Below are positions 1 through 64,000 of a stretch of DNA of 64,000 nucleotides, in pieces. This DNA comes from Minisyncoccia bacterium. Its GTDB lineage: Bacteria; Patescibacteriota; Minisyncoccia; Phycocordibacterales; CALRBL01. Where the stretch lies: assembly GCA_038230075.1 (NCBI GenBank), contig JBBRNV010000005.1, positions 14,071 through 78,070 on the forward strand, given 5' to 3'. A program made the position numbers and the translations under genes. Positions within the stretch are counted from its first letter, which is position 1, and each line of letters starts with the position of its first letter. The notes below the pieces were generated by a model. The model saw only the letters and a list, made by a program, of their open reading frames with translations. It did not search any database and was not told the origin of the DNA.

Positions 1-199
1 GCACCGCGAGCTCAAGCGGATTTTTCTTTTCTTTTTTCGCAAGCGAAAGTGCAACACTTGAGGCATAGTCTCCTTGTGCTCGGTTCGAAGGATGTTCAAG
101 ATGTATCTCTGATTTCTTCCCTTCAGCATTTTCAAAAGAAATACCAAGCGCACCAACTGCAGATGTAATAGAGTTTCGTATAATTTCAGCAATATTCAT
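1..199 (-). CDS. argS: Arginine--tRNA ligase, N-terminal fragment (gene continues beyond window start)
   Basis: Minus-strand translation from ATG at ~199 gives MNIAEIIRNSITSAVGALGISFENAEGKKSEIHLEHPSNRAQGDYASSVALSLAKKEKKNPLELA. The QGDYAS...LAKK pattern matches the ArgRS N-terminal domain. Not in the ORF track because it is truncated at the window edge. Confidence 0.55.
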   Translation of the reverse strand, partial: MNIAEIIRNSITSAVGALGISFENAEGKKSEIHLEHPSNRAQGDYASSVALSLAKKEKKNPLELAV

Positions 200-287
200 G
201 CCGTTACTGTATCAAAATAGGCAGGAACACGAAAGCCCGTCGCGAATTGCACGACGGGCTCATTTCATTAAAAGACTTTATGGCGAT

Positions 288-539
288 TTAATCGACCATT
301 GGGGTCACAAGCATTTGCTTGGGAAGACTTGGATCGGGTGTAAGACAAGGAACTTCGGACATATCCTCACCTTCGATCTCCATCGAGGCGCGAATACCGT
401 TTTGAAGTGCCGCACTCACCTGAAGCGACAAGTTACGATGACCAATAATAAAAGAGAAGCCTTCTTCTCCACACGGGCCAGTGCCTAAGGTGACGAGATA
501 CTGTCCTTCTTTCTTTTTAACAGGGATTGGCATGAACAA
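288..539 (-). CDS. Hypothetical protein (83 aa) upstream of argS
   Basis: ORF only; no recognisable motif. Competes with the overlapping + ORF 198..488, which overlaps the argS start. Confidence 0.3.
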   Translation of the reverse strand: MFMPIPVKKKEGQYLVTLGTGPCGEEGFSFIIGHRNLSLQVSAALQNGIRASMEIEGEDMSEVPCLTPDPSLPKQMLVTPMVD

Positions 540-637
540 TGGGAGTTTGGGTGTGCGGAAACCGTGCTCGGAAACCTAACACAACACTATCACAAGAGTG
601 TCAAACAGACAATTGAGTTTAAAAATAGTGAAAAGTG

Positions 638-682
638 ATAAAAACAAAACTCGGCCCCGCACCTTGTGGTGCGAAGGCCGGT
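638..682 (-). terminator. Rho-independent terminator downstream of tmk
   Basis: GC-rich hairpin cggccccgcacc-ttgt-ggtgcgaaggccg, followed on the minus strand by a gagttttgttttt U-run. Confidence 0.45.
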
Positions 683-702
683 TCGTGGGAGTCTGGCGGA
701 AC

Positions 703-1395
703 TTAGTTGAGCTTTGAAGCAACGAGGCTGTACACTTCCTGATGAATCTCTTCAATGAGTCGAGGCTGATTGTCACGATCACATGTAATAATTGGCCAAT
801 TATATTTACGCGCAACGTAATGATAAGCATCGAATGCTCGAAGAAGATGCGGAAGGTTTTCTTCGAGAAGGTCTCTACCTTTTCCTCCTGCGATTGCAAC
901 TTTGGTTTCAGCTTTCTTGCTGTCGACAAGCTGCTGACCAATGTCGGGTCGCATAGAGAGAAGAATAGTGACGTCAGGTCGAGGGATTCCCATGATTCCA
1001 AACTCGAGCTCATCAAGCCACGCAAGAAATTCATCTCGTTTGTCTTCAGAAACTTGAGCAGTCTGGTGACCCATGTTTGCAGATGCATATCTGTTGGCCA
1101 CAACATGGATTCCTTGACTGAGCCAGTTCCGAATTTCAAACGACGCCTCATACCGATCAAGAGCATAAAAGATGGAAGCACGTCTCGAATTAACTGATTC
1201 AAGATTGCCGTACTCACCTTTCAAATACCTTCGAACAAAGTATGAAGAATCTTCTCCATATCGAGGAAAATCTGCTGTCTTAACCTGGTGCCCTTCACTA
1301 ACGAGCCGTTTGATCAAAAGATCAACTTGAGTTCCTTTTCCAGACCCATCTGTCCCATCAATGACGATTAATTTACCTGGGAGTGGTGTGTTCAT
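703..1395 (-). CDS. tmk: Thymidylate kinase
   Basis: LIVIDGTDGSGKGTQ P-loop and DRY motif (YALDRYEAS); 230 aa, typical Tmk length and motifs. Confidence 0.95.
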   Translation of the reverse strand: MNTPLPGKLIVIDGTDGSGKGTQVDLLIKRLVSEGHQVKTADFPRYGEDSSYFVRRYLKGEYGNLESVNSRRASIFYALDRYEASFEIRNWLSQGIHVVANRYASANMGHQTAQVSEDKRDEFLAWLDELEFGIMGIPRPDVTILLSMRPDIGQQLVDSKKAETKVAIAGGKGRDLLEENLPHLLRAFDAYHYVARKYNWPIITCDRDNQPRLIEEIHQEVYSLVASKLN

Positions 1396-1407
1396 AAGCC
1401 TCGAGTA

Positions 1408-2676
1408 CTATATCAGTTTTCGTAATGTTTCGTCTATTCGGTTGGCAATTTTTCGGAAATCAGCTTCTTTTTTGCCACGAGTGGTTTCTGCGGCAGTTCC
1501 TAATCGAATTCCTGATGGATCAACTGGTGAGCGAGTTTCTCCAGGAATAGTATTTTTGTTCACAATGATTCCAACAGCTTCTAATGCATCACTCGCATTC
1601 TTTCCAGGAACTCCTCCAACTTTTATCTGATCGTTTTTCTTTGTCTTACTATTTTTTCGAGATACGATCTTTCCTCCATTCATCCATGTATCAACCAAAA
1701 CCATATGACTATCAGTTCCTCCAGAAATAATATGCCAGCCGAGCTTTTTTAATTCATCAGCAAGTGCGAGTGCATTTTTTAAAATTTGTTTTGCATATGT
1801 TTTAAATGCAGGCTGTGCTGCTTCTTGAAGCGCAACAGCAACGGCTGCAATTTGATTCATATGTGGCCCTCCTTGAAGACCCGGAAACACTGTTCGATCA
1901 ATTTTCTTTGGAAATTCTCGCTCATCAACTTTTGAAAAAATGAGAGCAGAGCGTGGACCACGAAGTGTTTTATGAGTGGTAGTTGTTACAATGTCTGCAT
2001 ATTGAAACGGTGCAGGATATGCTTTTCCAGCAACAAGCCCAGCAATGTGTGACATATCTACCATGAGAATTGCTCCACACGCGTCGGCGATTTCTCGAAA
2101 CTTTTTCCAATCTACTTTTCGAGGATATGCGGTGAATCCTGCGACAATAATATTCGGTCGTTCAGTGAAAGCCTGCTTCTTTAATTTGTCATAGTTAATA
2201 GTGTGCGTAACTGGATCAACTCCGAACGCAACTTGTTTCCAGAACTTTCCTGTGGCCGATGCTTTATGACCATGTGTTAAATGTCCTCCATGATCGAGTG
2301 ACATTCCCATAATTTTTCCCGCTTCGATTTTATTTCCTTCTTTATCAGTATGAGCATATGGAATAAGCGCTGCGTACACCGAAAAATTTGCGGGTGAACC
2401 CGAAAGAGTCTGAACATTAACTGCCCACTTACTTGGAGAAAGACCAAATAATTTTAGCGCTCGCTTTTGAGCAAGTAATTCAACTTCATCAACAACGATG
2501 TTTCCGCCATAGTATCGCTTCCCCGCATATCCTTCTGCATACTTATTGGTTAATTCTGTTCCAAGTGTATCGAGCACATCTTGTGATACATAGTTTTCAG
2601 AGGCGATGAGGTTAATAACTTTTTTCTGTCGAATTTGCTCATTCTTAATCAGTTTTTCTATTTCTTTGTCTTTCAT
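1408..2676 (-). CDS. glyA: Serine hydroxymethyltransferase
   Basis: 422 aa; TNKYAEGYAGKRYYGG and HKTLRGPR (PLP-lysine region) motifs are diagnostic of SHMT. Confidence 0.97.
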   Translation of the reverse strand: MKDKEIEKLIKNEQIRQKKVINLIASENYVSQDVLDTLGTELTNKYAEGYAGKRYYGGNIVVDEVELLAQKRALKLFGLSPSKWAVNVQTLSGSPANFSVYAALIPYAHTDKEGNKIEAGKIMGMSLDHGGHLTHGHKASATGKFWKQVAFGVDPVTHTINYDKLKKQAFTERPNIIVAGFTAYPRKVDWKKFREIADACGAILMVDMSHIAGLVAGKAYPAPFQYADIVTTTTHKTLRGPRSALIFSKVDEREFPKKIDRTVFPGLQGGPHMNQIAAVAVALQEAAQPAFKTYAKQILKNALALADELKKLGWHIISGGTDSHMVLVDTWMNGGKIVSRKNSKTKKNDQIKVGGVPGKNASDALEAVGIIVNKNTIPGETRSPVDPSGIRLGTAAETTRGKKEADFRKIANRIDETLRKLI

Positions 2677-2756
2677 GGGGTGTGGTTAAATGTAATAAAA
2701 ATAATAAAGAGTCAGTGGTAATCTTTTTATTTTTATATCGTTAGATCATAGTATTT

Positions 2757-3281
2757 TTAAATGCTGTCAGCTAAAAACTGCTTTCCTAAAATGTGCGATT
2801 TCGATGAAGGATTGAAAAGTAGTTCACTTCCTTCTAATAGATAGACGTCTTTGATTCCTCCTTTAATCATAGCATTCCAACAAGATTCGCAACACCACCA
2901 ATGACCCCAATGATAAAGGTCGGCACCTTGGGTATCGAATCCATTCTTTTGTGCATCTACTACTCCTCGAGGCTCAGAGTGGTTGGCATAACTGGCACAC
3001 CCTGGGCAAAGCCAATATTTTGTTCCAGATGCGACCTTAAAGAACTTACGAACACACCATCCTTCTTGATGAAGCTTTCGAAGAGTGGGGTTCTTTAGGG
3101 GGGCTTGGCTGGCTCCTCGACCAATCACCTTACCGTCTTTAACCAACACAACACTTGTTGGTTGCATAGTCTCACTTGAGAGCTTTCCTACCTCTCTCGC
3201 TTCATGCATAAACGGGTTATCAAGCGTCACGTAGATGAACTTTCTTCCTTCTGGTAGATAGGGGTACTTAATTTGTGTCAT
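2757..3281 (-). CDS. dCMP/cytidine deaminase-family zinc enzyme (ComEB/Tad-like)
   Basis: HSE...CESC arrangement (H-x-E then C-x-x-C) characteristic of the CDA fold zinc site; 174 aa; location inside the dTMP-synthesis cluster. Confidence 0.7.
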   Translation of the reverse strand: MTQIKYPYLPEGRKFIYVTLDNPFMHEAREVGKLSSETMQPTSVVLVKDGKVIGRGASQAPLKNPTLRKLHQEGWCVRKFFKVASGTKYWLCPGCASYANHSEPRGVVDAQKNGFDTQGADLYHWGHWWCCESCWNAMIKGGIKDVYLLEGSELLFNPSSKSHILGKQFLADSI

Positions 3282-3317
3282 AGTAAGTAACTTGTTTGCA
3301 TGCTATCACGCGCATAC

Positions 3318-3323
3318 TATAAT
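3318..3323 (+). promoter_or_regulatory. Candidate -10 box (tataat) for thyA-family gene in divergent intergenic region
   Basis: tataat lies 9 nt upstream of the ATG at 3333; the divergent partner gene starts at 3281. Confidence 0.3.
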
Positions 3324-3332
3324 GTTAATAAT

Positions 3333-4169
3333 ATGAATACATTCGACCACATCTATCAGGAGATGCTCAAGAAGATTATGGCAGAAGGTATTCGCGAAAT
3401 GAGCGAAAGAACCGGCCTTGAAACTGCTGCAATTCCTGGGATGACATTTTCATATGATCCAATTAAAGATGGCTTCCCTCTTCTCACGCTTCGAAAAATT
3501 CCTGTGAAAGTTTTTATCGCAGAGCAAGCATGGTTTATTTTAGGATGCAGAAAGCCTGAAGATTTTTTACGAGACTACACAAAAATTTGGGATGTATTCA
3601 CTAATCCAAACGATGTAGTTACTGTTGCGTACGGATACCGATGGCGAAAACATTTCGGACGAGATCAGCTCGCTCTTTTAATTGAACTTCTAGAAAAAGA
3701 ACCGAGCTCTCGACATGGAGTTGTTGTTGCATGGGATCCAGCACAAGACGGTCTTTCACTTCAGAAAAAGAAAAATGTTCCTTGTCCCTATACCTTTACT
3801 GTAAATATTATTGGTGGAAAGTTACATATGCATAATGTGGTTCGATCAAATGATATGGTTTTAGGATTCCCTCACGATGTCGCAGGCTTTTGTCTTCTTC
3901 AATATATTTTGGCTCAACGACTACACGTTGGAGTTGGGATTTACACTCACACCATTTCAAATGCTCATATTTATAGTAATCACTACGAAGGGGCACAAGA
4001 AATGATTAAACGAGAAAATAGTCATAAACCAATCACTCTTACCCTTCCTGAAAAAACATTTGAACGAATTGAGGCTCGAGAGATTCCAGTCATTGAAGAA
4101 ATCATGGCACAAGTTGCAGGTCAATATCAGCCACAAGCAGCCATTCCTAATTTAAAAATAGCCATTTAA
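3333..4169 (+). CDS. thyA: Thymidylate synthase (ThyA) family pyrimidine C5-methylase, with Asn to Asp at the base-specificity position
   Basis: Collinear with ThyA: FPLLTLRK, YGYRWR, RHGVVVAWDP, catalytic PC(P) and HIYSNH. Likely start is the internal M (MNTFDHIYQEML), not the ORF-track start at 3300. Segment RSNDMVLGFPHDVAGF aligns to E. coli RSCDVFLGLPFNIASY (sequence recalled from memory). Confidence 0.85.
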   Translation: MNTFDHIYQEMLKKIMAEGIREMSERTGLETAAIPGMTFSYDPIKDGFPLLTLRKIPVKVFIAEQAWFILGCRKPEDFLRDYTKIWDVFTNPNDVVTVAYGYRWRKHFGRDQLALLIELLEKEPSSRHGVVVAWDPAQDGLSLQKKKNVPCPYTFTVNIIGGKLHMHNVVRSNDMVLGFPHDVAGFCLLQYILAQRLHVGVGIYTHTISNAHIYSNHYEGAQEMIKRENSHKPITLTLPEKTFERIEAREIPVIEEIMAQVAGQYQPQAAIPNLKIAI

Positions 4170-4173
4170 TATC

Positions 4174-4821
4174 ATGTCAATTCTTACCAAGAAAAATTTA
4201 CTTGAACGATTAGCAAGTGGAAATGTCACCTTTAAACCACAACTCGATACATTTCAAATTCAGTCGCACGCAATCGACCTTCGTCTTGGTTTTACATTTC
4301 TTATTCCAAAAATGTGGCAGATAACAAAACATGGTCGTGAGGCTTTGAATATTGATCATTTTGATAAAAATCGACCACCATATTTTGAAACTGTTGAGCT
4401 TGAACAAGGACAACATTTTGATCTTCTTCCGGGAGAATATGTACTTGTATCAACACTCGAATCAATGAAAGTTCCTAATGACTTAATGGCAATTCTTTTC
4501 CCCCGATCTTCAACCAATCGAAAAGGGTTATCTGTTGATCTTACAGGAATTGTTGATTCAGGATATGAAGGGCAACTGGCTATCCCCGTTCGAAACAACA
4601 CAGCGCATCAAACAGTGCGACTTTATCCAGGTGAAAGATTCTGCCAAGTTGTATTTGAAAAACTAGATGAAGAAATTGATGTTGAACACAGTCGCTACCA
4701 TCGAAAAGATATTATCGACGGTTTTGTACGAAATAAAAAAGCGACCCCAGATGATGAAAAAGAAATTGAGCTTTTGTTACAAGGTGATATCAAGGCGCTG
4801 AAAGAACAATTTAAAATCTAG
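4174..4821 (+). CDS. dcd: dCTP deaminase / dUTPase-fold enzyme (Dcd-like)
   Basis: PRSSTNRKGL...GIVDSGYEGQLAIPV matches the Dcd/dUTPase beta-jelly-roll signature; the start lies 4 nt after thyA. Confidence 0.75.
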   Translation: MSILTKKNLLERLASGNVTFKPQLDTFQIQSHAIDLRLGFTFLIPKMWQITKHGREALNIDHFDKNRPPYFETVELEQGQHFDLLPGEYVLVSTLESMKVPNDLMAILFPRSSTNRKGLSVDLTGIVDSGYEGQLAIPVRNNTAHQTVRLYPGERFCQVVFEKLDEEIDVEHSRYHRKDIIDGFVRNKKATPDDEKEIELLLQGDIKALKEQFKI

Positions 4822-4827
4822 TTTCAC

Positions 4828-5316
4828 ATGATCAATCTCATAGCAGCTATTCAAAAAAGTGATCGAGGTCTCGGATATAAAAACGAACTTTTATACAGAG
4901 TATCTGACGACTTAAAACGATTCAAAGAAATGACAACGGGTCACCCAATCATCATGGGACGAAAAACATTTGAATCAATCGGACGGGCACTTCCTAATCG
5001 TACGAACATCGTGATCACTTCACAAAAAATTGATGTTCCCGGAATTATCACTGTTCTATCTGATCAAGAAGCTTTTAATATTGCAAAGAAATCTGAAGGA
5101 TCTAATCAAATATTTATTATAGGAGGTGCACGAGTATATGAGGCATTCATGACAGTTGCCGATCAACTTTTTATAACAATTATTGAAGGAAATAAAACTG
5201 CTGATGTATTTTTTCCTACATTTGAACAAGACTTCAAAGAAATATCACGAGAAAAGCACGTAGACGCAAACACTTCGACTCCTTATTCATACGTTACCTT
5301 AGTTAAGAACTCTTAA
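4828..5316 (+). CDS. folA: Dihydrofolate reductase
   Basis: MINLIAAIQKSDRGLGYKNELLY...RFKEMTTGHPIIMGRKTFESIG; classic DHFR N-terminus and GRKT motif; 162 aa. Confidence 0.9.
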   Translation: MINLIAAIQKSDRGLGYKNELLYRVSDDLKRFKEMTTGHPIIMGRKTFESIGRALPNRTNIVITSQKIDVPGIITVLSDQEAFNIAKKSEGSNQIFIIGGARVYEAFMTVADQLFITIIEGNKTADVFFPTFEQDFKEISREKHVDANTSTPYSYVTLVKNS

Positions 5317-5409
5317 ATCAACAGGAAAGATGTGGTTGAAAAGGACACAAAATTGAGTTAGTCTTGCCGTAGGTTTCGAGCAATTCCGCTCGTATGTACC
5401 CCCATTTCA

Positions 5410-6231
5410 ATGAACGACTACTCTGCAGCAAGAATTCTCGCAGCAACCCAAGAACTTGATGCGGCAGCCCTCGCAGGACCAGCACCAATGACCCGTCAAA
5501 TTCCTCAAGAGCCAAAGATGACTATCTTCGCACAACAAAATGCGTGGACGCTCCTCGACCAAACGGGATCCCTCGTTCTGCATTGGAAAGGTCATCGCGA
5601 AAAAAATCCAAACGTCAGACAAGTCTCGGTCACTGACCACATGATCAGTTCTTCGTTTATTGTCACGCAAGTCATCTTGCAACTACGTACGCTTTTCCAA
5701 GCGAACAAAGTAACACATTACGTCGACTGGTTTCGTTTGATGATGGCTTGGCAAATTCACGACCTGGCCGAAATTATCTTGAAAGGCGACGTGGATTATG
5801 CCCGAAAGAATGTCGAGCGCGACGCGGTAGAGTTTACCGCCTTCGTACCTTGGCTTCGAAAGGCCTGTATTCATGAGACAGTGATCGAACAATTCGAAGA
5901 AGCTTTTCTGCTACAGTTCGCGCTCAAACAGGAACACTTCTCTTCGTTTAACGCTCGGGGACGACAAATCCTCAGTCGACTTAACGAAGAAAGTATCTTG
6001 GAGGCAACGATCTTTTCGGCAGCCGAGGCACTTGAATGCTTCTTCTACGCTCTCGAATGTTTGCGAATCCACCACGTGAAGGGTCCTCTTTACCAAGTAG
6101 CCAAGGATCAACAGCCGAGGCTCGAGGTTTTTTCGAAGACCATCCCCCACTTCGACACCGTGTGGACACCAAAACTTAATGATTGGGCCAAAGAAGTTGC
6201 TGCAATCGGTGTGGCACAACCCCAAACATGA
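5410..6231 (+). CDS. HD-domain phosphohydrolase, YfbR-like 5'-deoxynucleotidase candidate
   Basis: H...HD pair (VTDHMISS; WQIHDLAEIILKGDV, which resembles the YfbR LHDxxEVxTGD motif). The gene is visibly more GC-rich (~50%) than its neighbours. Confidence 0.5.
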   Translation: MNDYSAARILAATQELDAAALAGPAPMTRQIPQEPKMTIFAQQNAWTLLDQTGSLVLHWKGHREKNPNVRQVSVTDHMISSSFIVTQVILQLRTLFQANKVTHYVDWFRLMMAWQIHDLAEIILKGDVDYARKNVERDAVEFTAFVPWLRKACIHETVIEQFEEAFLLQFALKQEHFSSFNARGRQILSRLNEESILEATIFSAAEALECFFYALECLRIHHVKGPLYQVAKDQQPRLEVFSKTIPHFDTVWTPKLNDWAKEVAAIGVAQPQT

Positions 6232-6313
6232 CTGTTAGGATCCAAAAGAAACAAAGGCGTCGTCGCTCTCACCGAGCCTCGGCGTCCTTTCTTTTTTCAA
6301 CCACAAGCGTGAT

Positions 6314-6404
6314 TTAAATAATAAATACAAAAAGAGTTTCTTCAACGTCCTCACCCTTACGGGCTGCGAATGTTTCAGAAACTCTTTTTGTATTTATTAT
6401 TTAA
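6314..6404. repeat. Perfect 28-bp inverted repeat (hairpin) with 35-nt loop overlapping the rplK stop codon
   Basis: ttaaataataaatacaaaaagagtttct at 6314-6341 is the exact reverse complement of 6377-6404. The loop contains a small cccttacggg hairpin. No U-tract on either side. Confidence 0.8.
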
Positions 6405-6822
6405 CCACATCAACACCCATTGATCGACACGTACCTCGAATCATTTGCATTGCAGCTTCAAGAGAGGTTGCATTCATTTCAGCAATCTTCTTTTCTGCAA
6501 TTTCTTTGACCTGAGCTTCAGTGATTTTTCCAATTTTCTTTGCACCAGTTGTACCTGATCCTTTTTCAAGACCAGCTGCTTTCAAAATCATTTGAGAAGC
6601 GGGGGCAGTCTTAAGAATGAAATCAAATGTTCGGTCATCAAATACTGACATAAGTACCGGAACAATTTCTCCCATTCGATCTCGTGTTGCATCGTTAAAC
6701 CGCTTTACGAAATCACCAATGTTAACACCAGCGGGACCAAGCGCAGTACCAACAGGAGGAGCTGGAGTAGCCTTTCCACCTGGAATTTGGAGCTTAATTA
6801 CTTTTGTGACTTTCTTTGCCAT
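6397..6822 (-). CDS. rplK: 50S ribosomal protein L11
   Basis: MAKKVTKVIKLQIPGGKATPAPPVGTALGPAGVNI matches the L11 N-terminus; 141 aa. Confidence 0.97.
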   Translation of the reverse strand: MAKKVTKVIKLQIPGGKATPAPPVGTALGPAGVNIGDFVKRFNDATRDRMGEIVPVLMSVFDDRTFDFILKTAPASQMILKAAGLEKGSGTTGAKKIGKITEAQVKEIAEKKIAEMNATSLEAAMQMIRGTCRSMGVDVVK

Positions 6823-6924
6823 ATAAATTTCTTAATTATTACGAATTGAAGCGCGTAACAGTTTTGTTAAAATACCTTAAAATGCAGATTTTTGCAATAA
6901 AAAGCTTGAAAAATGGCTTACTTA

Positions 6925-7470
6925 CTAGATTTTCTTGATCTGCAAAAAATCAAGTTCAACAGGAGTCTCTCGTCCGAACATTGAAACTAACACTTTCACC
7001 TTTCCTCGATCTGTATCAACTTCACTCACCTTTCCTTCAAGATCTTTGAATGGTCCGTCAGCAATAATGATTGCATCACCTGGAACAAGGTCGATAGTAT
7101 GCTTCACTGTTTCTGAACCCATTCGTCGGAAGAGTTCTTCGACTTCTTTTTTGTCTAATGGAACTGGTGTTACTCCTGATCCAACGAATCCTGTAACACG
7201 AGGAGTATTTCGAACGACATACCATGAGTCGTCAGTTACCACCATGTCTACAAGAATGTATCCGGGATAAATTTTTTCTTCTTCTTCTACTCTCTTCCCT
7301 GCTTTGATTTTAATTTTCTTTTCAGTTGGAACGATAACATTGAAAATTCGATCTTCCATTCCAAGAGATTCGATTCGCTGTTTTAAATTTCGAAGTACAG
7401 CGTTTTCATAGCCGGCATACGTGTGAATGGCGTACCAATTTCGATCTGCAATTTGTTGCTTTTGTGACAT
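6925..7470 (-). CDS. nusG: Transcription termination/antitermination factor NusG
   Basis: NWYAIHTYAGYENAV N-terminal NGN domain and C-terminal KOW (VKVLVSMFGRETPVELDF); conserved position between secE and rplK. Confidence 0.95.
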   Translation of the reverse strand: MSQKQQIADRNWYAIHTYAGYENAVLRNLKQRIESLGMEDRIFNVIVPTEKKIKIKAGKRVEEEEKIYPGYILVDMVVTDDSWYVVRNTPRVTGFVGSGVTPVPLDKKEVEELFRRMGSETVKHTIDLVPGDAIIIADGPFKDLEGKVSEVDTDRGKVKVLVSMFGRETPVELDFLQIKKI

Positions 7471-7502
7471 ATAGAACGATTAAGTAAGTGAATAAAGAAC
7501 TG

Positions 7503-7682
7503 TTATGAAATAATCTTTTTGATACCAATTGAGAATAGATAGTCGAAAAGTCCGAGGAATAATGAGACTCCAACACATACGATAATAATAATAAGTGTAT
7601 AGAAAATAGCCTGCTGACGTGTTGGCCAGTTAACATGCTTCATCTCAGCTTGTGTGTCTTTAAAATATTGAATAAGTCCCAT
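7503..7682 (-). CDS. secE: Preprotein translocase subunit SecE (59 aa; missed by the >=60 aa ORF track)
   Basis: Manual minus-strand translation: MGLIQYFKDTQAEMKHVNWPTRQQAIFYTLIIIIVCVGVSLFLGLFDYLFSIGIKKIIS. Canonical SecE start, single TM helix, and conserved secE-nusG synteny. The track's 7406..7636 ORF is in a different frame. Confidence 0.7.
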   Translation of the reverse strand: MGLIQYFKDTQAEMKHVNWPTRQQAIFYTLIIIIVCVGVSLFLGLFDYLFSIGIKKIIS

Positions 7683-7699
7683 GGTATGTAATTAAGTCT

Positions 7700-7728
7700 A
7701 TAGTAAAAAACCCCTCGGAGGGGCATTT
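7700..7728 (-). terminator. Rho-independent terminator after the giant surface-protein gene
   Basis: cccctcggagggg hairpin (7711-7723) flanked by an A-run on the plus strand, giving a U-run on the minus-strand transcript. Confidence 0.55.
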
Positions 7729-7776
7729 GTATAGTACGCTTTGATTATCGCACTGTCAAATAAGCCCTTGTTTGTA

Positions 7777-10700
7777 CTAATTGGTAGGAACTGGAGTCTC
7801 AACAGGAGTAGTTTCCGGAGCTGGTTCTGTTGGCGCAGGTGGAGTTATTACAGGATCAGTTGGAAGTATCGAAGGAGTTGATGTTCCAGAATCTGTTGGA
7901 GTTACAGGATCTGAAGATGTTGCAGTAGATGTTCCTGTGCCTGTATCTCCACTTCCACCGCCACCATTACCTCCAGTTGGAGGAGTTGATGTTCCTGTTG
8001 TTAACCCATGACTTTCACAAGATCCTATTGTTGCAACAATAGCACCATCACTTACGGTCATACAGGTAAGATTTCCTGTTACTTTATCTCGCACGGTAAT
8101 TCCCTCTTCAACTGTTGCGTGTTTTGCAGTGAAGTTCTCAACTATCACATCTCGAAGTGCCCCCATTCCATTAACAACTGATGCCCCGAATGATTGAATA
8201 ATTCCAAAGACAGAGGTTGAGCCAGAACCAAGAGCTAGTGAACTTGTTCCTGACATATTATTTGAGAGCACAAATGAAAGATCGCTCGATGATGCCATGA
8301 ACTGATTCAACTTTTCATTGAGTGCTTGAATACCAACAAGAGCAACTCCGACAGGGTCAACTTGTGAAAGGTGTTTTGGATCATTATTTAAACCAAAGAA
8401 GTCATAAAACTGTTCAGCAATTGGGCCAATGTGTGTAGTACTTGCGTCTTGTGATTTATAATTCCATTTACTAATATCGAGTTCTGAAATTTTCAAGAGA
8501 ATATTTTGCTTATCTACAGGTGTGAAGTTTTCCTTAAGTGATCGTGAAGAACTAAAGTTTCCAAGACCTGTCGAGTCAACATATGCGAGCAATGTTCCAT
8601 CATCTGCTCTCCACTCAGAGAGATTGGCGCTTTGTCCTGTTGAACCGGTGATTGTTTGAGCAACAATATCATCTGAGATTTGAATATTGAGACGACTATC
8701 TGGTGTTGTAGTTCCGATTCCCAAATTTCCCGTCGCGCCGATTAAGCGCATTGATTCAGTATATGTACTTCCATCTCCTGTTGAGACATTTCCGAAACTG
8801 ATATATCCATTATCTGGTGAGAATTGTCTAAGTTCAAAAGGTTGGATTCCAAAACCATATCTACTATTTCCACCATCATCATACAAAAGAAGTTTTTGTG
8901 CATCGGTTCCAGATCCAAGTGAAAGGAGGGCTTGTGGTGTGCCAAAAATACCAAGACCTAAGTAACCATTCTCTGAAAGTATTGCCCCATTCCCAGTACC
9001 AGTTCCAGAATCTCGGCTAAAATAAAGATCTCCCGTTGTGCCGTTATTTCGAATACTCCATTGTCCAGCCTCTGCTCCACCTTGGTTGTTAACAGCAAGA
9101 CCAATATTTGAACCACTATCATTTCCAATAATTGACATGAAGTTCGTACCATTCAAATATGTTGTAATTTGACCTTCGACAAAAAGTCTATCTGAAGGTG
9201 TTGTTGTTCCAATTCCTACATTAACAGCATGTCCTCCTGTTCCTCCAAGAATCAGGGAGTTTGATTGCTGTACTTGAGCAAAATAACCGATTGCTGTTGC
9301 ATTAGACAACGAAGAAGAAGAAAAGATCGCACCATCTTGCTGACCAGCATATGAACCAATAAAGGTGTTTCCAACACTGTCTGTGACTGATCCTCCAGCA
9401 AGAACTCCAATTGAAACGTTTTCATTTCCTAAAATATTTGCTTCACCAGCTCTAAAACCTATCGCGCTGTTGTATGAACCTGAAGTGTTCTCGTGTCCAG
9501 ATCGCGAACCAACAAAGCTGTTTCCAAACCCATCAATATTTTGATTTCCCGCTTCAATACCAAAGAAGTTGTTTTCACTTCCTGTTGTGTTATTTATACC
9601 CGCTGCGAAACTAAAGAAGTTGTTATTTGACCCAGTTATGTTATGTGTTCCAGCTGCCGTTCCAAAAAAGTTGTTTCCCCCTCCTCCTGTGTTGTCATGA
9701 CCCGCCGCATTTCCAAAAAAGTTGTTATCGGTTCCTGTTGCATTATTTGCTCCTGCGGTGAACCCAAAGAAGTTGTTAAAATATCCAGAAGTATTACTTG
9801 TTCCTGCATTAAATCCAAAGAAGTTGTTTGAGTACCCGTCTATATTGCTTGATCCGGCACCTGGCCCGAAAAAGTTGTTTGATGAACCATCAACGTTACT
9901 TATACCAGCAGAGTCACCAAAGAAGTTGTTATTAGATCCGATTGTATTCGATCTTCCGGAATTCAAACCAAGAAAGTTATTGGATGAACCATTCAAGTTA
10001 TTTAATCCAGAGTTGAATCCGAAGAAGTTGTTATGCGATCCGTCGATATTATTCTGACCTGTTCCTGACCCCAAGAAGTTGTTTGACACACCATTGATAT
10101 TAGTAACACCAGCATTAAATCCGAAGAAGTTGTTATCTGTTCCATCCTGTGTATCTCGCCCCGCATTTTCACCTATGAAATTATTTGATCCTCCTGTTGT
10201 AATATTTAGTCCAGCTTGATAACCAACAAGAAAATTACTTGTTCCACTCATTGTTGTATTACCAGAATCTGCAAGTAATATACTACTTCCGACACGATCT
10301 AACGCTCGAAAATTTCGAATATAATAAGGCTGACTAGTGTTAACAATTCCATCGACTTCAAGTTTTTGACCGATGGTTGTTGTGCCGATTGAAACATTTC
10401 CTGCATTAAAATAAATATCACTTCCGCTGTTTACCCACTGTGATGATGAAGTTCCACCAGCAAATAACACGCCGTTTTGGTAGAGGTTTCCAGTGAAGTT
10501 GATGTCGCCTTGAACTGCGAGTGTGTGACTTGGTGTTGTTGTGCCGATTCCAAATTTTCCTCCACCAATAGGCGCTCCACTCTGTGTATCACTATTGTAG
10601 ATACCGGTAGCATATAAAACATTTCCAATGTTCAACTCTTGTTCTGCGTTATTTATAACTCCTCGTCCCAACGAAATTGAATTTGAAAAACCTCCTGTTC

Positions 10701-13700
10701 CTGCCCACTGACCAATCGCAATTGATGTTCCGTCTGATGAGTTATTAACCGTGTCGGCTGATCCTGCGTTTAATCCAATAAATATAGAGTTGTTTGCTTG
10801 CGCTGAAGAATCTCCAGCAGTATCTCCTAGAAAAAGCGAGTAAGAAGCACTTGTGGCATTATGTCCTGCGCCAATTCCAAGAAACGTAGATCGAAATACG
10901 TTCGTTGCACCCTCTCCTGTACCAAAACCAATAAAGTTAGAGAGTCCTGCGTCAGTTGCGCCCATTCCTGCTCCTGCGCCAATAAATATTGAACTACTAG
11001 CACGTGTTGCCAATTCTCCCGCAGCGCCTCCGATGAAAATCGAATTCACAGCGTCAGAAGCATGAAATCCGGAACTAGCTCCAATAAAAATAGCTTGGCT
11101 TGCATTTGTTGCTTCGTTTCCAGAACCATCCCCAAGAAAAAGCGAATAGTTTGCGTTGGCGACGTTTGTTCCAGCAGAGGCTCCGATTGCAAGACTATTT
11201 CCATTGATAGAATGGATTGGAAGCCCACTCAGATTAAGAGTGCTTGTCGCGTCTATCGTTCCAAGTGTCACATCTCCTTTGAAAAAGGCATTACCATTGT
11301 CTACTGTTAATTTGTAACCTGGAGTCGTCGTTCCAACTCCCACATTCCCTAAATTATAATAAATATCAGAACCTGTAGTTGTCCACTGTGATGTTCCTGT
11401 TCCTGAAGTGAAGAGGTTTCCATTTTGATAGAGGTTTCCAGTGAAGTTGATGTCGCCACCAACTGCTAGTGTGTATCCAGGGGTTGAAGTAGCAATACCA
11501 ATTCTTCCACCTGTTTCAGGTGCACCACTTGGGGTAATGTCTGCTCGAATGTTATTGGCAAACAGTACTCCTCCCAAGTTTAGTTCTCGAGATTGATTAT
11601 TGGCAGTTCCTTCTCCAATTGCAATACTGTCACTGAATCCTCCAGTTGATGTCCATGCTCCAATTAATATAGAAGATGACGCGAGATTTGTTGTGTTATC
11701 TACCGTGTCGGAGTATCCAGCATTACTACCAAGAAAGATTGAATTCGCAGCGTTGGTTGCTGCGGTTCCGACATTTGCTCCTACGAAAAACGAATCGTGT
11801 GCGTTTGTCGCATCGAGTCCGGCAGAGTATCCAAAGAAATGAGAATTTCTTGCCTGATTTGCATTTCTTCCTGCCTCCTGTCCAAAAAAGTTTGAGCCGT
11901 ATGCAGTGGTTGCATCACGCCCCGCATTGATTCCGAAGAAATTGGAATCATTTGCGTTGAAAGCTCCTCTTCCTGCGTTTGATCCAAAGAAATTGGAATT
12001 ATTTGCGTCATTTGCGTCACGCCCAGCAGACAAACCAAGAAAGTTTGATTCATTAAGATTTGCATCATTTAATCCTGCAAATGAGCCAATAAGTATATTA
12101 TTACTTCCATCTGTTAATGACGTTCCCCCACCCGCAGCAAGAAAGTTATTAGTACCTGTAATTGAAGTGTTTCCCGATACTCCAAGAAACAAATTTCTAG
12201 TCGTGGATGAAAATGCTAACGCTTGAAGATTTTCTATTTTTAATATTCCACCATTTGAAATATTGATGTCACCAACAACACTAAGTTTTGATGCGGGGGT
12301 TGTTGTTCCAACTCCCACATTCCCTAAATTATAATAAATATCAGAACCTGTAGTTGTCCACTGTGATGTTCCTGTTCCTGAAGTGAAGAGGTTTCCATTT
12401 TGATAGAGGTTTCCAGTGAAGTTGATGTTACCTTGAACTGCGAGTGTGTGACTTGGTGTTGTTGTGCCGATTCCGAGGTTTCCATTTGAAAGCATTTGGA
12501 TATATGCAGTATTTGAAAGACCGAGTTTAAAAATATTATCCTGAACAGTTGTTAAGCCATCACCTATCAGATATGAGTTTGTTGCTGTTGCAGCGTTAGC
12601 TTTTCCTAAAGCAAAGCTTCCGTTCGGAACATTGTTGTTGTATCCAAAGGCATATGTAGTAGAACCTGTTACCATATTCAGGAAACCAAAAGCTCCAGAA
12701 TAAGATCCGTTATTTATGGTGTTACTTCCACCAAAAATCGCAGACTCTGTACTAGTACTTATTCCATTTTCACTACCATATACACTTGCGTGATCAAATG
12801 AGTTTATAACCTTGTTTCCTATTCCAAAAGCAACACCTCGAATACCAGAAACTGTATTTGAAGTTCCGTAGGCAAGATTCTCACCTGGAGTAATAGCATC
12901 AACAGGAAAGATTCCATTTGAAATTGTATTTGAAGCTCCGTAGGCTTGGTTATTTCTTCCTTCAATTGTGTTGAATTTACCAAAAGCAACAACACCCCCT
13001 CCGGCTCCTGACGTTACATTCGATCGACCAATTATTATCGCGACACCTGAGTCTACAATGTTTGATGATCCAAAAATATTTGCACCTGATCCGGATCCTG
13101 AATTATCATTTCCCACAACTGATCCACCACTTGAATTCACAACAGAGATATCTCCTGCAACTGTAAGTGCCAAATTTGGAGTTGTTGTTCCTATTCCAAC
13201 ATTTCCTAAATTGTAATAAATATTTGAACCATTATTTAACCACTGAGATGATGTCGTTACTCCTCCAAATAAAATTCCGTTTTGGTAGAGGTTTCCAGTG
13301 AAGTTAATGTCGCCATCTACTCCTAATTTATAACTAGAAGTTGTTGTTCCAACCCCAAGGTTTCCTGTACTACTCGCAAGAGAAAGATAAGAACCGCTCG
13401 ATAAACCAATTAAGAAGGAGTCATTAACATTGTTAATGAGATTGTTTCCGAGAGTGTAAGAACCTGTACTGTTCACCGAGTTTGCAAGCCCAGCAACAAA
13501 ACTATTTGTTCCTGTTGCTCTGTTATTGCTTCCAAAAACTGAGACTTCGGAACCCGTAATAACGTTTGAGAAACCAAACGCATTTGATTCAAATGTTGTT
13601 CCTGACAAAATATTAAACACGCCGAAAGCTGAAGATGTATTTGATGTTCCAGAAATTCCGTTTTGAATTCCAACTGCAACCGAACGATCATCAGCAACAA

Positions 13701-14607
13701 CACTGTTTCCATACCCAAGCGCAGTTGCTCCTCCTGAACTGTTACTTTGAACAGCATTACTTCGTCCAATTGCCGTAGACCTTCCACCGAGTGATGAGTT
13801 ATTGAAACCAACAGCAACAGGTTTAAATCCTGATCCTTGATCGTCAGCGGTGTTGGTAAATCCAAGAGCAACACCATTAATTGCACTGACTCCTGACCCA
13901 ACCGCCACTCCTGATGAACTGTTAATAACATTAATATTTCCAACAATGTTTAGTCGTTCAACTACTGATGTTGTTCCAAACCCCACATTTCCATTAAGAA
14001 AATTAAGATTACTTCCAATATTTAATATCCCACCCGACCCATCGAGGTCTCCAATATGAACCGACCAATCTCCTGTGTTTAAATCAGTTCCTGTTTGATC
14101 AAAAAAACGAGCACCTGAAAAATCTCGAAGAATCAATGTTGAGGTTGATACACTATAAGGAGTTACGTCCAATGCGGCATGTGGAGAAGCAGTTCCTATA
14201 CCAAGTCGTGTAGTTACCGAATCAAATACAAAGTTAGCATTCGCACCGAACACTCCCCCATTGTTAAATTGAATCTGAGTATTTGATCCAGCAGGAGAAG
14301 TAGAACCACTTGAGCTTGCGGTACCGAGGGTTACCCAATTCGAGTTTGTAATTCCTCCTTGTAACTGATAATTAGTTGTATTTGCAACAACATACACACT
14401 CAGGCCTTGAAATCGTTGACCTGATGGAATGGCATCTCGTGCAGTGAGGTCTTGAACTACTGTTCGTGCATCGAGCGGCAATTGAGAATTTAACTGAAAG
14501 TTCGATCCAAGTTGAATACTTGCGAGCGCGTAACTTGCAACGAATACAATGGCAACAATAATACCAGTGAGAGATGATTTAAATATTTTTTTAAAAAATC
14601 TTTTCAT
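7777..14607 (-). CDS. Giant (2276 aa) secreted/cell-surface protein with tail-fibre-like repeat modules and an endosialidase-type C-terminal intramolecular chaperone (peptidase S74-like) domain
   Basis: N-terminal signal/TM (MKRFFKKIFKSSLTGIIVAIVFVASYALAS). Many LGIGTTTP...GDINFTGNLYQNG modules and (S/G)NNFFG repeats. A block ~175 aa from the C-terminus (SRSLKENFTPVDKQNILLKISELDISKWNYKSQDASTTHIGPIAEQFYDFFG...GVALVGIQALNEKLNQ) matches the phage tail-spike autoproteolytic chaperone domain. Thr/Pro/Gly-rich tail follows. Confidence 0.85.
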   Translation of the reverse strand: MKRFFKKIFKSSLTGIIVAIVFVASYALASIQLGSNFQLNSQLPLDARTVVQDLTARDAIPSGQRFQGLSVYVVANTTNYQLQGGITNSNWVTLGTASSSGSTSPAGSNTQIQFNNGGVFGANANFVFDSVTTRLGIGTASPHAALDVTPYSVSTSTLILRDFSGARFFDQTGTDLNTGDWSVHIGDLDGSGGILNIGSNLNFLNGNVGFGTTSVVERLNIVGNINVINSSSGVAVGSGVSAINGVALGFTNTADDQGSGFKPVAVGFNNSSLGGRSTAIGRSNAVQSNSSGGATALGYGNSVVADDRSVAVGIQNGISGTSNTSSAFGVFNILSGTTFESNAFGFSNVITGSEVSVFGSNNRATGTNSFVAGLANSVNSTGSYTLGNNLINNVNDSFLIGLSSGSYLSLASSTGNLGVGTTTSSYKLGVDGDINFTGNLYQNGILFGGVTTSSQWLNNGSNIYYNLGNVGIGTTTPNLALTVAGDISVVNSSGGSVVGNDNSGSGSGANIFGSSNIVDSGVAIIIGRSNVTSGAGGGVVAFGKFNTIEGRNNQAYGASNTISNGIFPVDAITPGENLAYGTSNTVSGIRGVAFGIGNKVINSFDHASVYGSENGISTSTESAIFGGSNTINNGSYSGAFGFLNMVTGSTTYAFGYNNNVPNGSFALGKANAATATNSYLIGDGLTTVQDNIFKLGLSNTAYIQMLSNGNLGIGTTTPSHTLAVQGNINFTGNLYQNGNLFTSGTGTSQWTTTGSDIYYNLGNVGVGTTTPASKLSVVGDINISNGGILKIENLQALAFSSTTRNLFLGVSGNTSITGTNNFLAAGGGTSLTDGSNNILIGSFAGLNDANLNESNFLGLSAGRDANDANNSNFFGSNAGRGAFNANDSNFFGINAGRDATTAYGSNFFGQEAGRNANQARNSHFFGYSAGLDATNAHDSFFVGANVGTAATNAANSIFLGSNAGYSDTVDNTTNLASSSILIGAWTSTGGFSDSIAIGEGTANNQSRELNLGGVLFANNIRADITPSGAPETGGRIGIATSTPGYTLAVGGDINFTGNLYQNGNLFTSGTGTSQWTTTGSDIYYNLGNVGVGTTTPGYKLTVDNGNAFFKGDVTLGTIDATSTLNLSGLPIHSINGNSLAIGASAGTNVANANYSLFLGDGSGNEATNASQAIFIGASSGFHASDAVNSIFIGGAAGELATRASSSIFIGAGAGMGATDAGLSNFIGFGTGEGATNVFRSTFLGIGAGHNATSASYSLFLGDTAGDSSAQANNSIFIGLNAGSADTVNNSSDGTSIAIGQWAGTGGFSNSISLGRGVINNAEQELNIGNVLYATGIYNSDTQSGAPIGGGKFGIGTTTPSHTLAVQGDINFTGNLYQNGVLFAGGTSSSQWVNSGSDIYFNAGNVSIGTTTIGQKLEVDGIVNTSQPYYIRNFRALDRVGSSILLADSGNTTMSGTSNFLVGYQAGLNITTGGSNNFIGENAGRDTQDGTDNNFFGFNAGVTNINGVSNNFLGSGTGQNNIDGSHNNFFGFNSGLNNLNGSSNNFLGLNSGRSNTIGSNNNFFGDSAGISNVDGSSNNFFGPGAGSSNIDGYSNNFFGFNAGTSNTSGYFNNFFGFTAGANNATGTDNNFFGNAAGHDNTGGGGNNFFGTAAGTHNITGSNNNFFSFAAGINNTTGSENNFFGIEAGNQNIDGFGNSFVGSRSGHENTSGSYNSAIGFRAGEANILGNENVSIGVLAGGSVTDSVGNTFIGSYAGQQDGAIFSSSSLSNATAIGYFAQVQQSNSLILGGTGGHAVNVGIGTTTPSDRLFVEGQITTYLNGTNFMSIIGNDSGSNIGLAVNNQGGAEAGQWSIRNNGTTGDLYFSRDSGTGTGNGAILSENGYLGLGIFGTPQALLSLGSGTDAQKLLLYDDGGNSRYGFGIQPFELRQFSPDNGYISFGNVSTGDGSTYTESMRLIGATGNLGIGTTTPDSRLNIQISDDIVAQTITGSTGQSANLSEWRADDGTLLAYVDSTGLGNFSSSRSLKENFTPVDKQNILLKISELDISKWNYKSQDASTTHIGPIAEQFYDFFGLNNDPKHLSQVDPVGVALVGIQALNEKLNQFMASSSDLSFVLSNNMSGTSSLALGSGSTSVFGIIQSFGASVVNGMGALRDVIVENFTAKHATVEEGITVRDKVTGNLTCMTVSDGAIVATIGSCESHGLTTGTSTPPTGGNGGGGSGDTGTGTSTATSSDPVTPTDSGTSTPSILPTDPVITPPAPTEPAPETTPVETPVPTN

Positions 14608-14608
14608 A

Positions 14609-15040
14609 TTACTTATACACCACCTTATAATCTACTAATGTCGTTACATTATTATACTCGTATATTCGATATGGAACCTTAACTCCTTCTGAATTTGGAA
14701 GTAACTCATTGTCTCTCACGGTAAAATCGGACGTTAGATCGAAACCATTTGAATCTTTAATGGTGGTGAGTGCTGCAATAGTTTCTGGATATGCGAAATA
14801 CCACACCTGATTAACAGGAGAAATTGTTAACGTGTAAGGAATAATGTTTTCTCCAGGAAATTTTGGAGATGTAGTTGCAAGCTCTGCTATGTGCTCTGCA
14901 GACAAAGCTTTTTCACCTACTCCAAAATAATAAACATCAGCCATTTTACTAGATTTGTTTGCTTGTATAGCAATAACAACAACTGCAACAAAAACAATTG
15001 CAAGTATGATGAAAAGAATTTTTGTTGAAGTCTTTTTCAT
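14609..15040 (-). CDS. Small membrane-anchored protein sharing a C-terminal domain with the upstream tail-fibre-like protein
   Basis: N-terminal TM helix; C-terminus (VWYFAYPETIAALTTIKDSNGFDLTSDFTVRDNELL...YRIYEYNNVTT) is paralogous to the C-terminus of 15043..16521. The stop lies 1 nt before the giant gene start. Confidence 0.55.
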   Translation of the reverse strand: MKKTSTKILFIILAIVFVAVVVIAIQANKSSKMADVYYFGVGEKALSAEHIAELATTSPKFPGENIIPYTLTISPVNQVWYFAYPETIAALTTIKDSNGFDLTSDFTVRDNELLPNSEGVKVPYRIYEYNNVTTLVDYKVVYK

Positions 15041-15042
15041 AA

Positions 15043-16521
15043 TCAGAATTTAAAGGTATTAGTGAAATTCACTTGAGTAGTTACATTTTTATACTCATAC
15101 ACTTTGTACGTTTGCGGTGTTCCATCGAGCCCAGTAATGGTAACTGTTCGAAGGGTGTAGTCCGAAAATGTTTCAAATCCGTTTGTATCGAGAATTGAAG
15201 TAAGTGCCGGAGATGTGTCTGGATACGCAAGATAAAATACTTGTGAAGTTGGTGAGGTTACCGTGACTGTGTTTGATGGAGTTTTAATTAATGAAGTCAA
15301 CGTACTTCGAATTTGAGCACCAGTAAGACCTTGTGCCCCTACGCCGTAGTAAAATGGATACACAAATGTGTAACCAATGGTGTTTGAAGTAATAGTTTGT
15401 GTTCCGTCGCCTGCTCGAGCGGTGAAAGTAACTCCGTTTGTAGTTACTGGTGTTGTATCAACATATGTTTCGGTTCCACCATTCGCAAATGGAGATGCTT
15501 GCGTATGAATCAATACCCCATTTCTGTAGAAATCGACAAGTGTAATATTGTTAGTATGTTTTGTGGTATTTCCATTCAACGTTGTTGTTGTAACAGTATT
15601 TCCAAATTCTCGAATAGTACCCGTTGTTGGATTTGCAGAAAGTGAAATTGAAGGTGCTATGTATGGGTATAGCAAACTATCAAACATATTTTGCAATGTC
15701 TGAGCGGTAAATGTTGATCCTGATTGAATTCCTCCAAGTGTTATTGGGGTTGGGTTTGCATTTGTGTATGAACTTCCACCAAGCGCAGTCCACCCGACAC
15801 CGTCGTACAAGTTTAAAGCTTTGTCTGTGGTGTTAAAAACCATAAGTCCAGCTGCCGGAGAAACAATTGCATCTCGTTCAGCTGTTGTCATTCGTGGAGG
15901 AAGAAAACCTTTCGTTGTTGAAGTAAGATCGAGAATTGAAGTTGTGTCTGGGGTGTTTGTTCCTAAACCAAGAGCATGATTTACAGAATCATAAAAGAAG
16001 TTTGCATTATCTTCTGTTAAACCGGCACTTCCCATGAAAGCAACTGAACCTAAAGCAAATGCAGGGTTAAAAATTCCACTAGTCGATGTTCCTTGTGTTC
16101 GATTTTCAAGTGCAATAACTCGAAGGTCAAGCGCGTGTAAGCCTTGCCCTACTGAATCAGCAAGACCTGTTGGAATTCCAATCGGATTATTATCAACAAT
16201 ATAACTACCCCCAGTTGAGTAGTTATTTGTTACATGAGAGGGTGGAAGTGTTGCGATGTATTTCGCTATCTGAGCATTAATGATGGCAATAATGTCATTT
16301 CGTGAAAGACCACTGTTTACTTGTCTAACAATTGTTTGTGTTGGAACGATAACAGTCTTTGTTTGCACTGTCTGAGCATGAGGAGTTTGTGGTTCAATCT
16401 TAATAGTTGGAAGTGTTTTTTTCTTTACGATATAGATTGTATTTTGCGCAAACACAACTCCGCCCCAGACCACTGAGAATACAAAAAGAGAACAAATCGT
16501 AAGAATAAAAGCACGCTTCAT
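15043..16521 (-). CDS. Secreted tail-fibre-like protein
   Basis: Signal peptide; motif GFLPPRMTTAERDAIVSPAAGLMVFNTTDKALNLYDGVGWTAL recurs in phage tail-fibre-like and surface proteins; forms an operon with 14609..15040 and 7777..14607. Confidence 0.65.
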   Translation of the reverse strand: MKRAFILTICSLFVFSVVWGGVVFAQNTIYIVKKKTLPTIKIEPQTPHAQTVQTKTVIVPTQTIVRQVNSGLSRNDIIAIINAQIAKYIATLPPSHVTNNYSTGGSYIVDNNPIGIPTGLADSVGQGLHALDLRVIALENRTQGTSTSGIFNPAFALGSVAFMGSAGLTEDNANFFYDSVNHALGLGTNTPDTTSILDLTSTTKGFLPPRMTTAERDAIVSPAAGLMVFNTTDKALNLYDGVGWTALGGSSYTNANPTPITLGGIQSGSTFTAQTLQNMFDSLLYPYIAPSISLSANPTTGTIREFGNTVTTTTLNGNTTKHTNNITLVDFYRNGVLIHTQASPFANGGTETYVDTTPVTTNGVTFTARAGDGTQTITSNTIGYTFVYPFYYGVGAQGLTGAQIRSTLTSLIKTPSNTVTVTSPTSQVFYLAYPDTSPALTSILDTNGFETFSDYTLRTVTITGLDGTPQTYKVYEYKNVTTQVNFTNTFKF

Positions 16522-16539
16522 TACCTAACTATTTTAACA

Positions 16540-17322
16540 TTATTTGATTTCAAAAAGAATAGTAACGTTCGAAGTAATTTTCTGACTGCCATTTTCAATT
16601 GGAACTGGGGCACCCGCTTCAGATTTCATCGCCATTGGAGCATAAGAATCCATTGCATATGGCATCACAGGATTTGATCCGTCTTCGTTAAAACTAATAA
16701 TTCTTCCTAAATGAAGTCCTGCAGCTTTTGCAATTGACTCCGCTTGTGCTTTTGCATCAGCAATTGCCAATTCTCGAGCCTGAGCTCTGAATGCCTCGGG
16801 CTTATCAACAACAATTGAAAGGCTACTGATGTTTGAAACTCCTTTATCACCAACAAGAGCCACAATTGAGCCGGCATCATCGAGTTTTCGAACTTTCACC
16901 GTAACTGTTTCTGACGCTTCATATCCTGAAATTACAGAATTTGTTCCACATGATCCACCGTATGAACAAGGTGCATTCTGATATTCGTATGTAGGATTCA
17001 AGCTATAATTTTCTGTCTTGATATCTTCTTTTGCTACACCAGCCGCTTTAACTGCATCGATGGTGGGATTTGCTTTAGCAACCATTGCGGCCTGAGCGTC
17101 TTCGCCTTTCTTAGCTTTTTCAGTAATAGTAAAACTGAACGTTGCAACGTCTGGAATAGTAACCACCTCTCCTTTTCCTGTTACAGGAAGTGAATAAGGA
17201 CTCACCGTAAATCGCGCCTGACTAAGTGATAATGATGTTTGGGCTAGTAAATACAGAACGAGGGCACCTAAGGTGACATAAATAACCCATCGATTTGTTT
17301 TTGATTGTAAAAATTGTTCCAT
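16540..17322 (-). CDS. SIMPL/DUF541-family (YggE-like) periplasmic protein
   Basis: N-terminal TM; ISLEVTVKV-like beta-rich body (ETVTVKVRKLDDAGSIVAL) and overall YggE-like layout. Tentative. Confidence 0.5.
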   Translation of the reverse strand: MEQFLQSKTNRWVIYVTLGALVLYLLAQTSLSLSQARFTVSPYSLPVTGKGEVVTIPDVATFSFTITEKAKKGEDAQAAMVAKANPTIDAVKAAGVAKEDIKTENYSLNPTYEYQNAPCSYGGSCGTNSVISGYEASETVTVKVRKLDDAGSIVALVGDKGVSNISSLSIVVDKPEAFRAQARELAIADAKAQAESIAKAAGLHLGRIISFNEDGSNPVMPYAMDSYAPMAMKSEAGAPVPIENGSQKITSNVTILFEIK

Positions 17323-17369
17323 GAGTAAATTATACCACGGAAGGATGCCGTTAAAGGTTGTAGAAAACT

Positions 17370-18209
17370 CTAAAAAGTTGCCTTATATGCATCGAGTACA
17401 TTTTGGAAAAGAGACACAATTGTTAACTGTCCAACACCTCCAGGAACTGGAGAAATAGCCTTAACTAAGGGTTCTATTGCCACAAAATCGACATCTCCGT
17501 ACAAACCTTCTTCTTCTCTGTTGATTCCAATATCAAATATTACCTGTTGTTCATTTACAAAGTCTTTTGTAATAAAATGTTTTTTTCCAATAGCAACCAT
17601 GAGCATATCTGCAGACTGACAGAGACGAGGTAAATTTTCAGTGTGCGAGTGAGCGATGGTTACTGTTGCATTTTGATTGAGTAGTGCAAGCGCGAGTGGT
17701 TTTCCAACAATTAATGATCTTCCAATAACGACAATATGTTTTCCTTTAAAAGGAAGTTGATATTCCTGTGCCATTGTAATAATTCCCCTCACTGTCGCAG
17801 GAAGAAAACCTTTCTGACCAGAGTACAACTTTTTTACATTCGAAGCAGTTAATCCGTCTACATCTTTTTCTGCAACAATTGCATCAATGACAGAATGTTC
17901 ATCAACATGTTCAGGAAGCGGAAGTTGTACTAAAATTCCATGAACAGACTCATCAACATTATACTGTCTTACAAGTGCAACAACCTCTTCTGTTGTTACA
18001 TCTTCTCTCATCAAATTGTGTACAACACTCATTCCAATAGTTTCTGCAAATTGCTTTTTGTGCTGAATATACGTTGTTGAAGCTTGGTTGTTTCCAACTT
18101 GAATAATAGCCACCGCTGGAGTCTTTTTTCCAACAACAACAGCTTCGGTTACCTGTTGTATAAGGATAGATCGATATTTTTCTTTAACAGTTCGTCCATT
18201 TAAAATCAT
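17370..18209 (-). CDS. folD: Bifunctional methylenetetrahydrofolate dehydrogenase/cyclohydrolase
   Basis: AIIQVGNNQASTTYIQHKKQ, HGILVQLPLP, DVDGLTASNVKKL, VVIGRSLIVGKPLALALL - canonical FolD motifs. Confidence 0.95.
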   Translation of the reverse strand: MILNGRTVKEKYRSILIQQVTEAVVVGKKTPAVAIIQVGNNQASTTYIQHKKQFAETIGMSVVHNLMREDVTTEEVVALVRQYNVDESVHGILVQLPLPEHVDEHSVIDAIVAEKDVDGLTASNVKKLYSGQKGFLPATVRGIITMAQEYQLPFKGKHIVVIGRSLIVGKPLALALLNQNATVTIAHSHTENLPRLCQSADMLMVAIGKKHFITKDFVNEQQVIFDIGINREEEGLYGDVDFVAIEPLVKAISPVPGGVGQLTIVSLFQNVLDAYKATF

Positions 18210-19489
18210 TACAGCGGATTATGGTCTTTTCGGAAGAATTTAACAAGGGGTTGATATGAATACTCTACCGCTCTAATAATGAGAATAAAAAAAGTCACAG
18301 TAAAAAGGCCAAGTGAAAATCCGGCAATAACATCGGTCGGCCAATGAACTCTAAGATAAATTCGACTAATTCCAACAAGTAACGGATAGAACAAGCAAAC
18401 AAGAAGAAATAAAAATTTATTTGTTCGTGAATCAATGTACTTTTTAAATACGAAGAAAATGAGAAGCGCATACATGGTTGAAAAGTTGGTATGTCCACTT
18501 GGAAAACTTAAAGACAGAACATTAATCAGAGCATTTTGAGGACGATCAATGTTTGTTACTAGTTTGAAAAAGTTATCGACAAGCACCCCTCCTCCAAGCA
18601 CCAAAGGAATGAGAATAGCATCAGTCCAATATCTTTTGTACAAAACATATGCAAACAGTAGTACCGATAATACCGCCGCAACGGCTGGATCTGCCAAGTG
18701 TGTGACGAATGTAAAAAATGATGTGAGAGTGGGTGTCGTAATCGAAGGAAGCCAACCATTAATGGTTTGATCAAATGTGCTCAACCACTCGTGATCAATG
18801 ACACCCTCGAGGGTATAACAAAAAATTAAAATGGCGGAGATGTTAAAAAATAATGCGTAAACATGATATTTTTTAAATACTTGATGACGATGATTAAGGA
18901 ATCGATATCCTAAAATAAGCCCAATTATAAGAACAATTGCTGCAAGAATAAAGGCGCTGAAGTATTGAATCGCAAGTTCGATTCCCTGTCCAAAGATATA
19001 TCCACCAACAAGATGTACCACCGCCCAGAACACTGAAGAAACAAGTGATGATGCAACAAATGCTCCAAATGAGTAGTTGGTTGAGCCAAAAATAACTGGC
19101 GAAATTGCACGAGTTACTGAATTAAATCGTCCGATAATAATTGTTTTTATTGGATGAGCTTCAACAACCGATTTCACTCTATCAATATTCTTTTTTCCAA
19201 TAAAAGCATATCCGGAAAGTTTTTCAAGAAAATGATTTCCGTATTTTTTCCCAACTACATATCCTAAAATATCTCCGAGAAATCCTCCGGCAGTTGCAAT
19301 GAAAATAAGAGGAACAAGATGGATCTTTTGAACATGCGCAGTGATTCCAAGAATAACAGTGATTGATGAACCCGGAACAATTGAGCCAACAATTGGTAAT
19401 CCTTCAACAAATGCCGCGAGAAAAGCAATGGGAAAACTGAAGGTTTGAATAAGAGGCTCTATCACCTTTAAAAGATGATGCAGTAACAT
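18209..19489 (-). CDS. Membrane protein, DedA/SNARE-associated domain fused to PAP2 (BcrC-like) phosphatase domain
   Basis: N-terminal VEGLPIVGSIVPGSSI (DedA), C-terminal PSGH (SFPSGHTNFS) and RIYLRVHWPTDVIAG (PAP2 motifs 2/3). Confidence 0.7.
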   Translation of the reverse strand: MLLHHLLKVIEPLIQTFSFPIAFLAAFVEGLPIVGSIVPGSSITVILGITAHVQKIHLVPLIFIATAGGFLGDILGYVVGKKYGNHFLEKLSGYAFIGKKNIDRVKSVVEAHPIKTIIIGRFNSVTRAISPVIFGSTNYSFGAFVASSLVSSVFWAVVHLVGGYIFGQGIELAIQYFSAFILAAIVLIIGLILGYRFLNHRHQVFKKYHVYALFFNISAILIFCYTLEGVIDHEWLSTFDQTINGWLPSITTPTLTSFFTFVTHLADPAVAAVLSVLLFAYVLYKRYWTDAILIPLVLGGGVLVDNFFKLVTNIDRPQNALINVLSLSFPSGHTNFSTMYALLIFFVFKKYIDSRTNKFLFLLVCLFYPLLVGISRIYLRVHWPTDVIAGFSLGLFTVTFFILIIRAVEYSYQPLVKFFRKDHNPL

Positions 19490-19491
19490 AA

Positions 19492-20241
19492 TTAATAAGC
19501 AGCACTTGAGGCAGATGTATCAACTGTTACTGGAACTGAAGTTGAAGATGAAGATGAAGATGTCGTGGCGTTTGTTGTCCCTCCTTCTTTTTTTGCCAAT
19601 TCTTTTTCAATTGCATCCTTAATTGTTTTAAAATCTGCCACACGAACAGTTGATTCTCCAACAAAGAATGTTGGTGTTGAAATAACACCAAGTATATCTC
19701 CATCACTCATGTCAGCTTTAATTTTATCGACAATACTTGCATTGTCACTATCTTTTTTAAACTTTTCAACATCGAGATTGAGAAGTTGTGCATACTTTTC
19801 AAAAGTGGGCTTTGCATCAACAAGCTCTGACCATTCATTTTGGTGTTCATACAACATGTCATGCATTTCAAAATACTTTCCTTGCATTCCAGCAGCCTCA
19901 GCAGCTTTTGCGGCAGGAAGAGCATTTGGATGAATGTTAAGAGGGTAATTTCGAAAAACAAATGTGACACGGTCTCCATATGTTTCAAGAAGTGTTTTAA
20001 TCATAGGATACGCTCCCCCACACGCAGGACATTGATAGTCTCCAAATTCAACTAATTTTATTTTTTCTTCTTTTGATGCAGGAATAGCTCGAGAATCATT
20101 GTGAGCAAGTAATTCCGGATGAGAAATAGCTCCTTCTTCTATATTCGAAGGAATACTTCCTGAATATAACCATCCTCCGATTGCTAAAATAGCAACACAC
20201 ACTGCGGCAATACTAACGATGATTTTAGTTTCTGAATTCAT
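19492..20241 (-). CDS. DsbA/BdbD-family thiol:disulfide oxidoreductase (membrane-anchored, Ser/Thr-rich tail)
   Basis: Thioredoxin-fold CPAC active site (FGDYQCPACGG), N-terminal TM, low-complexity SSSSSTS C-terminus. Confidence 0.75.
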   Translation of the reverse strand: MNSETKIIVSIAAVCVAILAIGGWLYSGSIPSNIEEGAISHPELLAHNDSRAIPASKEEKIKLVEFGDYQCPACGGAYPMIKTLLETYGDRVTFVFRNYPLNIHPNALPAAKAAEAAGMQGKYFEMHDMLYEHQNEWSELVDAKPTFEKYAQLLNLDVEKFKKDSDNASIVDKIKADMSDGDILGVISTPTFFVGESTVRVADFKTIKDAIEKELAKKEGGTTNATTSSSSSSTSVPVTVDTSASSAAY

Positions 20242-20250
20242 ATATTTATA

Positions 20251-20703
20251 TTATATACCCTTTTCTGACGAGGTATTCTGATTATATCGGCTATTAAGAT
20301 AGACAAGGACAATAATAACGCTAAACGCCACAAAGGCCATAAATGGAATGGTGATGAATCCCAAATATCCAACAAACCTTGTAGTACATGACACACCTTG
20401 TTGGCATGGGGCTGCCGCTTCTGGAATAATTTTATAATAAAGAAGATTGTGAAAAAGTGAGATGAGCCATCCAAACGAAGCCAGTGGCAAGACATATTTT
20501 GATACAAAATGATCTTTTCGTGCATATGCAACAGCAAGAATAAGCACAAGTGGATACATAAAAATACGCTGATACCAACAAAGAACACAAGGTGTGTAAT
20601 GCTTTATTTCACTATAATAAAGACTGCCAAGCATGGCTGCAATTGACTGAAGCCAGGCTAGTAATAACAGATTCCGCTTAACCCATGAAGATAATGTAGA
20701 CAT
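20251..20703 (-). CDS. DsbB/BdbC-family disulfide bond formation protein
   Basis: Four TM helices with the two Cys pairs (CVLCWYQR and CQQGVSC); adjacent to the DsbA-like gene. Confidence 0.75.
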   Translation of the reverse strand: MSTLSSWVKRNLLLLAWLQSIAAMLGSLYYSEIKHYTPCVLCWYQRIFMYPLVLILAVAYARKDHFVSKYVLPLASFGWLISLFHNLLYYKIIPEAAAPCQQGVSCTTRFVGYLGFITIPFMAFVAFSVIIVLVYLNSRYNQNTSSEKGI

Positions 20704-20772
20704 TAAGACATCATAACAAAATCACCCCCATTTAAAAGGGGTGATTTTGTTATGATGTCTTCTGTTTCGATC

Positions 20773-21543
20773 TTACTTAACTGTTCCGAGTGCTGTTTTC
20801 AAATCTTGAGTTGCCTGAGAAACAAGAGTTTTAAATGTTGCTTCTGTTGCAGAAATTGAAGTTTTTCGTGCCACCTGAAGTGCGGCGACCTCATCTTTTA
20901 CTTTTGGAAGCTGTTCCACTGAAGTCTTAAATGTTGCTTTTGCAGAAGTAATACCTGTTTGCAAATGTGCCTTTGCATCTTTGCTTGTCACACCATTTGC
21001 ACATTCTGACTTTGCTGTAGCGACTAAAGTGTCAACTGATTGTGTGAGTGTTGCCAACGCTCCATCGATACCTGTTTTTCGTCCATCTATTAATTGTGAT
21101 ACTCCTGTTGAAAACGTAGCAATTGCAGAATCTATAGCAGCTCGCTTAGTTGCAACTCCTGTATTAATAGTCGCCTCATAGGTAGCAACGATTTGTTTCT
21201 GGGCGTCAGTTTTTGCTTTCGCTTCTAATTTTGAAAAGTGTCCATCTCGATTGTTATTCCATTGATCTCTTTTTGCATAAAGTTTTGACCCAGCACTCAC
21301 TTCTTTTGCCTTAAGTGCATCTGCTTGCGATTGTTTTTTTGCAAGCAAGACATTTGTCTTTGATGCAATAGAATCTACATTCGTACAAAAATCTCCTTTT
21401 AGAGTTGTTGTTGCAGTAGCTGCAAATGAAGAAACTGGCACTACAACTGTTGCGATTAGTGCGAAAACTGATAATACTTTAGCTGTTCTTGTGATTAACA
21501 TATTAAATTTCATTAGTGTTATTTGTATTTGTAATTGAATCAA
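20773..21543 (-). CDS. Secreted alpha-helical hypothetical protein (true start probably an internal Met near 21501-21513)
   Basis: Signal peptide after MKFNMLITRT...; Ala/Thr/Lys-rich helical repeats; no known domain. Confidence 0.45.
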   Translation of the reverse strand: MIQLQIQITLMKFNMLITRTAKVLSVFALIATVVVPVSSFAATATTTLKGDFCTNVDSIASKTNVLLAKKQSQADALKAKEVSAGSKLYAKRDQWNNNRDGHFSKLEAKAKTDAQKQIVATYEATINTGVATKRAAIDSAIATFSTGVSQLIDGRKTGIDGALATLTQSVDTLVATAKSECANGVTSKDAKAHLQTGITSAKATFKTSVEQLPKVKDEVAALQVARKTSISATEATFKTLVSQATQDLKTALGTVK

Positions 21544-21967
21544 TTTCTATATCGGTGAGGTTAGCGATGGTTTCATATTGACCATCTTCAATGCTTTCGA
21601 TATAACCTTCCTCGTCTTGATTTGAAATATCGTACGCCATTTTATCTATACTGAAAGAAGGTTCATATGTATTTGTTTTGTACACATAACCACTTATTCC
21701 AATAAAAATACTGATTGCTGTAAATATTCCAACCACCTTTACTGAACTCGATCTCTTTATATAACGAGCATAAGGTGAAGATGTGACAATAGGTTGTTGT
21801 GAAAAGTTTTTAATAAGTCCTTCGAACTTTGTGAAGGATGGAATGGTTAATTCTTTTAAATCAACAAAAGCACGTTGAATCAGCTGTTCCTCACTTTCTT
21901 GTATTAAATTATCTTGTTTATTATTCATGTTACTTAAGCAGTCATGTTGATCGTGTCTTTTTATCAA
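21503..21967 (-). CDS. Putative membrane-anchored anti-sigma factor
   Basis: Lies immediately downstream of and overlaps the sigma factor gene; single TM (VVGIFTAISIFIGISGYV). Assignment is by context only. Confidence 0.4.
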   Translation of the reverse strand: MIKRHDQHDCLSNMNNKQDNLIQESEEQLIQRAFVDLKELTIPSFTKFEGLIKNFSQQPIVTSSPYARYIKRSSSVKVVGIFTAISIFIGISGYVYKTNTYEPSFSIDKMAYDISNQDEEGYIESIEDGQYETIANLTDIEIDSITNTNNTNEI

Positions 21968-22514
21968 AATTTACTTCATCTCTTTTTAAAATATCTCTCA
22001 ATCTTTTTATCCCTCTCGATTGCAATTGTCTAATCGCATCAAGATTTTTGTGAAGAATCCGAGAAATCTCTTCATTCGATAATTCAGAAAGAAATCTAAA
22101 CTCAAGTACTTCGCGCTCTCCACAACTAAGTTCTGCGAGCGCTTTATATAACCACACTGACCATTCTTTTTTCTCAAATAAAGAATCTTGTGGATCAAGA
22201 TCTGTTGCATATGTATTTAACACCTCATCATCAACAATAACCTCTCTACTCTTCTTCTTGAAATCTATGATGGCGTTTCGAGACATCGTATATAAATATG
22301 GAAGTAATGTCACCTCACCTTTTGATTCTCGAATTTCATAACGCTTCAATGCATCAATAAACTTTATAAATATATTCTGTACAATATCTTCAGCATCTTC
22401 TTTTTTTCCAACACGCAGTAAGATATATCGATACACCGGTGTGTAATATGTTTTATATAGTAGCTCAATCGCAGACCTATCTCCTTGTATTGCCTTTTCA
22501 ACAATGTCTTTCAT
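21942..22514 (-). CDS. RNA polymerase sigma-70 family factor (ECF-like, regions 2 and 4)
   Basis: Region 2 (YYTPVYRYILLRVGKKEDAEDIVQNIFIKF) and region 4 HTH (LSNEEISRILHKNLDAIRQLQSRGIKRLR). Confidence 0.85.
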   Translation of the reverse strand: MKDIVEKAIQGDRSAIELLYKTYYTPVYRYILLRVGKKEDAEDIVQNIFIKFIDALKRYEIRESKGEVTLLPYLYTMSRNAIIDFKKKSREVIVDDEVLNTYATDLDPQDSLFEKKEWSVWLYKALAELSCGEREVLEFRFLSELSNEEISRILHKNLDAIRQLQSRGIKRLRDILKRDEVNFDKKTRST

Positions 22515-22547
22515 TTATATAACGAATGATTAGATTATTTGTGACTT

Positions 22548-23309
22548 TTAAAGCATTGCGAACGAAATAACAAAGTAGATAAAACCCGCACCAAGAATAG
22601 TTGCAATGGTAGTAATTGTTCGTGGGTGAGCATGGTGACTTTCGGGAATCAAGTCGCTCGCACCTATATATAAAAAGAAGCCACAGAACACAGCGAGTAA
22701 TAATCCAAAATATCGATCAGGAATAGTAAAAAAGAGTGTAGAAATAATTCCAAGCACAGGAGCCAGAGCATCAGCAATTAACCATTTAAAAGCGTTCGTT
22801 GGTTTTCCTTTATTTTTTAATACAACTGAAACAGTATTTAAACCATCTGAAAAATCGTGAGCAAGAACTGCGAGTGCAACAACCGCACCAACAACAGGCG
22901 ATGCTTGAAATGCCAAACCAATCGCAACACCGTCTAGGAAGCTGTGAATCGATAAACTTGCCGCACCAAGAAATCCCTTTCTCTGATGTAGTTCGTTAGC
23001 ACACTCAACCTCATTTTCATCTTCCTCGTGATTATGTCCGTGCGTGTGGTGACCATGCGCATGAAGCATAAAGAGTCGATCAAGAAACATATAGAATAGA
23101 AAGCCAAGAGCGATGCATAGAGTAACCTTCTCTACACCAAACGAACTTCCGAGCGATAAAGCTTCGGGCATCAAATCAAAAAAAGCTACACCAATAACTG
23201 CACCCGCACTAAAACCCAACACTCCGTGAAGTGCATCTTTTTGAAGAATTCCAAAAACACCTCCAGCAATGGTTGCTAAAAATGTTCCGATGGCAAAAAG
23301 TAGTAACAT
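22548..23309 (-). CDS. zupT: ZIP-family zinc transporter
   Basis: HSFLDGVAIGLAF / LAHDFSDGL ZIP signature; His-rich loop HGHHTHGHNHEEDE. Confidence 0.8.
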   Translation of the reverse strand: MLLLFAIGTFLATIAGGVFGILQKDALHGVLGFSAGAVIGVAFFDLMPEALSLGSSFGVEKVTLCIALGFLFYMFLDRLFMLHAHGHHTHGHNHEEDENEVECANELHQRKGFLGAASLSIHSFLDGVAIGLAFQASPVVGAVVALAVLAHDFSDGLNTVSVVLKNKGKPTNAFKWLIADALAPVLGIISTLFFTIPDRYFGLLLAVFCGFFLYIGASDLIPESHHAHPRTITTIATILGAGFIYFVISFAML

Positions 23310-23348
23310 GTTGAAAAGTATAACACATCGATATTTGAAGCTCTCAAA

Positions 23349-24524
23349 TTAGATGAACCGTTCCTTCAACCTTAAGAAAGGTTGCTCGATATATGTATAT
23401 GAAAGATGAGCAATGCCAATAGTTCCTCCTAAGATCAGAATGGATAGTGGAATAAACTTCCAAACCGATAGCCCTTCATCCCCTATCGACTGAATATTCA
23501 ATAGTCGAAGTAAAACAGTGAGAACAATTAAATGATAGACGTACAGGCCGTATGATATTTTTCCAAGATGCACAAAAAAACTCTTCATCTTTTCTTTCAT
23601 TCTTATCATATTTTTATTTTCTTTTTTAGATTCAGCAAATGCAGCGATCATAATAATTAATCCAAATGAAAGTGCAAAAACTAACAAACTAACGACTGAA
23701 AAATATGCATTTGAAGCATCACCTAAAATAGATCCACGTATAAAAAGAATAATGAGTGAAGCAAGAGTCGCAATCTTCCAAAAGTAAGAACCGTATTTCG
23801 AAACAAACTGTACGACCACTTCTCTATACAGAAACGAAAAAGATCCAATGAGCGCACCGACAAATAAATATCCCATAATACTAAATGTATAAAACTCACG
23901 TATTTCAAATGTTCCGGCATATACAAATCGATGATAGAGAGAAATGAAGAGGCCACACATGGTGACAAAAACAACACCTCGCACTCCTATATATTTCCGA
24001 AACAAGAAAAAGAGAAGCGGCCATACAAGATAAAACTGCTCTTCGACCGCAATTGACCACAAGACTGCAATCATATCGTTTGTCACGTCCCAAAATGCTC
24101 GATATATATTTCCAAGCAAAAATACATAACAAAGTAACTCTTCTTTAACAATCGCAGTTTTAAGAACGTCAAAGTTTTTGGTGAACAATGAAATGAGACA
24201 AACAAGAATGATAACTAAAAAATATAATGGCCAAATACGAAGAACTCGACGTATGTAAAACTTTCGAAAAGAAATACTTTTTGTTCTATCAAATTCTTTC
24301 TCAAGTAGATACGTAATTAAAAATCCACTTAAAACAAAAAAGAAACCTACGCCGATATCCCCTATTTGAAAAAGTGTCCACGACCACGATTTAGGCTCCC
24401 ACACACTCGAAGGAGTTTTTAAAAATGCGGTTATATGGTTAATAAAAACCACAAAAAAAGCGAAGAAACGTAGTATATCGAGTCGAAAAAAGTAGTCTTT
24501 TGAAGAAGTGTGTTCGGAGGTCAT
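23349..24524 (-). CDS. Acyltransferase family 3 (OafA/YrhL-like) membrane O-acyltransferase
   Basis: FRLDILRFFAFFVVFINHI N-terminal motif; ~10 TM helices. Start moved to the internal Met (MTSEHTS...) to avoid overlap with the upstream gene. Confidence 0.65.
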   Translation of the reverse strand: MTSEHTSSKDYFFRLDILRFFAFFVVFINHITAFLKTPSSVWEPKSWSWTLFQIGDIGVGFFFVLSGFLITYLLEKEFDRTKSISFRKFYIRRVLRIWPLYFLVIILVCLISLFTKNFDVLKTAIVKEELLCYVFLLGNIYRAFWDVTNDMIAVLWSIAVEEQFYLVWPLLFFLFRKYIGVRGVVFVTMCGLFISLYHRFVYAGTFEIREFYTFSIMGYLFVGALIGSFSFLYREVVVQFVSKYGSYFWKIATLASLIILFIRGSILGDASNAYFSVVSLLVFALSFGLIIMIAAFAESKKENKNMIRMKEKMKSFFVHLGKISYGLYVYHLIVLTVLLRLLNIQSIGDEGLSVWKFIPLSILILGGTIGIAHLSYTYIEQPFLRLKERFI

Positions 24525-24525
24525 A

Positions 24526-24807
24526 CTACTCTTGTAACATCTTTTTTCTTTTTTCGGTATAGTCCCACCAAGGTTTTGCAGGTGCACCATTCATAAAATC
24601 AACAGCGGCAAGGAATGTATCAAGAACGCAAGGGTCATGCGTTACTCCTGTTTTTCTGCAAAGGGTCTTATACATTGTAAGCCCATCAGACTTTTGTAGG
24701 TCAGAAGGCGCGTGAATTCCAAGTAATGCAAAGTCTTCAATCATTGCTGGGCCGATATTTGGAATATCTTTTAACAACAATGCTTCTTTGTGTGTTTTGG
24801 CTTTCAT
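24526..24807 (-). CDS. Small helix-hairpin-helix domain protein (TfoX-C/Cdd1-like)
   Basis: LKDIPNIGPAMIEDFALLGIHAPSDL resembles an HhH DNA-binding motif. Tentative. Confidence 0.4.
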   Translation of the reverse strand: MKAKTHKEALLLKDIPNIGPAMIEDFALLGIHAPSDLQKSDGLTMYKTLCRKTGVTHDPCVLDTFLAAVDFMNGAPAKPWWDYTEKRKKMLQE

Positions 24808-24812
24808 TAAAA

Positions 24813-25496
24813 CTAGTTAAACATTTCGTACTGCTTCTTAAACACCCGCTTGGCGATCTCTAAAATTCCATAGGTGATAAAAAATGCTGAGAATACATCG
24901 ATTGAATAGTGAAGATGGCCAATAATTACTGCAACAGATCCTATGATAGTGCAAAGTAAAAAATAATATCGAAGATAGGCAAACCTCCAAAAAATAAGTG
25001 TGAGAAGAAATGGAAACCCTGTGTGTCCTGAGAAAAATAAGTCATTTCCAGAATCTAAACTGAAAAGAACTTGCTTAACATGATGTTCATATTCGTAGTA
25101 ACTATAGTGAGCGACAGCTGGAGCTGAGAGATGTGTCATCACCATAAATATTGAACGAATGATAAAAAAGAGTGCACTAGCAACCAACGTGAAGGGAATC
25201 GATTCGGGAATAAGAACGAGAACACATACAGCAGTAATAATAAAAAAGAATAATCCTTGAAAGAAAATATAGGAAACATCGATGGTTGGAAGATGATCGA
25301 GAAGAATATCTGGAACAACATATCCTAAATATCCCCCAATATATGTTCGGGCTATTCCTGCAGCAATAAGACTAACAATTAATAAGACCAGATTTACCCC
25401 AACCTTAATAAGAAACTTCTTATCTTTCCATAAAGACATGTGTTTACCGCATAGTATTTTAAGCTGATCAATCAAAGTATTTTGATTATAGTCCAA
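24813..25496 (-). CDS. PAP2-superfamily membrane protein
   Basis: FFSGHTGFPFL (PSGH-like) and GHLHYSIDV (SRx5Hx3D-like) motifs; multi-TM. Confidence 0.5.
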   Translation of the reverse strand: MDYNQNTLIDQLKILCGKHMSLWKDKKFLIKVGVNLVLLIVSLIAAGIARTYIGGYLGYVVPDILLDHLPTIDVSYIFFQGLFFFIITAVCVLVLIPESIPFTLVASALFFIIRSIFMVMTHLSAPAVAHYSYYEYEHHVKQVLFSLDSGNDLFFSGHTGFPFLLTLIFWRFAYLRYYFLLCTIIGSVAVIIGHLHYSIDVFSAFFITYGILEIAKRVFKKQYEMFN

Positions 25497-25531
25497 ATGA
25501 CATTATCGGTACAATAAATTATACTTCGAAG

Positions 25532-26116
25532 ATGACCATTTTTAGTCATCTACTTACCCTCATTGAATCGTCAAAATATTTCCTTCTTTTTATTGGTTCA
25601 TATGTAGAAGGATCCGTAGTCATGATGACCGGAGGAATATTGATTCATCTTGGCAGTGCGACAATTCTCAAAACATTTGTTGCATTGTACGCTGGTGATA
25701 TTCTGTCTGACATCACCCTCTATATTGTTGGTTACTTTGGCGCACGAAAACTAGTAGCACGTTTTGGAGGAGTTATTGGAGTAACTCCTGAAATTATCGA
25801 TAAAGTTGAGATACGTTTTAAACGTCATCACTTATGGATACTCATTATTTCTAAACTAACCATGGGTTTTGGTTTGGCTTACGCCACCCTTATCACAGCG
25901 GGTATTACTCGTGTTCCTTTTTGGAAATATCTTTCGGTAAATGCAATTGGCGGAATAGTTTGGATTCCCTTTCTTATGACGCTCGGATATTACTTCGGCA
26001 ATATATTTGATTATATTCCACACCAATTCAAAGTACTTTCATGGATCCTCATTCCAGTTATTTTTATTTTAGTTTTCCGATACGTCACCAAACGACTTGC
26101 AACAGTAGATTGGTAA
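25532..26116 (+). CDS. DedA-family membrane protein
   Basis: VEGSVVMMTGGILIHLG DedA signature; divergent from the PAP2 gene. Confidence 0.7.
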   Translation: MTIFSHLLTLIESSKYFLLFIGSYVEGSVVMMTGGILIHLGSATILKTFVALYAGDILSDITLYIVGYFGARKLVARFGGVIGVTPEIIDKVEIRFKRHHLWILIISKLTMGFGLAYATLITAGITRVPFWKYLSVNAIGGIVWIPFLMTLGYYFGNIFDYIPHQFKVLSWILIPVIFILVFRYVTKRLATVDW

Positions 26117-27226
26117 CTATACCCGACCTTTTTGCATATCACTTTTAAAAGCAGCAAGAACGTCTTCTGGTTGTATTTGTTCTATAAAAGAAAAATTGTT
26201 TGTTTTTATAAAGCGTTGAGTTAATCCCCGACCATGAGACCTATCGATAATAATATCTTCACTGTTTCGAGGTGTATATAAATGCGGTCCAGGACCAAGC
26301 AAAGTAATACTTGGAGTTCCAACAATATTTGCCATATTTCGAGGTCCGCTATCTATACCAATAAAATAATCTGAATCTTTTATCACAAGTAACAACTCAT
26401 AAAGATTCACTTTTCCAATAAGTGATTGAATATCGAGAGATGGTAACTGCGAGACAATAACATCTAAATCTTTTTGTTCTTTATGTGACCCCACAAAGAT
26501 GAATCGAAAATCTCCTAAGGCGGCTAAGAACAAAAGTAATGTCATCCACTTCTCGAGGCTCCAATGATTCATTATCCAACTAGCACCGGTATGAATAATA
26601 ACTTTCTTTCTTGTTGTTTGTAACTCACTTAAAGAATCGAGTTTAGCTGAATCTTCTTGAACTACAGCAAACATCTCATCAAAAGGAATTACTCGCGGAG
26701 CACTTCCTATCATTTCAAATACAACATCAGCCCATCGCTTCGGAGTTTTTCTCAACAAAAGAGAAACGATAAGATGTGGCACATACATGCTGTATGCAAA
26801 TAATCCTGTGTGTAATTTCTCTACACTAATATCTTTTATTTGTTTGTATGCATCTCCACTCATTCTTAATACCAACATCTCTTTGTAATTCCCGAGTTTC
26901 TTTTTGTGTTCACTCACCTGTTCGATATCTCGAGAAAAAACTGACTCGGCAATATACACGTTTCTAATTCCTTTAATTTTTTCTGCAATAGATTTAAGTG
27001 GAGGCGAAACAAGAATATCAATCACGCCTCCTTTATGTTTCTCTATGACATCATGTAGTGCAGGAACCGACACAATAAACTCTCCGATGAGGCAGGTGTT
27101 TACAATAAGAAGATTGTTTGTCGTCACTTCATTTGAATGATCAAAAGTGAAGGCTCTCTTAATAATAAGCAAGCAAAATAAGGGTATTTCTTTGTACAAA
27201 CTAAGGTAGTCAGTATTTAATTTCAT
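26117..27226 (-). CDS. Glycosyltransferase family 9 (heptosyltransferase-like)
   Basis: C-terminal GIDSGPRNMANIVGTPSITLLGPGPHLYTP matches the GT9 donor-binding signature. Confidence 0.7.
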   Translation of the reverse strand: MKLNTDYLSLYKEIPLFCLLIIKRAFTFDHSNEVTTNNLLIVNTCLIGEFIVSVPALHDVIEKHKGGVIDILVSPPLKSIAEKIKGIRNVYIAESVFSRDIEQVSEHKKKLGNYKEMLVLRMSGDAYKQIKDISVEKLHTGLFAYSMYVPHLIVSLLLRKTPKRWADVVFEMIGSAPRVIPFDEMFAVVQEDSAKLDSLSELQTTRKKVIIHTGASWIMNHWSLEKWMTLLLFLAALGDFRFIFVGSHKEQKDLDVIVSQLPSLDIQSLIGKVNLYELLLVIKDSDYFIGIDSGPRNMANIVGTPSITLLGPGPHLYTPRNSEDIIIDRSHGRGLTQRFIKTNNFSFIEQIQPEDVLAAFKSDMQKGRV

Positions 27227-27248
27227 GCAAGTCTGTTAGTATTGAAAT

Positions 27249-27971
27249 ATGAATCAAAGGTTTTTCTCGATTATTATACCAGCACACAATGAGGAAGTTC
27301 TTATTGAACAAATGCTTTTATCTTTGAAACAACTAGAATATCCTACTACACATTATGAAGTTATCGTAGTTGAGAATAGCTCTACCGATAAAACATACGA
27401 ACTAAGCAAAATGTATGAATCAAGTAACGTTAAAGTCTTTCAGACGAAAGAGAAGGGGGTATCGAAAGCGCGCAACTTTGGAATACATATGTGCGCACCC
27501 AACACAGAGTGGTCTATCGTACTTGATGCTGACACAAGTTTGAAAAGCTTATTTCTAAATGAACTCAATATGTTTCTCGATATGCACCCATTAGCAACAT
27601 ACGGAATGACTGCACTTACACCAAACAAAAATACTCTTACAGCGAGATTTTGGTTTTGGTATCGAAATCAAACAGATAAATTAATGAAAACATTAGATAC
27701 GATTCATATAGTAAAAAAAGAGTTACTGAGTAAAGTTCACTATAGTGAAGAATTTAACTTTACCGAAGATTTACAATATGCAGATGAATTAAAAAAATGC
27801 GGTGTCTACTTTTTTATGCCAACAAAAAGCCTTATTACCTCAACAAGACGATATGAGGAAAAAGGTTATATGAATATGTTTTTCATGAATCTTATAATAG
27901 GTTTTAAATATATATTCAAAAGAGAATCTTTGAAAAATAAATCTTGGGAAATTATTCGAGAGGATAAGTAA
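27249..27971 (+). CDS. Glycosyltransferase family 2
   Basis: FSIIIPAHNEE...VIVVENSSTDKT...DADT (DxD) GT-A signature. Confidence 0.8.
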   Translation: MNQRFFSIIIPAHNEEVLIEQMLLSLKQLEYPTTHYEVIVVENSSTDKTYELSKMYESSNVKVFQTKEKGVSKARNFGIHMCAPNTEWSIVLDADTSLKSLFLNELNMFLDMHPLATYGMTALTPNKNTLTARFWFWYRNQTDKLMKTLDTIHIVKKELLSKVHYSEEFNFTEDLQYADELKKCGVYFFMPTKSLITSTRRYEEKGYMNMFFMNLIIGFKYIFKRESLKNKSWEIIREDK

Positions 27972-27993
27972 TTGTGTTGTATTTAGGTTTATT

Positions 27994-28428
27994 TTAAAGT
28001 GAATTCTCTTCAATAAAACCTCTAACCAACACACCGATCTGATTCATTGTGACTACGTGTTCTTCAAGAGATGTTCCCTTAGGATCTTTTACATCCCAAT
28101 ATGTTACTTTGCTTGAATTCTTTAAGTAGTCTGGAATAAATTCTGATTCAACTGTTACCACTATTTTATCAGCCCATTCAACCATACCTGGAGTAAGCTG
28201 AGTTCTAGTATTTTCAGCTATTTCAATTCCTTTTTCACGAAGAGGCATGAGAACCTTTTCAATTTCTGGTATTTCTTTAAGCATTTGCCCATCTCTGCTC
28301 TCACCCTCTTTTGAAACAACTGTTGTTCCAGCAGAACTAACTTTATGTTTATTATTGATCTGCTTAAAAAGAGCTTCGGCCATCTGACTCCGTCCAACAT
28401 TTCCCTTGCAAACAAAAAGGATATTCAT
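27994..28428 (-). CDS. Low-molecular-weight protein tyrosine phosphatase / ArsC-fold
   Basis: N-terminal CX5R P-loop ILFVCKGNVGRSQMAEA. Confidence 0.8.
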   Translation of the reverse strand: MNILFVCKGNVGRSQMAEALFKQINNKHKVSSAGTTVVSKEGESRDGQMLKEIPEIEKVLMPLREKGIEIAENTRTQLTPGMVEWADKIVVTVESEFIPDYLKNSSKVTYWDVKDPKGTSLEEHVVTMNQIGVLVRGFIEENSL

Positions 28429-28432
28429 AAAT

Positions 28433-28891
28433 TTATATTACCAAATGAGAGATACAAGCCAACATAATACCAATTGGTATCCAAATAAAATATTCCTTCG
28501 GAGCTATTAACCACCAATTATCGCGATGCCACCAAATCTTTTCTTTTCTGAAGTTCTTCAAACCATATGCAGGATTAAGCAGAAACCATAAAAAGTCTTC
28601 GAATACCCAAAATAGAATAAACAATGCGAGCAACTGAAGTTCTATCGCAAGTGATAGAGATTGAAATAAATAGACGACATGAAGAATAAATAATATGAAT
28701 GCGTTGATCCAAACATGGTATCCAGTTGCTGGTCTTCGTCCAAAAAATAATCTACTTATCCAGTGTTCTTTTGACACTTTCCATGTTGGTAAATTCTCTG
28801 CCCACCCAGCTGACCCTTCAATAGTAATTTCTACTTTTGCGAAGAAGAAGCTAGCAATTAGAATAAAGAGGAGTGAAGACAGGATGTTCAT
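28433..28891 (-). CDS. Hypothetical integral membrane protein
   Basis: Four predicted TM helices; no domain assignment. Confidence 0.45.
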   Translation of the reverse strand: MNILSSLLFILIASFFFAKVEITIEGSAGWAENLPTWKVSKEHWISRLFFGRRPATGYHVWINAFILFILHVVYLFQSLSLAIELQLLALFILFWVFEDFLWFLLNPAYGLKNFRKEKIWWHRDNWWLIAPKEYFIWIPIGIMLACISHLVI

Positions 28892-28910
28892 AGTAGTGAA
28901 TAACTAAATC

Positions 28911-30058
28911 TTATTTTCCTTCCAAAATAATCTTTTTATAAAGCTCTATTAAACTTTTAGCAATAGTTGCACTTCCAAATTGTTTGGAAGTTTTAATAGC
29001 TTCTGCTGATAACTTTTCTCGGAATGATACATCTTTGAGAATCTGATCTATTCGCTCAACACCTTCTGTTTGCGAAGAAACAATAAAACCATTCTCGCCA
29101 TTACGGATTATTTCAGGCGCTACACCCACCGCATATGTAATAGGGATAAGCCCTTGAGACATGCCTTCAATAAGACTCAGAGAAAACCCCTCATAACGTG
29201 ATGAGATAAAAAGAATACTTCCTCGAAGGGGTCGCAATAACTCTGGCAGCTTATCCTTTTGAACATTAAGGTGTAGTGAGTGGTGAGAAATTTTTGAACG
29301 AAGCCATGCACCAAGCGGCTTATTAATGGTCATACAAAATGTAGATTTTGGCACATCTGGAAATTTTTGATACATGTGAATCAAGCGATCCAAACCTTTC
29401 AGTTTTAAGGTGAAAGCATCATTACCAAGTCTCCCAAAAAAACAATATGCGGAGCAGTTGTTAGAATCGACTGTTCTAAAGCATCGAACCAGTAGTCTTC
29501 GATGGCATTGTGAATCAAATAAATTTTATTCTGATCAATACCACATGAAATCAGCTCCTTACGAACATTCTCTGATGTAGCAATCACCGCTGTCGCACGA
29601 GAAGCAACATAACTCTCAACGTCGGCAATATCTCGAAGTGGTTTTCGTGTCTGAATATTTAGTTCTGATATAGCCCCGTCTTTTTTGAGCTTGTACCACA
29701 CCTTGCGACAGCCGTTTTCCAGCTTACTTGCGAATGGTGTTGAACTTAGGAAACCTTTGGTCGTTGAGCCGAAATGACAAACTACAGGTACTGGATATGC
29801 CAAAAATGGAAGAGCTGTGTATGTTGTCCCTTGGATAAGGCTATACTTGAGAATTTCTTTTCTGCGCTCAAGCAAGGAATAGAAGAATAATATATTCTTG
29901 ATGCCACCAAAGTGAACAGGTGTATCAATGAGTGATGTTTTAGGGTAGAAATTTTTAATCTCCACACTTGACTCCTTCAACTTTGAAGCCATGAGATCAT
30001 TGATGTAATGAGCTCCTGTTCCGATTTTCTTTTCATTGTGAATAAAGGCAACTTTCAT
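28911..30058 (-). pseudogene. GT4 glycosyltransferase split into two ORFs by a frameshift at an A7/T7 homopolymer (pseudogene or phase-variable)
   Basis: 29405..30058 encodes the GT4 N-terminal domain and 28911..29393 the C-terminal Glycos_transf_1 domain (EGFSLSLIEGMSQGLIPI). The reading frames join across the tract cccaaaaaaac at about 29435-29441 (HIVF-[F]GRLGNDAF...). Confidence 0.6.
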
Positions 30059-30097
30059 GATGGTTCATATCTTATAATCCAAAACAATCCCACAATG

Positions 30098-30170
30098 GGT
30101 GCCTATCGGGATTTGAACCCGAACTGAGAGTTCCACAAACTCTAGTGCTAACCATTACACTATAAGCACC
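30098..30170 (-). tRNA. tRNA-His (anticodon GUG) with encoded G-1
   Basis: Hand-folded cloverleaf: 7-bp acceptor with extra 5' G; anticodon loop TTGTGGA; T-loop TTCAAAT; no encoded CCA. Confidence 0.75.
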
Positions 30171-30214
30171 ATATACGAAAACGCGACCATCTTTAACCCT
30201 AACTGCGTATCGTG

Positions 30215-30298
30215 TGCACAGGAGAGGACTCGAACCTCCATACCCTTGCGGGCGCTACCACCTCAAGGTAGTACGTCTACCAGTTTCGCCACCTGTGC
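30215..30298 (-). tRNA. tRNA-Leu (anticodon GAG), long variable arm
   Basis: Hand-folded: acceptor GCACAGG/CCTGTGC; anticodon loop TTGAGGT; variable stem-loop; T-loop TTCGAGT. Confidence 0.75.
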
Positions 30299-30384
30299 AT
30301 TACTTGAATCTATCCTAGATCAAGCAACATAACAATACATCATAAAGTGGCTTATTTCCAAGGATTTTTGACTATTCCGTCTAT

Positions 30385-30413
30385 TGACATTCTCATTAAT
30401 ATGTGATAATATA
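30385..30413 (+). promoter_or_regulatory. Sigma-70-like promoter (ttgaca - 17 nt - taatat, with upstream tgtgataat extended -10-like element)
   Basis: ttgacattctcattaatatgtgataatat lies directly upstream of the secreted-protein gene; A/T-rich UP region. Confidence 0.45.
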
Positions 30414-30438
30414 TAGGAGTAATCAACTAATCAATTAT

Positions 30439-32316
30439 ATGAATATTCTATCCATCAAAAACAAGGTAATTTCAAAGATTTTCACAGGTCTCATGACTGC
30501 GCTTGTTACTTTTGGAGCAGCTGGAATCGCAGAAGCTACGAGCTATATTCCACTCAGTGATACATATAACATTAGTCTTTCTCCTTCTGTGGCAACCCTT
30601 AGTTCATCTGAATACGTTACGATTAACTTCAACCAGGTTCTCACAGATGCAATTTCAAATCTCTCCGTTGCAGTCTACGACCAACAGCATAATCTTATCA
30701 GCGACAACCGACTTGATTCATACAAGTTTGTTCAAACACATTATCCTTTAGCACAGACCGATGTCATGTGTTACTACCCTACCGACGATGGAATTGGACA
30801 ATACCACATTCCAAACTGTGGTGGATATCTTTATGCTACTCAATTTCAAGCAAAGGTAACAGACCTTGTTTCTAATGCGGGCACATACTCAATCAATATT
30901 CATCAAACATATACAAACGGATATGCAAATTCACTTCGAAATATTCTAAGCAACACTGTTACTCTTACTGTTACCTCAACATCAACAGATCTCGATACTA
31001 TTACAATCACATCAACAGACTCTCTAAGTCATCCTGCAAATACAGCAACAACTATTGCCTTTAGTGCAGGTCTCAGTTATGGATACGCACAAACAACATT
31101 TAACACATCACGAAGTCAAACAGTTCCAGGAATGACATTTACTCAAGGATACGCTCCTTGCGAATTAGGAATGGCATGTACTCAGAATTATGTTGCAAAC
31201 GCATTATTTCTTTCAGGAACACCAACAACACCAGGAACATACCAAATTGTAATTGATGCAACACAGTCTCTCTATCCTCAGTGCGCAGCTCCAATTGATG
31301 GAATTGCAATAGGATGTGATCAAGTTATTGAACATGGAACAAAAACTTTCACTCTTACTATTACTCAAAATCAGGTGATACAAACTGAAAACATTTCTTT
31401 CTCATATCCAGTTAACGCTCAGGTATTAAATTACAACAACGGTCACTGGTACATGTTTAAGGTTCAGTCATCAACTCAGAATTCACATGTTGCATCATAC
31501 CGATACACCCTTACTCAAAATGGAAATACTATTATTAATAGTCGGCTCGTTGGTTCAACAGGAGAATTCGCAGTAGGCCCAACAGATGCTGAATACAATT
31601 CTATTCAACGAGGAAACCTGACAGTAACCGCAACAGGATACTCAAATGCTGCAGGAACTGTTCAGATCACTAACCCAGTATCTATCACTATTTCGATTGC
31701 AGATCTTGGCAATCCAAATCCTTCAAACCCTGGAAACTCAAATGGAACAATCACAGGAACATTTGGATTCACTTTCCCAACATATCCATTCAATCAAAGT
31801 CTGGAACGAGGAAATACGTATCCAGTTTCTTGGAACCAGACAATTAACGGCGCAACGGTTGGAGACCTCTATCTTACAAGTCGACGTGGTGATGTCATTG
31901 CTTCGCAGTTAATTGCACACAATGTTTCTATTGCAAACAACTCATATTCAGTAACAATTCCTTCTAACACCCAGCTGTATGATGGTTCTGTGTGGAACTT
32001 CCAATTCATTGTTGCTGTAGGAACTGCAAACGCTCAAACATTTCGAAGTAACAACTTTGCAATCGTTGATCGTCAGCCAACTTCAGAAGAAATTACAAAT
32101 CGAAACTTGAAACTTCAGGCAGAATATAATGCACAGTTCCCTACTACTTCATATTTATCACAGTATCAATATTCACAAGCTAATCAGACACAAACAACTA
32201 ACTACGCAGCAAAAGTTGCAGCTCCACAGCAAACATTCCAAATCGCGTGGCCAACTACAAGCTATAGTTACCAGAACCAATATCAGTACCAGCCTTCATA
32301 TAACTATTCGTACTAA
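30439..32316 (+). CDS. Large secreted Ser/Thr/Asn-rich protein, paralog of 51917..54901, with Tyr/Gln-rich C-terminal tail
   Basis: Signal peptide after MNILSIKNKV (the track's start at 30403 lies inside the promoter). C-terminal module PSNPGNSNGTITGTFGFTFPTYPFNQSLERGNTYPVSWNQTINGATVGDLYL is shared with the 994-aa protein. Confidence 0.7.
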   Translation: MNILSIKNKVISKIFTGLMTALVTFGAAGIAEATSYIPLSDTYNISLSPSVATLSSSEYVTINFNQVLTDAISNLSVAVYDQQHNLISDNRLDSYKFVQTHYPLAQTDVMCYYPTDDGIGQYHIPNCGGYLYATQFQAKVTDLVSNAGTYSINIHQTYTNGYANSLRNILSNTVTLTVTSTSTDLDTITITSTDSLSHPANTATTIAFSAGLSYGYAQTTFNTSRSQTVPGMTFTQGYAPCELGMACTQNYVANALFLSGTPTTPGTYQIVIDATQSLYPQCAAPIDGIAIGCDQVIEHGTKTFTLTITQNQVIQTENISFSYPVNAQVLNYNNGHWYMFKVQSSTQNSHVASYRYTLTQNGNTIINSRLVGSTGEFAVGPTDAEYNSIQRGNLTVTATGYSNAAGTVQITNPVSITISIADLGNPNPSNPGNSNGTITGTFGFTFPTYPFNQSLERGNTYPVSWNQTINGATVGDLYLTSRRGDVIASQLIAHNVSIANNSYSVTIPSNTQLYDGSVWNFQFIVAVGTANAQTFRSNNFAIVDRQPTSEEITNRNLKLQAEYNAQFPTTSYLSQYQYSQANQTQTTNYAAKVAAPQQTFQIAWPTTSYSYQNQYQYQPSYNYSY

Positions 32317-32335
32317 ACACATTGAATAGATAAAC

Positions 32336-32368
32336 AAAAACCTCGCACATGATGCGAGGTTTTTGTTT
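32336..32368. terminator. Bidirectional intrinsic terminator between convergent genes
   Basis: cctcgca-catga-tgcgagg hairpin flanked by A-run and T-run. Confidence 0.6.
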
Positions 32369-32377
32369 TAATTTTTG

Positions 32378-32839
32378 TTAGACAGTTGCTGCTTCTACTG
32401 GATCATCTTGTTTCTTGCTGACTGCTTTTGCTTGAGAAGTTTTTCGGGTGTCGAGAATTTCCATTTTCATTCGCTTACTAATTTCTTTTGCTGCTTTGTC
32501 TCGGATGAAATATAGTTTTGATCGTCTTACTTTTGATCGTCGTGTCATTTCAATCTTTTCGATCGCTGGAGAATAGAGGGGAAAGATTCGTTCTACTCCC
32601 ACACCTTCTGAGACTTTTCGCACAGTAAACGTTCCTCCAGATTCTGTTCCATGCTTTCGAGCAAGAACCAATCCTTCGAATACCTGTAATCGAATCTTTC
32701 CTTTTTCTTGAATTCGCTGATGAACACGAACAGTATCACCAGTTTGCATATCTAGGTTTTTTCGTTCATCTCGGTCAATTGGAGGAAGTTTCATCGCTCC
32801 AGCTGCTTTTCCATCGTCTTTTTTTGCTACTTTTGCCAT
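32378..32839 (-). CDS. rplS: 50S ribosomal protein L19 (with terminal extensions)
   Basis: [32 protein letters not shown]...[16 protein letters not shown] core is L19. Confidence 0.9.
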
Positions 32840-32881
32840 ATAATATTAGATTTTATATACGTTATTTGTCATGGCAATCTA

Positions 32882-33709
32882 TCATGAGAACTTGATTTCA
32901 GCAAGAGCATGGCTAAAATCATCAGGATATGGGGCTACAGCCTTCACTTTCTTGCCCTTAGGGTCAGAAAACTCAAGTTTATAGGCGTGAAGTGCCACTC
33001 GCTTAAAGCCAAACAAAGGCTTTCTTTTTGGAGCATAGAGGTGGTCGGCAACCAGAGGATGATTGATAGCTTTCATATGAACTCGAATCTGATGAGTTCG
33101 CCCTGTTTGAGGCATCACTTCAACAAAACTATATGGTTCATAGACTTTGTTTTCTTTACTATCAGCTTCTTTTTTTAAACTCTTTTTGGCAGAAGCAACT
33201 TCTTTTCCTCCGATATCAGTTGGAAAATCTGTTTCAATGGCTGCCCCTCGTGCCAATACTTTAAAATCGGTCACCGCTTCTCGAGCTTCTCCTCTTCCTC
33301 CACGTTGTGCAGACCACAATCTAAAATCATTTTTAGCACGAGAAATTGGTCGATCAATGGTTCCTTCATCTTCTTTTATTTGTCCATATGTAAATGCGTG
33401 ATATGTCTTATGCATATCTCTTGTTTGAAACTTTTCTTTCAAGAATTCAAACATTGTTTGTGTCTTTGCCACAATCATCACGCCTGAGGTGTCTCGATCA
33501 AGTCGATGAACAATTCCTGGGCGATTAATAGTGACACCAGTTGAAAGTTTAAGTGGTTCACCGACTTCTTTAACACCAGGGAAATGTTCACACACCCAAT
33601 CAACAACAGTTGGCTCTTTGGTTTTTCCATCGGCATGCACAATAAGCCCTGCTGGCTTATTAATGATGATGTATTCTTTTGTTTCGAGAAGGATGGTTGG
33701 GGTTTTCAT
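32882..33709 (-). CDS. RluA-family pseudouridine synthase (contains a ~45-aa insertion)
   Basis: INKPAGLIVHADG and VHRLDRDTSGVMIVAKT catalytic Asp motifs; HQIRVHM C-terminal motif. Start moved to the internal MKTPTILLE. Confidence 0.8.
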   Translation of the reverse strand: MKTPTILLETKEYIIINKPAGLIVHADGKTKEPTVVDWVCEHFPGVKEVGEPLKLSTGVTINRPGIVHRLDRDTSGVMIVAKTQTMFEFLKEKFQTRDMHKTYHAFTYGQIKEDEGTIDRPISRAKNDFRLWSAQRGGRGEAREAVTDFKVLARGAAIETDFPTDIGGKEVASAKKSLKKEADSKENKVYEPYSFVEVMPQTGRTHQIRVHMKAINHPLVADHLYAPKRKPLFGFKRVALHAYKLEFSDPKGKKVKAVAPYPDDFSHALAEIKFS

Positions 33710-33780
33710 TTGTATGCTTAGAGTAAAGGAAAACGGCGCAGATGTCACTTCTGCGCCGGATCCGATGAATCGATTGATAA

Positions 33781-34371
33781 TCAATCCATGATGGTTGCGA
33801 TACCAAATTCTTCGCACTGAGGGGCCGTAAGCTTAAGCACCCCTGAGATAGAGAACTGATGAAGCAGTTGTTTGCCGATTGAAAGATCTTTAACTGCGGC
33901 TCTCGTTTTGGTAATCATTTCGACAACTGCTCGATTGACTGAGTTCGGAAGATTCACAGCTCCCGCTGCAGAAACGTCGATATCAGCCAAAGAGATATTG
34001 AGATTACCAAGATGGAAGGCCAACTCTCCTGTCCGAACTATTTCACGAGACGAACAAGATAGGGCAATCATTGCGGCGATGGAAGAAGCGTTGTAGATGA
34101 CCGCATGAGTCTTAAAGGAGGCTCGTTTGATGAACTCACAGAGCTTGAGGCCCTTTTGTGAGTCTCCTCCTTCACTCATAATGACGATGGTGATACCTTC
34201 TTCGTCGGAAAAACCCTCCTTACTCGCGATGATTTTCAACTGCTCACCAAATGCATCCAATCTCTTTCGAGATAGATGCCCTGACAAAAGGACAACTTTC
34301 ATTAACATTCCTCCTAAAAGGTTTGAGGTTTGACCGACACTTGCTATAATACCTTTATTACTATTAAACAA
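33781..34371 (-). CDS. ClpP/crotonase-fold serine peptidase-like protein
   Basis: IVIMSEGGDSQKGLKLCEFIKRASFKTHAVIYNASSIAAMIAL parallels ClpP [44 protein letters not shown]. Confidence 0.5.
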   Translation of the reverse strand: MFNSNKGIIASVGQTSNLLGGMLMKVVLLSGHLSRKRLDAFGEQLKIIASKEGFSDEEGITIVIMSEGGDSQKGLKLCEFIKRASFKTHAVIYNASSIAAMIALSCSSREIVRTGELAFHLGNLNISLADIDVSAAGAVNLPNSVNRAVVEMITKTRAAVKDLSIGKQLLHQFSISGVLKLTAPQCEEFGIATIMD

Positions 34372-34734
34372 TTTTATATATATGTCAATATAAGAACAGA
34401 ATAATGTTGCCCTATCTGCCGATCAGCAAGCAGCGATTGATTTAGTAATGAAAGACTTCACGATTAACCAACCAGGAAGAGAATAGGTTGTTCAAAATAT
34501 TATAAACAGCATTAAATCAGGCAAAGACAAGTTGGGAGAGCCTATTGAAGATTACGGAGAATACGTAAATGCCGCTCTTGCAGCAGCTGCAGAAGTTCCA
34601 GACGCATCAACTGTCGAAGGACATATCACAAAAATTCTTAACCCGGAACTTAACGACTAAGAATCTGTTCGAAGTCGGAAAAGTGGCCGCTTGATAAAAA
34701 AAAGGTTATGAGATACGCTATCTCTGCGTATCGA

Positions 34735-34810
34735 GGGAGATTAGCTCAGTTGGTAGAGCAACTCATTTACACTGAGAAGGTCACAGGTTCGAGTCCTGTA
34801 TCTCCCACCA
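34735..34810 (+). tRNA. tRNA-Val (anticodon UAC), CCA encoded
   Basis: GGGAGATTAGCTCAGTTGGTAGAGC...loop TTTACAC...TTCGAGT...ACCA; hand-folded. Confidence 0.75.
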
Positions 34811-34826
34811 TTGTTAGAATAACTTG

Positions 34827-34898
34827 TGCTCCCGGTTGGAATCGAACCAACATTGACGGCTTAGAAGTCCGCAGTTCTATCCATTGAACTACGGGAGC
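34827..34898 (-). tRNA. tRNA-Arg (anticodon UCU) candidate
   Basis: GCTCCCGTAGTTCAATGGATAGAAC...loop CTTCTAA...GTTGGTTCGATTCCAAC...CGGGAGCA. One mismatch in the anticodon stem in my fold. Confidence 0.6.
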
Positions 34899-34947
34899 GT
34901 TGTTTGTGTAGATGGAATATATCAAAGACTAGAGAATACTCCAATCT

Positions 34948-35259
34948 TTAAAGTGCCGGATCGGGAATGTCTGACGCATCTGGCTTTTGATCATTCAAGT
35001 GTGCCAGATGGTCTTCGTAATAAGAAATCACCGCATCGGTTTGTAATTTTGATTGTGTAGCAGCATCAGAAGTGAGAAGAGTTGGTCTTTCGACAGAGTC
35101 TTCAATCGGTGTGTAATAAAGGTACAAAGCAAAAACTGTATGGAGAAGCACAGCCAATGTTGAAAAAATAATGAGAATCGTCCAGTCACGATCTGCATGT
35201 CTCGAAGGAGGTGTGTACGTTTTTTGTTTTTTAAAGATACTTGATAGTGAGAATTTCAT
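34948..35259 (-). CDS. Hypothetical small membrane protein
   Basis: Single TM (WTILIIFSTLAVLLHTVFALYLYY); no domain. Confidence 0.35.
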   Translation of the reverse strand: MKFSLSSIFKKQKTYTPPSRHADRDWTILIIFSTLAVLLHTVFALYLYYTPIEDSVERPTLLTSDAATQSKLQTDAVISYYEDHLAHLNDQKPDASDIPDPAL

Positions 35260-35260
35260 A

Positions 35261-35857
35261 TTATTGTGTTGGATTTACGTCTTTTTGCTTTAAGACAGAG
35301 AAAGATATTGCTGCTCCCCACTGACTTTCTTTCGACACCTTATCATCTGAATTACTTCCATTTGCCTGAAGATTAACGTGACTGATATTTATTTTATACG
35401 GCAACGATTCAAGGGTGGTTAACACATTAACAACGTCGTGCCACAAACCATTACTTTGAACATCAAGACTGAGCGATTCAAGATCTGCAATTGAAGTAGA
35501 GTCGGTGACATTGATCCCAATGATGGTGGTGGTTGCTCCACTACTTTGTGTTTCAGACTCTACCAACTCAACAAACTTTACTGTTTGATCAGGTTGCACA
35601 GTGTACGCTAATAATTTTTGTTTTCTGTCAGAAGCGTCATTGGTGAGCTCTTTCAAATGCTTCATGCTTTGTGTTTCTTGTGTTCTGTCGGCCAACTCTT
35701 TTGAGAGATCGTGAACTCGTTTCGATGTTGTATTAATGGTGTACATACCATATGCATACACACCTCCAAAAATAAATGTTAGAAGAATCATGAGAACAAG
35801 TGATGTGTGTCTGAATTTATTCATGATGTTTAAGAATAATATGAATATTAAATCCAA
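35261..35857 (-). CDS. pilO: Type IV pilus assembly protein PilO-like
   Basis: N-terminal TM followed by a coiled coil; position after pilM-pilN. Confidence 0.5.
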   Translation of the reverse strand: MDLIFILFLNIMNKFRHTSLVLMILLTFIFGGVYAYGMYTINTTSKRVHDLSKELADRTQETQSMKHLKELTNDASDRKQKLLAYTVQPDQTVKFVELVESETQSSGATTTIIGINVTDSTSIADLESLSLDVQSNGLWHDVVNVLTTLESLPYKINISHVNLQANGSNSDDKVSKESQWGAAISFSVLKQKDVNPTQ

Positions 35858-36356
35858 TGTTTGAACTTTTTGTTAAATCAGAAATGGGAGAATCAACACT
35901 TTGCACATCACTTACCCGAGCGAGTTGCTGTTTAAACGAAACAAGCGCTTCTCTTGTTTTAGCCGAACCACTTATTTCAACAGTTCCCTGTTCTCCGAGC
36001 GACACTCCAATATGGTCGAGAGTTATTCCAGCAACACGGGCCCGAACTACATTCTCAATCACTCGTGAATATGTCGAAGAAGAAGCTGTTGGTGTAAGTG
36101 CTGTGGTTAAATCTTTCACATCTCGAAGTGTTCCTGAAAGTGGAGTTGAGGCACTGTCTCCCAACTGAATCTTAAGAGCATCACTCCGTGTCTGAAGTTC
36201 ATTAATTTTTGTTGTAGAAATAATATATGAAGGAATGATTGAAACCACCGCGATGAATAATCCCGAAGCCAAAAAACCAAACAAAATAGTTGCCACGCGT
36301 AAACGATATTCTCGTTCTAACTTCTTTCTGTGTTGGCGTGGAATAAGATTAAACAT
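35817..36356 (-). CDS. pilN: Type IV pilus assembly protein PilN
   Basis: MFNLIPRQHRKKLEREYRLR matches the PilN N-terminal INLLP...R...R motif; single TM. Confidence 0.6.
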   Translation of the reverse strand: MFNLIPRQHRKKLEREYRLRVATILFGFLASGLFIAVVSIIPSYIISTTKINELQTRSDALKIQLGDSASTPLSGTLRDVKDLTTALTPTASSSTYSRVIENVVRARVAGITLDHIGVSLGEQGTVEISGSAKTREALVSFKQQLARVSDVQSVDSPISDLTKSSNIGFNIHIILKHHE

Positions 36357-37431
36357 GAGGATTGTGTAATCGAGGAAGTGCTAATCCGATTGCTGGACCA
36401 TATCGAAGAGAATCTTCAAACGAAATTGGTGGAATGTAGTCGTCGAACGAACACACGTTTGTCCAAATATTTCCAATCTCTGCAGGCACTTTGATTGATT
36501 GAGAAATGTGATCGACGAATCCTGGAACACTTGCGTCGTCTCCGCAGAGAATAATTTTTTGAATACGTGGCTTTTCTACAGTCACCCCCTTGTGAGTGTG
36601 CCAGTACACATACACTCGCTCAATTTCTTCTTTAAGAACTGATGCGGGGCCCGCCATCGCAGAAAGCATTTCAGAATTCTCTTTTGTTTTAACGAATCCT
36701 TTTTCTTTTTTCATTTTCTCAGCCTCAACAGGAGTAATATTAAATTGCTTTGCGATTCCTTCGGTGAAATTTCGTGATCCTATTTGAATCGTTGAAGTGA
36801 ATTGCACACTATCTTGCGACACCACAAAGAGACCAGTTTTGCTTTCTCTAATATTAACCAAGAAATATGCATTCATGTCGTTTCCTTTAATCACCGCCTT
36901 CGAAAGTGCTTGAGGCTCAATCAAGAATGAAAGAGGAGTAAGGCCTGCCTTAGCGAATAAGTCGATATAGTTTTGCACAACCTCTTCAGGAAGCACCGTT
37001 ACAGCAACAACCACTTCCCCGTTTCCAACGTCTCCGATAAGTCGAAAATCAAAAATAGATTCCGCTGGTGAAATTGGCACATTTTCTTCAAGACTGAATT
37101 CGATCGAACTTCGCATCTCAGCTTCTGAACCAATCGGTACTTTAGTTTCAAATAAATATGCTCGCTCTTCAGGAAGAGATGCTTCAATAAACTGAAGGTT
37201 GTACTTCTTTTTCCACTCAGTCAAAATATCAACAAGATTAGTGTGCTTTGAAATATCTTCAGAGAAGTTAACGGGATATTTCAAGTCGGCTGATGCATAT
37301 TGAGAGACCTCAAGTGAATGCTCTTTTGCTTCGAGAGAAATGAGGTTAACTGAGAATTGAGTAATATCAATTCCCGCTGTTGGCATCTTTAGATACTTAG
37401 GAGTTGGAAAAAACTTAAAAAACAAACTCAT
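36349..37431 (-). CDS. pilM: Type IV pilus assembly protein PilM (actin-like ATPase fold)
   Basis: AGIDITQFSVNLISLE N-terminal motif, 360 aa, followed by pilN/pilO. Confidence 0.75.
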   Translation of the reverse strand: MSLFFKFFPTPKYLKMPTAGIDITQFSVNLISLEAKEHSLEVSQYASADLKYPVNFSEDISKHTNLVDILTEWKKKYNLQFIEASLPEERAYLFETKVPIGSEAEMRSSIEFSLEENVPISPAESIFDFRLIGDVGNGEVVVAVTVLPEEVVQNYIDLFAKAGLTPLSFLIEPQALSKAVIKGNDMNAYFLVNIRESKTGLFVVSQDSVQFTSTIQIGSRNFTEGIAKQFNITPVEAEKMKKEKGFVKTKENSEMLSAMAGPASVLKEEIERVYVYWHTHKGVTVEKPRIQKIILCGDDASVPGFVDHISQSIKVPAEIGNIWTNVCSFDDYIPPISFEDSLRYGPAIGLALPRLHNPHV

Positions 37432-37485
37432 GATGAAATTATATCATGCTCGGCAAAAAAATTAATGACTAACGTAAAGAATTTA

Positions 37486-37821
37486 TTATGAAATTCGAGA
37501 ACCCGGTGTTACTTCAGATGAAGCAGTGAGAAGTGCAAATCTTCCCTCAGTATCAGAAACAGCAAGAATCATACCGTTACTTTCAAGTCCAAAAATTGTT
37601 CGAGGTGCTAAGTTGGTTGCGAAAGGAAATTCTTTTCCAATCAACCATTCAAGGTTTTCAACTTTCTGAGCAATTCCTGAGATAATCTGACGCGGTGAAG
37701 CCTCGCTAAAATCAACCATTAATTTCAAAAGCTTTTCACTTCCTTCTACCTTTTCAACTGAAATAACCTTTCCTATTTTAATTTCTACTTTTTTAAAGTC
37801 GTCGATGGTGATGTGTTCCAT
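37486..37821 (-). CDS. tRNA-binding protein (CsaA/Trbp111-like OB-fold)
   Basis: IKIGKVISVEKVEGSEKLLKLMVDF...RQIISGIAQ...GMILAVSD matches the MetRS-C/CsaA tRNA-binding domain. Internal Met start. Confidence 0.7.
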   Translation of the reverse strand: MEHITIDDFKKVEIKIGKVISVEKVEGSEKLLKLMVDFSEASPRQIISGIAQKVENLEWLIGKEFPFATNLAPRTIFGLESNGMILAVSDTEGRFALLTASSEVTPGSRIS

Positions 37822-37825
37822 ATAT

Positions 37826-38257
37826 TTATATTCCTTTTTTATGCATTTCTTTATCAAGAAAACTCTGAAGAATAATAGCTGCGGCTGATGCATCTAGCAT
37901 ATCATGAGCTCCTTGAATATGTGTTGCTTGGTGAGACGTGAGAAACTCTGGCTCAAAAAAAATAGGAAGCTTTGAAGCTTTTTTAATATCATCAGCAAAA
38001 ATAATAACGTCTTTCATGATTGGATTCATATTTCCACTAAACGTTCGAGACTCTCCAATTACAATTCCTATTGGCTTTGACTCTTTTATCAATCTCATCA
38101 CTTCTTTAATGAGCCCTGGAGAATTTTTAATAACAGCCTGAGGAAAGGCTAATCGGGCATGATCGTCTGAGATGGCAACACCTACTCGTTTTGAGCCGTA
38201 ATCGACTCCTATATATTTCTCGATTTGGGGATTTTTGGGCGATGCCTTCTTTTTCAT
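37826..38257 (-). CDS. ruvX: Holliday-junction-resolvase-like pre-16S rRNA nuclease YqgF/RuvX
   Basis: YIGVDYGSKRVGVAISD N-terminal RNase H-fold motif. Confidence 0.85.
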   Translation of the reverse strand: MKKKASPKNPQIEKYIGVDYGSKRVGVAISDDHARLAFPQAVIKNSPGLIKEVMRLIKESKPIGIVIGESRTFSGNMNPIMKDVIIFADDIKKASKLPIFFEPEFLTSHQATHIQGAHDMLDASAAAIILQSFLDKEMHKKGI

Positions 38258-38318
38258 AATTTCATACTACTCTATACCCCCTATTTTCCCAACTCTCACA
38301 GGATGCTAGTATAAATGC

Positions 38319-38603
38319 ATGAACCTTCTCACTTCACTTGGCCTAACTCAAACACAAGGAACACTTTTTCTTTTATTTAGCATTTTGTGGATTCTCCCTT
38401 GGAAAGCTATCGGCCTCTGGAAAGCTTCTCAAAATGGTCACAAATGGTGGTTTGTTTTCATCTTCATCATTAACACGTTCGCTCTTTTAGAGATCTATTA
38501 CATCTTCTTTGGTGCTGAGCGACAAATTGAAAAAGACCTTCTGAAGGAAGAAGTCGAGGAATCAGATCAAAATCGACACTCTCAAGAGGATGACTCTCAA
38601 TAG
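38319..38603 (+). CDS. Small hypothetical membrane protein
   Basis: Two TM helices, acidic C-terminus; no domain. Confidence 0.35.
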   Translation: MNLLTSLGLTQTQGTLFLLFSILWILPWKAIGLWKASQNGHKWWFVFIFIINTFALLEIYYIFFGAERQIEKDLLKEEVEESDQNRHSQEDDSQ

Positions 38604-38643
38604 AAAGTTGTAAAAGTCTATAAATAAGGTTATAAATGACCAC

Positions 38644-38733
38644 GGAGGAGTGGCAGAGTGGTCTATCGCACTTGTCTTGAAAACAAGAGTCCCTTCACGG
38701 GGACCGTGAGTTCGAATCTCACCTCCTCCGCCA
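38644..38733 (+). tRNA. tRNA-Ser (anticodon UGA), CCA encoded; insertion target of the adjacent element
   Basis: GGAGGAG...anticodon loop CTTGAAA...long variable arm GTCCC-TTCA-CGGGGAC...GTGAGTTCGAATCTCAC-CTCCTCC-GCCA. Confidence 0.85.
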
Positions 38734-40230
38734 AGAATCACATTTAGAAAAATCAAGGTTGGAAGCCTCGGCGCAAAGCGCCTCGGCATGGTATTTTTCC
38801 GCAATTTTGAAGGCATTTTTGAAATCGCACGCCAGCGTGCGGTCGGCAATGCGGAAGTTCGAACCAATCTTTTTGAGAAAATCCCGTCCCGCGACGGGAT
38901 TTTCTTGTTGAGCGTATTTTTCGGCTTGGTTGGCCTCTTTTAGAAAGGCAATGGCAAGTTCGAACCGATTATTGCTCTTTCGCTCAAAAGACTGGATTTT
39001 CTCCTGAAAATCTTTTTTAGCGAGAATGAGCTTGTGCTTTTTAGTGGCATATTCCGTTTGCAATAAATTGCCTTCAAGTTGTAAATCGAGCAAACGATCA
39101 AGTTTTGTCTCAACCTGCACAAGCTCATCTCTCGTCTTTTGAGCAAAAGAGCTTTCCGCTTGGGCAATATCTATTTTTTCTTTTTCAAAATATGCGATTG
39201 AAACATTGACCCAAGCGGAAGACAAAGAAACTTTTTTGATTTCCTCTTTTATTTGAGAAGTGATGGCGTCCTCTCTCGCGTATCTTTGCGAGCAAGGATT
39301 TTTCCGTTTGGTACAGCGGAGATAGTTGTGTCCCTTTTGTGTTTCAGTGGTAATGAAGCAACCACATTCTCCGCAACGGAAAAATCCTCTATACACATAA
39401 GGTTTCAACTTTGGCGATTTCGGTTTGCTCTTATTCGCCATCACTTCTTGAACGGAATCAAAAAGTTTCTTTGTGATAATCGGTTCATGCTTTCCGTCAT
39501 ACAATTCGCCGTTATATTCAATCATTCCAAAATAGATTTTATTTTTCAGCATGTACTGATAATTTGAGACGGAAAGCATTTTACCTTTCTTGCCAACCAA
39601 GCCCAAGGAATTGATAATCTTTCGGATTTGAGCGAGGGGGTATTCGCCAGTAGCGTACATTTCAAAAGCCCGCTTGATATACTTTGCCTTTTCTTTATCA
39701 ACAGCGATACAGCGGGCATTCTTGTCGTTCACATAGCCAAGCGGCGCCCAAGCGGGCCATATTCCATTTCTCAATTTCTGGCGAATACCCCTCTTTATAT
39801 TTTCCGAAAGATTATCCACATAGTATTTTGATTGCCCAAAAGCAATGGACAACATAAATTTCCCTTGCGGTGTGCAGTCAAACCAAAAAGTGGGAAATTT
39901 TAGCGTGGTAATTTTGCCAGTATCTACGAGATAGATAATCCGTCCGCCGTCTATAGAATTGCGAGCAAGGCGGTCGGGGTGCCACGCTAAAATTCCTTCC
40001 GCTTCGTTTTTCTCTATGCCCGCCACCATATCATTAAAAATTTCTCGCCCCGGCTCTTTGGCGGTTTTGCTTTCCACAAATTCACGGACGATCTGCAAAT
40101 TTTCTTTTCGCGCGTATTCTTTTAGCTCGAAAATTTGCGCTTCAATACTCAAAACCTGCCTTTCGGGTTCGTCCGTGGATTTGCGGGCATAGAGGAAAAA
40201 CTTTTTGGTTTGTAAATTTATGTTGTCCAT
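38719..40230 (-). CDS. Large serine recombinase (resolvase catalytic domain + recombinase domain + zinc ribbon + coiled coil)
   Basis: YARKSTDEPERQVLSIEAQ (catalytic Ser motif), recombinase-domain motifs, CGECGC...C zinc ribbon; 503 aa; ~44% GC versus ~37% for the host. Confidence 0.9.
   Translation of the reverse strand: MDNINLQTKKFFLYARKSTDEPERQVLSIEAQIFELKEYARKENLQIVREFVESKTAKEPGREIFNDMVAGIEKNEAEGILAWHPDRLARNSIDGGRIIYLVDTGKITTLKFPTFWFDCTPQGKFMLSIAFGQSKYYVDNLSENIKRGIRQKLRNGIWPAWAPLGYVNDKNARCIAVDKEKAKYIKRAFEMYATGEYPLAQIRKIINSLGLVGKKGKMLSVSNYQYMLKNKIYFGMIEYNGELYDGKHEPIITKKLFDSVQEVMANKSKPKSPKLKPYVYRGFFRCGECGCFITTETQKGHNYLRCTKRKNPCSQRYAREDAITSQIKEEIKKVSLSSAWVNVSIAYFEKEKIDIAQAESSFAQKTRDELVQVETKLDRLLDLQLEGNLLQTEYATKKHKLILAKKDFQEKIQSFERKSNNRFELAIAFLKEANQAEKYAQQENPVAGRDFLKKIGSNFRIADRTLACDFKNAFKIAEKYHAEALCAEASNLDFSKCDSWRRR
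38728..38861. repeat. Inverted repeat X, copy 1 (~134 bp; includes the last 6 nt of tRNA-Ser and the last ~45 codons of the recombinase)
   Basis: ccgccaagaatcacatttagaaaaatcaaggttggaagcctcggcgcaaagcgcctcggc...gcggaagttcg is the reverse complement of 40345-40478, with 1 mismatch. Weaker similarity continues ~60 bp further. Confidence 0.85.
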
Positions 40231-40344
40231 ATTGTTTTGAAATTAGTTTTTGGGCAATCAGGGAAAAATACGCTCAACCTTTCGCCGAAAGCGAAAGAAA
40301 AAAGATTGGTTTGCAAAATTCCATTTTGCCAGAACTTCGCTCTG

Positions 40345-40478
40345 CGAACTTCCGCATTGCCGACCGTACGCTGGCGTGCGATTTCAAAAATGCCTTCAAA
40401 ATTGCGGAAAAATACCATGCCGAGGCGCTTTGCGCCGAGGCTTCCAACCTTGATTTTTCTAAATGTGATTCTTGGCGG
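40345..40478. repeat. Inverted repeat X, copy 2 (immediately upstream of the recombinase start, abutting Y copy 1)
   Basis: Reverse complement of 38728-38861. Carries a duplicate of the recombinase C-terminal coding segment (the + ORF 40311..40535 reads FRIADRTLACDFKNAFKIAEKYHAEALCAEASNLDFSKCDSW). Confidence 0.85.
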
Positions 40479-40643
40479 TGTTTCTTGATTGATGTTCGAA
40501 CATTTTTTGAAGAAAATCCGAATTCCGAATTTTAAAATCCAGTTGCTCGGGCGGGCAAAAAGGAAGGGGGTTGGGGGGAAGGAATTTTTGCCCGCCCTCG
40601 CTTTCCAATCCCAATTTTTTTCCGCCGCCGTCGCCGAATTTCG
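40475..40643. repeat. Inverted repeat Y, copy 1 (~167 bp)
   Basis: gcggtgtttcttgattgatgttcgaacattttttgaag...gggcgggcaaaaaggaagggggttgggggg...ccgaatttcg is the reverse complement of 43967-44132, with 2-3 mismatches. Contains the palindrome gttcgaac. Confidence 0.85.
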
Positions 40644-40727
40644 TATTTCGCTTTGCGAAATGCGCCGCCTAGAATTTTGGTTGCCAAATTTCAATGTTTT
40701 TGTTATCATTATATTAAGCTAGTTGAT

Positions 40728-40757
40728 ATACACTCAATATAAGTAGTGTATTATAAT
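40728..40757 (+). promoter_or_regulatory. Candidate operator palindrome (atacact-N10-agtgtat) and -10 box (tataat) upstream of the cargo operon
   Basis: 7-bp inverted repeat at 40728-40751 is immediately followed by tataat at 40752-40757, 22 nt before the ATG at 40780. A plausible binding site for the XRE HTH protein in the operon. Confidence 0.35.
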
Positions 40758-40779
40758 AGTTTATCAAAGTCAAAACAAT

Positions 40780-41094
40780 ATGGCAAATCAATCGGTAAAA
40801 GAAACATTTGAATCACTTTGGGAATGTTGCACTTCTAATAAGAGGGTATGCCCAATGCCAATGAAGTGGAATGATTTATATCAAATGTTAAATGATACCA
40901 AGCAAGTCGGTGCCGGTTATGAGCCGTCAATCCCCTTGATTTTAGGAGCATGGGGAAATACTTCAGACGAAGATAAACTAAATAGATTGAGAATTCATAT
41001 TAAATGGGCTTCAGATCATAATCAGCTTGATGAAATTGGAAAATATTTGAGATCACTTTCAGAAGAAGATTGGGCTCATTACGGAGAAATATAA
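40780..41094 (+). CDS. Hypothetical 104-aa protein, first gene of the cargo operon
   Basis: MANQSVKETFESLWECCTSNKRVCPMPMKWNDLYQ...; no recognisable domain; the next gene starts 4 nt after its stop. Confidence 0.5.
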   Translation: MANQSVKETFESLWECCTSNKRVCPMPMKWNDLYQMLNDTKQVGAGYEPSIPLILGAWGNTSDEDKLNRLRIHIKWASDHNQLDEIGKYLRSLSEEDWAHYGEI

Positions 41095-41098
41095 TTTT

Positions 41099-41299
41099 AT
41101 GGCAAATACAGTAAGCGAAAACATCCGCAAATTACGAATCAAAAAAGGAATATCCCAAGATCGCCTCTCAAAAGAGGCTGATTTGGCGTTAAATACAGTT
41201 GTGAAGATAGAAACAGGCGGAAGCCCGAATCCAACCGTGGATACTTTAGAAAAAATAGCCAAAGCCCTCGGCGTTCCGGTGGCTGAATTATTTAAATAA
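41099..41299 (+). CDS. XRE/Cro-C1-type helix-turn-helix transcriptional regulator (66 aa)
   Basis: NIRKLRIKKGISQDRLSKEADLALNTVVKIETGGSPNPTVDTLEKIAKALGVPVAELF is a canonical HTH_3 domain. Confidence 0.85.
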   Translation: MANTVSENIRKLRIKKGISQDRLSKEADLALNTVVKIETGGSPNPTVDTLEKIAKALGVPVAELFK

Positions 41300-41303
41300 A
41301 AAT

Positions 41304-43934
41304 ATGTTAACACAAAAATACGACGAACTTTTTAATCCGCTATTAGAAGCACTCAATAATCTTGGGGGCTCTTCTTCGATTAAGAAAATAGAAGAGGAGG
41401 TTGCAAATATTCTTAATTTAACAGCAGAGGATAGATATGATAAGCATCGTGGAAATAGAACAAAGCTAGAATATAGATTAGCATGGGCTAGTAATTACTT
41501 AAAAAGATATGGCTTAATTGATAAATCAAAAAGAGGAATATGGTCTCTAACTGAAGACGGAAAGAGAACCAACATTGTTGACAAAGACGAAGTTAATCAA
41601 TTTGTTAAAACATTAGATTTAAAAAAATCTAATGTTCGTTTAACAAAAAAAATAGTTGAGAAAATCAATATAGTTGAATTTCTTCAAAAAATTGATTTGG
41701 AGGCTTTTAAATATGAACCTCATTTTTTAACTAACCCCGGAGTAAGAGTTAAGGATATTCTATCCAGCGTTGAAAAGAGATGGGTATTGCCGAATTTCCA
41801 AAGATATTATGATTGGGACAAGGAGGACGTAAGGGCTTTTTTGGAATCCATTTTTAAGGACTATTTTGTAGGATCGCTGCTTTTGTGGGAAGTAGAGAAA
41901 GAACCAGAGATTGCTTATTTTCCGATACAAGGTGTTAAAAACAAAATTGATAAGCCAGAAATAATTATTCTTGATGGCCAACAAAGGATTACTTCGTTGT
42001 ATTATGCGATTAAAAATCCAACTCTAGAAGAGGATGGTGTTAAATCGTTGTTTTATATAAATTTCAAAAATTATTTTGAAAATTTATCTTCCGACATTGT
42101 TATTACAAGTAGTAGAAAATTAAGCATTAGAGAGTCGGTAGAGTCCTTACTTTTCCCATTTTACGAACTGGAAAATCATGTCGAATGGATGCGAGAATTT
42201 GTTGATTTTTATGAAGAGCAGGATGGAATTGACAAAAGAAAGTTAAAAGAGCTTAGCAGAATAATGGAGGACAGGGTTCGTCATATGTGGGGAAGTTTTC
42301 AAATTCCCGAAATTAAACTTCCGGCCTCAATGAAACTTCATCATGTTGTTGATATATTTGAAAACATAAACACAAGAGGGAAACTTCTTGACGCTTTTGA
42401 TCTTTTAATTGCAGCCTCCATAAAACAGAATATTGATTTAAGAAAATTATGGGATGGTTCACGTCAGAAGTACCCAAACCTTGCTAGATATGCCGAAAAA
42501 ACAAAAAACAAGATTAGGATGTATATTTTGCAATCAATTTCGCTACTCCATAATCCAACTAGTTCATGCAAAAAAAGTGACATATTAGAATTATACGAGC
42601 AAATATACTCAAATAAGGGAAAGGACCCAAAAACTTTTGAAAAGCATTGGGAAGAAATGTCTGATTATGTAAATTTGGCCATAAAGGAGATGGAGGATCT
42701 CAAAGGTGGTTTTGGAATAATTGATGAATCACATGTTCCATTCATGTCGATAATTCCGATACTGGCTGCATTAAAAAGAGAGGTTGATTCGAGAGATAAT
42801 AAGCATAGTTGTAATGAAAAAATCAAACAATGGTATTGGTCAGTGGTATTTAGTGAAGCATATTCATCTGCGGTTGATAGCCAGCTAACATTAGACTTTA
42901 AGGAATTAAAGGAGTGGTTCTCCGATGATACAAAAATTCCAAAAAGCGTGGAAGAGGCAAGAATTCTCATTAAAACTTTGAATTTAAAAAAGGTTAATAC
43001 TTTTTCAAGTGCTGTTTTTCGTGGAGTACTCTCTTTACTAGCCATAAAAGGATCTAAAGATTTGCAAACAGGTGAAATGGTTAATAATAGAAATGACTAT
43101 CATAAAGACCATATATTTCCGAAAAGCAAATCAGAAAAATATGTTACTACAAAAAAGGAGCTAGATTCAATATTAAATATGGCTTGGTTGACAAGTCCCA
43201 CTAACGAAAGCAAGGGCGCAAAAGAACCAAAGAAATACTTTGAAGAGTTTGAGAGTAAATACAACGGAAATAAAGGAGCGTACACAGAAGTTCTTGAATC
43301 ACACTTCATCAACAAAGAGGACTACGACTATCTTCTAGATAATAATTTCGAAGAATTTATAGTCGAAAGAGAAAGTGTTTTAGTGGACGAGATTAAAAGA
43401 TTAATTGGTTGGAATAAACATGATCAAGACAGTGATATCCAAAATAACGATATCGACCAATTAATAAATTCTTACGAAAATGAAAAACTTGAGTTTAAGT
43501 CAACATTTAAAAAAAACATACTAACACAAAAATCTGATGAAATTATTAGATTTTCAGTGCTTAAAACAATAGCTGGTTTTTTGAATGCACGAGGAGGAAC
43601 TTTAATAATTGGTTATGACGAAAAAGGCAAGAAGGTAATTGGATTGGAACAAGATTACGAATTAATGAAGAGGGGTGATCGAGATAGTTTTGAGTTAGAG
43701 TTTTGGAATTACATTGAAGCGAATATTGATAAGGATGTAGTGAAAAATAATATAAATTTGAGATTTGAATTAATTGATGAGAAAGAGCTGGCAGTAATTG
43801 AAATCAAAAGAAGTTCAAAGCCAATTTATATTAAAAAAGCTGACAAAAAAATTCTTTATACTCGTAACAGAAATGAGACTGAGAATTTAGAAGATCCTGA
43901 AGAAATTCATAATTATATAGAAAAACATTTCTAA
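41304..43934 (+). CDS. Four-domain nuclease: Mrr_N winged helix + DUF262 (ParB/GmrS-like NTPase) + DUF1524 (GmrD-like His-Me/HNH nuclease) + C-terminal AlbA_2/Schlafen-like domain; GmrSD/BrxU-like type IV restriction candidate
   Basis: N-terminus YRLAWASNYLKRYGLIDKSKRGIWSLTEDG (Mrr_N). NFQRYYDW...IILDGQQRITSLYYAI (DUF262 DGQQR motif). YHKDHIFPKSK...NMAWLTSPTNESKG (DUF1524 DHIxP motif). C-terminus EKLEFKSTFKKN...SVLKTIAGFLNARGGTLIIGYDEKGKKVIGLEQD (AlbA_2). 876 aa; ~32% GC, AGA/ATA-rich codon usage. Confidence 0.8.
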   Translation: MLTQKYDELFNPLLEALNNLGGSSSIKKIEEEVANILNLTAEDRYDKHRGNRTKLEYRLAWASNYLKRYGLIDKSKRGIWSLTEDGKRTNIVDKDEVNQFVKTLDLKKSNVRLTKKIVEKINIVEFLQKIDLEAFKYEPHFLTNPGVRVKDILSSVEKRWVLPNFQRYYDWDKEDVRAFLESIFKDYFVGSLLLWEVEKEPEIAYFPIQGVKNKIDKPEIIILDGQQRITSLYYAIKNPTLEEDGVKSLFYINFKNYFENLSSDIVITSSRKLSIRESVESLLFPFYELENHVEWMREFVDFYEEQDGIDKRKLKELSRIMEDRVRHMWGSFQIPEIKLPASMKLHHVVDIFENINTRGKLLDAFDLLIAASIKQNIDLRKLWDGSRQKYPNLARYAEKTKNKIRMYILQSISLLHNPTSSCKKSDILELYEQIYSNKGKDPKTFEKHWEEMSDYVNLAIKEMEDLKGGFGIIDESHVPFMSIIPILAALKREVDSRDNKHSCNEKIKQWYWSVVFSEAYSSAVDSQLTLDFKELKEWFSDDTKIPKSVEEARILIKTLNLKKVNTFSSAVFRGVLSLLAIKGSKDLQTGEMVNNRNDYHKDHIFPKSKSEKYVTTKKELDSILNMAWLTSPTNESKGAKEPKKYFEEFESKYNGNKGAYTEVLESHFINKEDYDYLLDNNFEEFIVERESVLVDEIKRLIGWNKHDQDSDIQNNDIDQLINSYENEKLEFKSTFKKNILTQKSDEIIRFSVLKTIAGFLNARGGTLIIGYDEKGKKVIGLEQDYELMKRGDRDSFELEFWNYIEANIDKDVVKNNINLRFELIDEKELAVIEIKRSSKPIYIKKADKKILYTRNRNETENLEDPEEIHNYIEKHF

Positions 43935-43966
43935 ATTATTTTGGCGGCGTGCCAGTTTCACTGGCA

Positions 43967-44132
43967 CGAAATTCGGCGGCGGCGGAAAAAAATTGGAATC
44001 GGAAAGCGAGGGCGGGCAAAAATTCCTTCCCCCCAACCCCCTTCCTTTTTGCCCGCCCGAGCAACTGGATTTTAAAATTCGGAATTCGGATTTTCTTCAA
44101 AAAATGTTCGAACATCAATCAAGAAACACCGC
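43967..44132. repeat. Inverted repeat Y, copy 2 (right boundary of island)
   Basis: Reverse complement of 40475-40643. Ends in ...gaaacaccgc, directly followed by unique flank acataacaat. Confidence 0.85.
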
Positions 44133-44136
44133 ACAT

Positions 44137-44173
44137 AACAATAAAGACCACCTCATTGGTGGTCTTTATTGTT
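44137..44173. repeat. Perfect 16-bp stem hairpin (aacaataaagaccacc-tcatt-ggtggtctttattgtt) flanking the island; no U-tract
   Basis: Exact palindrome immediately outside IR Y'. Could be the pre-insertion tRNA-Ser downstream structure, a terminator of the convergent regulator gene, or part of the attachment site. Confidence 0.6.
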
Positions 44174-44239
44174 ATGCTACATAAGATAGAGAGATTCGGG
44201 TCGAACCTCCTTTCGAAAGGAATCTCACATTTACCACCT

Positions 44240-45085
44240 TCAAGCATTAATCCCCTTCAATACCTCACGAATCATTTTATTATGATCAACTTTCTTTCCT
44301 CCAGCTTTTACATATTCAAACATTTCTCTCATGAAGCCTGTCATATTTTTATTGATAATTTCAATAGCAACATCTTCATGCCAATTAATAATTAATGTGG
44401 TGTCTTTGAAAATCCATATTTCTGAATCGTAGTTAAAACGATCATTGGGAAACACGGTATAGTCTGCCATTCTTCCCTCAAGGGTCTTTGTTGACTCCTT
44501 ATACCTCTGAGGATCAGACGTTATTTCTTTTTCATACGAATCATACGCACCCTCATTCAAAATACCATCAACAACCAAGTGATTATCGATAATTGATTTA
44601 TTGAAACTTCTGAATTGTTCGGGGGTTAGTTTGTGAATTTGATCGAGATACGATCGGTGATGCTGAATCGCCTTAATGCGCTCGTTTTTATTCAACGAAG
44701 CGATGCGTGCAAATGTTGGAATAATCTCTTTGGGTCCAACGTGAATAATAAACTCATTTTCTTTGGCAGTTTTAATACGCGCACCCTTTTTTGTTTCTGT
44801 GGCAATAGTTACTTCATCAATAATATTCTGCAATTCTAGAACAAATTGTTGCTGTGTAAGTGCAATGTATCTATATCGTTTACCAAATTTCACCTGATTC
44901 ACCAACTTCCTTTCTAAAAGCTCTTTCAAGGTGAAAGCGACACTTGTTCGAGGAATCCCCGTCTCTTTTGCGACATGACTAAGACTTTTGGCAGTACTCA
45001 TTGATCGCAACAACTCAATTGAAACATCAGACAAGCCAAGCATTTTTAGTATTTTTTTATCCCACATCATATGGATAGTATACAT
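44240..45085 (-). CDS. TrmB/MarR-like winged-helix transcriptional regulator with C-terminal ligand-binding-like domain
   Basis: N-terminal HTH (LSHVAKETGIPRTSVAFTLKELLERKLV); 281 aa. Uncertain family. Confidence 0.45.
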   Translation of the reverse strand: MYTIHMMWDKKILKMLGLSDVSIELLRSMSTAKSLSHVAKETGIPRTSVAFTLKELLERKLVNQVKFGKRYRYIALTQQQFVLELQNIIDEVTIATETKKGARIKTAKENEFIIHVGPKEIIPTFARIASLNKNERIKAIQHHRSYLDQIHKLTPEQFRSFNKSIIDNHLVVDGILNEGAYDSYEKEITSDPQRYKESTKTLEGRMADYTVFPNDRFNYDSEIWIFKDTTLIINWHEDVAIEIINKNMTGFMREMFEYVKAGGKKVDHNKMIREVLKGINA

Positions 45086-45250
45086 TCGGGCAATATTATT
45101 GTCACTTTTTATATTGTTTTTAAGGCTATATATATTGTTTTCTTATACAAATAGGCTTATTTTATCTATTTACATGATTAAATATATGTTTCTTAATATA
45201 ATTATCCTAGTTAGAGATTAACAGCAAATTATTAAGTAAGAAAATTATAT

Positions 45251-46354
45251 ATGAATAAAAAAATACAAATAACAGTATTAGTGGTAGCGGTGGTTGCAGT
45301 CATTATTGGCGTTACAATCTTCAGTAAAGATTCACAACAACCTAGTGACAAACCTCTCACCCTCGGCATCATGCTTCCACTTACAGGAGACTATGCAGCC
45401 GCAGGTCAGAACATGCAAAAAGGAATGGAATTAGCGTTGGATGAATATAAAAAGAGCCATCCTGAAGCGTCTATCAAAGTGGTTACTGAAGATGACGGAT
45501 ATGACGCAAAAAAAGGAGTTGCTGCATACAAGAAACTAACAGATCTTGATCATGTTGATGCAATCTTAATGCTTTCAACTCCAGTTATCGATGCAATTCA
45601 CGAAGATGTGGTAAAAAAGGGAATCCCTGTTATTCAACTTGGTGTTCAAACTGTTGGAATCGCAAACGACAACATCTTCCAATTTAGTCCCGCAGCTGAA
45701 TCCCCTATCGGATATCTTGCAACATACTTAAAAGATACTACTGACTTTAAATCTAAGAAAGTGGCCGTGATATATGACAACTCGGCTGCACAGATTAGTT
45801 TCTTTAAGGTCTTTCAAGAACGATACGGAAATGGATTCACTCCGTTTGTTGTGAATAGCAAAAGTGACTTACGTGGATACGCTTCGAAGATTGCGGTCGA
45901 AAAGTACGAATCAGTGGTAGTTATTGAATCCCCTGAAAACGGAGCAATCTTCACTAAAGAATTGCTCACTATTGATCCAACACTTCCAGTTCTTGCATAC
46001 GACGCACAGCTTCAAACAGGATTCGCCGACTACGGACGAATCTTGGGTGACACTAATAAAATTAACGGAGCTAAGTCTATGTGGTTTAAAGCAGGAAAGA
46101 CTGATGAATTCAAAACTCTCTTCAAAGCAAAGTACTCTGAAGAACCTGGATTTCTTGCAGACTTTGCCTTCGATATGGTTAATGTTGCACTCAACACTCA
46201 CAACAATAGTGATGCGGTATGGATAAGTAACCTACAGAAAGTTAATGATCCAAATGGTGTTTCTGGCTCTATCTCATTTGATGAACAAGGGGTCCGAATT
46301 CAACCCATGGTCATCACTCAGGTAACAAACGGTACGTTGGAACCGATTCAGTAA
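45251..46354 (+). CDS. Periplasmic/extracytoplasmic substrate-binding protein (LivJ/Peripla_BP_6-like), membrane-anchored, orphan
   Basis: LTLGIMLPLTGDYAAAGQNMQKGMELALDEY is typical of type-1 branched-chain amino-acid-binding proteins; no adjacent permease or ATPase. Confidence 0.75.
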   Translation: MNKKIQITVLVVAVVAVIIGVTIFSKDSQQPSDKPLTLGIMLPLTGDYAAAGQNMQKGMELALDEYKKSHPEASIKVVTEDDGYDAKKGVAAYKKLTDLDHVDAILMLSTPVIDAIHEDVVKKGIPVIQLGVQTVGIANDNIFQFSPAAESPIGYLATYLKDTTDFKSKKVAVIYDNSAAQISFFKVFQERYGNGFTPFVVNSKSDLRGYASKIAVEKYESVVVIESPENGAIFTKELLTIDPTLPVLAYDAQLQTGFADYGRILGDTNKINGAKSMWFKAGKTDEFKTLFKAKYSEEPGFLADFAFDMVNVALNTHNNSDAVWISNLQKVNDPNGVSGSISFDEQGVRIQPMVITQVTNGTLEPIQ

Positions 46355-46425
46355 GTCAAAAAGCAAGACAAACAAAAAGACCGGGCAAGAAGCTCGGTCT
46401 TTTTGTTATCTATTGAGAACTTCTA

Positions 46426-46899
46426 TTACTTAACTTCTGACATTGGAGCACTCATTCCATCCTTTTTTCCACACCAGCACATTCCTTGAGACATTCCACA
46501 TTTAAAGATTGAAAATCTTCCTGCGCCCAAGAATATTAATGCAATCGAGTTTAAAATAAGAAGAGCATTTGGAACGTATGCTGGAAATCCTGCTTTTCCT
46601 GTAACTGTAGCGATGGCAACAACCATAACCACTGAAAGGAAAATTGCAGAAACAGGAATAAGAATACCGAGCAAGATTGCAAGACCCCCAAGAAGTTCTC
46701 CCCAAGCAACAATGTAAGTTAGAAATGTTGGAATTCCGAGTTGTGCAAAAAACGCAACTGTCATTCCCATATCACTAACTTTCATCCAACCAAAAATAAT
46801 AAAAGTAATACCTACTCCGATTCGAAGCAGCAGAAGACCAAGGTCTTTTGCTGAACAATTCATAGAATCACATGATCCAGAACACATATTTTTAAACAT
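46426..46899 (-). CDS. DoxX-family membrane protein with Cys-rich termini
   Basis: LLLLRIGVGITFIIFGWMKV (DoxX motif). Cys clusters at both ends (CSGSCDSMNCS; CGMSQGMCWCGKK). Confidence 0.55.
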   Translation of the reverse strand: MFKNMCSGSCDSMNCSAKDLGLLLLRIGVGITFIIFGWMKVSDMGMTVAFFAQLGIPTFLTYIVAWGELLGGLAILLGILIPVSAIFLSVVMVVAIATVTGKAGFPAYVPNALLILNSIALIFLGAGRFSIFKCGMSQGMCWCGKKDGMSAPMSEVK

Positions 46900-46951
46900 A
46901 TAAAACGCTATTATCTTAATAATACGAACAACGCACATAACTATAGCATGT

Positions 46952-47662
46952 TTAAAACTTATCGGTTTTATTAATGATTTCTCTAAAAATAGGGTTGCCT
47001 GTGTGATTTTCAACTTGCTCAACAGCCCACATGGTTCCTTCGTGCTTTTCTTTTGTATTCGATATTTCTTCTTTTGTCAGCCACTTATTTTCACCCGAGT
47101 CGAATTTTTCAAGAAGAATTCCTCGTATATTTGTGGCACGAAATGCGTAGAAGAACTTATCTTCAAGAACCTCGCACTCTGTTGAGATATCAGTTCGATG
47201 TTCAATACAAAACAGTTCAATATCACCTTCAAGTCCAGACTCTTCCATTAATTCGCGCTTGGCGGCGTCAACAATTGATTCTCCGTATTTTATTTTCCCA
47301 CCCAGAAATGCATATACGCCAAAGAAGGGTTGCTTAAGACGTTTTTGAAAAAGATATTCTTTTGTTCCATCACCTCTTATTCGTACAGCAGCAATCAACA
47401 CACTTGTTTTTGCTTGTTTCTCAAATACCATTTCTTTGCTGTCGGTATCGAAACGATTAGCATATTCTTTTCCTTTAAGAGAAAGCTCGTATGTTCCTTT
47501 TTCGTTTTTCACAATTAAATTTTCTTCAACTAGTCTTTTAACATGAAAGTTGAAATGATCAGTCGTCATTCCCTTAGGAACCATGTCAGTAAATCGACTG
47601 TCTTTGGTAAACAACAAATGCTTCAAAATATACTTTTGGATGTCATGTGGGTTTTGATTCAT
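46952..47662 (-). CDS. NUDIX hydrolase with N-terminal winged-helix domain
   Basis: Nudix box GGKIKYGESIVDAAKRELMEESGL. Start moved to MNQNPHDIQ. Confidence 0.7.
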   Translation of the reverse strand: MNQNPHDIQKYILKHLLFTKDSRFTDMVPKGMTTDHFNFHVKRLVEENLIVKNEKGTYELSLKGKEYANRFDTDSKEMVFEKQAKTSVLIAAVRIRGDGTKEYLFQKRLKQPFFGVYAFLGGKIKYGESIVDAAKRELMEESGLEGDIELFCIEHRTDISTECEVLEDKFFYAFRATNIRGILLEKFDSGENKWLTKEEISNTKEKHEGTMWAVEQVENHTGNPIFREIINKTDKF

Positions 47663-47759
47663 ACAGGAACCATAGCAAGCGCTGTAAATTAATCTAGTAA
47701 AGTGAACTTCAGTAGTACATTTCAAATAACCCTTGTTTGTAAGGGTTATTTGGCAGAAG

Positions 47760-48008
47760 TTAACACCTGATAGCCCTTTCAGGACACCAAAGGTTAATAG
47801 CTGCACCGTTTCCAATCAAACGACGAATAAAAGGCCGATCAAAAAGCACGAACTGATGACCGCCACATCTCCACACAACCTGATCTCCTTTAAAACACAA
47901 AACTAAAGTTCTTGATTCAGTTGTGAATTGCGACGTTGTGAGAGAAACAATTCTCGTTTCTTCGTTTGTTTCAGAAAAAAATACTTCGTTAATAGGATCA
48001 AACTTCAT
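47760..48008 (-). CDS. Hypothetical 82-aa protein
   Basis: ORF only. Confidence 0.3.
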   Translation of the reverse strand: MKFDPINEVFFSETNEETRIVSLTTSQFTTESRTLVLCFKGDQVVWRCGGHQFVLFDRPFIRRLIGNGAAINLWCPERAIRC

Positions 48009-48090
48009 AGGAACTCCTTTCCAAAGAAAGTATCCAACATCTACTTAAATTTTCTTTGAAGTAAAGACTAAGAAGTGATAAAATATACAC

Positions 48091-48588
48091 ATGGCCGACG
48101 CTCACTCACCTGTTACGTGGAAAGCCCACGAATATCATCATTTTGAAAGAAGTACTGATTGGTATTGGGCGGTTGCACTCGTTGCTGTTTGTATTTGCGC
48201 ACTTTCAATATTCTTTGGAAATTATATCTTTGCGCTACTCATCATTGTTGCAGCGGCATCACTAACACTTCACGCAGCAAAAAGTCCGGAACTAACAAGT
48301 TTTGAATTAAATGAAGAAGGAATAAAGATTATTTCAATGAATGAATCGATTCTCTATCCTTATAAAAATCTCGAAGCATTTTGTGTTGAAGAACATAAAG
48401 ACGAAAACAACGAACTCATTCATGCAAAACTTTTAGTAAAGTCAAAACACTTCTTTATGCCATTCATCGTTATTATTGTTGACGAAATTACACCAGGAGA
48501 CGTACGAAGACACCTGATTCGTCACCTACAAGAACATGATTTATACGAACCACTTGGACAGCGAGTAATGGAATATTTAGGATTTTAG
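48091..48588 (+). CDS. Hypothetical membrane protein
   Basis: Two TM helices (WYWAVALVAVCICALSIFFGNYIFALLIIVAAASL). Confidence 0.45.
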   Translation: MADAHSPVTWKAHEYHHFERSTDWYWAVALVAVCICALSIFFGNYIFALLIIVAAASLTLHAAKSPELTSFELNEEGIKIISMNESILYPYKNLEAFCVEEHKDENNELIHAKLLVKSKHFFMPFIVIIVDEITPGDVRRHLIRHLQEHDLYEPLGQRVMEYLGF

Positions 48589-48599
48589 CTCAATCTCGC

Positions 48600-49763
48600 A
48601 TGATTCGATACGCCCGACAATTTTTATACATAACACTTGCTTGTGTTGTTATTACTATCATTATTAGTATTCATCTTTTTTCTGTAAAAGCTTCAACAGC
48701 ACCCATAAGCACACCAACTTCTGCCACCTTTCCAAACAAAGCATCAGTTACTGAAGTTGTTCAAGAGATAAAACAAGAAATAAAAACTTCAGACGTAAGA
48801 GCGTTGGTTAACAAAGAGGAGTACGACAAAAAAGTTATTCAGAATGCGAACATTAAACGTGTACCTGTCGGAAAAGTATCGACTTCAACCAAAACTTCAA
48901 CTTCAAGCACAACGACAGTAGCAACTTCAACATTGGTAAAAAGTTTGTGGCCGGCAAAAACTGTTTATCACTTAGAGGGAGCACTTCTTCCTTTTAATCG
49001 TATTGTTGCCTACTACGGAAACTTTTATTCAAAAAACATGGGGGTTCTTGGACAATATCCAAAAACTGAGATGCTCGCAAAACTAAATGGTGAAGTTGAA
49101 AAATGGAAATTAGCTGACCCCACAACCCCTGTTATTCCTGCAATTGACTACATAGCACTCACCGCCCAAGGAACTGCAGGAGATAGCGGCTACTACAGCT
49201 TACGAATGCCAAGCACTGAGATTGATAAAGCAGTTGCACTCGCAAATGAAATTGGTGGCATTGTTATTCTTGATACACAAGTAGGGCAAAGTAACGTAAA
49301 AATTGAAATTCCTCTTCTAGAAAAGTATTTAAAAATGCCCAATGTTCACTTGGCACTTGATCCAGAATTTTCAATGAAGAAAGGACAGAAGCCAGGAACT
49401 GTTATTGGCACCATGGATGCCACTGATATTAATTACGTCGCGAACTACTTAGCAAAGCTGGTGAAAGATAATAATATTCCTCCAAAAATTCTCATCGTTC
49501 ACCGATTCACTACACCAATGATCACTCATTCAAAAAGTATTACTCCCCTCCCAGAAGTTCAGATTGTAATCGATATGGATGGATGGAGTATGCCTTCAAA
49601 AAAGATTGCTGTGTACAATCAAATAGTTGCAAGTGAACCTGTTGAATTCACCGGATTCAAACTCTTTTATAAAAACGATCTTCGAGCACCAAGCACTCGA
49701 ATGACTACAACTTCAGAGATATTAAATCTCACCCCTCAACCAGTTTTCATTCAATATCAATAA
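48600..49763 (+). CDS. Hypothetical secreted/anchored protein (387 aa)
   Basis: N-terminal TM/signal, Thr/Ser-rich linker, globular C-terminal domain; no confident family. Confidence 0.5.
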   Translation: MIRYARQFLYITLACVVITIIISIHLFSVKASTAPISTPTSATFPNKASVTEVVQEIKQEIKTSDVRALVNKEEYDKKVIQNANIKRVPVGKVSTSTKTSTSSTTTVATSTLVKSLWPAKTVYHLEGALLPFNRIVAYYGNFYSKNMGVLGQYPKTEMLAKLNGEVEKWKLADPTTPVIPAIDYIALTAQGTAGDSGYYSLRMPSTEIDKAVALANEIGGIVILDTQVGQSNVKIEIPLLEKYLKMPNVHLALDPEFSMKKGQKPGTVIGTMDATDINYVANYLAKLVKDNNIPPKILIVHRFTTPMITHSKSITPLPEVQIVIDMDGWSMPSKKIAVYNQIVASEPVEFTGFKLFYKNDLRAPSTRMTTTSEILNLTPQPVFIQYQ

Positions 49764-49813
49764 AATTCAGCAAAGTTTGGTTGGAAGAATATGAAATTGC
49801 AAAAAATAAGTTT

Positions 49814-49885
49814 GAATGAGAGGATGTGATCACTCCTCGTCGTTCAATGGATAGGACATGAGTTTGCGGAACTCAAAATTTAGGT
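49814..49885 (+). tRNA. tRNA-like gene, by my fold tRNA-Arg with anticodon GCG (unusual; needs verification)
   Basis: CTCCTCG-TC-GTTCAATGGATAGGAC-A-TGAGT-TTGCGGA-ACTCA-AAAT-TTAGGTTCGATTCCTAA-CGAGGGG-A. Followed by a strong terminator. Confidence 0.45.
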
Positions 49886-49915
49886 TCGATTCCTAACGAG
49901 GGGAAAGCAAAAATA

Positions 49916-49955
49916 AAAAGCATCTAGTGGGAATGAATTCACTAGATGCTTTTTA
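49916..49955. terminator. Bidirectional intrinsic terminator (aagcatctagtg-loop-cactagatgctt + T-run)
   Basis: 12-bp perfect stem flanked by A-run and T-run, between the tRNA (+) and rpsT (-). Confidence 0.65.
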
Positions 49956-49963
49956 TTTTGTTT

Positions 49964-50227
49964 TTACTTAGCCTTCGCTACTAACTTTGCAAGTCGAGAC
50001 TTCTTTCGGTCAGCAGCACCTTTCTTGATAAGACCAGTTTTTGCCGCCTTATCGATAGCTTGAAATGCTTTTGAAAGCTCAGCTGCTGCTTTTTTAGCAT
50101 CACCTGATGTAGCCATCTTTCGGATGTCTTTTGAAGCATCTTTCATTACTTCTTTTCGTCGTAGATTGAATACTCGCTTTTTATCTGATCCTCGAAGAGC
50201 CTTTTTGGCTGATTTGGTAATTGGCAT
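49964..50227 (-). CDS. rpsT: 30S ribosomal protein S20
   Basis: MPITKSAKKALRGSDKKRVFNLRRK...GLIKKGAADRKKSRLAK matches S20. Start set at the internal Met. Confidence 0.85.
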   Translation of the reverse strand: MPITKSAKKALRGSDKKRVFNLRRKEVMKDASKDIRKMATSGDAKKAAAELSKAFQAIDKAAKTGLIKKGAADRKKSRLAKLVAKAK

Positions 50228-50303
50228 ATGTTCGACCAAATTAACACAAAAGGCGGTGTGGCGCAAGAGAGTAGTAGCGCCAAAGACCATATATACTTAG
50301 GCA

Positions 50304-50873
50304 ATGATCAGCCATCTTACAGGCACCCTCCTTCTTCTCGATATTCGATATGCAATTATTGATGTTAATGGCGTTGGATACAAAGTTTCAATCACCGGCG
50401 AAGTTGTTGAAAAACTCTCTCACAGCTTGAATACTACTGTCTCACTTCATACCTATTTAGCAGTTCGGGAAACCGCTCTCGACTTATACGGATTCATGAC
50501 TGCTTCAGACCTAGAGATGTTCGAATATCTCTTAACAGTTTCAGGAATTGGGCCAAAGTCTGCTCTTGGGGTGTTAAACATTGCGAATGCCAACACGGTT
50601 CGAGAAGCGGTGACTTCGGGCGACATTTCATATTTAACCAAAGTCTCAGGGATTGGAAAGAAAACTGCAGAAAAGATCATACTTGAACTTAAAGGAAAGC
50701 TCGGAGATGAAACAGAAATGCTCTCTGGAGGAAAGGATGCTGGTATTGCCATCGAAGGCCTTAAGGCGCTTGGATACAGTGAACGCGAGGCTCGTGATGC
50801 TATTAAAGACATGCCAAAAGATATGTCTCCTGAAGCTCTGCTCAAAGAGGCTCTTAAGAAGCTTGGATCTTAA
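50304..50873 (+). CDS. ruvA: Holliday junction DNA helicase RuvA
   Basis: MISHLTGTL...VNGVGYKV (OB domain), two HhH motifs (SGIGPKSA; VSGIGKKTAEKII). Confidence 0.9.
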   Translation: MISHLTGTLLLLDIRYAIIDVNGVGYKVSITGEVVEKLSHSLNTTVSLHTYLAVRETALDLYGFMTASDLEMFEYLLTVSGIGPKSALGVLNIANANTVREAVTSGDISYLTKVSGIGKKTAEKIILELKGKLGDETEMLSGGKDAGIAIEGLKALGYSEREARDAIKDMPKDMSPEALLKEALKKLGS

Positions 50874-50936
50874 GACACTCAAAACGGACGCAAATTTCAA
50901 CTTCCCTCTTTTACCCTTTTAGAATAGAGTATTTCC

Positions 50937-51860
50937 ATGCCAGAACTACCAGAAGTTCAAACCACCGTTGATGGAATTAAGAAAGTTGTTGTTGGAAGTG
51001 TAATTACTGATGTTTGGACCGACTATAACAGCCCTTATTACAAAGGATCAGAACAAATCAAAGATCCAACGTATTTTACATTTTTTAGAAAAGAACTTCT
51101 TGGAAAACAAATCATCGGTTCATCTCGTCGCGCAAAAAATGTATTAATTCATGTCGAAGGAGGTCTCACTATTCTTATTCATATGAAAATGACTGGCCAC
51201 ATAATGCACGGAACATTTGCCTTTGATGCCAAAAAGAAAAAAGATAAATGGTCACCTCTTGATGAAGGCCCCTTACAAGATCCTTTTAACAAATTTCTTC
51301 ATCTTGTTTTCTCTTTATCTTCAGGCAAAAGCTTAGTTCTCTCTGATATGCGAAAGTTTGCCAAAGTAACTTTGGTTAAAACCGCAGACATGAATTCAAC
51401 GATTCATTTTAAAGATCTGGGGCCAGAGCCACTCTCAAAAGAATTTACTCTAAAGGTTTTTATGGAAACAATTAATAAGAAACCAAAAGGAAAAATAAAG
51501 ACAGTTCTGATGGACCAATCTCTTATCGCAGGAATTGGAAATATTTATTCAGATGAAGTGTTGTGGAGAGCGGGAGTTCATCCTGAAGAATTGGTTTCAA
51601 ATATCCCCCACCCTCTCTTTAAAAAAATGTTTGATGCGATAAAAACAACACTCAATAAAGGAATCGATTTCGGCGGAGACTCAATGTCAGATTATCGAAA
51701 CATTTATGGTGAACCTGGAAAGTTTCAAGAACAACACCAAGCATACCGACAAACTAAAAAATCATGTAAGAAACCTAAGTGCAAGGGAATCATTCTTCGA
51801 AAGATGGTTGGAGGAAGAAGCGCTCACTTCTGCAGCGCTCATCAGTTGTTACAAAAATAA
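50937..51860 (+). CDS. mutM: Formamidopyrimidine-DNA glycosylase / Nei family
   Basis: N-terminal MPELPEVQ (catalytic Pro2/Glu3), H2TH domain, C-terminal zinc finger CKKPKCKG...HFCSAHQ. Confidence 0.85.
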   Translation: MPELPEVQTTVDGIKKVVVGSVITDVWTDYNSPYYKGSEQIKDPTYFTFFRKELLGKQIIGSSRRAKNVLIHVEGGLTILIHMKMTGHIMHGTFAFDAKKKKDKWSPLDEGPLQDPFNKFLHLVFSLSSGKSLVLSDMRKFAKVTLVKTADMNSTIHFKDLGPEPLSKEFTLKVFMETINKKPKGKIKTVLMDQSLIAGIGNIYSDEVLWRAGVHPEELVSNIPHPLFKKMFDAIKTTLNKGIDFGGDSMSDYRNIYGEPGKFQEQHQAYRQTKKSCKKPKCKGIILRKMVGGRSAHFCSAHQLLQK

Positions 51861-51916
51861 AAAACACCGAGTTGGAGTAACCCCACTCGATGCTTTTTAT
51901 TTTTATAGTCTATTTA

Positions 51917-54901
51917 TTACCGTCCGTATTTCTTCATGTAGTCTTGGGCCGCTTTAAATATTTTTTCTACTTCACTTGCACTTAACACTGAAGAAGCTGC
52001 TTGCTTAATTGCTTTTTCAGTTGTTGTATCAGCCTTTGCTGGAGCCACAGTTGTGGTAGTTGGTGTTGCAACTGTTTTGATAGGAGTGACGGTAGTTGTG
52101 GGTCGCGCACCAGTAGTTGCCGCCTGAGAAGCAGGTGCTGTCAAAGCAAATTTATTACTTGAGAAGTATTTGGTATTTGCGCCAGTTCCAACAATCATTC
52201 CCACATTCCATACATAACCAGATCCAAAGCTGACAAAGGTTGGAATTTTAACTGATTGTGATCCTGCTGCTAACGACACATTTGTTGCCAATATTGTTCG
52301 TTCGCCATCTTCTCTAACAATATAGAGATTTCCAACTGTCGCACCTCCAATATTTTGACTCCACGAAAGTGTTGTTGTTGATCCAGACTGGAGTGAAGTC
52401 ACAAATGGATAGGCTGGGTAAGTAAATCCAAGTGTTCCAGTTATAGGATTTGAGGGTGTGAGGTCAGCGAGTTTAACAGTTATAAGGGTTGGTGACGATG
52501 AAGAGTTTCCCCCGTGACCATTATCAGCAATAGCACTTACAGCGATTTTAAGATCTCCTTCAATAAAATGTGCGTATTCTGGACTACCTGAGTCAATAGA
52601 AACAATTCCATCTGCAGAGGCAGACAAATATGTTGGAGGAGTTCCAATTTGTCCAAATTGATAGTAGTAACTAAATGCACCAGGAGAACTTACTTTAAAT
52701 TGGTAACTATTACCGTGTCCATATCCTAACACTTGGCCATTCACTGGATATGCAAAAACCGGAGAAAGTACCGAGACTCCTTGACCAACAAGATTAACTG
52801 TTACTGTTGCTCCCGACACAAGACAAAATCCTCCAGAGTAGCAAACATCAACACTAACTTTTAATAAACCCGAGTGTATCTTTTTGTATAAATCATCTCC
52901 TTGTTGAACTGCAATCTGACCATTTTGAGAGTTAAGTGTGCCGAGTTCGACACCATTTTGAGAGAAATTAAATCTGTAATTAGTTACTGTTCCAGAACCT
53001 GAAGCAGTTGCTTTGAATAGATAGCTATTGCCCCAACTCCAGTTTAACGTTTGATCGTTGTGTGGGTAATCAAATGAAACGGCTGAAGGGGTTTGAGATG
53101 TTGAAGTTGCATAACGAACACCTAATTGAAGAGTATTTTGAATTGTAGGACCAAAATTTCCACCCGGAGTAATTGTTAATGCATTACAATTTGTTTTTAA
53201 AGCATAAAGATTATTTGCTTCGCCATAGTGCTGCAAGCCTTCAAAGTAGCTGTTTAATGATCCATTTGTATTATCAAACGTGACATTGAAAGCTGGGACT
53301 GAAGATGTTGCTGGGTAAGAAGTAGTTTGGGCAATAGTTTGATTTGTTCCGTTTTGTGCTGAGCGCGAAATAGTACAGATTAAATTACTGATACCAGTAA
53401 TAGGGGCATTGGGATCTTGAGCTGCTACGACCGTGAGTCTAAGTTTTTGTATATTTTGAAAGTCTACTCCAAGAACGCCTGTAGATGTGTATGTAGAACT
53501 AGTCCCTGAATTTGAAATACCGAAGATTACAGTTGATGCAGCACCTGTTGTGTTTTGAACAAGAAGTGAAGGATTAAATATCACAAGCTTAACTGTCGAA
53601 GTAGGTGTCACAACAACTGGACCAGATTGAGAAATGGCCAAACCATTAACCTGACTTCTTCCGTTTGTTGGGCTATAGATATTCATGGCAACACTTTGTG
53701 TTATTGGAGGAAGTACTTGTCCAACAATAAACGAGTAGGTGTTTACATCAGTTCCAATAATAGAAATAGTTCGTGTGATAAGCGGTGAATTAAGTGGAAT
53801 TGTTTTAGTCGATGTTGTTGAGTTTCCTCTTATTTCAAGAAAGTCAGTGTCTCGGTTTTCATATTTAGTGTCGAAAGAAACACTCTGAGTTCCAAATGAA
53901 TTGTTTTGATCAAAAGAAATAGCATTTGGACTAACGTTTGTCATTACAGGAGCTTTTGCATCACTAGGTGATCCTGTTACATACAATAATCGGTCAACAC
54001 TTTTTCCATTTAGAGGATTCTCGACTGCAACTTCATAGTATCCCTCTTCAGGAACAAGATTCGATGGTGTGAAGCTGTAGATACTTCTTCCAGTCTCATC
54101 ACTTACGGTAAAAACATTCGAACTAAGTGCAATTCTTTTAAATACAGGAGCGTTGTTGCCCTCATTTCGAACCGTTAACACATCTGTCTTTCGATTGATT
54201 CTTTCTCCAACAAAACTTGCTGTACCATTAAGAGCTACTGGATATGGAGTGATACTACTTAAGTTTGGACCTTTTTCACCAACAACTGCAACATATGCGG
54301 TCTTAGGACCTGTCATTTGGTATGGTTCCAAGTGAAAACTTTGATCATTCCACCCAATGTCTTTGATGTCTGTTTTGTGAGGCGCCTTGTAAAACTGTAC
54401 GTAACTTAGACCCCAAGCATATACACCAGAAGGGATATCTTTTGTTTCAATAGCTCTTGAGGTTCTAAAGTATGCTGAGGCACCTGATTGAATTTTATAA
54501 ACAACTTGTCCTGAACTATAAAATCCTGGTGGAATTGTGATAGGTGTTGCTCCTCCCAAATGTTCAATGCTCGTAGAACTAAAATTAACATTGACAGAAG
54601 TGTCCGGATCTTGTTTTCCATAGAGACTTAAACTTGCTAATTCAACATACACATCATCAGGGCTGTCATTTCTAAAAAGAAAACGTGCTTTCCCATTGAG
54701 AAATACTTTTCCAGCAGTGTCTCGAATAATGTTATTTGACGTTCGAACAACTTGTGCACTTTGTGGAGGCGCTGAAAAAGACTGAGCGCTTGCAGTTAGC
54801 GCTCCTGCTCCAGTAACGAGAAGTAGTGCAGCAATTAAACTTCCTGCAAAACTTTTTTTAGTAAACAACGAAACCTTCCCTATTGGGTTAGTAATTCTCA
54901 T
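51917..54901 (-). CDS. Large (994 aa) secreted Ser/Thr/Asn-rich surface protein, paralog of 30439..32316
   Basis: Signal peptide. Shared C-terminal module PSNPITGTLGFTYPAYPFVTSLQSGSTTTLSWSQNIGGATVGNLYI. Thr-rich linker near the C-terminus. Confidence 0.75.
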   Translation of the reverse strand: MRITNPIGKVSLFTKKSFAGSLIAALLLVTGAGALTASAQSFSAPPQSAQVVRTSNNIIRDTAGKVFLNGKARFLFRNDSPDDVYVELASLSLYGKQDPDTSVNVNFSSTSIEHLGGATPITIPPGFYSSGQVVYKIQSGASAYFRTSRAIETKDIPSGVYAWGLSYVQFYKAPHKTDIKDIGWNDQSFHLEPYQMTGPKTAYVAVVGEKGPNLSSITPYPVALNGTASFVGERINRKTDVLTVRNEGNNAPVFKRIALSSNVFTVSDETGRSIYSFTPSNLVPEEGYYEVAVENPLNGKSVDRLLYVTGSPSDAKAPVMTNVSPNAISFDQNNSFGTQSVSFDTKYENRDTDFLEIRGNSTTSTKTIPLNSPLITRTISIIGTDVNTYSFIVGQVLPPITQSVAMNIYSPTNGRSQVNGLAISQSGPVVVTPTSTVKLVIFNPSLLVQNTTGAASTVIFGISNSGTSSTYTSTGVLGVDFQNIQKLRLTVVAAQDPNAPITGISNLICTISRSAQNGTNQTIAQTTSYPATSSVPAFNVTFDNTNGSLNSYFEGLQHYGEANNLYALKTNCNALTITPGGNFGPTIQNTLQLGVRYATSTSQTPSAVSFDYPHNDQTLNWSWGNSYLFKATASGSGTVTNYRFNFSQNGVELGTLNSQNGQIAVQQGDDLYKKIHSGLLKVSVDVCYSGGFCLVSGATVTVNLVGQGVSVLSPVFAYPVNGQVLGYGHGNSYQFKVSSPGAFSYYYQFGQIGTPPTYLSASADGIVSIDSGSPEYAHFIEGDLKIAVSAIADNGHGGNSSSSPTLITVKLADLTPSNPITGTLGFTYPAYPFVTSLQSGSTTTLSWSQNIGGATVGNLYIVREDGERTILATNVSLAAGSQSVKIPTFVSFGSGYVWNVGMIVGTGANTKYFSSNKFALTAPASQAATTGARPTTTVTPIKTVATPTTTTVAPAKADTTTEKAIKQAASSVLSASEVEKIFKAAQDYMKKYGR

Positions 54902-54922
54902 GTAATTTGTTAATTTATTAAT

Positions 54923-55786
54923 TTGATGTTAATTGTATCATACGCAATGAAAAAGATATTCTTCATTTTTGTCTACATTTTTGCCTTCATCGGCTTCTTT
55001 TTTGTTGCTGTTTTTTTTGCTTTGAAACTAGGCTTAACCAAAACGGCCGGTATTATCGATTTTCAACGTGAAGCATTTTTAAAAGAACAAAACACTTCTT
55101 CAACAAGCACTCAAGGAGAAGCTTCTGCTGACTTTTCATACATTCAAGGGACTACAGAATGGAACACTTTCAAACTGTCTGTGTTAAAAGACACAGGAGT
55201 ACTTTCTCGAGTAAGCGCCACCACAAATGTACCCTCTCGATTAATAGTTTCTGTTCTCGCTTCTGAACAACTGCGTCTTTTCTTCACCGACAGAGAGGTT
55301 TTTAAGCAATTTTTCTCTCCTCTTAAGATTTTAGGTAATGAAACCCAGTTTTCATGGGGTGTCATGGGGGTCAAAGAAGAAACAGCCGTGGCAATTGAGC
55401 AAAATCTCAAAAATCCAAACTCTGAGTACTATTTGGGGCCTGAATATGAGCACTTGCTTGATTTTAAGGCCACAGATAAGTCTGGAATTGATCAGGAACG
55501 CTTTGCGCGAATCACCGAAGAGCATGATCGTTACTATGCATACCTTTATGGAGCACTCTTTATTAAAGAAATTGAGAAACAGTGGCGTACCGCAGGTTTT
55601 GATATCTCAAAACGACCTGAAATTATTGGAACTTTATATGATTTGGGTTTCCAGAAATCACAACCCAAAGCCAATCCTCAAATTGGAGGTGCTGAAATCA
55701 ATATCGACGGAAAGATTTGGAGTTTCGGAGGCCTTACCTACGATGTTTTCTATTCAAATGAGATGATAGATGCCTTTCCTCAATAA
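54923..55786 (+). CDS. Hypothetical membrane-anchored protein
   Basis: N-terminal TM (IFFIFVYIFAFIGFFFVAVFFAL); no domain. Confidence 0.45.
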   Translation: MMLIVSYAMKKIFFIFVYIFAFIGFFFVAVFFALKLGLTKTAGIIDFQREAFLKEQNTSSTSTQGEASADFSYIQGTTEWNTFKLSVLKDTGVLSRVSATTNVPSRLIVSVLASEQLRLFFTDREVFKQFFSPLKILGNETQFSWGVMGVKEETAVAIEQNLKNPNSEYYLGPEYEHLLDFKATDKSGIDQERFARITEEHDRYYAYLYGALFIKEIEKQWRTAGFDISKRPEIIGTLYDLGFQKSQPKANPQIGGAEINIDGKIWSFGGLTYDVFYSNEMIDAFPQ

Positions 55787-55809
55787 AAACAGAGATTTCT
55801 AAATGAGGA

Positions 55810-56313
55810 TTAAATGCCAAGTATTCGAAAAACTGCAATTCCTGTAGCGATTGCCACATTCAGAGACTCTTTTTCACCTCTCTGGGGAATTTCTATGACT
55901 TCATCACAAATATCGAGTGTTTCTTGAGGAATCCCAAAGGGCTCGTTACCTATCAACAATACAGTTGGATGTGAAAGTGAGAGTTTGAAGTCTTTATAAT
56001 CGATAGAATCTTTTGATTGTTCAAGAGCCACAAGACAGTATCCTTGGTTTTTAAGACTTATCATAAGATCAGTAGTTTTCCCTTGAGAAAAAGGCACTGT
56101 TTTTTCTGAACCAAGTGAAATTTTTGAAAAATCTTTTCGACTTCTTCCAAATCGATCAATGGGGGCCGGAGTGTATCCTCCTAAATAAATATGTGAAATA
56201 CCTGCACAATCAGCAATACGAAAAATCGAAGCGACATTTTGAACACTTCGAATATCATCAAGTAGGAGCACGAGCGAAGATGAGGTTTGGGGGCTGGAAT
56301 CCTTTTTCATCAT
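55810..56313 (-). CDS. SpoU/TrmH-family (SPOUT) RNA 2'-O-methyltransferase
   Basis: LLLDDIRSVQNVASIFRIADCAGI...LLIGNEPFGIPQETLDICDEVIEIPQRGEKESLNVAIATGIAVF matches TrmH motifs. Confidence 0.8.
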   Translation of the reverse strand: MMKKDSSPQTSSSLVLLLDDIRSVQNVASIFRIADCAGISHIYLGGYTPAPIDRFGRSRKDFSKISLGSEKTVPFSQGKTTDLMISLKNQGYCLVALEQSKDSIDYKDFKLSLSHPTVLLIGNEPFGIPQETLDICDEVIEIPQRGEKESLNVAIATGIAVFRILGI

Positions 56314-56330
56314 TGTGTTATACTCTTTTT

Positions 56331-56738
56331 ATGCATTTTGTGAATCCCCTCCCATTTCTTCTCGACTATGGAATTTTCGTTCCCCTCTTTCTTCGAGTGA
56401 TTGTTTCTTACTTTCTTTTAACAACATTTCTTCTTCTTGGAAAAGTGAAGTCTGAGCAAACTGATCCAACAAATGTTACCTCATTTAGTTTTATCGAAAA
56501 CAATATTGTTGTTTCTATCATTCGATTTTGCATTCCTTTCATTATTGTTCTCGTGCTCGTTGGCGCATTCACTCAAATAGCCGCAATACTTTCAATTATT
56601 ATTTTCATCGGCATGTCACTTCTTCAAGAAACAAAACTTTTTCCTGTTGGGAAAACTTCTTTTCTCATTCTTATTGTCATTGCGGTTTGCCTTCTTGTAT
56701 CAGGAGGTGGACATTACGCCCTTGATTATCCCTTGTAG
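56331..56738 (+). CDS. DoxX-like small membrane protein
   Basis: Four TM helices; C-terminal GGGHYALD. Start moved to the internal Met to remove overlap with trmH. Confidence 0.5.
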   Translation: MHFVNPLPFLLDYGIFVPLFLRVIVSYFLLTTFLLLGKVKSEQTDPTNVTSFSFIENNIVVSIIRFCIPFIIVLVLVGAFTQIAAILSIIIFIGMSLLQETKLFPVGKTSFLILIVIAVCLLVSGGGHYALDYPL

Positions 56739-56841
56739 TTAAAACACCCGATTTCCAAAAGGATTTTGATTTTCAAGGATTTTTTGTTAGTATCGCTCGT
56801 ACAGATATGTTGTGTGATTAAGACCCCAGAATGTTAGCAAT

Positions 56842-56914
56842 GCACCCGTAGCTCAGTCGGTAGAGCTGCTCCCTTTTAAGGAGAAGGTCGCAGGTTCGAT
56901 TCCTGCCGGGTGCA
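56842..56914 (+). tRNA. tRNA-Lys (anticodon UUU)
   Basis: GCACCCGTAGCTCAGTCGGTAGAGC...loop CTTTTAA...GCAGGTTCGATTCCTGC-CGGGTGC-A; no encoded CCA. Confidence 0.75.
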
Positions 56915-57061
56915 CAACTTAAGTAGATGAGGTTTGGAAAAATGTAGCCTCTCAAGAAAACCTCTTTGTTGTTAAGATCTTGAACAAAGAATTCTTTTTT
57001 TCAATAAACTTTTCAGAACAAAAAAACAGACCTTATGCCATAAGTCTGTTATACTTTATTA

Positions 57062-57799
57062 ATGATCAAATTTAATGAAGTGACTTGGTATTCAAAATTA
57101 TTAGCGGTTATTTTATTTATTGCATTGCTTCCCATTCTTACGTTCTATATCGGAACTGAGTATCAGCAAGCAGTTGATATTAATAACAACATTCCTTCTG
57201 TAAGTGAATCTTCTTCTGTAAAAACAAACGTTGCTGTAAGTGGTTCAACTGGAAGTAGTATGTCGACGGGAGTTTATACAAACGCAACATATGGATGGAG
57301 CTTTCATTACCCAACTAATTGGAAAGTGGCAGAAACTGCAAATGGAGGCGTAACAGTTTCAGCAAATATCGCAGTGGCCACATCAGCGGTTAATGTTAAG
57401 CAGCCAGCAATCTTAGCAATTACAATTACATCTGTTAAAAAGACTGCTTTTGCTCCTCTAAAAACAAAAGTTGGAAATATTGGATACGACGCTGCTCTTG
57501 GAGCACTTGTGGACTCTTCAGGACAATCACAACGATGTTTGCCTTACACACCTTTCTTAGGACGAAATAATGTTATTAAAGGATTCCTCTATGGTGGAAG
57601 TAATATGTCAGATCCTGCCTACTTAAACTACGCAATCCTCACCAATAAAGATTACATGGTTCTTATGCAAACTGAAGACTACGGAGAAACAAACAATGAG
57701 AAGCTTCGATTAGAAGCTGAAGCTGGTCAGCAAAAGATATTTGACTCATTCAAACTTACAGCTGGCACAGATGCCATTGTTCCTGCTTGCTCACAATAG
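57062..57799 (+). CDS. Hypothetical secreted/anchored protein
   Basis: N-terminal TM, Ser-rich linker; no domain. Confidence 0.45.
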   Translation: MIKFNEVTWYSKLLAVILFIALLPILTFYIGTEYQQAVDINNNIPSVSESSSVKTNVAVSGSTGSSMSTGVYTNATYGWSFHYPTNWKVAETANGGVTVSANIAVATSAVNVKQPAILAITITSVKKTAFAPLKTKVGNIGYDAALGALVDSSGQSQRCLPYTPFLGRNNVIKGFLYGGSNMSDPAYLNYAILTNKDYMVLMQTEDYGETNNEKLRLEAEAGQQKIFDSFKLTAGTDAIVPACSQ

Positions 57800-58513
57800 T
57801 TAGATTCTGTTTAAGATAAATCGCTCGAGCGCCACTTCAAACTCATTTCTTCCTCGGTGCGCGTCGTGATATATCATCACTAAGTCATCCGCAATATTCA
57901 CAAGTTCACTTTCCTTAAAGTTCTTTGAATACTGGGATGCTTTTTGGTATACAAACGGACTTAGTCCTGCATCTTGTGCATTCTTAAGCTGACTAGCTAA
58001 TACAATAGCTTTCACCTGCCACCACAAAATACCGTGGATTTCTTCTGAAGCTGCCAGTGTTTTCGCAGTTTGGTAAAGGGCCCACAAGTCTCCCTTCTTT
58101 CGCTGACCCAATGCTTCTGCCAATGAAAATAAATTAAATACTTCTTTTTTCTTTTCAATCTTACTTACCACTTGTATCTTTTCTGCAACCTTTTCTATTT
58201 TTGTGAGAGATGTTTTATCTAGCTCAGCCTCAATAAACACAAAAGCATTTTGTGATGATTGTAAATCTTTTAATCGTTCAATCACCTGCCCTTTGGCTTC
58301 TTTATTTTCCCACACACCCCGTAAAGAAATGATGAACTTTTGTTCAAATAAACCCTGAGACTCAATAAACTCTTCAAACCGCCCTGCATCCCAATCACCA
58401 CCATGCATGGTAAATACTTCAGCATCGGGTCTCTTTTTTCGAAGCACGTTCACAAGATTTCTTCCTTTACTAATCAGATTGTCGGTGTCGTTTCCGTGAA
58501 TGAAGAAAAGCAT
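57800..58513 (-). CDS. holA: DNA polymerase III delta subunit-like protein (short HolA candidate)
   Basis: N-terminal MLFFIHGNDTDNL resembles the HolA start (YLFYGEE-like). Alpha-helical C-terminus. Location next to polA. Weak. Confidence 0.4.
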   Translation of the reverse strand: MLFFIHGNDTDNLISKGRNLVNVLRKKRPDAEVFTMHGGDWDAGRFEEFIESQGLFEQKFIISLRGVWENKEAKGQVIERLKDLQSSQNAFVFIEAELDKTSLTKIEKVAEKIQVVSKIEKKKEVFNLFSLAEALGQRKKGDLWALYQTAKTLAASEEIHGILWWQVKAIVLASQLKNAQDAGLSPFVYQKASQYSKNFKESELVNIADDLVMIYHDAHRGRNEFEVALERFILNRI

Positions 58514-58520
58514 GCCAATA

Positions 58521-61013
58521 TTAAAGCATTTTTTTAAGTGATCCCCAATTCTTTCCCTCGCCTGAGTTTGCCAAGATTGGAACTCCTTTCGATTGTTCTT
58601 TGGTAAGCACTCCTTCCATTATCTTTTTGATTTCTGGAACCACCTCTTTAACCACCTTCTCATTAATTTCATAGACCAACTCATCGTGCACTTGAAGAAT
58701 AAGTGAAACCTTATCTTTCAAAGACTCTTTTTTTAAGTATTCATCAACTCGAAACATGGCAATTTTGATAATGTCACCCGTAGCAGTTCCTTGAATAGGT
58801 GCGTTTATTGCCATACGTTCAGCACTTGCGCGAATAAATGGAAGTGGTGATTTGATTCCTGGAAAGAATCTTCGCCGTCCAAACAATGTTTCAGTAAAGC
58901 CTGTTTTAACAACACCTGCTTTTACATTTTCTAAGTAATCAGCAAGTTCAGTAAATTCTTTAAAGTACACATCATAAAATTGTTTTGCCTCATCGCGCGT
59001 TCCACCAAGATTAAGTCGAAGTGCATTCACTCCCATTCCATAAAGAATTCCGAAATTAATTACTTTTGCCTTTCGTCGCATTTCACTTGTAACATCTTTA
59101 ATGGCAACATTAAACACCTGACTCGCAACAGCAGCGTGAACGTCTTCTCCATCTTTAAAAATCTTAATCATTTTTTTATCACCTGAAAGTACCGCTGCAA
59201 TTCGAAGTTCAATTTGTGAGTAGTCGAGAGCAACCAACACATTGCCTTTTTCTGCGATAAAAGCATTTCGAATAACTCGTCCGAGATCTGTTTTAATAGG
59301 AATATTCTGCAAATTAGGGCTCTGAGAGGCCATTCTACCCGTAGCAGAACCTGCCTGAAGAAATCGTGCGTGTAAACGATTGTTATCATCTACTTGAGTC
59401 GGCATTGTGTCTATATACGTACCGAGTAGTTTTGAAAGTTCTCGATGTTCAAGTACCAAAGGAATGATTGGATGTGAGTCTTTCAACTTTTCTAACTCGG
59501 ATTCTTTTGTTGAACGTGCACCGCCTGCTGTTTTTTTCAAACCCTTTGCTGTCAATGCCAACGTATCAAACAAAATTTCACCGAGTTGCTTTGGAGATGC
59601 AACATTAAATTCTACACCAGCCAATTTCCAAATTTGTTTTTCGATTTCTGAAAGTTTTTTATGATACTCAACTGAAAGTTCTTTGAGATAATCGCAATCA
59701 ATTTTTACACCCTTGTCTTCCATTTCTTTTACAATGGGAATAAGCGGAAGCTCAATATCTCGGTACACTCGATCGAGATTATTAACTCTAACTCGATCTT
59801 CAAGAGAAGAAAGAGCTTGTGATGCTGTTTCTGCTTTTGCATATTCCAAAATGTCATCAACTGTTGGATTTGAATAATTGGAATCAAGCACCCACAAAGC
59901 AAGTGCTGCTTTTTCATACTCAGGAGAAATACGAAGACCAGCCTCACCAAACATATTTTTACTAGTTCCCTCAGGCCCATCTCCCTCTTCTTTCTTCTTT
60001 TTCGCAACCTTTTTCTTTGGCGCTTCTTTTTTTGAAGAATCTTTATCACTCTGAGAATCGGACTCAGCCTCAACAACTTGACCACCAATCTTTAAAAGAG
60101 ATTGCTTAACTTTTTCACCAAGTGTTCGGAATTCAACAGTTTTAAAGTACGCTTGTACCTTATCAATAGAAATAGATTCTCCAATAGTTTTTTCAGGTAA
60201 TTTAAAGGTGATAGGAGCGTCTCTTGTAATTGTTGCGAGCATTTTACTAAACAAAGCTTCGTCTTTATGTTCTTTAAGTAAACCAATCATTCGTTCAGAA
60301 ACACCAACCTTAATAAACTTTTCATCTCCTCCTTTTGACTCGAGTGTTTTATACATCTCCTCAAGAGTTCCGAAATTTGTAATAAGTGTTGTTGCAGTTT
60401 TTTCACCAACCCCTTTTACACCAATTATATTATCTGACGGGTCCCCTCTTAATCCTTTGTAGTCTGGAATGAGTTCCGGACCAAAATTAAATCGTGCGCG
60501 AACGGCATCTTCGTCATATAAAACAGTATCTTTGAGGCCTTTTTTGAGTGTGTAAACTTGCACACGCTTTCCATCAACAAGTTGAAGGGTGTCCATGTCG
60601 CCCGAAGCAATAATGACCCGAATAGGTTTTCCTTTTAATTCTTCAGCAATAGTTCCAAGCATATCGTCTGCTTCAAAACCTGCTTTGTCATAAAGTGGAA
60701 TATCGAATGCCTTGAAAAGCTCCGGGGCTTGTACAATTTGATTGATGAGGGCTTGATCTGTTTTTTGTCTTCCCGCCTTATAGTCTTTATATACTTTATG
60801 GCGATGAGTTTTATCAGGAAGATCGAAGGTGGCAACAATATAATCAGGCTTGAACTTATCGATCAATGATACAAGCATAAGAGAAAGGCCATAAAGAGCA
60901 CCAGTTGGTTCACCAGAAGACGTAGTGAATTCAGGAAGTGCGTGGTACCCCCGATGCAAAATAGCGTGAGAATCGAGTAAAACTAAGACTTTTTCTTTGT
61001 TTTCTGGCTTCAT
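58521..61013 (-). CDS. polA: DNA polymerase I (5'-3' exonuclease + polymerase domains)
   Basis: N-terminal 5' nuclease (LLDSHAILHRGYHA...), polymerase motifs (RRKAKVINFGILYGMG; QVHDELVYE). Confidence 0.95.
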   Translation of the reverse strand: MKPENKEKVLVLLDSHAILHRGYHALPEFTTSSGEPTGALYGLSLMLVSLIDKFKPDYIVATFDLPDKTHRHKVYKDYKAGRQKTDQALINQIVQAPELFKAFDIPLYDKAGFEADDMLGTIAEELKGKPIRVIIASGDMDTLQLVDGKRVQVYTLKKGLKDTVLYDEDAVRARFNFGPELIPDYKGLRGDPSDNIIGVKGVGEKTATTLITNFGTLEEMYKTLESKGGDEKFIKVGVSERMIGLLKEHKDEALFSKMLATITRDAPITFKLPEKTIGESISIDKVQAYFKTVEFRTLGEKVKQSLLKIGGQVVEAESDSQSDKDSSKKEAPKKKVAKKKKEEGDGPEGTSKNMFGEAGLRISPEYEKAALALWVLDSNYSNPTVDDILEYAKAETASQALSSLEDRVRVNNLDRVYRDIELPLIPIVKEMEDKGVKIDCDYLKELSVEYHKKLSEIEKQIWKLAGVEFNVASPKQLGEILFDTLALTAKGLKKTAGGARSTKESELEKLKDSHPIIPLVLEHRELSKLLGTYIDTMPTQVDDNNRLHARFLQAGSATGRMASQSPNLQNIPIKTDLGRVIRNAFIAEKGNVLVALDYSQIELRIAAVLSGDKKMIKIFKDGEDVHAAVASQVFNVAIKDVTSEMRRKAKVINFGILYGMGVNALRLNLGGTRDEAKQFYDVYFKEFTELADYLENVKAGVVKTGFTETLFGRRRFFPGIKSPLPFIRASAERMAINAPIQGTATGDIIKIAMFRVDEYLKKESLKDKVSLILQVHDELVYEINEKVVKEVVPEIKKIMEGVLTKEQSKGVPILANSGEGKNWGSLKKML

Positions 61014-61525
61014 TTGGCCATTATACCATCCTCAACTTTTTCGAATACAAAATGTCGAGTTGTCTCATTTACATGTTCAATAGTCAATTTAAAGAAGTAT
61101 TTGGGTAAAATATCAACAATTTTTTCTGGCCATTCAATCAAAATAAGATTGTGAGCATCATTCAACATAAATGAGAAACCAAGTGTTTCCATTTCTTTTC
61201 CAGAATCAAGTCGGTATGCATCAATATGCACCAAATCAGAGAATCTTGAAGTGAAGTCGGCGTTAGTAATCTGATACCGTTTAAGAATAACAAACGTTGG
61301 ACTTGTTACAGTATCTTTCACACCAACAATTTCAGCAACTGACTGAGTAAAGATAGTTTTCCCGGCACCGAGATTTCCTGAAAGAGCTACCACCACAGCC
61401 TTTTGATCATTAAGAGAAGAAAAACCACCAATAGCTTTTAAAACTTGTGCAGCAAATTCTTTTGTTTCGGCTACACTAGTCGTTGTTGCTTCTATTTTTT
61501 GAAAGATTTGTTCGTTATCAGACAT
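61010..61525 (-). CDS. tsaE: tRNA threonylcarbamoyladenosine biosynthesis protein TsaE
   Basis: ALSGNLGAGKTIFTQ Walker A and SPTFVILKRY motif; 4-nt overlap with polA. Confidence 0.85.
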   Translation of the reverse strand: MSDNEQIFQKIEATTTSVAETKEFAAQVLKAIGGFSSLNDQKAVVVALSGNLGAGKTIFTQSVAEIVGVKDTVTSPTFVILKRYQITNADFTSRFSDLVHIDAYRLDSGKEMETLGFSFMLNDAHNLILIEWPEKIVDILPKYFFKLTIEHVNETTRHFVFEKVEDGIMAK

Positions 61526-61593
61526 ACGTTGATTGTATATGGTTTTGGCAAGATTAAAAGGTTTATAAAAAAGTAATTGTCCCCTCCCATGAT

Positions 61594-63309
61594 ATGCGTA
61601 TCTGCGGTACTATATATGAAATGATTCATTTTGATGAAGAAAAGCAAATAAAAAAGTTTGACGAACTTCGCCACGAAGAACAAGAAGAGTTAGCAAAAGC
61701 ACTTGCTGACAAATATGGCGTCGAATACGTAAACTTAAGTGGAATTTCTATTAATACAGACGCTCTTCGCCTTATTCCAGAAGCAACAGCTAAAGAAAGT
61801 AAAACAGCGGCCTACAATATAGTTGGAAAGAGAGTGTCGGTAGCCACTGTTTCTCCACAAAGTCCTAAAGTAACAGAGGTTGTGCAACAACTTCGAGAGA
61901 AAAACTATGAGATAACAGTTTTTATCTGCTCTGAGGAAAGTCTGATTAAAGCCTGGAGTAGGTATAAAGATATTTCTTTTGCCAGTGAAACAAAAGGAGG
62001 GTCTCTCGATATTTCAAGTGATGAAATCGAAGAGTATGTAAAAAAAGTTCACAGTATCAACGACATCAAAACATCTATTGGTGAAGCACTCGCAATGAAA
62101 CGAAGTTACCGAGTATCTAAAGTGATGGTAATTATTTTTGCGGGCGCACTCTCTGTTAGTTCTTCCGACATTCACATCGAACCTGAAGAAACATTTGCTC
62201 GAATTCGATACAGACTCGACGGGGTGCTCACTGATGTCATTGAATTTGATACTGAAACATATAATTTGATTCTTTCTCGAATCAAACTTCTTTCGAATCT
62301 TAAATTGAACGTGAAAGACAACGCCCAAGACGGACGATTCAGTATTAAAATTTATCAAGACGATATCGAAATTAGAACATCAGTTATTCCTGGAGCATAT
62401 GGAGAATCAATTGTGCTTCGAATCCTTAATCCAAAATCTCTTTCTGTTTCACTTGAAGAAATGGGTATTCCGGAAAATCTTTATAATATTTTGATTCGAG
62501 AAGTTGAAAAGCCTCAAGGAATGATTCTAACCACCGGCCCAACAGGTTCTGGAAAAACAACAACATTATATTCGTTCTTGAAACGAGTAAAATCTCCGAT
62601 GATTAAAATTATTACCATTGAAGATCCTATTGAATATCACCTTCCTGGAATTACTCAAACTCAAGTTGAAGCACACAAAGGATATACATTTGAAAATGGG
62701 CTTCGTTCGGCACTTCGACAAGACCCCGATGTCATCATGGTTGGAGAAATTCGAGACAATGAAACAGCGAGAACCGCTATCGACGCCTCGCTCACAGGTC
62801 ACCTTGTATTTTCAACACTTCACACCAACTCTGCGGCTGGAGCATTTACACGCTTAATGGATCTTGGGGTTAATCCTCGAATCTTACCTTCAGCGGTAAT
62901 GGTTGCCATTGGTCAACGACTCGTTCGTCGACTATGTCAGACATGTAAAAAGAAAGTTGAAATTCCTGCAGAGAAAAAAGATGTGATCAAAGCAGTTGTT
63001 GAAAGTATTAAAAATAAAGAAGCAGATAAGAATTTACTACTCGGCACACTCGACACAGAACATATGTATGAAGCTGTAGGATGCCCACTGTGCAACGGAA
63101 CAGGATATAAAGGACGAGTAGGAGTATATGAAGCAATTCTCGCCGATAAGCAAGTCGAGTCAATCATTCGAGAAATGCCGAGTGAAAGAGAAATTGAAGA
63201 AGCTGCATCAAATCAAGGAATCATGACCATGCGACAAGATGGAGTTATTAAAGTATTAAAAGGCCTCACCTCTTTGGTTGAACTTGAGCGAGTTGTTGAA
63301 GTCTACTAA
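61594..63309 (+). CDS. pilB: Type IV pilus assembly ATPase PilB / GspE family
   Basis: GSPII_E N-terminal domain, Walker A (GPTGSGKTTTLYS), Asp box and His box; C-terminal tetracysteine motif (CQTC...CPLCNGTGY). Confidence 0.85.
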   Translation: MRICGTIYEMIHFDEEKQIKKFDELRHEEQEELAKALADKYGVEYVNLSGISINTDALRLIPEATAKESKTAAYNIVGKRVSVATVSPQSPKVTEVVQQLREKNYEITVFICSEESLIKAWSRYKDISFASETKGGSLDISSDEIEEYVKKVHSINDIKTSIGEALAMKRSYRVSKVMVIIFAGALSVSSSDIHIEPEETFARIRYRLDGVLTDVIEFDTETYNLILSRIKLLSNLKLNVKDNAQDGRFSIKIYQDDIEIRTSVIPGAYGESIVLRILNPKSLSVSLEEMGIPENLYNILIREVEKPQGMILTTGPTGSGKTTTLYSFLKRVKSPMIKIITIEDPIEYHLPGITQTQVEAHKGYTFENGLRSALRQDPDVIMVGEIRDNETARTAIDASLTGHLVFSTLHTNSAAGAFTRLMDLGVNPRILPSAVMVAIGQRLVRRLCQTCKKKVEIPAEKKDVIKAVVESIKNKEADKNLLLGTLDTEHMYEAVGCPLCNGTGYKGRVGVYEAILADKQVESIIREMPSEREIEEAASNQGIMTMRQDGVIKVLKGLTSLVELERVVEVY

Positions 63310-63312
63310 CAA

Positions 63313-64000
63313 TTATAGAAGGTTTGGTTTTTCTAAACCGAGATGAAGATATCCGCGAGTGGTCACTTCTCGTCCTCGAGGTGTTCTTTCGAGGAATCCG
63401 AGTTGCATCAAATAAGGCTCATTAAACTCTTCAATAGTTGCTTGTTCTTCACCAAGTGCTGCAGCAAGTGTACTTAAACCAACTGGCCCTCCATTAAATT
63501 TATGAATAATAATGTCGAGAATACTTCTATCTGATGCAGTGAGGCCTTCTTGATCAATTTGCAAAAGACTCAATGCCTCATCAACAATTTCTTTACTCAG
63601 AGTAGATTTTTTAACTTGTGCAAAATCGCGACACCGCTTCAACAAAAAGTTTGCAGTTCGTGGGGTGCTTCTACTTCTTCGAGCAATTGCTTCTACTGCA
63701 TCATTTGATAATGCAAATCCTAGTATGGCAGCTGATCGAGTTAATATGTGTTCAATTTCTTTATTTGTATAAAATTCTAATTTAAACACTCCTCCAGAAA
63801 ATCGAGAACGAAGTGGTGATGAAATAAGAGCAATACGTGTTGTTGCAGCAACGAGTGTGAATGAAGGAAGTTCAAGTTGAATCGTTCGAGCAGAAGGACC
63901 TTTTCCAATGATAATATCGAGCACCCCTGATTCCATTGCTGGATAAAGCACTTCTTCAATCGCCTTATTCAGACGATGAATTTCATCGATAAACAAAATG
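63313..64000 (-). CDS. ruvB: Holliday junction helicase RuvB (C-terminal two-thirds; N-terminus beyond window end)
   Basis: FIDEIHRLNKAIEEVLYPAMES (sensor-1 region), TTRIALISSPLRSRF, winged-helix C-terminus. Confidence 0.9.
   Translation of the reverse strand, partial: ILFIDEIHRLNKAIEEVLYPAMESGVLDIIIGKGPSARTIQLELPSFTLVAATTRIALISSPLRSRFSGGVFKLEFYTNKEIEHILTRSAAILGFALSNDAVEAIARRSRSTPRTANFLLKRCRDFAQVKKSTLSKEIVDEALSLLQIDQEGLTASDRSILDIIIHKFNGGPVGLSTLAAALGEEQATIEEFNEPYLMQLGFLERTPRGREVTTRGYLHLGLEKPNLL

Follow-up and report, generated by a model that had tools for sequence, protein, structure and literature searches.

Proteins of the GmrSD/BrxU family carry an alpha-helical domain of 200–400 aa between DUF262 and DUF1524 (PMC4619093). 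BrxU is stimulated by NTP, acts on modified cytosines and features the catalytic set DH-N-N-D, and EcoKMrr responds to m6A and m5C (PMC12707154). HEC-05 is a BrxU-like system, 99.2% identical to it (bioRxiv 10.1101/2024.01.29.577857). Some NsnA proteins of the Menshen system combine Mrr_N, DUF262 and a helical ParB-associated domain (PMC12065111). Fusions of DUF262 to AlbA_2/Schlafen domains make up the pSlfn7 group 'DUF262.pSlfn', which counts 109 members (Taboada et al. 2025, bioRxiv 10.1101/2025.07.24.666596). One pSlfn7 member protects E. coli from T3/T7, and Table S2 of the same preprint holds 764-aa proteins which have the layout of the nuclease described below, minus Mrr_N (10.1101/2025.07.24.666596). 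Both SLFN11 and the tRNA-cleaving prokaryotic Schlafens use Ex4ExK as their catalytic motif, and SLFN nucleases are two-lobed (10.1101/2025.07.24.666596).

An 876-aa protein starting with ATG and featuring the modules Mrr_N, DUF262, helical, DUF1524 and Schlafen/AlbA_2 is encoded in the 64-kb window, i.e. the whole 64,000-nucleotide stretch of Patescibacteria DNA analysed (Table 1). From sequence and model, it is predicted to be an anti-phage DNA-cutting enzyme of the BrxU/GmrSD type, equipped with an Mrr_N head and a Schlafen tail. Four domains (Mrr_N, DUF262, DUF1524 and AlbA_2) had been assigned to it in a sequence-only reading. Pfam gives strong matches for three; DUF1524 is marginal, and is backed by residues, HEC-05 and Foldseek. 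The motifs lie where that reading had located them: DGQQR at aa 224, DHIFP at aa 602, EFKSTF at aa 730, GGTLIIG at aa 764. An intact ORF, conservation of all motifs and 11 full-length clusters at 58–95% identity speak against a pseudogene or decaying gene, a notion that was rejected. The NCBIfam search returned no family for the protein. The gene has a GC content of 31.9%, the lowest among all 2631-nt windows (z = -3.6). The earlier description of the module as compositionally foreign thus suits the nuclease gene, but not the recombinase (41.2%) and HTH (41.3%) genes found next to it.

Table 1. Features of the nuclease locus and of the element carrying it (positions refer to the window).
Feature	Position	Strand	Evidence
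tRNA-Ser(UGA), insertion target; element starts inside its last 6 nt	38644..38733	+	Rfam
Large serine recombinase, 503 aa	38719..40230	-	Pfam Resolvase+Recombinase+Zn_ribbon_recom; PHROG integrase 7.3e-72
Inverted-repeat arm A, left element end, holds recombinase C-terminal codons	38728..38861	.	
Inverted-repeat arm A'	40345..40478	.	
Inverted-repeat arm B, abuts A', GC-rich hairpin inside	40475..40633	.	
Best sigma-70-like promoter match, TTGCCA-17-TATCAT with TG; candidate operon promoter	40681..40709	+	Consensus match only
ORF104, small protein, first gene of the operon	40780..41094	+	Conserved leader cassette with HTH
HTH_3 (Cro/C1-type) regulator, 66 aa	41099..41299	+	Pfam, PADLOC, conserved position
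Mrr_N-DUF262-helical-DUF1524-Schlafen/AlbA_2 protein, 876 aa	41304..43934	+	Pfam, PADLOC, AF2, Foldseek
Mrr_N winged-helix module, aa 6-88	41319..41567	+	Pfam PF14338, PADLOC, fold matches
DUF262/GmrSD_N ParB-like NTPase module, aa 149-368	41748..42407	+	Pfam, invariant motifs, phmmer
All-helical middle domain, aa ~369-569, as in BrxU/GmrSD/SspE	42408..43010	+	DSSP of model, HEC-05, Foldseek BrxU
DUF1524-type His-Me/HNH finger, aa ~570-700	43011..43403	+	GmrSD_C, invariant columns, PHROG
Schlafen/AlbA_2 module, aa 725-876	43476..43931	+	Pfam, profile vs PDB, Foldseek, motif invariance
Inverted-repeat arm B', right element end	43974..44132	.	
Hairpin AAAGACCACC-TCATT-GGTGGTCTTT, just beyond element; probably displaced tRNA-Ser terminator	44143..44167	+	Read from sequence

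The monomer model predicted by AF2 has a mean pLDDT of 86.3, and low-confidence linkers (aa 110-116 and 709-715) set head and tail apart from the core. In the head, Mrr_N was scored on the whole protein at E 3.6e-21 (75.5 bits); the PADLOC profile mREase_IV matches aa 4-111, but only with its positions 4-111 of 317, and winged-helix folds were retrieved with the model by Foldseek. Membership in the Mrr group was rejected: Mrr_N is present, but Mrr_cat gives no match and mREase_IV is matched in part only.

In the core, GmrSD_N/DUF262 was identified at E 5.4e-31. Its motifs FQRxxxW (aa 165-171) and DGQQR (aa 224-228, nt 41973-41987) contribute the residues F165, Q166, R167, W171, D224, G225, Q227 and R228, all invariant in an alignment of 42 family sequences, and aa 146-241 match BrxU 7p9k in phmmer. 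DSSP analysis of the model places helices at aa ~370-560, between DUF262 and DUF1524. The DUF1524 motif D602-H603-I-F-P (nt 43107-43121) is followed by N625 and N634, and these four positions (D602, H603, N625, N634) are invariant, or nearly so, in the same alignment. Searched with the whole protein, Pfam gave no GmrSD_C match at E<=0.01; the segment searched alone scored 23.7 bits (cut-off 23, E 4.7e-5), a marginal HMM result. The PHROG 'endonuclease VII' family matches aa 577-657 (E 2e-5). A profile of the region built from 18 family members did not retrieve BrxU or SspE by sequence, and only hit the Cas9 HNH, at E 0.22; what links this DUF1524 to that of BrxU is therefore the HEC-05 model and the structural match. 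The HEC-05 profile of PADLOC is matched end-to-end (aa 144-702 on positions 23-594 of 600, E 8.3e-30), and Foldseek aligns the model to BrxU 7p9k over 631 columns, at E 1.4e-13. Sequence and model together assign the finger to the DUF1524 type of the GmrSD/BrxU family, with HMM support by itself marginal. The GmrSD/BrxU-type nuclease core proposed at the outset is supported.

In the tail, SLFN_AlbA_2 was identified at aa 725-861 (Pfam, E 1.9e-13). The Ex4ExK motif reads E725-NEKL-E730-F-K732 (nt 43476-43499), and its charged residues correspond to the invariant E10, E15 and K17 of family alignment A2. A second motif is made by G764-G765..G770-Y-D772-E773. Searched against PDB, the tail-family profile finds SLFN11/14/8/12/5 at 1e-8 to 1e-3 (SLFN11 at 1e-8), and Foldseek pairs the tail with DIP2311, the tRNase domain of SAMD9 and SLFN13/14/11. 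As it features a SLFN_AlbA_2 domain, the Ex4(E/D)xK motif and DUF262 in one polypeptide, the protein falls within pSlfn7 as this group was defined. Homology to the tested DUF262-Slfn protein of E. coli UC4224 was rejected, since BLASTP gave E 0.017 over 81 aa, in DUF262 only.

Domain scans reveal a large and modular family, in which a conserved DUF262-helical-DUF1524 core is joined to exchangeable end modules. DNA readers at the N-terminus may be Mrr_N, EVE or McrB_N; the C-terminal module may be Schlafen or HEPN_Swt1, or else an unassigned domain whose PLD/MIT_C-like match is weak. The HNH motif and Ex4ExK are co-conserved across homologues. The full four-module layout is rare, being confined to one cluster at 50% identity (11 clusters at 90%). 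The combination had seemed unfamiliar to the sequence-only reading. As stated, this is not supported: DUF262 plus AlbA_2 is catalogued as pSlfn7, and Mrr_N plus DUF262 is known in NsnA. Core+AlbA_2 proteins are widespread: among the top 150 representatives at 50% identity they number at least 20, and cultured haloarchaea and Sinorhizobium carry them on plasmids. DPANN archaea, too, have close relatives of the nuclease. Homologues are single genes adjoining MTase, type I/II R-M, AbiE and Fic genes; such surroundings agree with the defence role claimed for the protein from the start.

The operon and the recombinase reside within a 5.4-kb element located at the 3' end of the tRNA-Ser gene. The last codons of the recombinase overlap the 3' end of the tRNA, and recombinase relatives at >=90% identity likewise abut tRNA-Ser 3' ends. 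The element is bounded by CCGC at 38728-38731 and its repeat at 44129-44132. Arms A and A' are 134 nt long and 99% complementary, arms B and B' 159 nt long and 98% complementary. Recombinase domains and a junction within a conserved target identify a large-serine-recombinase integrative element. The mobile module inferred earlier, with its own HTH regulator, is thus confirmed. Downstream of the nuclease there is a repeat arm, and then an unrelated host gene. Rfam detected nothing besides the tRNA over 38400-44500. Exact-match scans of JGI metagenome contigs found neither the reconstructed attB (CCTCCTCCGCACATAACAATAAAG) nor the right-flank hairpin; JGI sampling seems not to have reached the source lineage.

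The genes of the operon are spaced by 4 nt, the HTH gene ending 4 nt before the ATG of the nuclease. The regulator scores 2e-15 with Pfam HTH_3, and 3.6e-11 with the PADLOC profile 'Control_protein'. ORF104 and the HTH gene form a conserved cassette which travels with different nucleases. An HTH protein with 44% identity is found at the same position in loci L012 and L013, the former being the same recombinase-HTH-nuclease element inserted at tRNA-Gln; a 94% identical one lies upstream of an EVE-PD-(D/E)xK nuclease in loci L027-L029. Ahead of ORF104 lies a 7-bp palindrome (ATACACT-N10-AGTGTAT, 40728-40751), at most a putative HTH operator, as it is not conserved upstream of the 94%-identical cassette elsewhere.

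The reading preferred here, to which we assign a probability of about 0.6, views the locus as a reader head, an NTPase switch, a DNA-cutting finger, an RNase tail, a controller cassette and the element whose cargo they are. The Mrr_N winged helix would keep the enzyme on DNA and would probably read a base modification; EVE and McrB_N occupy the same position in paralogues. The ParB-like DUF262, in which FQRxxxW and DGQQR are conserved, would bind and hydrolyse NTP, and gate an intertwined-dimer state as in BrxU. DNA would be cut by the His-Me finger, through the conserved D602, H603, N625 and N634. From family membership and reader domains, the cutting is predicted to depend on modified bases. 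Carried on a flexible linker, the tail would be a second effector, cleaving tRNA or other RNA by the retained Ex4ExK, and two tails pairing in the dimer could mimic a two-lobed SLFN nuclease. The RNase would add a layer of abortive infection to DNA restriction. The upstream ORF104-HTH cassette would control expression, in analogy to R-M controller proteins, and in this Patescibacteria genome the operon would be the cargo of the 5.4-kb large-serine-recombinase element inserted at the tRNA-Ser 3' end. A wider proposal is speculative, and we hold it to be doubtful. According to it, the protein combines two tiers of immunity in one chain: one sensor (Mrr_N plus DUF262) drives both an HNH DNase, which restricts modified phage DNA, and a Schlafen tRNase, which shuts down translation when restriction fails; the wider family swaps its RNase tier among Schlafen, HEPN and a PLD-like module, minimal serine-recombinase elements that target tRNA genes carry the gene between ultra-small Patescibacteria and DPANN archaea, and ORF104-HTH is a plug-in controller of restriction genes.

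The function of the tail is where the main alternative departs. As AlbA_2 domains also bind DNA, the tail might be a nucleic-acid-binding sensor or specificity module, as the sequence-only reading had held, and the protein a type IV enzyme with two DNA readers (Mrr_N and AlbA_2) and DUF1524 HNH as sole effector. This is a minority view, yet one of some weight. In Foldseek, the tail neighbours a SAMD9 domain whose crystal structure contains DNA, as well as the SLFN5 N-domain, which binds DNA/RNA. The position aligned with the third SLFN catalytic Asp is D here; several close homologues have N, G or S instead, with an acid one position on. SLFN nucleases feature two lobes (10.1101/2025.07.24.666596), the protein one AlbA_2 lobe only, and a lone lobe without its partner may not be a competent nuclease. 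Against a sensor, none of the AlbA_2-bearing homologues examined has lost Ex4ExK, even at ~27% identity, and GGxLxIG is conserved to the same extent; at the same position paralogues carry HEPN_Swt1, an RNase rather than a reader, whose RNxxxH is intact; readers of this family sit at the N-terminus; and Slfn is the sole nuclease-like domain of the tested E. coli DUF262-Slfn. Because Ex4ExK is retained, and RNase modules with intact RNxxxH replace the tail in paralogues, an effector role is, judging from sequence, at least as likely as a sensor role, and the earlier assignment of the tail as a sensor is disfavoured.

Other readings concern the protein as a whole. The operon might mainly be an addiction or exclusion module, in which a nuclease toxin restrained by ORF104-HTH stabilises the 5.4-kb element after insertion. 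It is tied closely to a serine-recombinase mini-element in two lineages, the cassette accompanies different nucleases and occurs as a second copy upstream of a P-type cation ATPase in L027, and a MazE-like gene lies upstream of nuclease homologues in loci L009-L011. Yet most homologues stand alone, without recombinase, HTH or ORF104, and the HTH protein scores in PADLOC as an R-M controller, not as an antitoxin-specific family; addiction and defence roles are, moreover, compatible with each other. We regard this module as improbable. Far less credible still is a component akin to SspE or Menshen, sensing host phosphorothioate marks or requiring NsnB/NsnC partners. PADLOC gives weak SspE matches at the DUF262 N-terminus (2.8e-5), Foldseek finds SspE at 8e-4, and Mrr_N plus DUF262 occurs in NsnA; BrxU/HEC-05 matches are full-length and far stronger. 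SspE membership was rejected, the HMM matches being weak and N-terminal only, as was Menshen membership: neither ssp/dnd nor NsnB/NsnC-like genes are found in the element or beside homologues.

Under the preferred reading, if the tail is an active RNase, DNA restriction and abortive infection of the Schlafen/HEPN type would be joined on one sensor in one polypeptide, a compact case for studying how type IV recognition is coupled to two effectors, and prokaryotic Schlafen immunity would extend to GmrSD enzymes. If the tail only binds, the protein would be an ordinary, though elaborate, modular type IV restriction enzyme. The locus also documents the way in which episymbiotic Patescibacteria package their defence genes, with a 5.4-kb recombinase element and a reusable ORF104-HTH cassette.

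Among known systems, BrxU/HEC-05 (PDB 7P9K) is the best structural match and the full-length HMM match, yet identity in the structural alignment is ~18%. Both share FQRxxxW and DGQQR in DUF262, the helical middle and the DUF1524 pattern DHxxP..N..N, and both are single genes found in defence islands. The nuclease adds an Mrr_N head (aa 1-~115) and, at its C-terminus, a Schlafen domain (aa 716-876), features AFLES in place of the BrxU nucleotide motif RLFDS and, unlike BrxU, is not BREX-associated. As in pSlfn7 proteins, DUF262 precedes a C-terminal SLFN_AlbA_2 domain bearing Ex4(E/D)xK; in ~760-aa members the spacing equals that of the core plus tail. The tested member, from E. coli UC4224, measures 589 aa, resides in a P2-like prophage, lacks both DUF1524 and Mrr_N, and has DGLQR in place of DGQQR. 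The pSlfn7 preprint annotates neither an HNH domain nor a dual-nuclease layout (10.1101/2025.07.24.666596). Mrr_N is shared at the N-terminus with E. coli Mrr and winged-helix-fused type IV enzymes; the PD-QxK domain (Mrr_cat) of Mrr is missing, and the catalytic part is of the GmrSD type. Menshen NsnA has no DUF1524 and needs NsnB/NsnC (PMC12065111), whereas the nuclease has DUF1524, and no such neighbours. Modular modification-dependent enzymes, in which EVE, PUA or SRA domains are joined to HNH or PD-(D/E)xK (Lutz et al. 2019, PMC6765204), follow the same reader-plus-nuclease logic, but feature neither the DUF262 NTPase nor a second RNase-type domain. In paralogues of the nuclease, EVE or McrB_N stands in place of Mrr_N. 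By sequence, the modules and the DUF262-Schlafen pairing are already known, and it is only the four-module layout that is rare.

Pfam assigns Mrr_N to aa 6-88 (E 3.6e-21), GmrSD_N/DUF262 to aa 149-368 (E 5.4e-31) and SLFN_AlbA_2 to aa 725-861 (E 1.9e-13) of the window protein, and the motifs quoted in the sequence-only reading are located at aa 224 (DGQQR), 602 (DHIFP), 730 (EFKSTF) and 764 (GGTLIIG). The fourth domain proposed there, DUF1524, is the weak point: no Pfam match to DUF1524/GmrSD_C was obtained at E<=0.01 with the whole protein as query, and the isolated segment scores 23.7 bits, just over the cut-off of 23. A profile of this segment from 18 relatives retrieved neither BrxU nor SspE by sequence, its sole match being a Cas9 HNH domain (E 0.22). 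Further findings show DUF1524 to be real: the PADLOC profile HEC-05 is matched along its entire length (aa 144-702 with profile positions 23-594 of 600, E 8.3e-30), residues D602, H603, N625 and N634 show little or no variation among 42 aligned sequences, aa 577-657 are matched by PHROG 'endonuclease VII', and BrxU is the structural match. HEC-05 is BrxU (bioRxiv 10.1101/2024.01.29.577857). The AlphaFold model (mean pLDDT 86.3, low confidence only in the linkers aa 110-116 and 709-715) retrieved BrxU in Foldseek over essentially the whole length (E 1.4e-13), then SspE, and then, for the tail, a block of AlbA_2/SAMD9/Schlafen structures. The four-domain composition is thus borne out, and the core belongs to the BrxU branch of GmrSD enzymes.

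The family was searched by a word-indexed search and with HMMER, run exhaustively against 1.84 billion representatives; the HMMER pass gave 10,658 matches at E<=1e-3 and 404 at E<=1e-30. A core of about 550 aa (DUF262-helical-DUF1524) is conserved at 40-48% identity in many proteins 800-1400 aa long, whose N-terminal heads and C-terminal tails vary independently. Heads include Mrr_N, EVE, McrB_N and several unannotated modules. Tails measure 150-180 aa and are of at least three kinds: AlbA_2/Schlafen, HEPN_Swt1, and a third domain featuring 'YWxDKYF...HDRW...PSPD'. EVE is combined with HEPN in P0066 and with AlbA_2 in P0190; the third tail follows McrB_N in P0070 and Mrr_N in P0091, P0111 and P0118; P0210 and others have an AlbA_2 tail and no head. 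The third tail (about 170 aa, unannotated; the last ~175 aa of P0022, P0023, P0029, P0059, P0070, P0091 and others) is the commonest in the wider family. Its pattern is 'PFxN...C..YIYWxDKYFS..GLE.L ... IHDRWI ... NIPSPD..ARGQxSE'; its one match, to PLD-like MIT_C, is weak (E 0.038), and it possibly represents a third kind of effector. The exact four-module layout forms one 50%-identity cluster in the HMMER pass, and 11 clusters at 90% identity, 58-95% identical to the window protein, in the word-indexed search. Among GTDB species representatives the closest relatives, 59-60% identical over their full length, belong to DPANN archaea. The Micrarchaeota gene is flanked by an N6/N4 methyltransferase on one side and an AbiEi/AbiEii pair on the other. 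The window host is by its sequence a Patescibacteria bacterium; its best named PolA relatives belong to Patescibacteria, Parcubacteria or Paceibacterota (~60% identity). The occurrence of relatives in Patescibacteria and DPANN suggests cross-domain transfer among ultra-small organisms.

The AlbA_2 domain had been taken for a sensor. E725-x4-E730-x-K732 is kept in the window protein, and Ex4ExK is the catalytic motif of SLFN11 and prokaryotic Schlafens (Taboada et al., bioRxiv 10.1101/2025.07.24.666596). Among 13 aligned AlbA_2-bearing relatives neither these three residues nor the GGxLxIG stretch vary, and by pattern check both are found in 27 of 29 core-plus-tail proteins, down to ~27% identity; all those with the tail motif also carry an HNH-type (D/H)H[ILV]xP...N...N. 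In pig SLFN11 the residue aligned with D772 is the leading D of 'GVDD', a position which we take to be the third catalytic Asp of human SLFN11; it is N, G or S in several close homologues, with an acid kept at the next position. HEPN-tailed paralogues, in which HEPN occupies the place of AlbA_2, retain the RNxxxH catalytic motif. A second, RNA-directed effector is favoured over a sensor, given that bona fide readers in the family occupy the N-terminal position and that RNase folds with intact catalytic motifs account for two of the three kinds of tail; a nucleic-acid-binding module remains a serious rival.

BrxU is stimulated by NTP, targets modified cytosines, has a DH-N-N-D catalytic set and forms an interlocked dimer, and EcoKMrr responds to m6A and m5C (PMC12707154). 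By homology with BrxU, the DUF262 NTPase would gate a dimeric enzyme in which the DUF1524 finger would cut DNA, Mrr_N would add DNA recognition, probably of modified bases, and the Schlafen tails, on a flexible linker, could pair within the dimer into an SLFN-like tRNA-cutting nuclease.

Coordinates of features in the window and in related loci (L numbers)
Feature	Location	Strand	Remarks
Nuclease ORF	41304..43934	+	876 aa, ATG start
ORF104	40780-41094		first operon gene
HTH_3 protein	41099-41299		66 aa, second operon gene
Best promoter-like site	40681-40709		
Palindrome ATACACT-N10-AGTGTAT	40728-40751		between promoter-like site and ORF104
Cassette/ORF104 sites	window 40780-41299; L027 1-565, 4205-4742; L028 173-710; L020 4473-4790; L018 5991-6230; L025 880-1176		
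tRNA-Ser(UGA)	ends 38733		
Large serine recombinase	38719-40230	-	503 aa; overlaps tRNA-Ser 3' end; Pfam, PHROG
A/A' inverted repeat	38728-38861 / 40345-40478		134 nt, 99% complementary; brackets recombinase
B/B' inverted repeat	40475-40633 / 43974-44132		159 nt, 98% complementary; brackets cargo
Bare nuclease copy	L008 409-3107		
Single inverted pair	L012 6279-6432 / 10633-10786		154 nt
Related recombinases	L021-L024, 146-1597 or 8001-9452		
Micrarchaeota MAG relative	L015, JAKATK010000007.1, 8001-10619		
Woesearchaeota MAG relative	L016		

The nuclease is the third gene of a tight operon with 4-nt gaps. PADLOC matches the HTH to its R-M controller proteins; for ORF104, searches including Pfam, PADLOC, NCBIfam and PHROG gave neither a family nor a fold. 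The palindrome is possibly the HTH operator; its conservation was looked for upstream of related cassettes, and not found. ORF104 and the HTH make up a conserved leader cassette, which travels ahead of unrelated cargo at identities of 86-94% (HTH) and 52-82% (ORF104). The genes that follow an ORF104 homologue and a 94%-identical HTH in L027-L029 encode an EVE-PD-(D/E)xK nuclease, an N6/N4 methyltransferase and a ResIII helicase, and a second cassette copy in L027 stands ahead of a P-type ATPase; in L018-L020 ORF104 homologues reside without HTH within type I R-M operons. Most nuclease homologues lack the cassette, and stand alone amid methyltransferase, R-M, AbiE and Fic genes. Beside the gene of P0006 (70% identical) lie those of an HTH (44% identical) and of a large serine recombinase. 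The nuclease gene also moves alone, since the 87%-identical copy in L008, adjoining a heliorhodopsin gene, has no ORF104, HTH or recombinase, and DNA similarity to the window is confined to the region from ~10 nt before the ATG to the start of arm B'.

A mobile module with its own HTH had been proposed, and such an element is found at tRNA-Ser. A direct CCGC repeat marks the two outer ends, and when the outer flanks are joined a tRNA 3' end is restored, with a hairpin (44143-44167) behind it. Recombinases at least 90% identical in other assemblies also adjoin tRNA-Ser 3' ends, on contigs that break at the A' position. Insertion at tRNA-Ser is well supported by these features together. No empty site was found in exact scans of JGI metagenome contigs, where the source lineage seems unsampled. 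In L021-L024, recombinases with 92.5% DNA identity lie at tRNA-Ser(GCT) 3' ends in unrelated contexts (IMPDH/CobN; rve transposase), and every contig stops ~140 nt upstream of the recombinase start, where A' would lie, suggesting the same repeat structure and a broad-host-range element. Read on the opposite strand, the internal A'B block reproduces exactly the B'+A junction expected in a circular form. Nested long inverted repeats are unusual for serine-integrase elements; they could represent segments that invert, a pair of units placed end to end, or an extra attachment site. In L012 one inverted pair encloses recombinase, HTH and nuclease at tRNA-Gln. The foreign composition ascribed to the module holds for the nuclease gene (GC 31.9%, z -3.6, the minimum among equal-sized windows), but not for the recombinase, which is not low-GC.

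Other repeats mark the window. A 52-nt palindromic terminator-like element (CAAAAATAAAAAGC...GCTTTTTATTTT) occurs in two 81%-identical copies, at 49908-49959, directly after tRNA-Arg(GCG), and at 51852-51903. A 2276-aa ORF (7777-14607, minus strand), probably encoding a giant repetitive surface protein, contains repeats at 9617-10146 and 10373-13366 (tandem, ~51/102 nt; four of ~189 nt, spaced ~900-975 nt).

The domain combination, called unusual in the sequence-only reading, is not without precedent. DUF262-Schlafen fusions already have a class of their own, pSlfn7, which counts 109 members; one of these, encoded by a P2-like prophage of E. coli, gives protection from T3/T7 and further phages (bioRxiv 10.1101/2025.07.24.666596). 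That protein lacks DUF1524 and Mrr_N, and is homologous to the window protein at the domain level only. The pSlfn7 table of the same study lists 764-aa proteins (GmrSD_N 13-229, AlbA_2 603-750) with the core-plus-tail layout of the window protein, the HNH being unannotated. Plasmids of Haloquadratum, another haloarchaeon and Sinorhizobium also encode core-plus-tail proteins, under no label other than 'DUF262 domain-containing protein' or DUF2081. Mrr_N with DUF262 is known from Menshen NsnA (PMC12065111), and the 2015 GmrSD survey listed as extra domains only DUF4268, DUF4357 and DNA_binding_1 (PMC4619093). What is new relative to these systems is the full four-module arrangement, the co-conservation of both nuclease sites, and the family-wide swapping of RNase-type tails.
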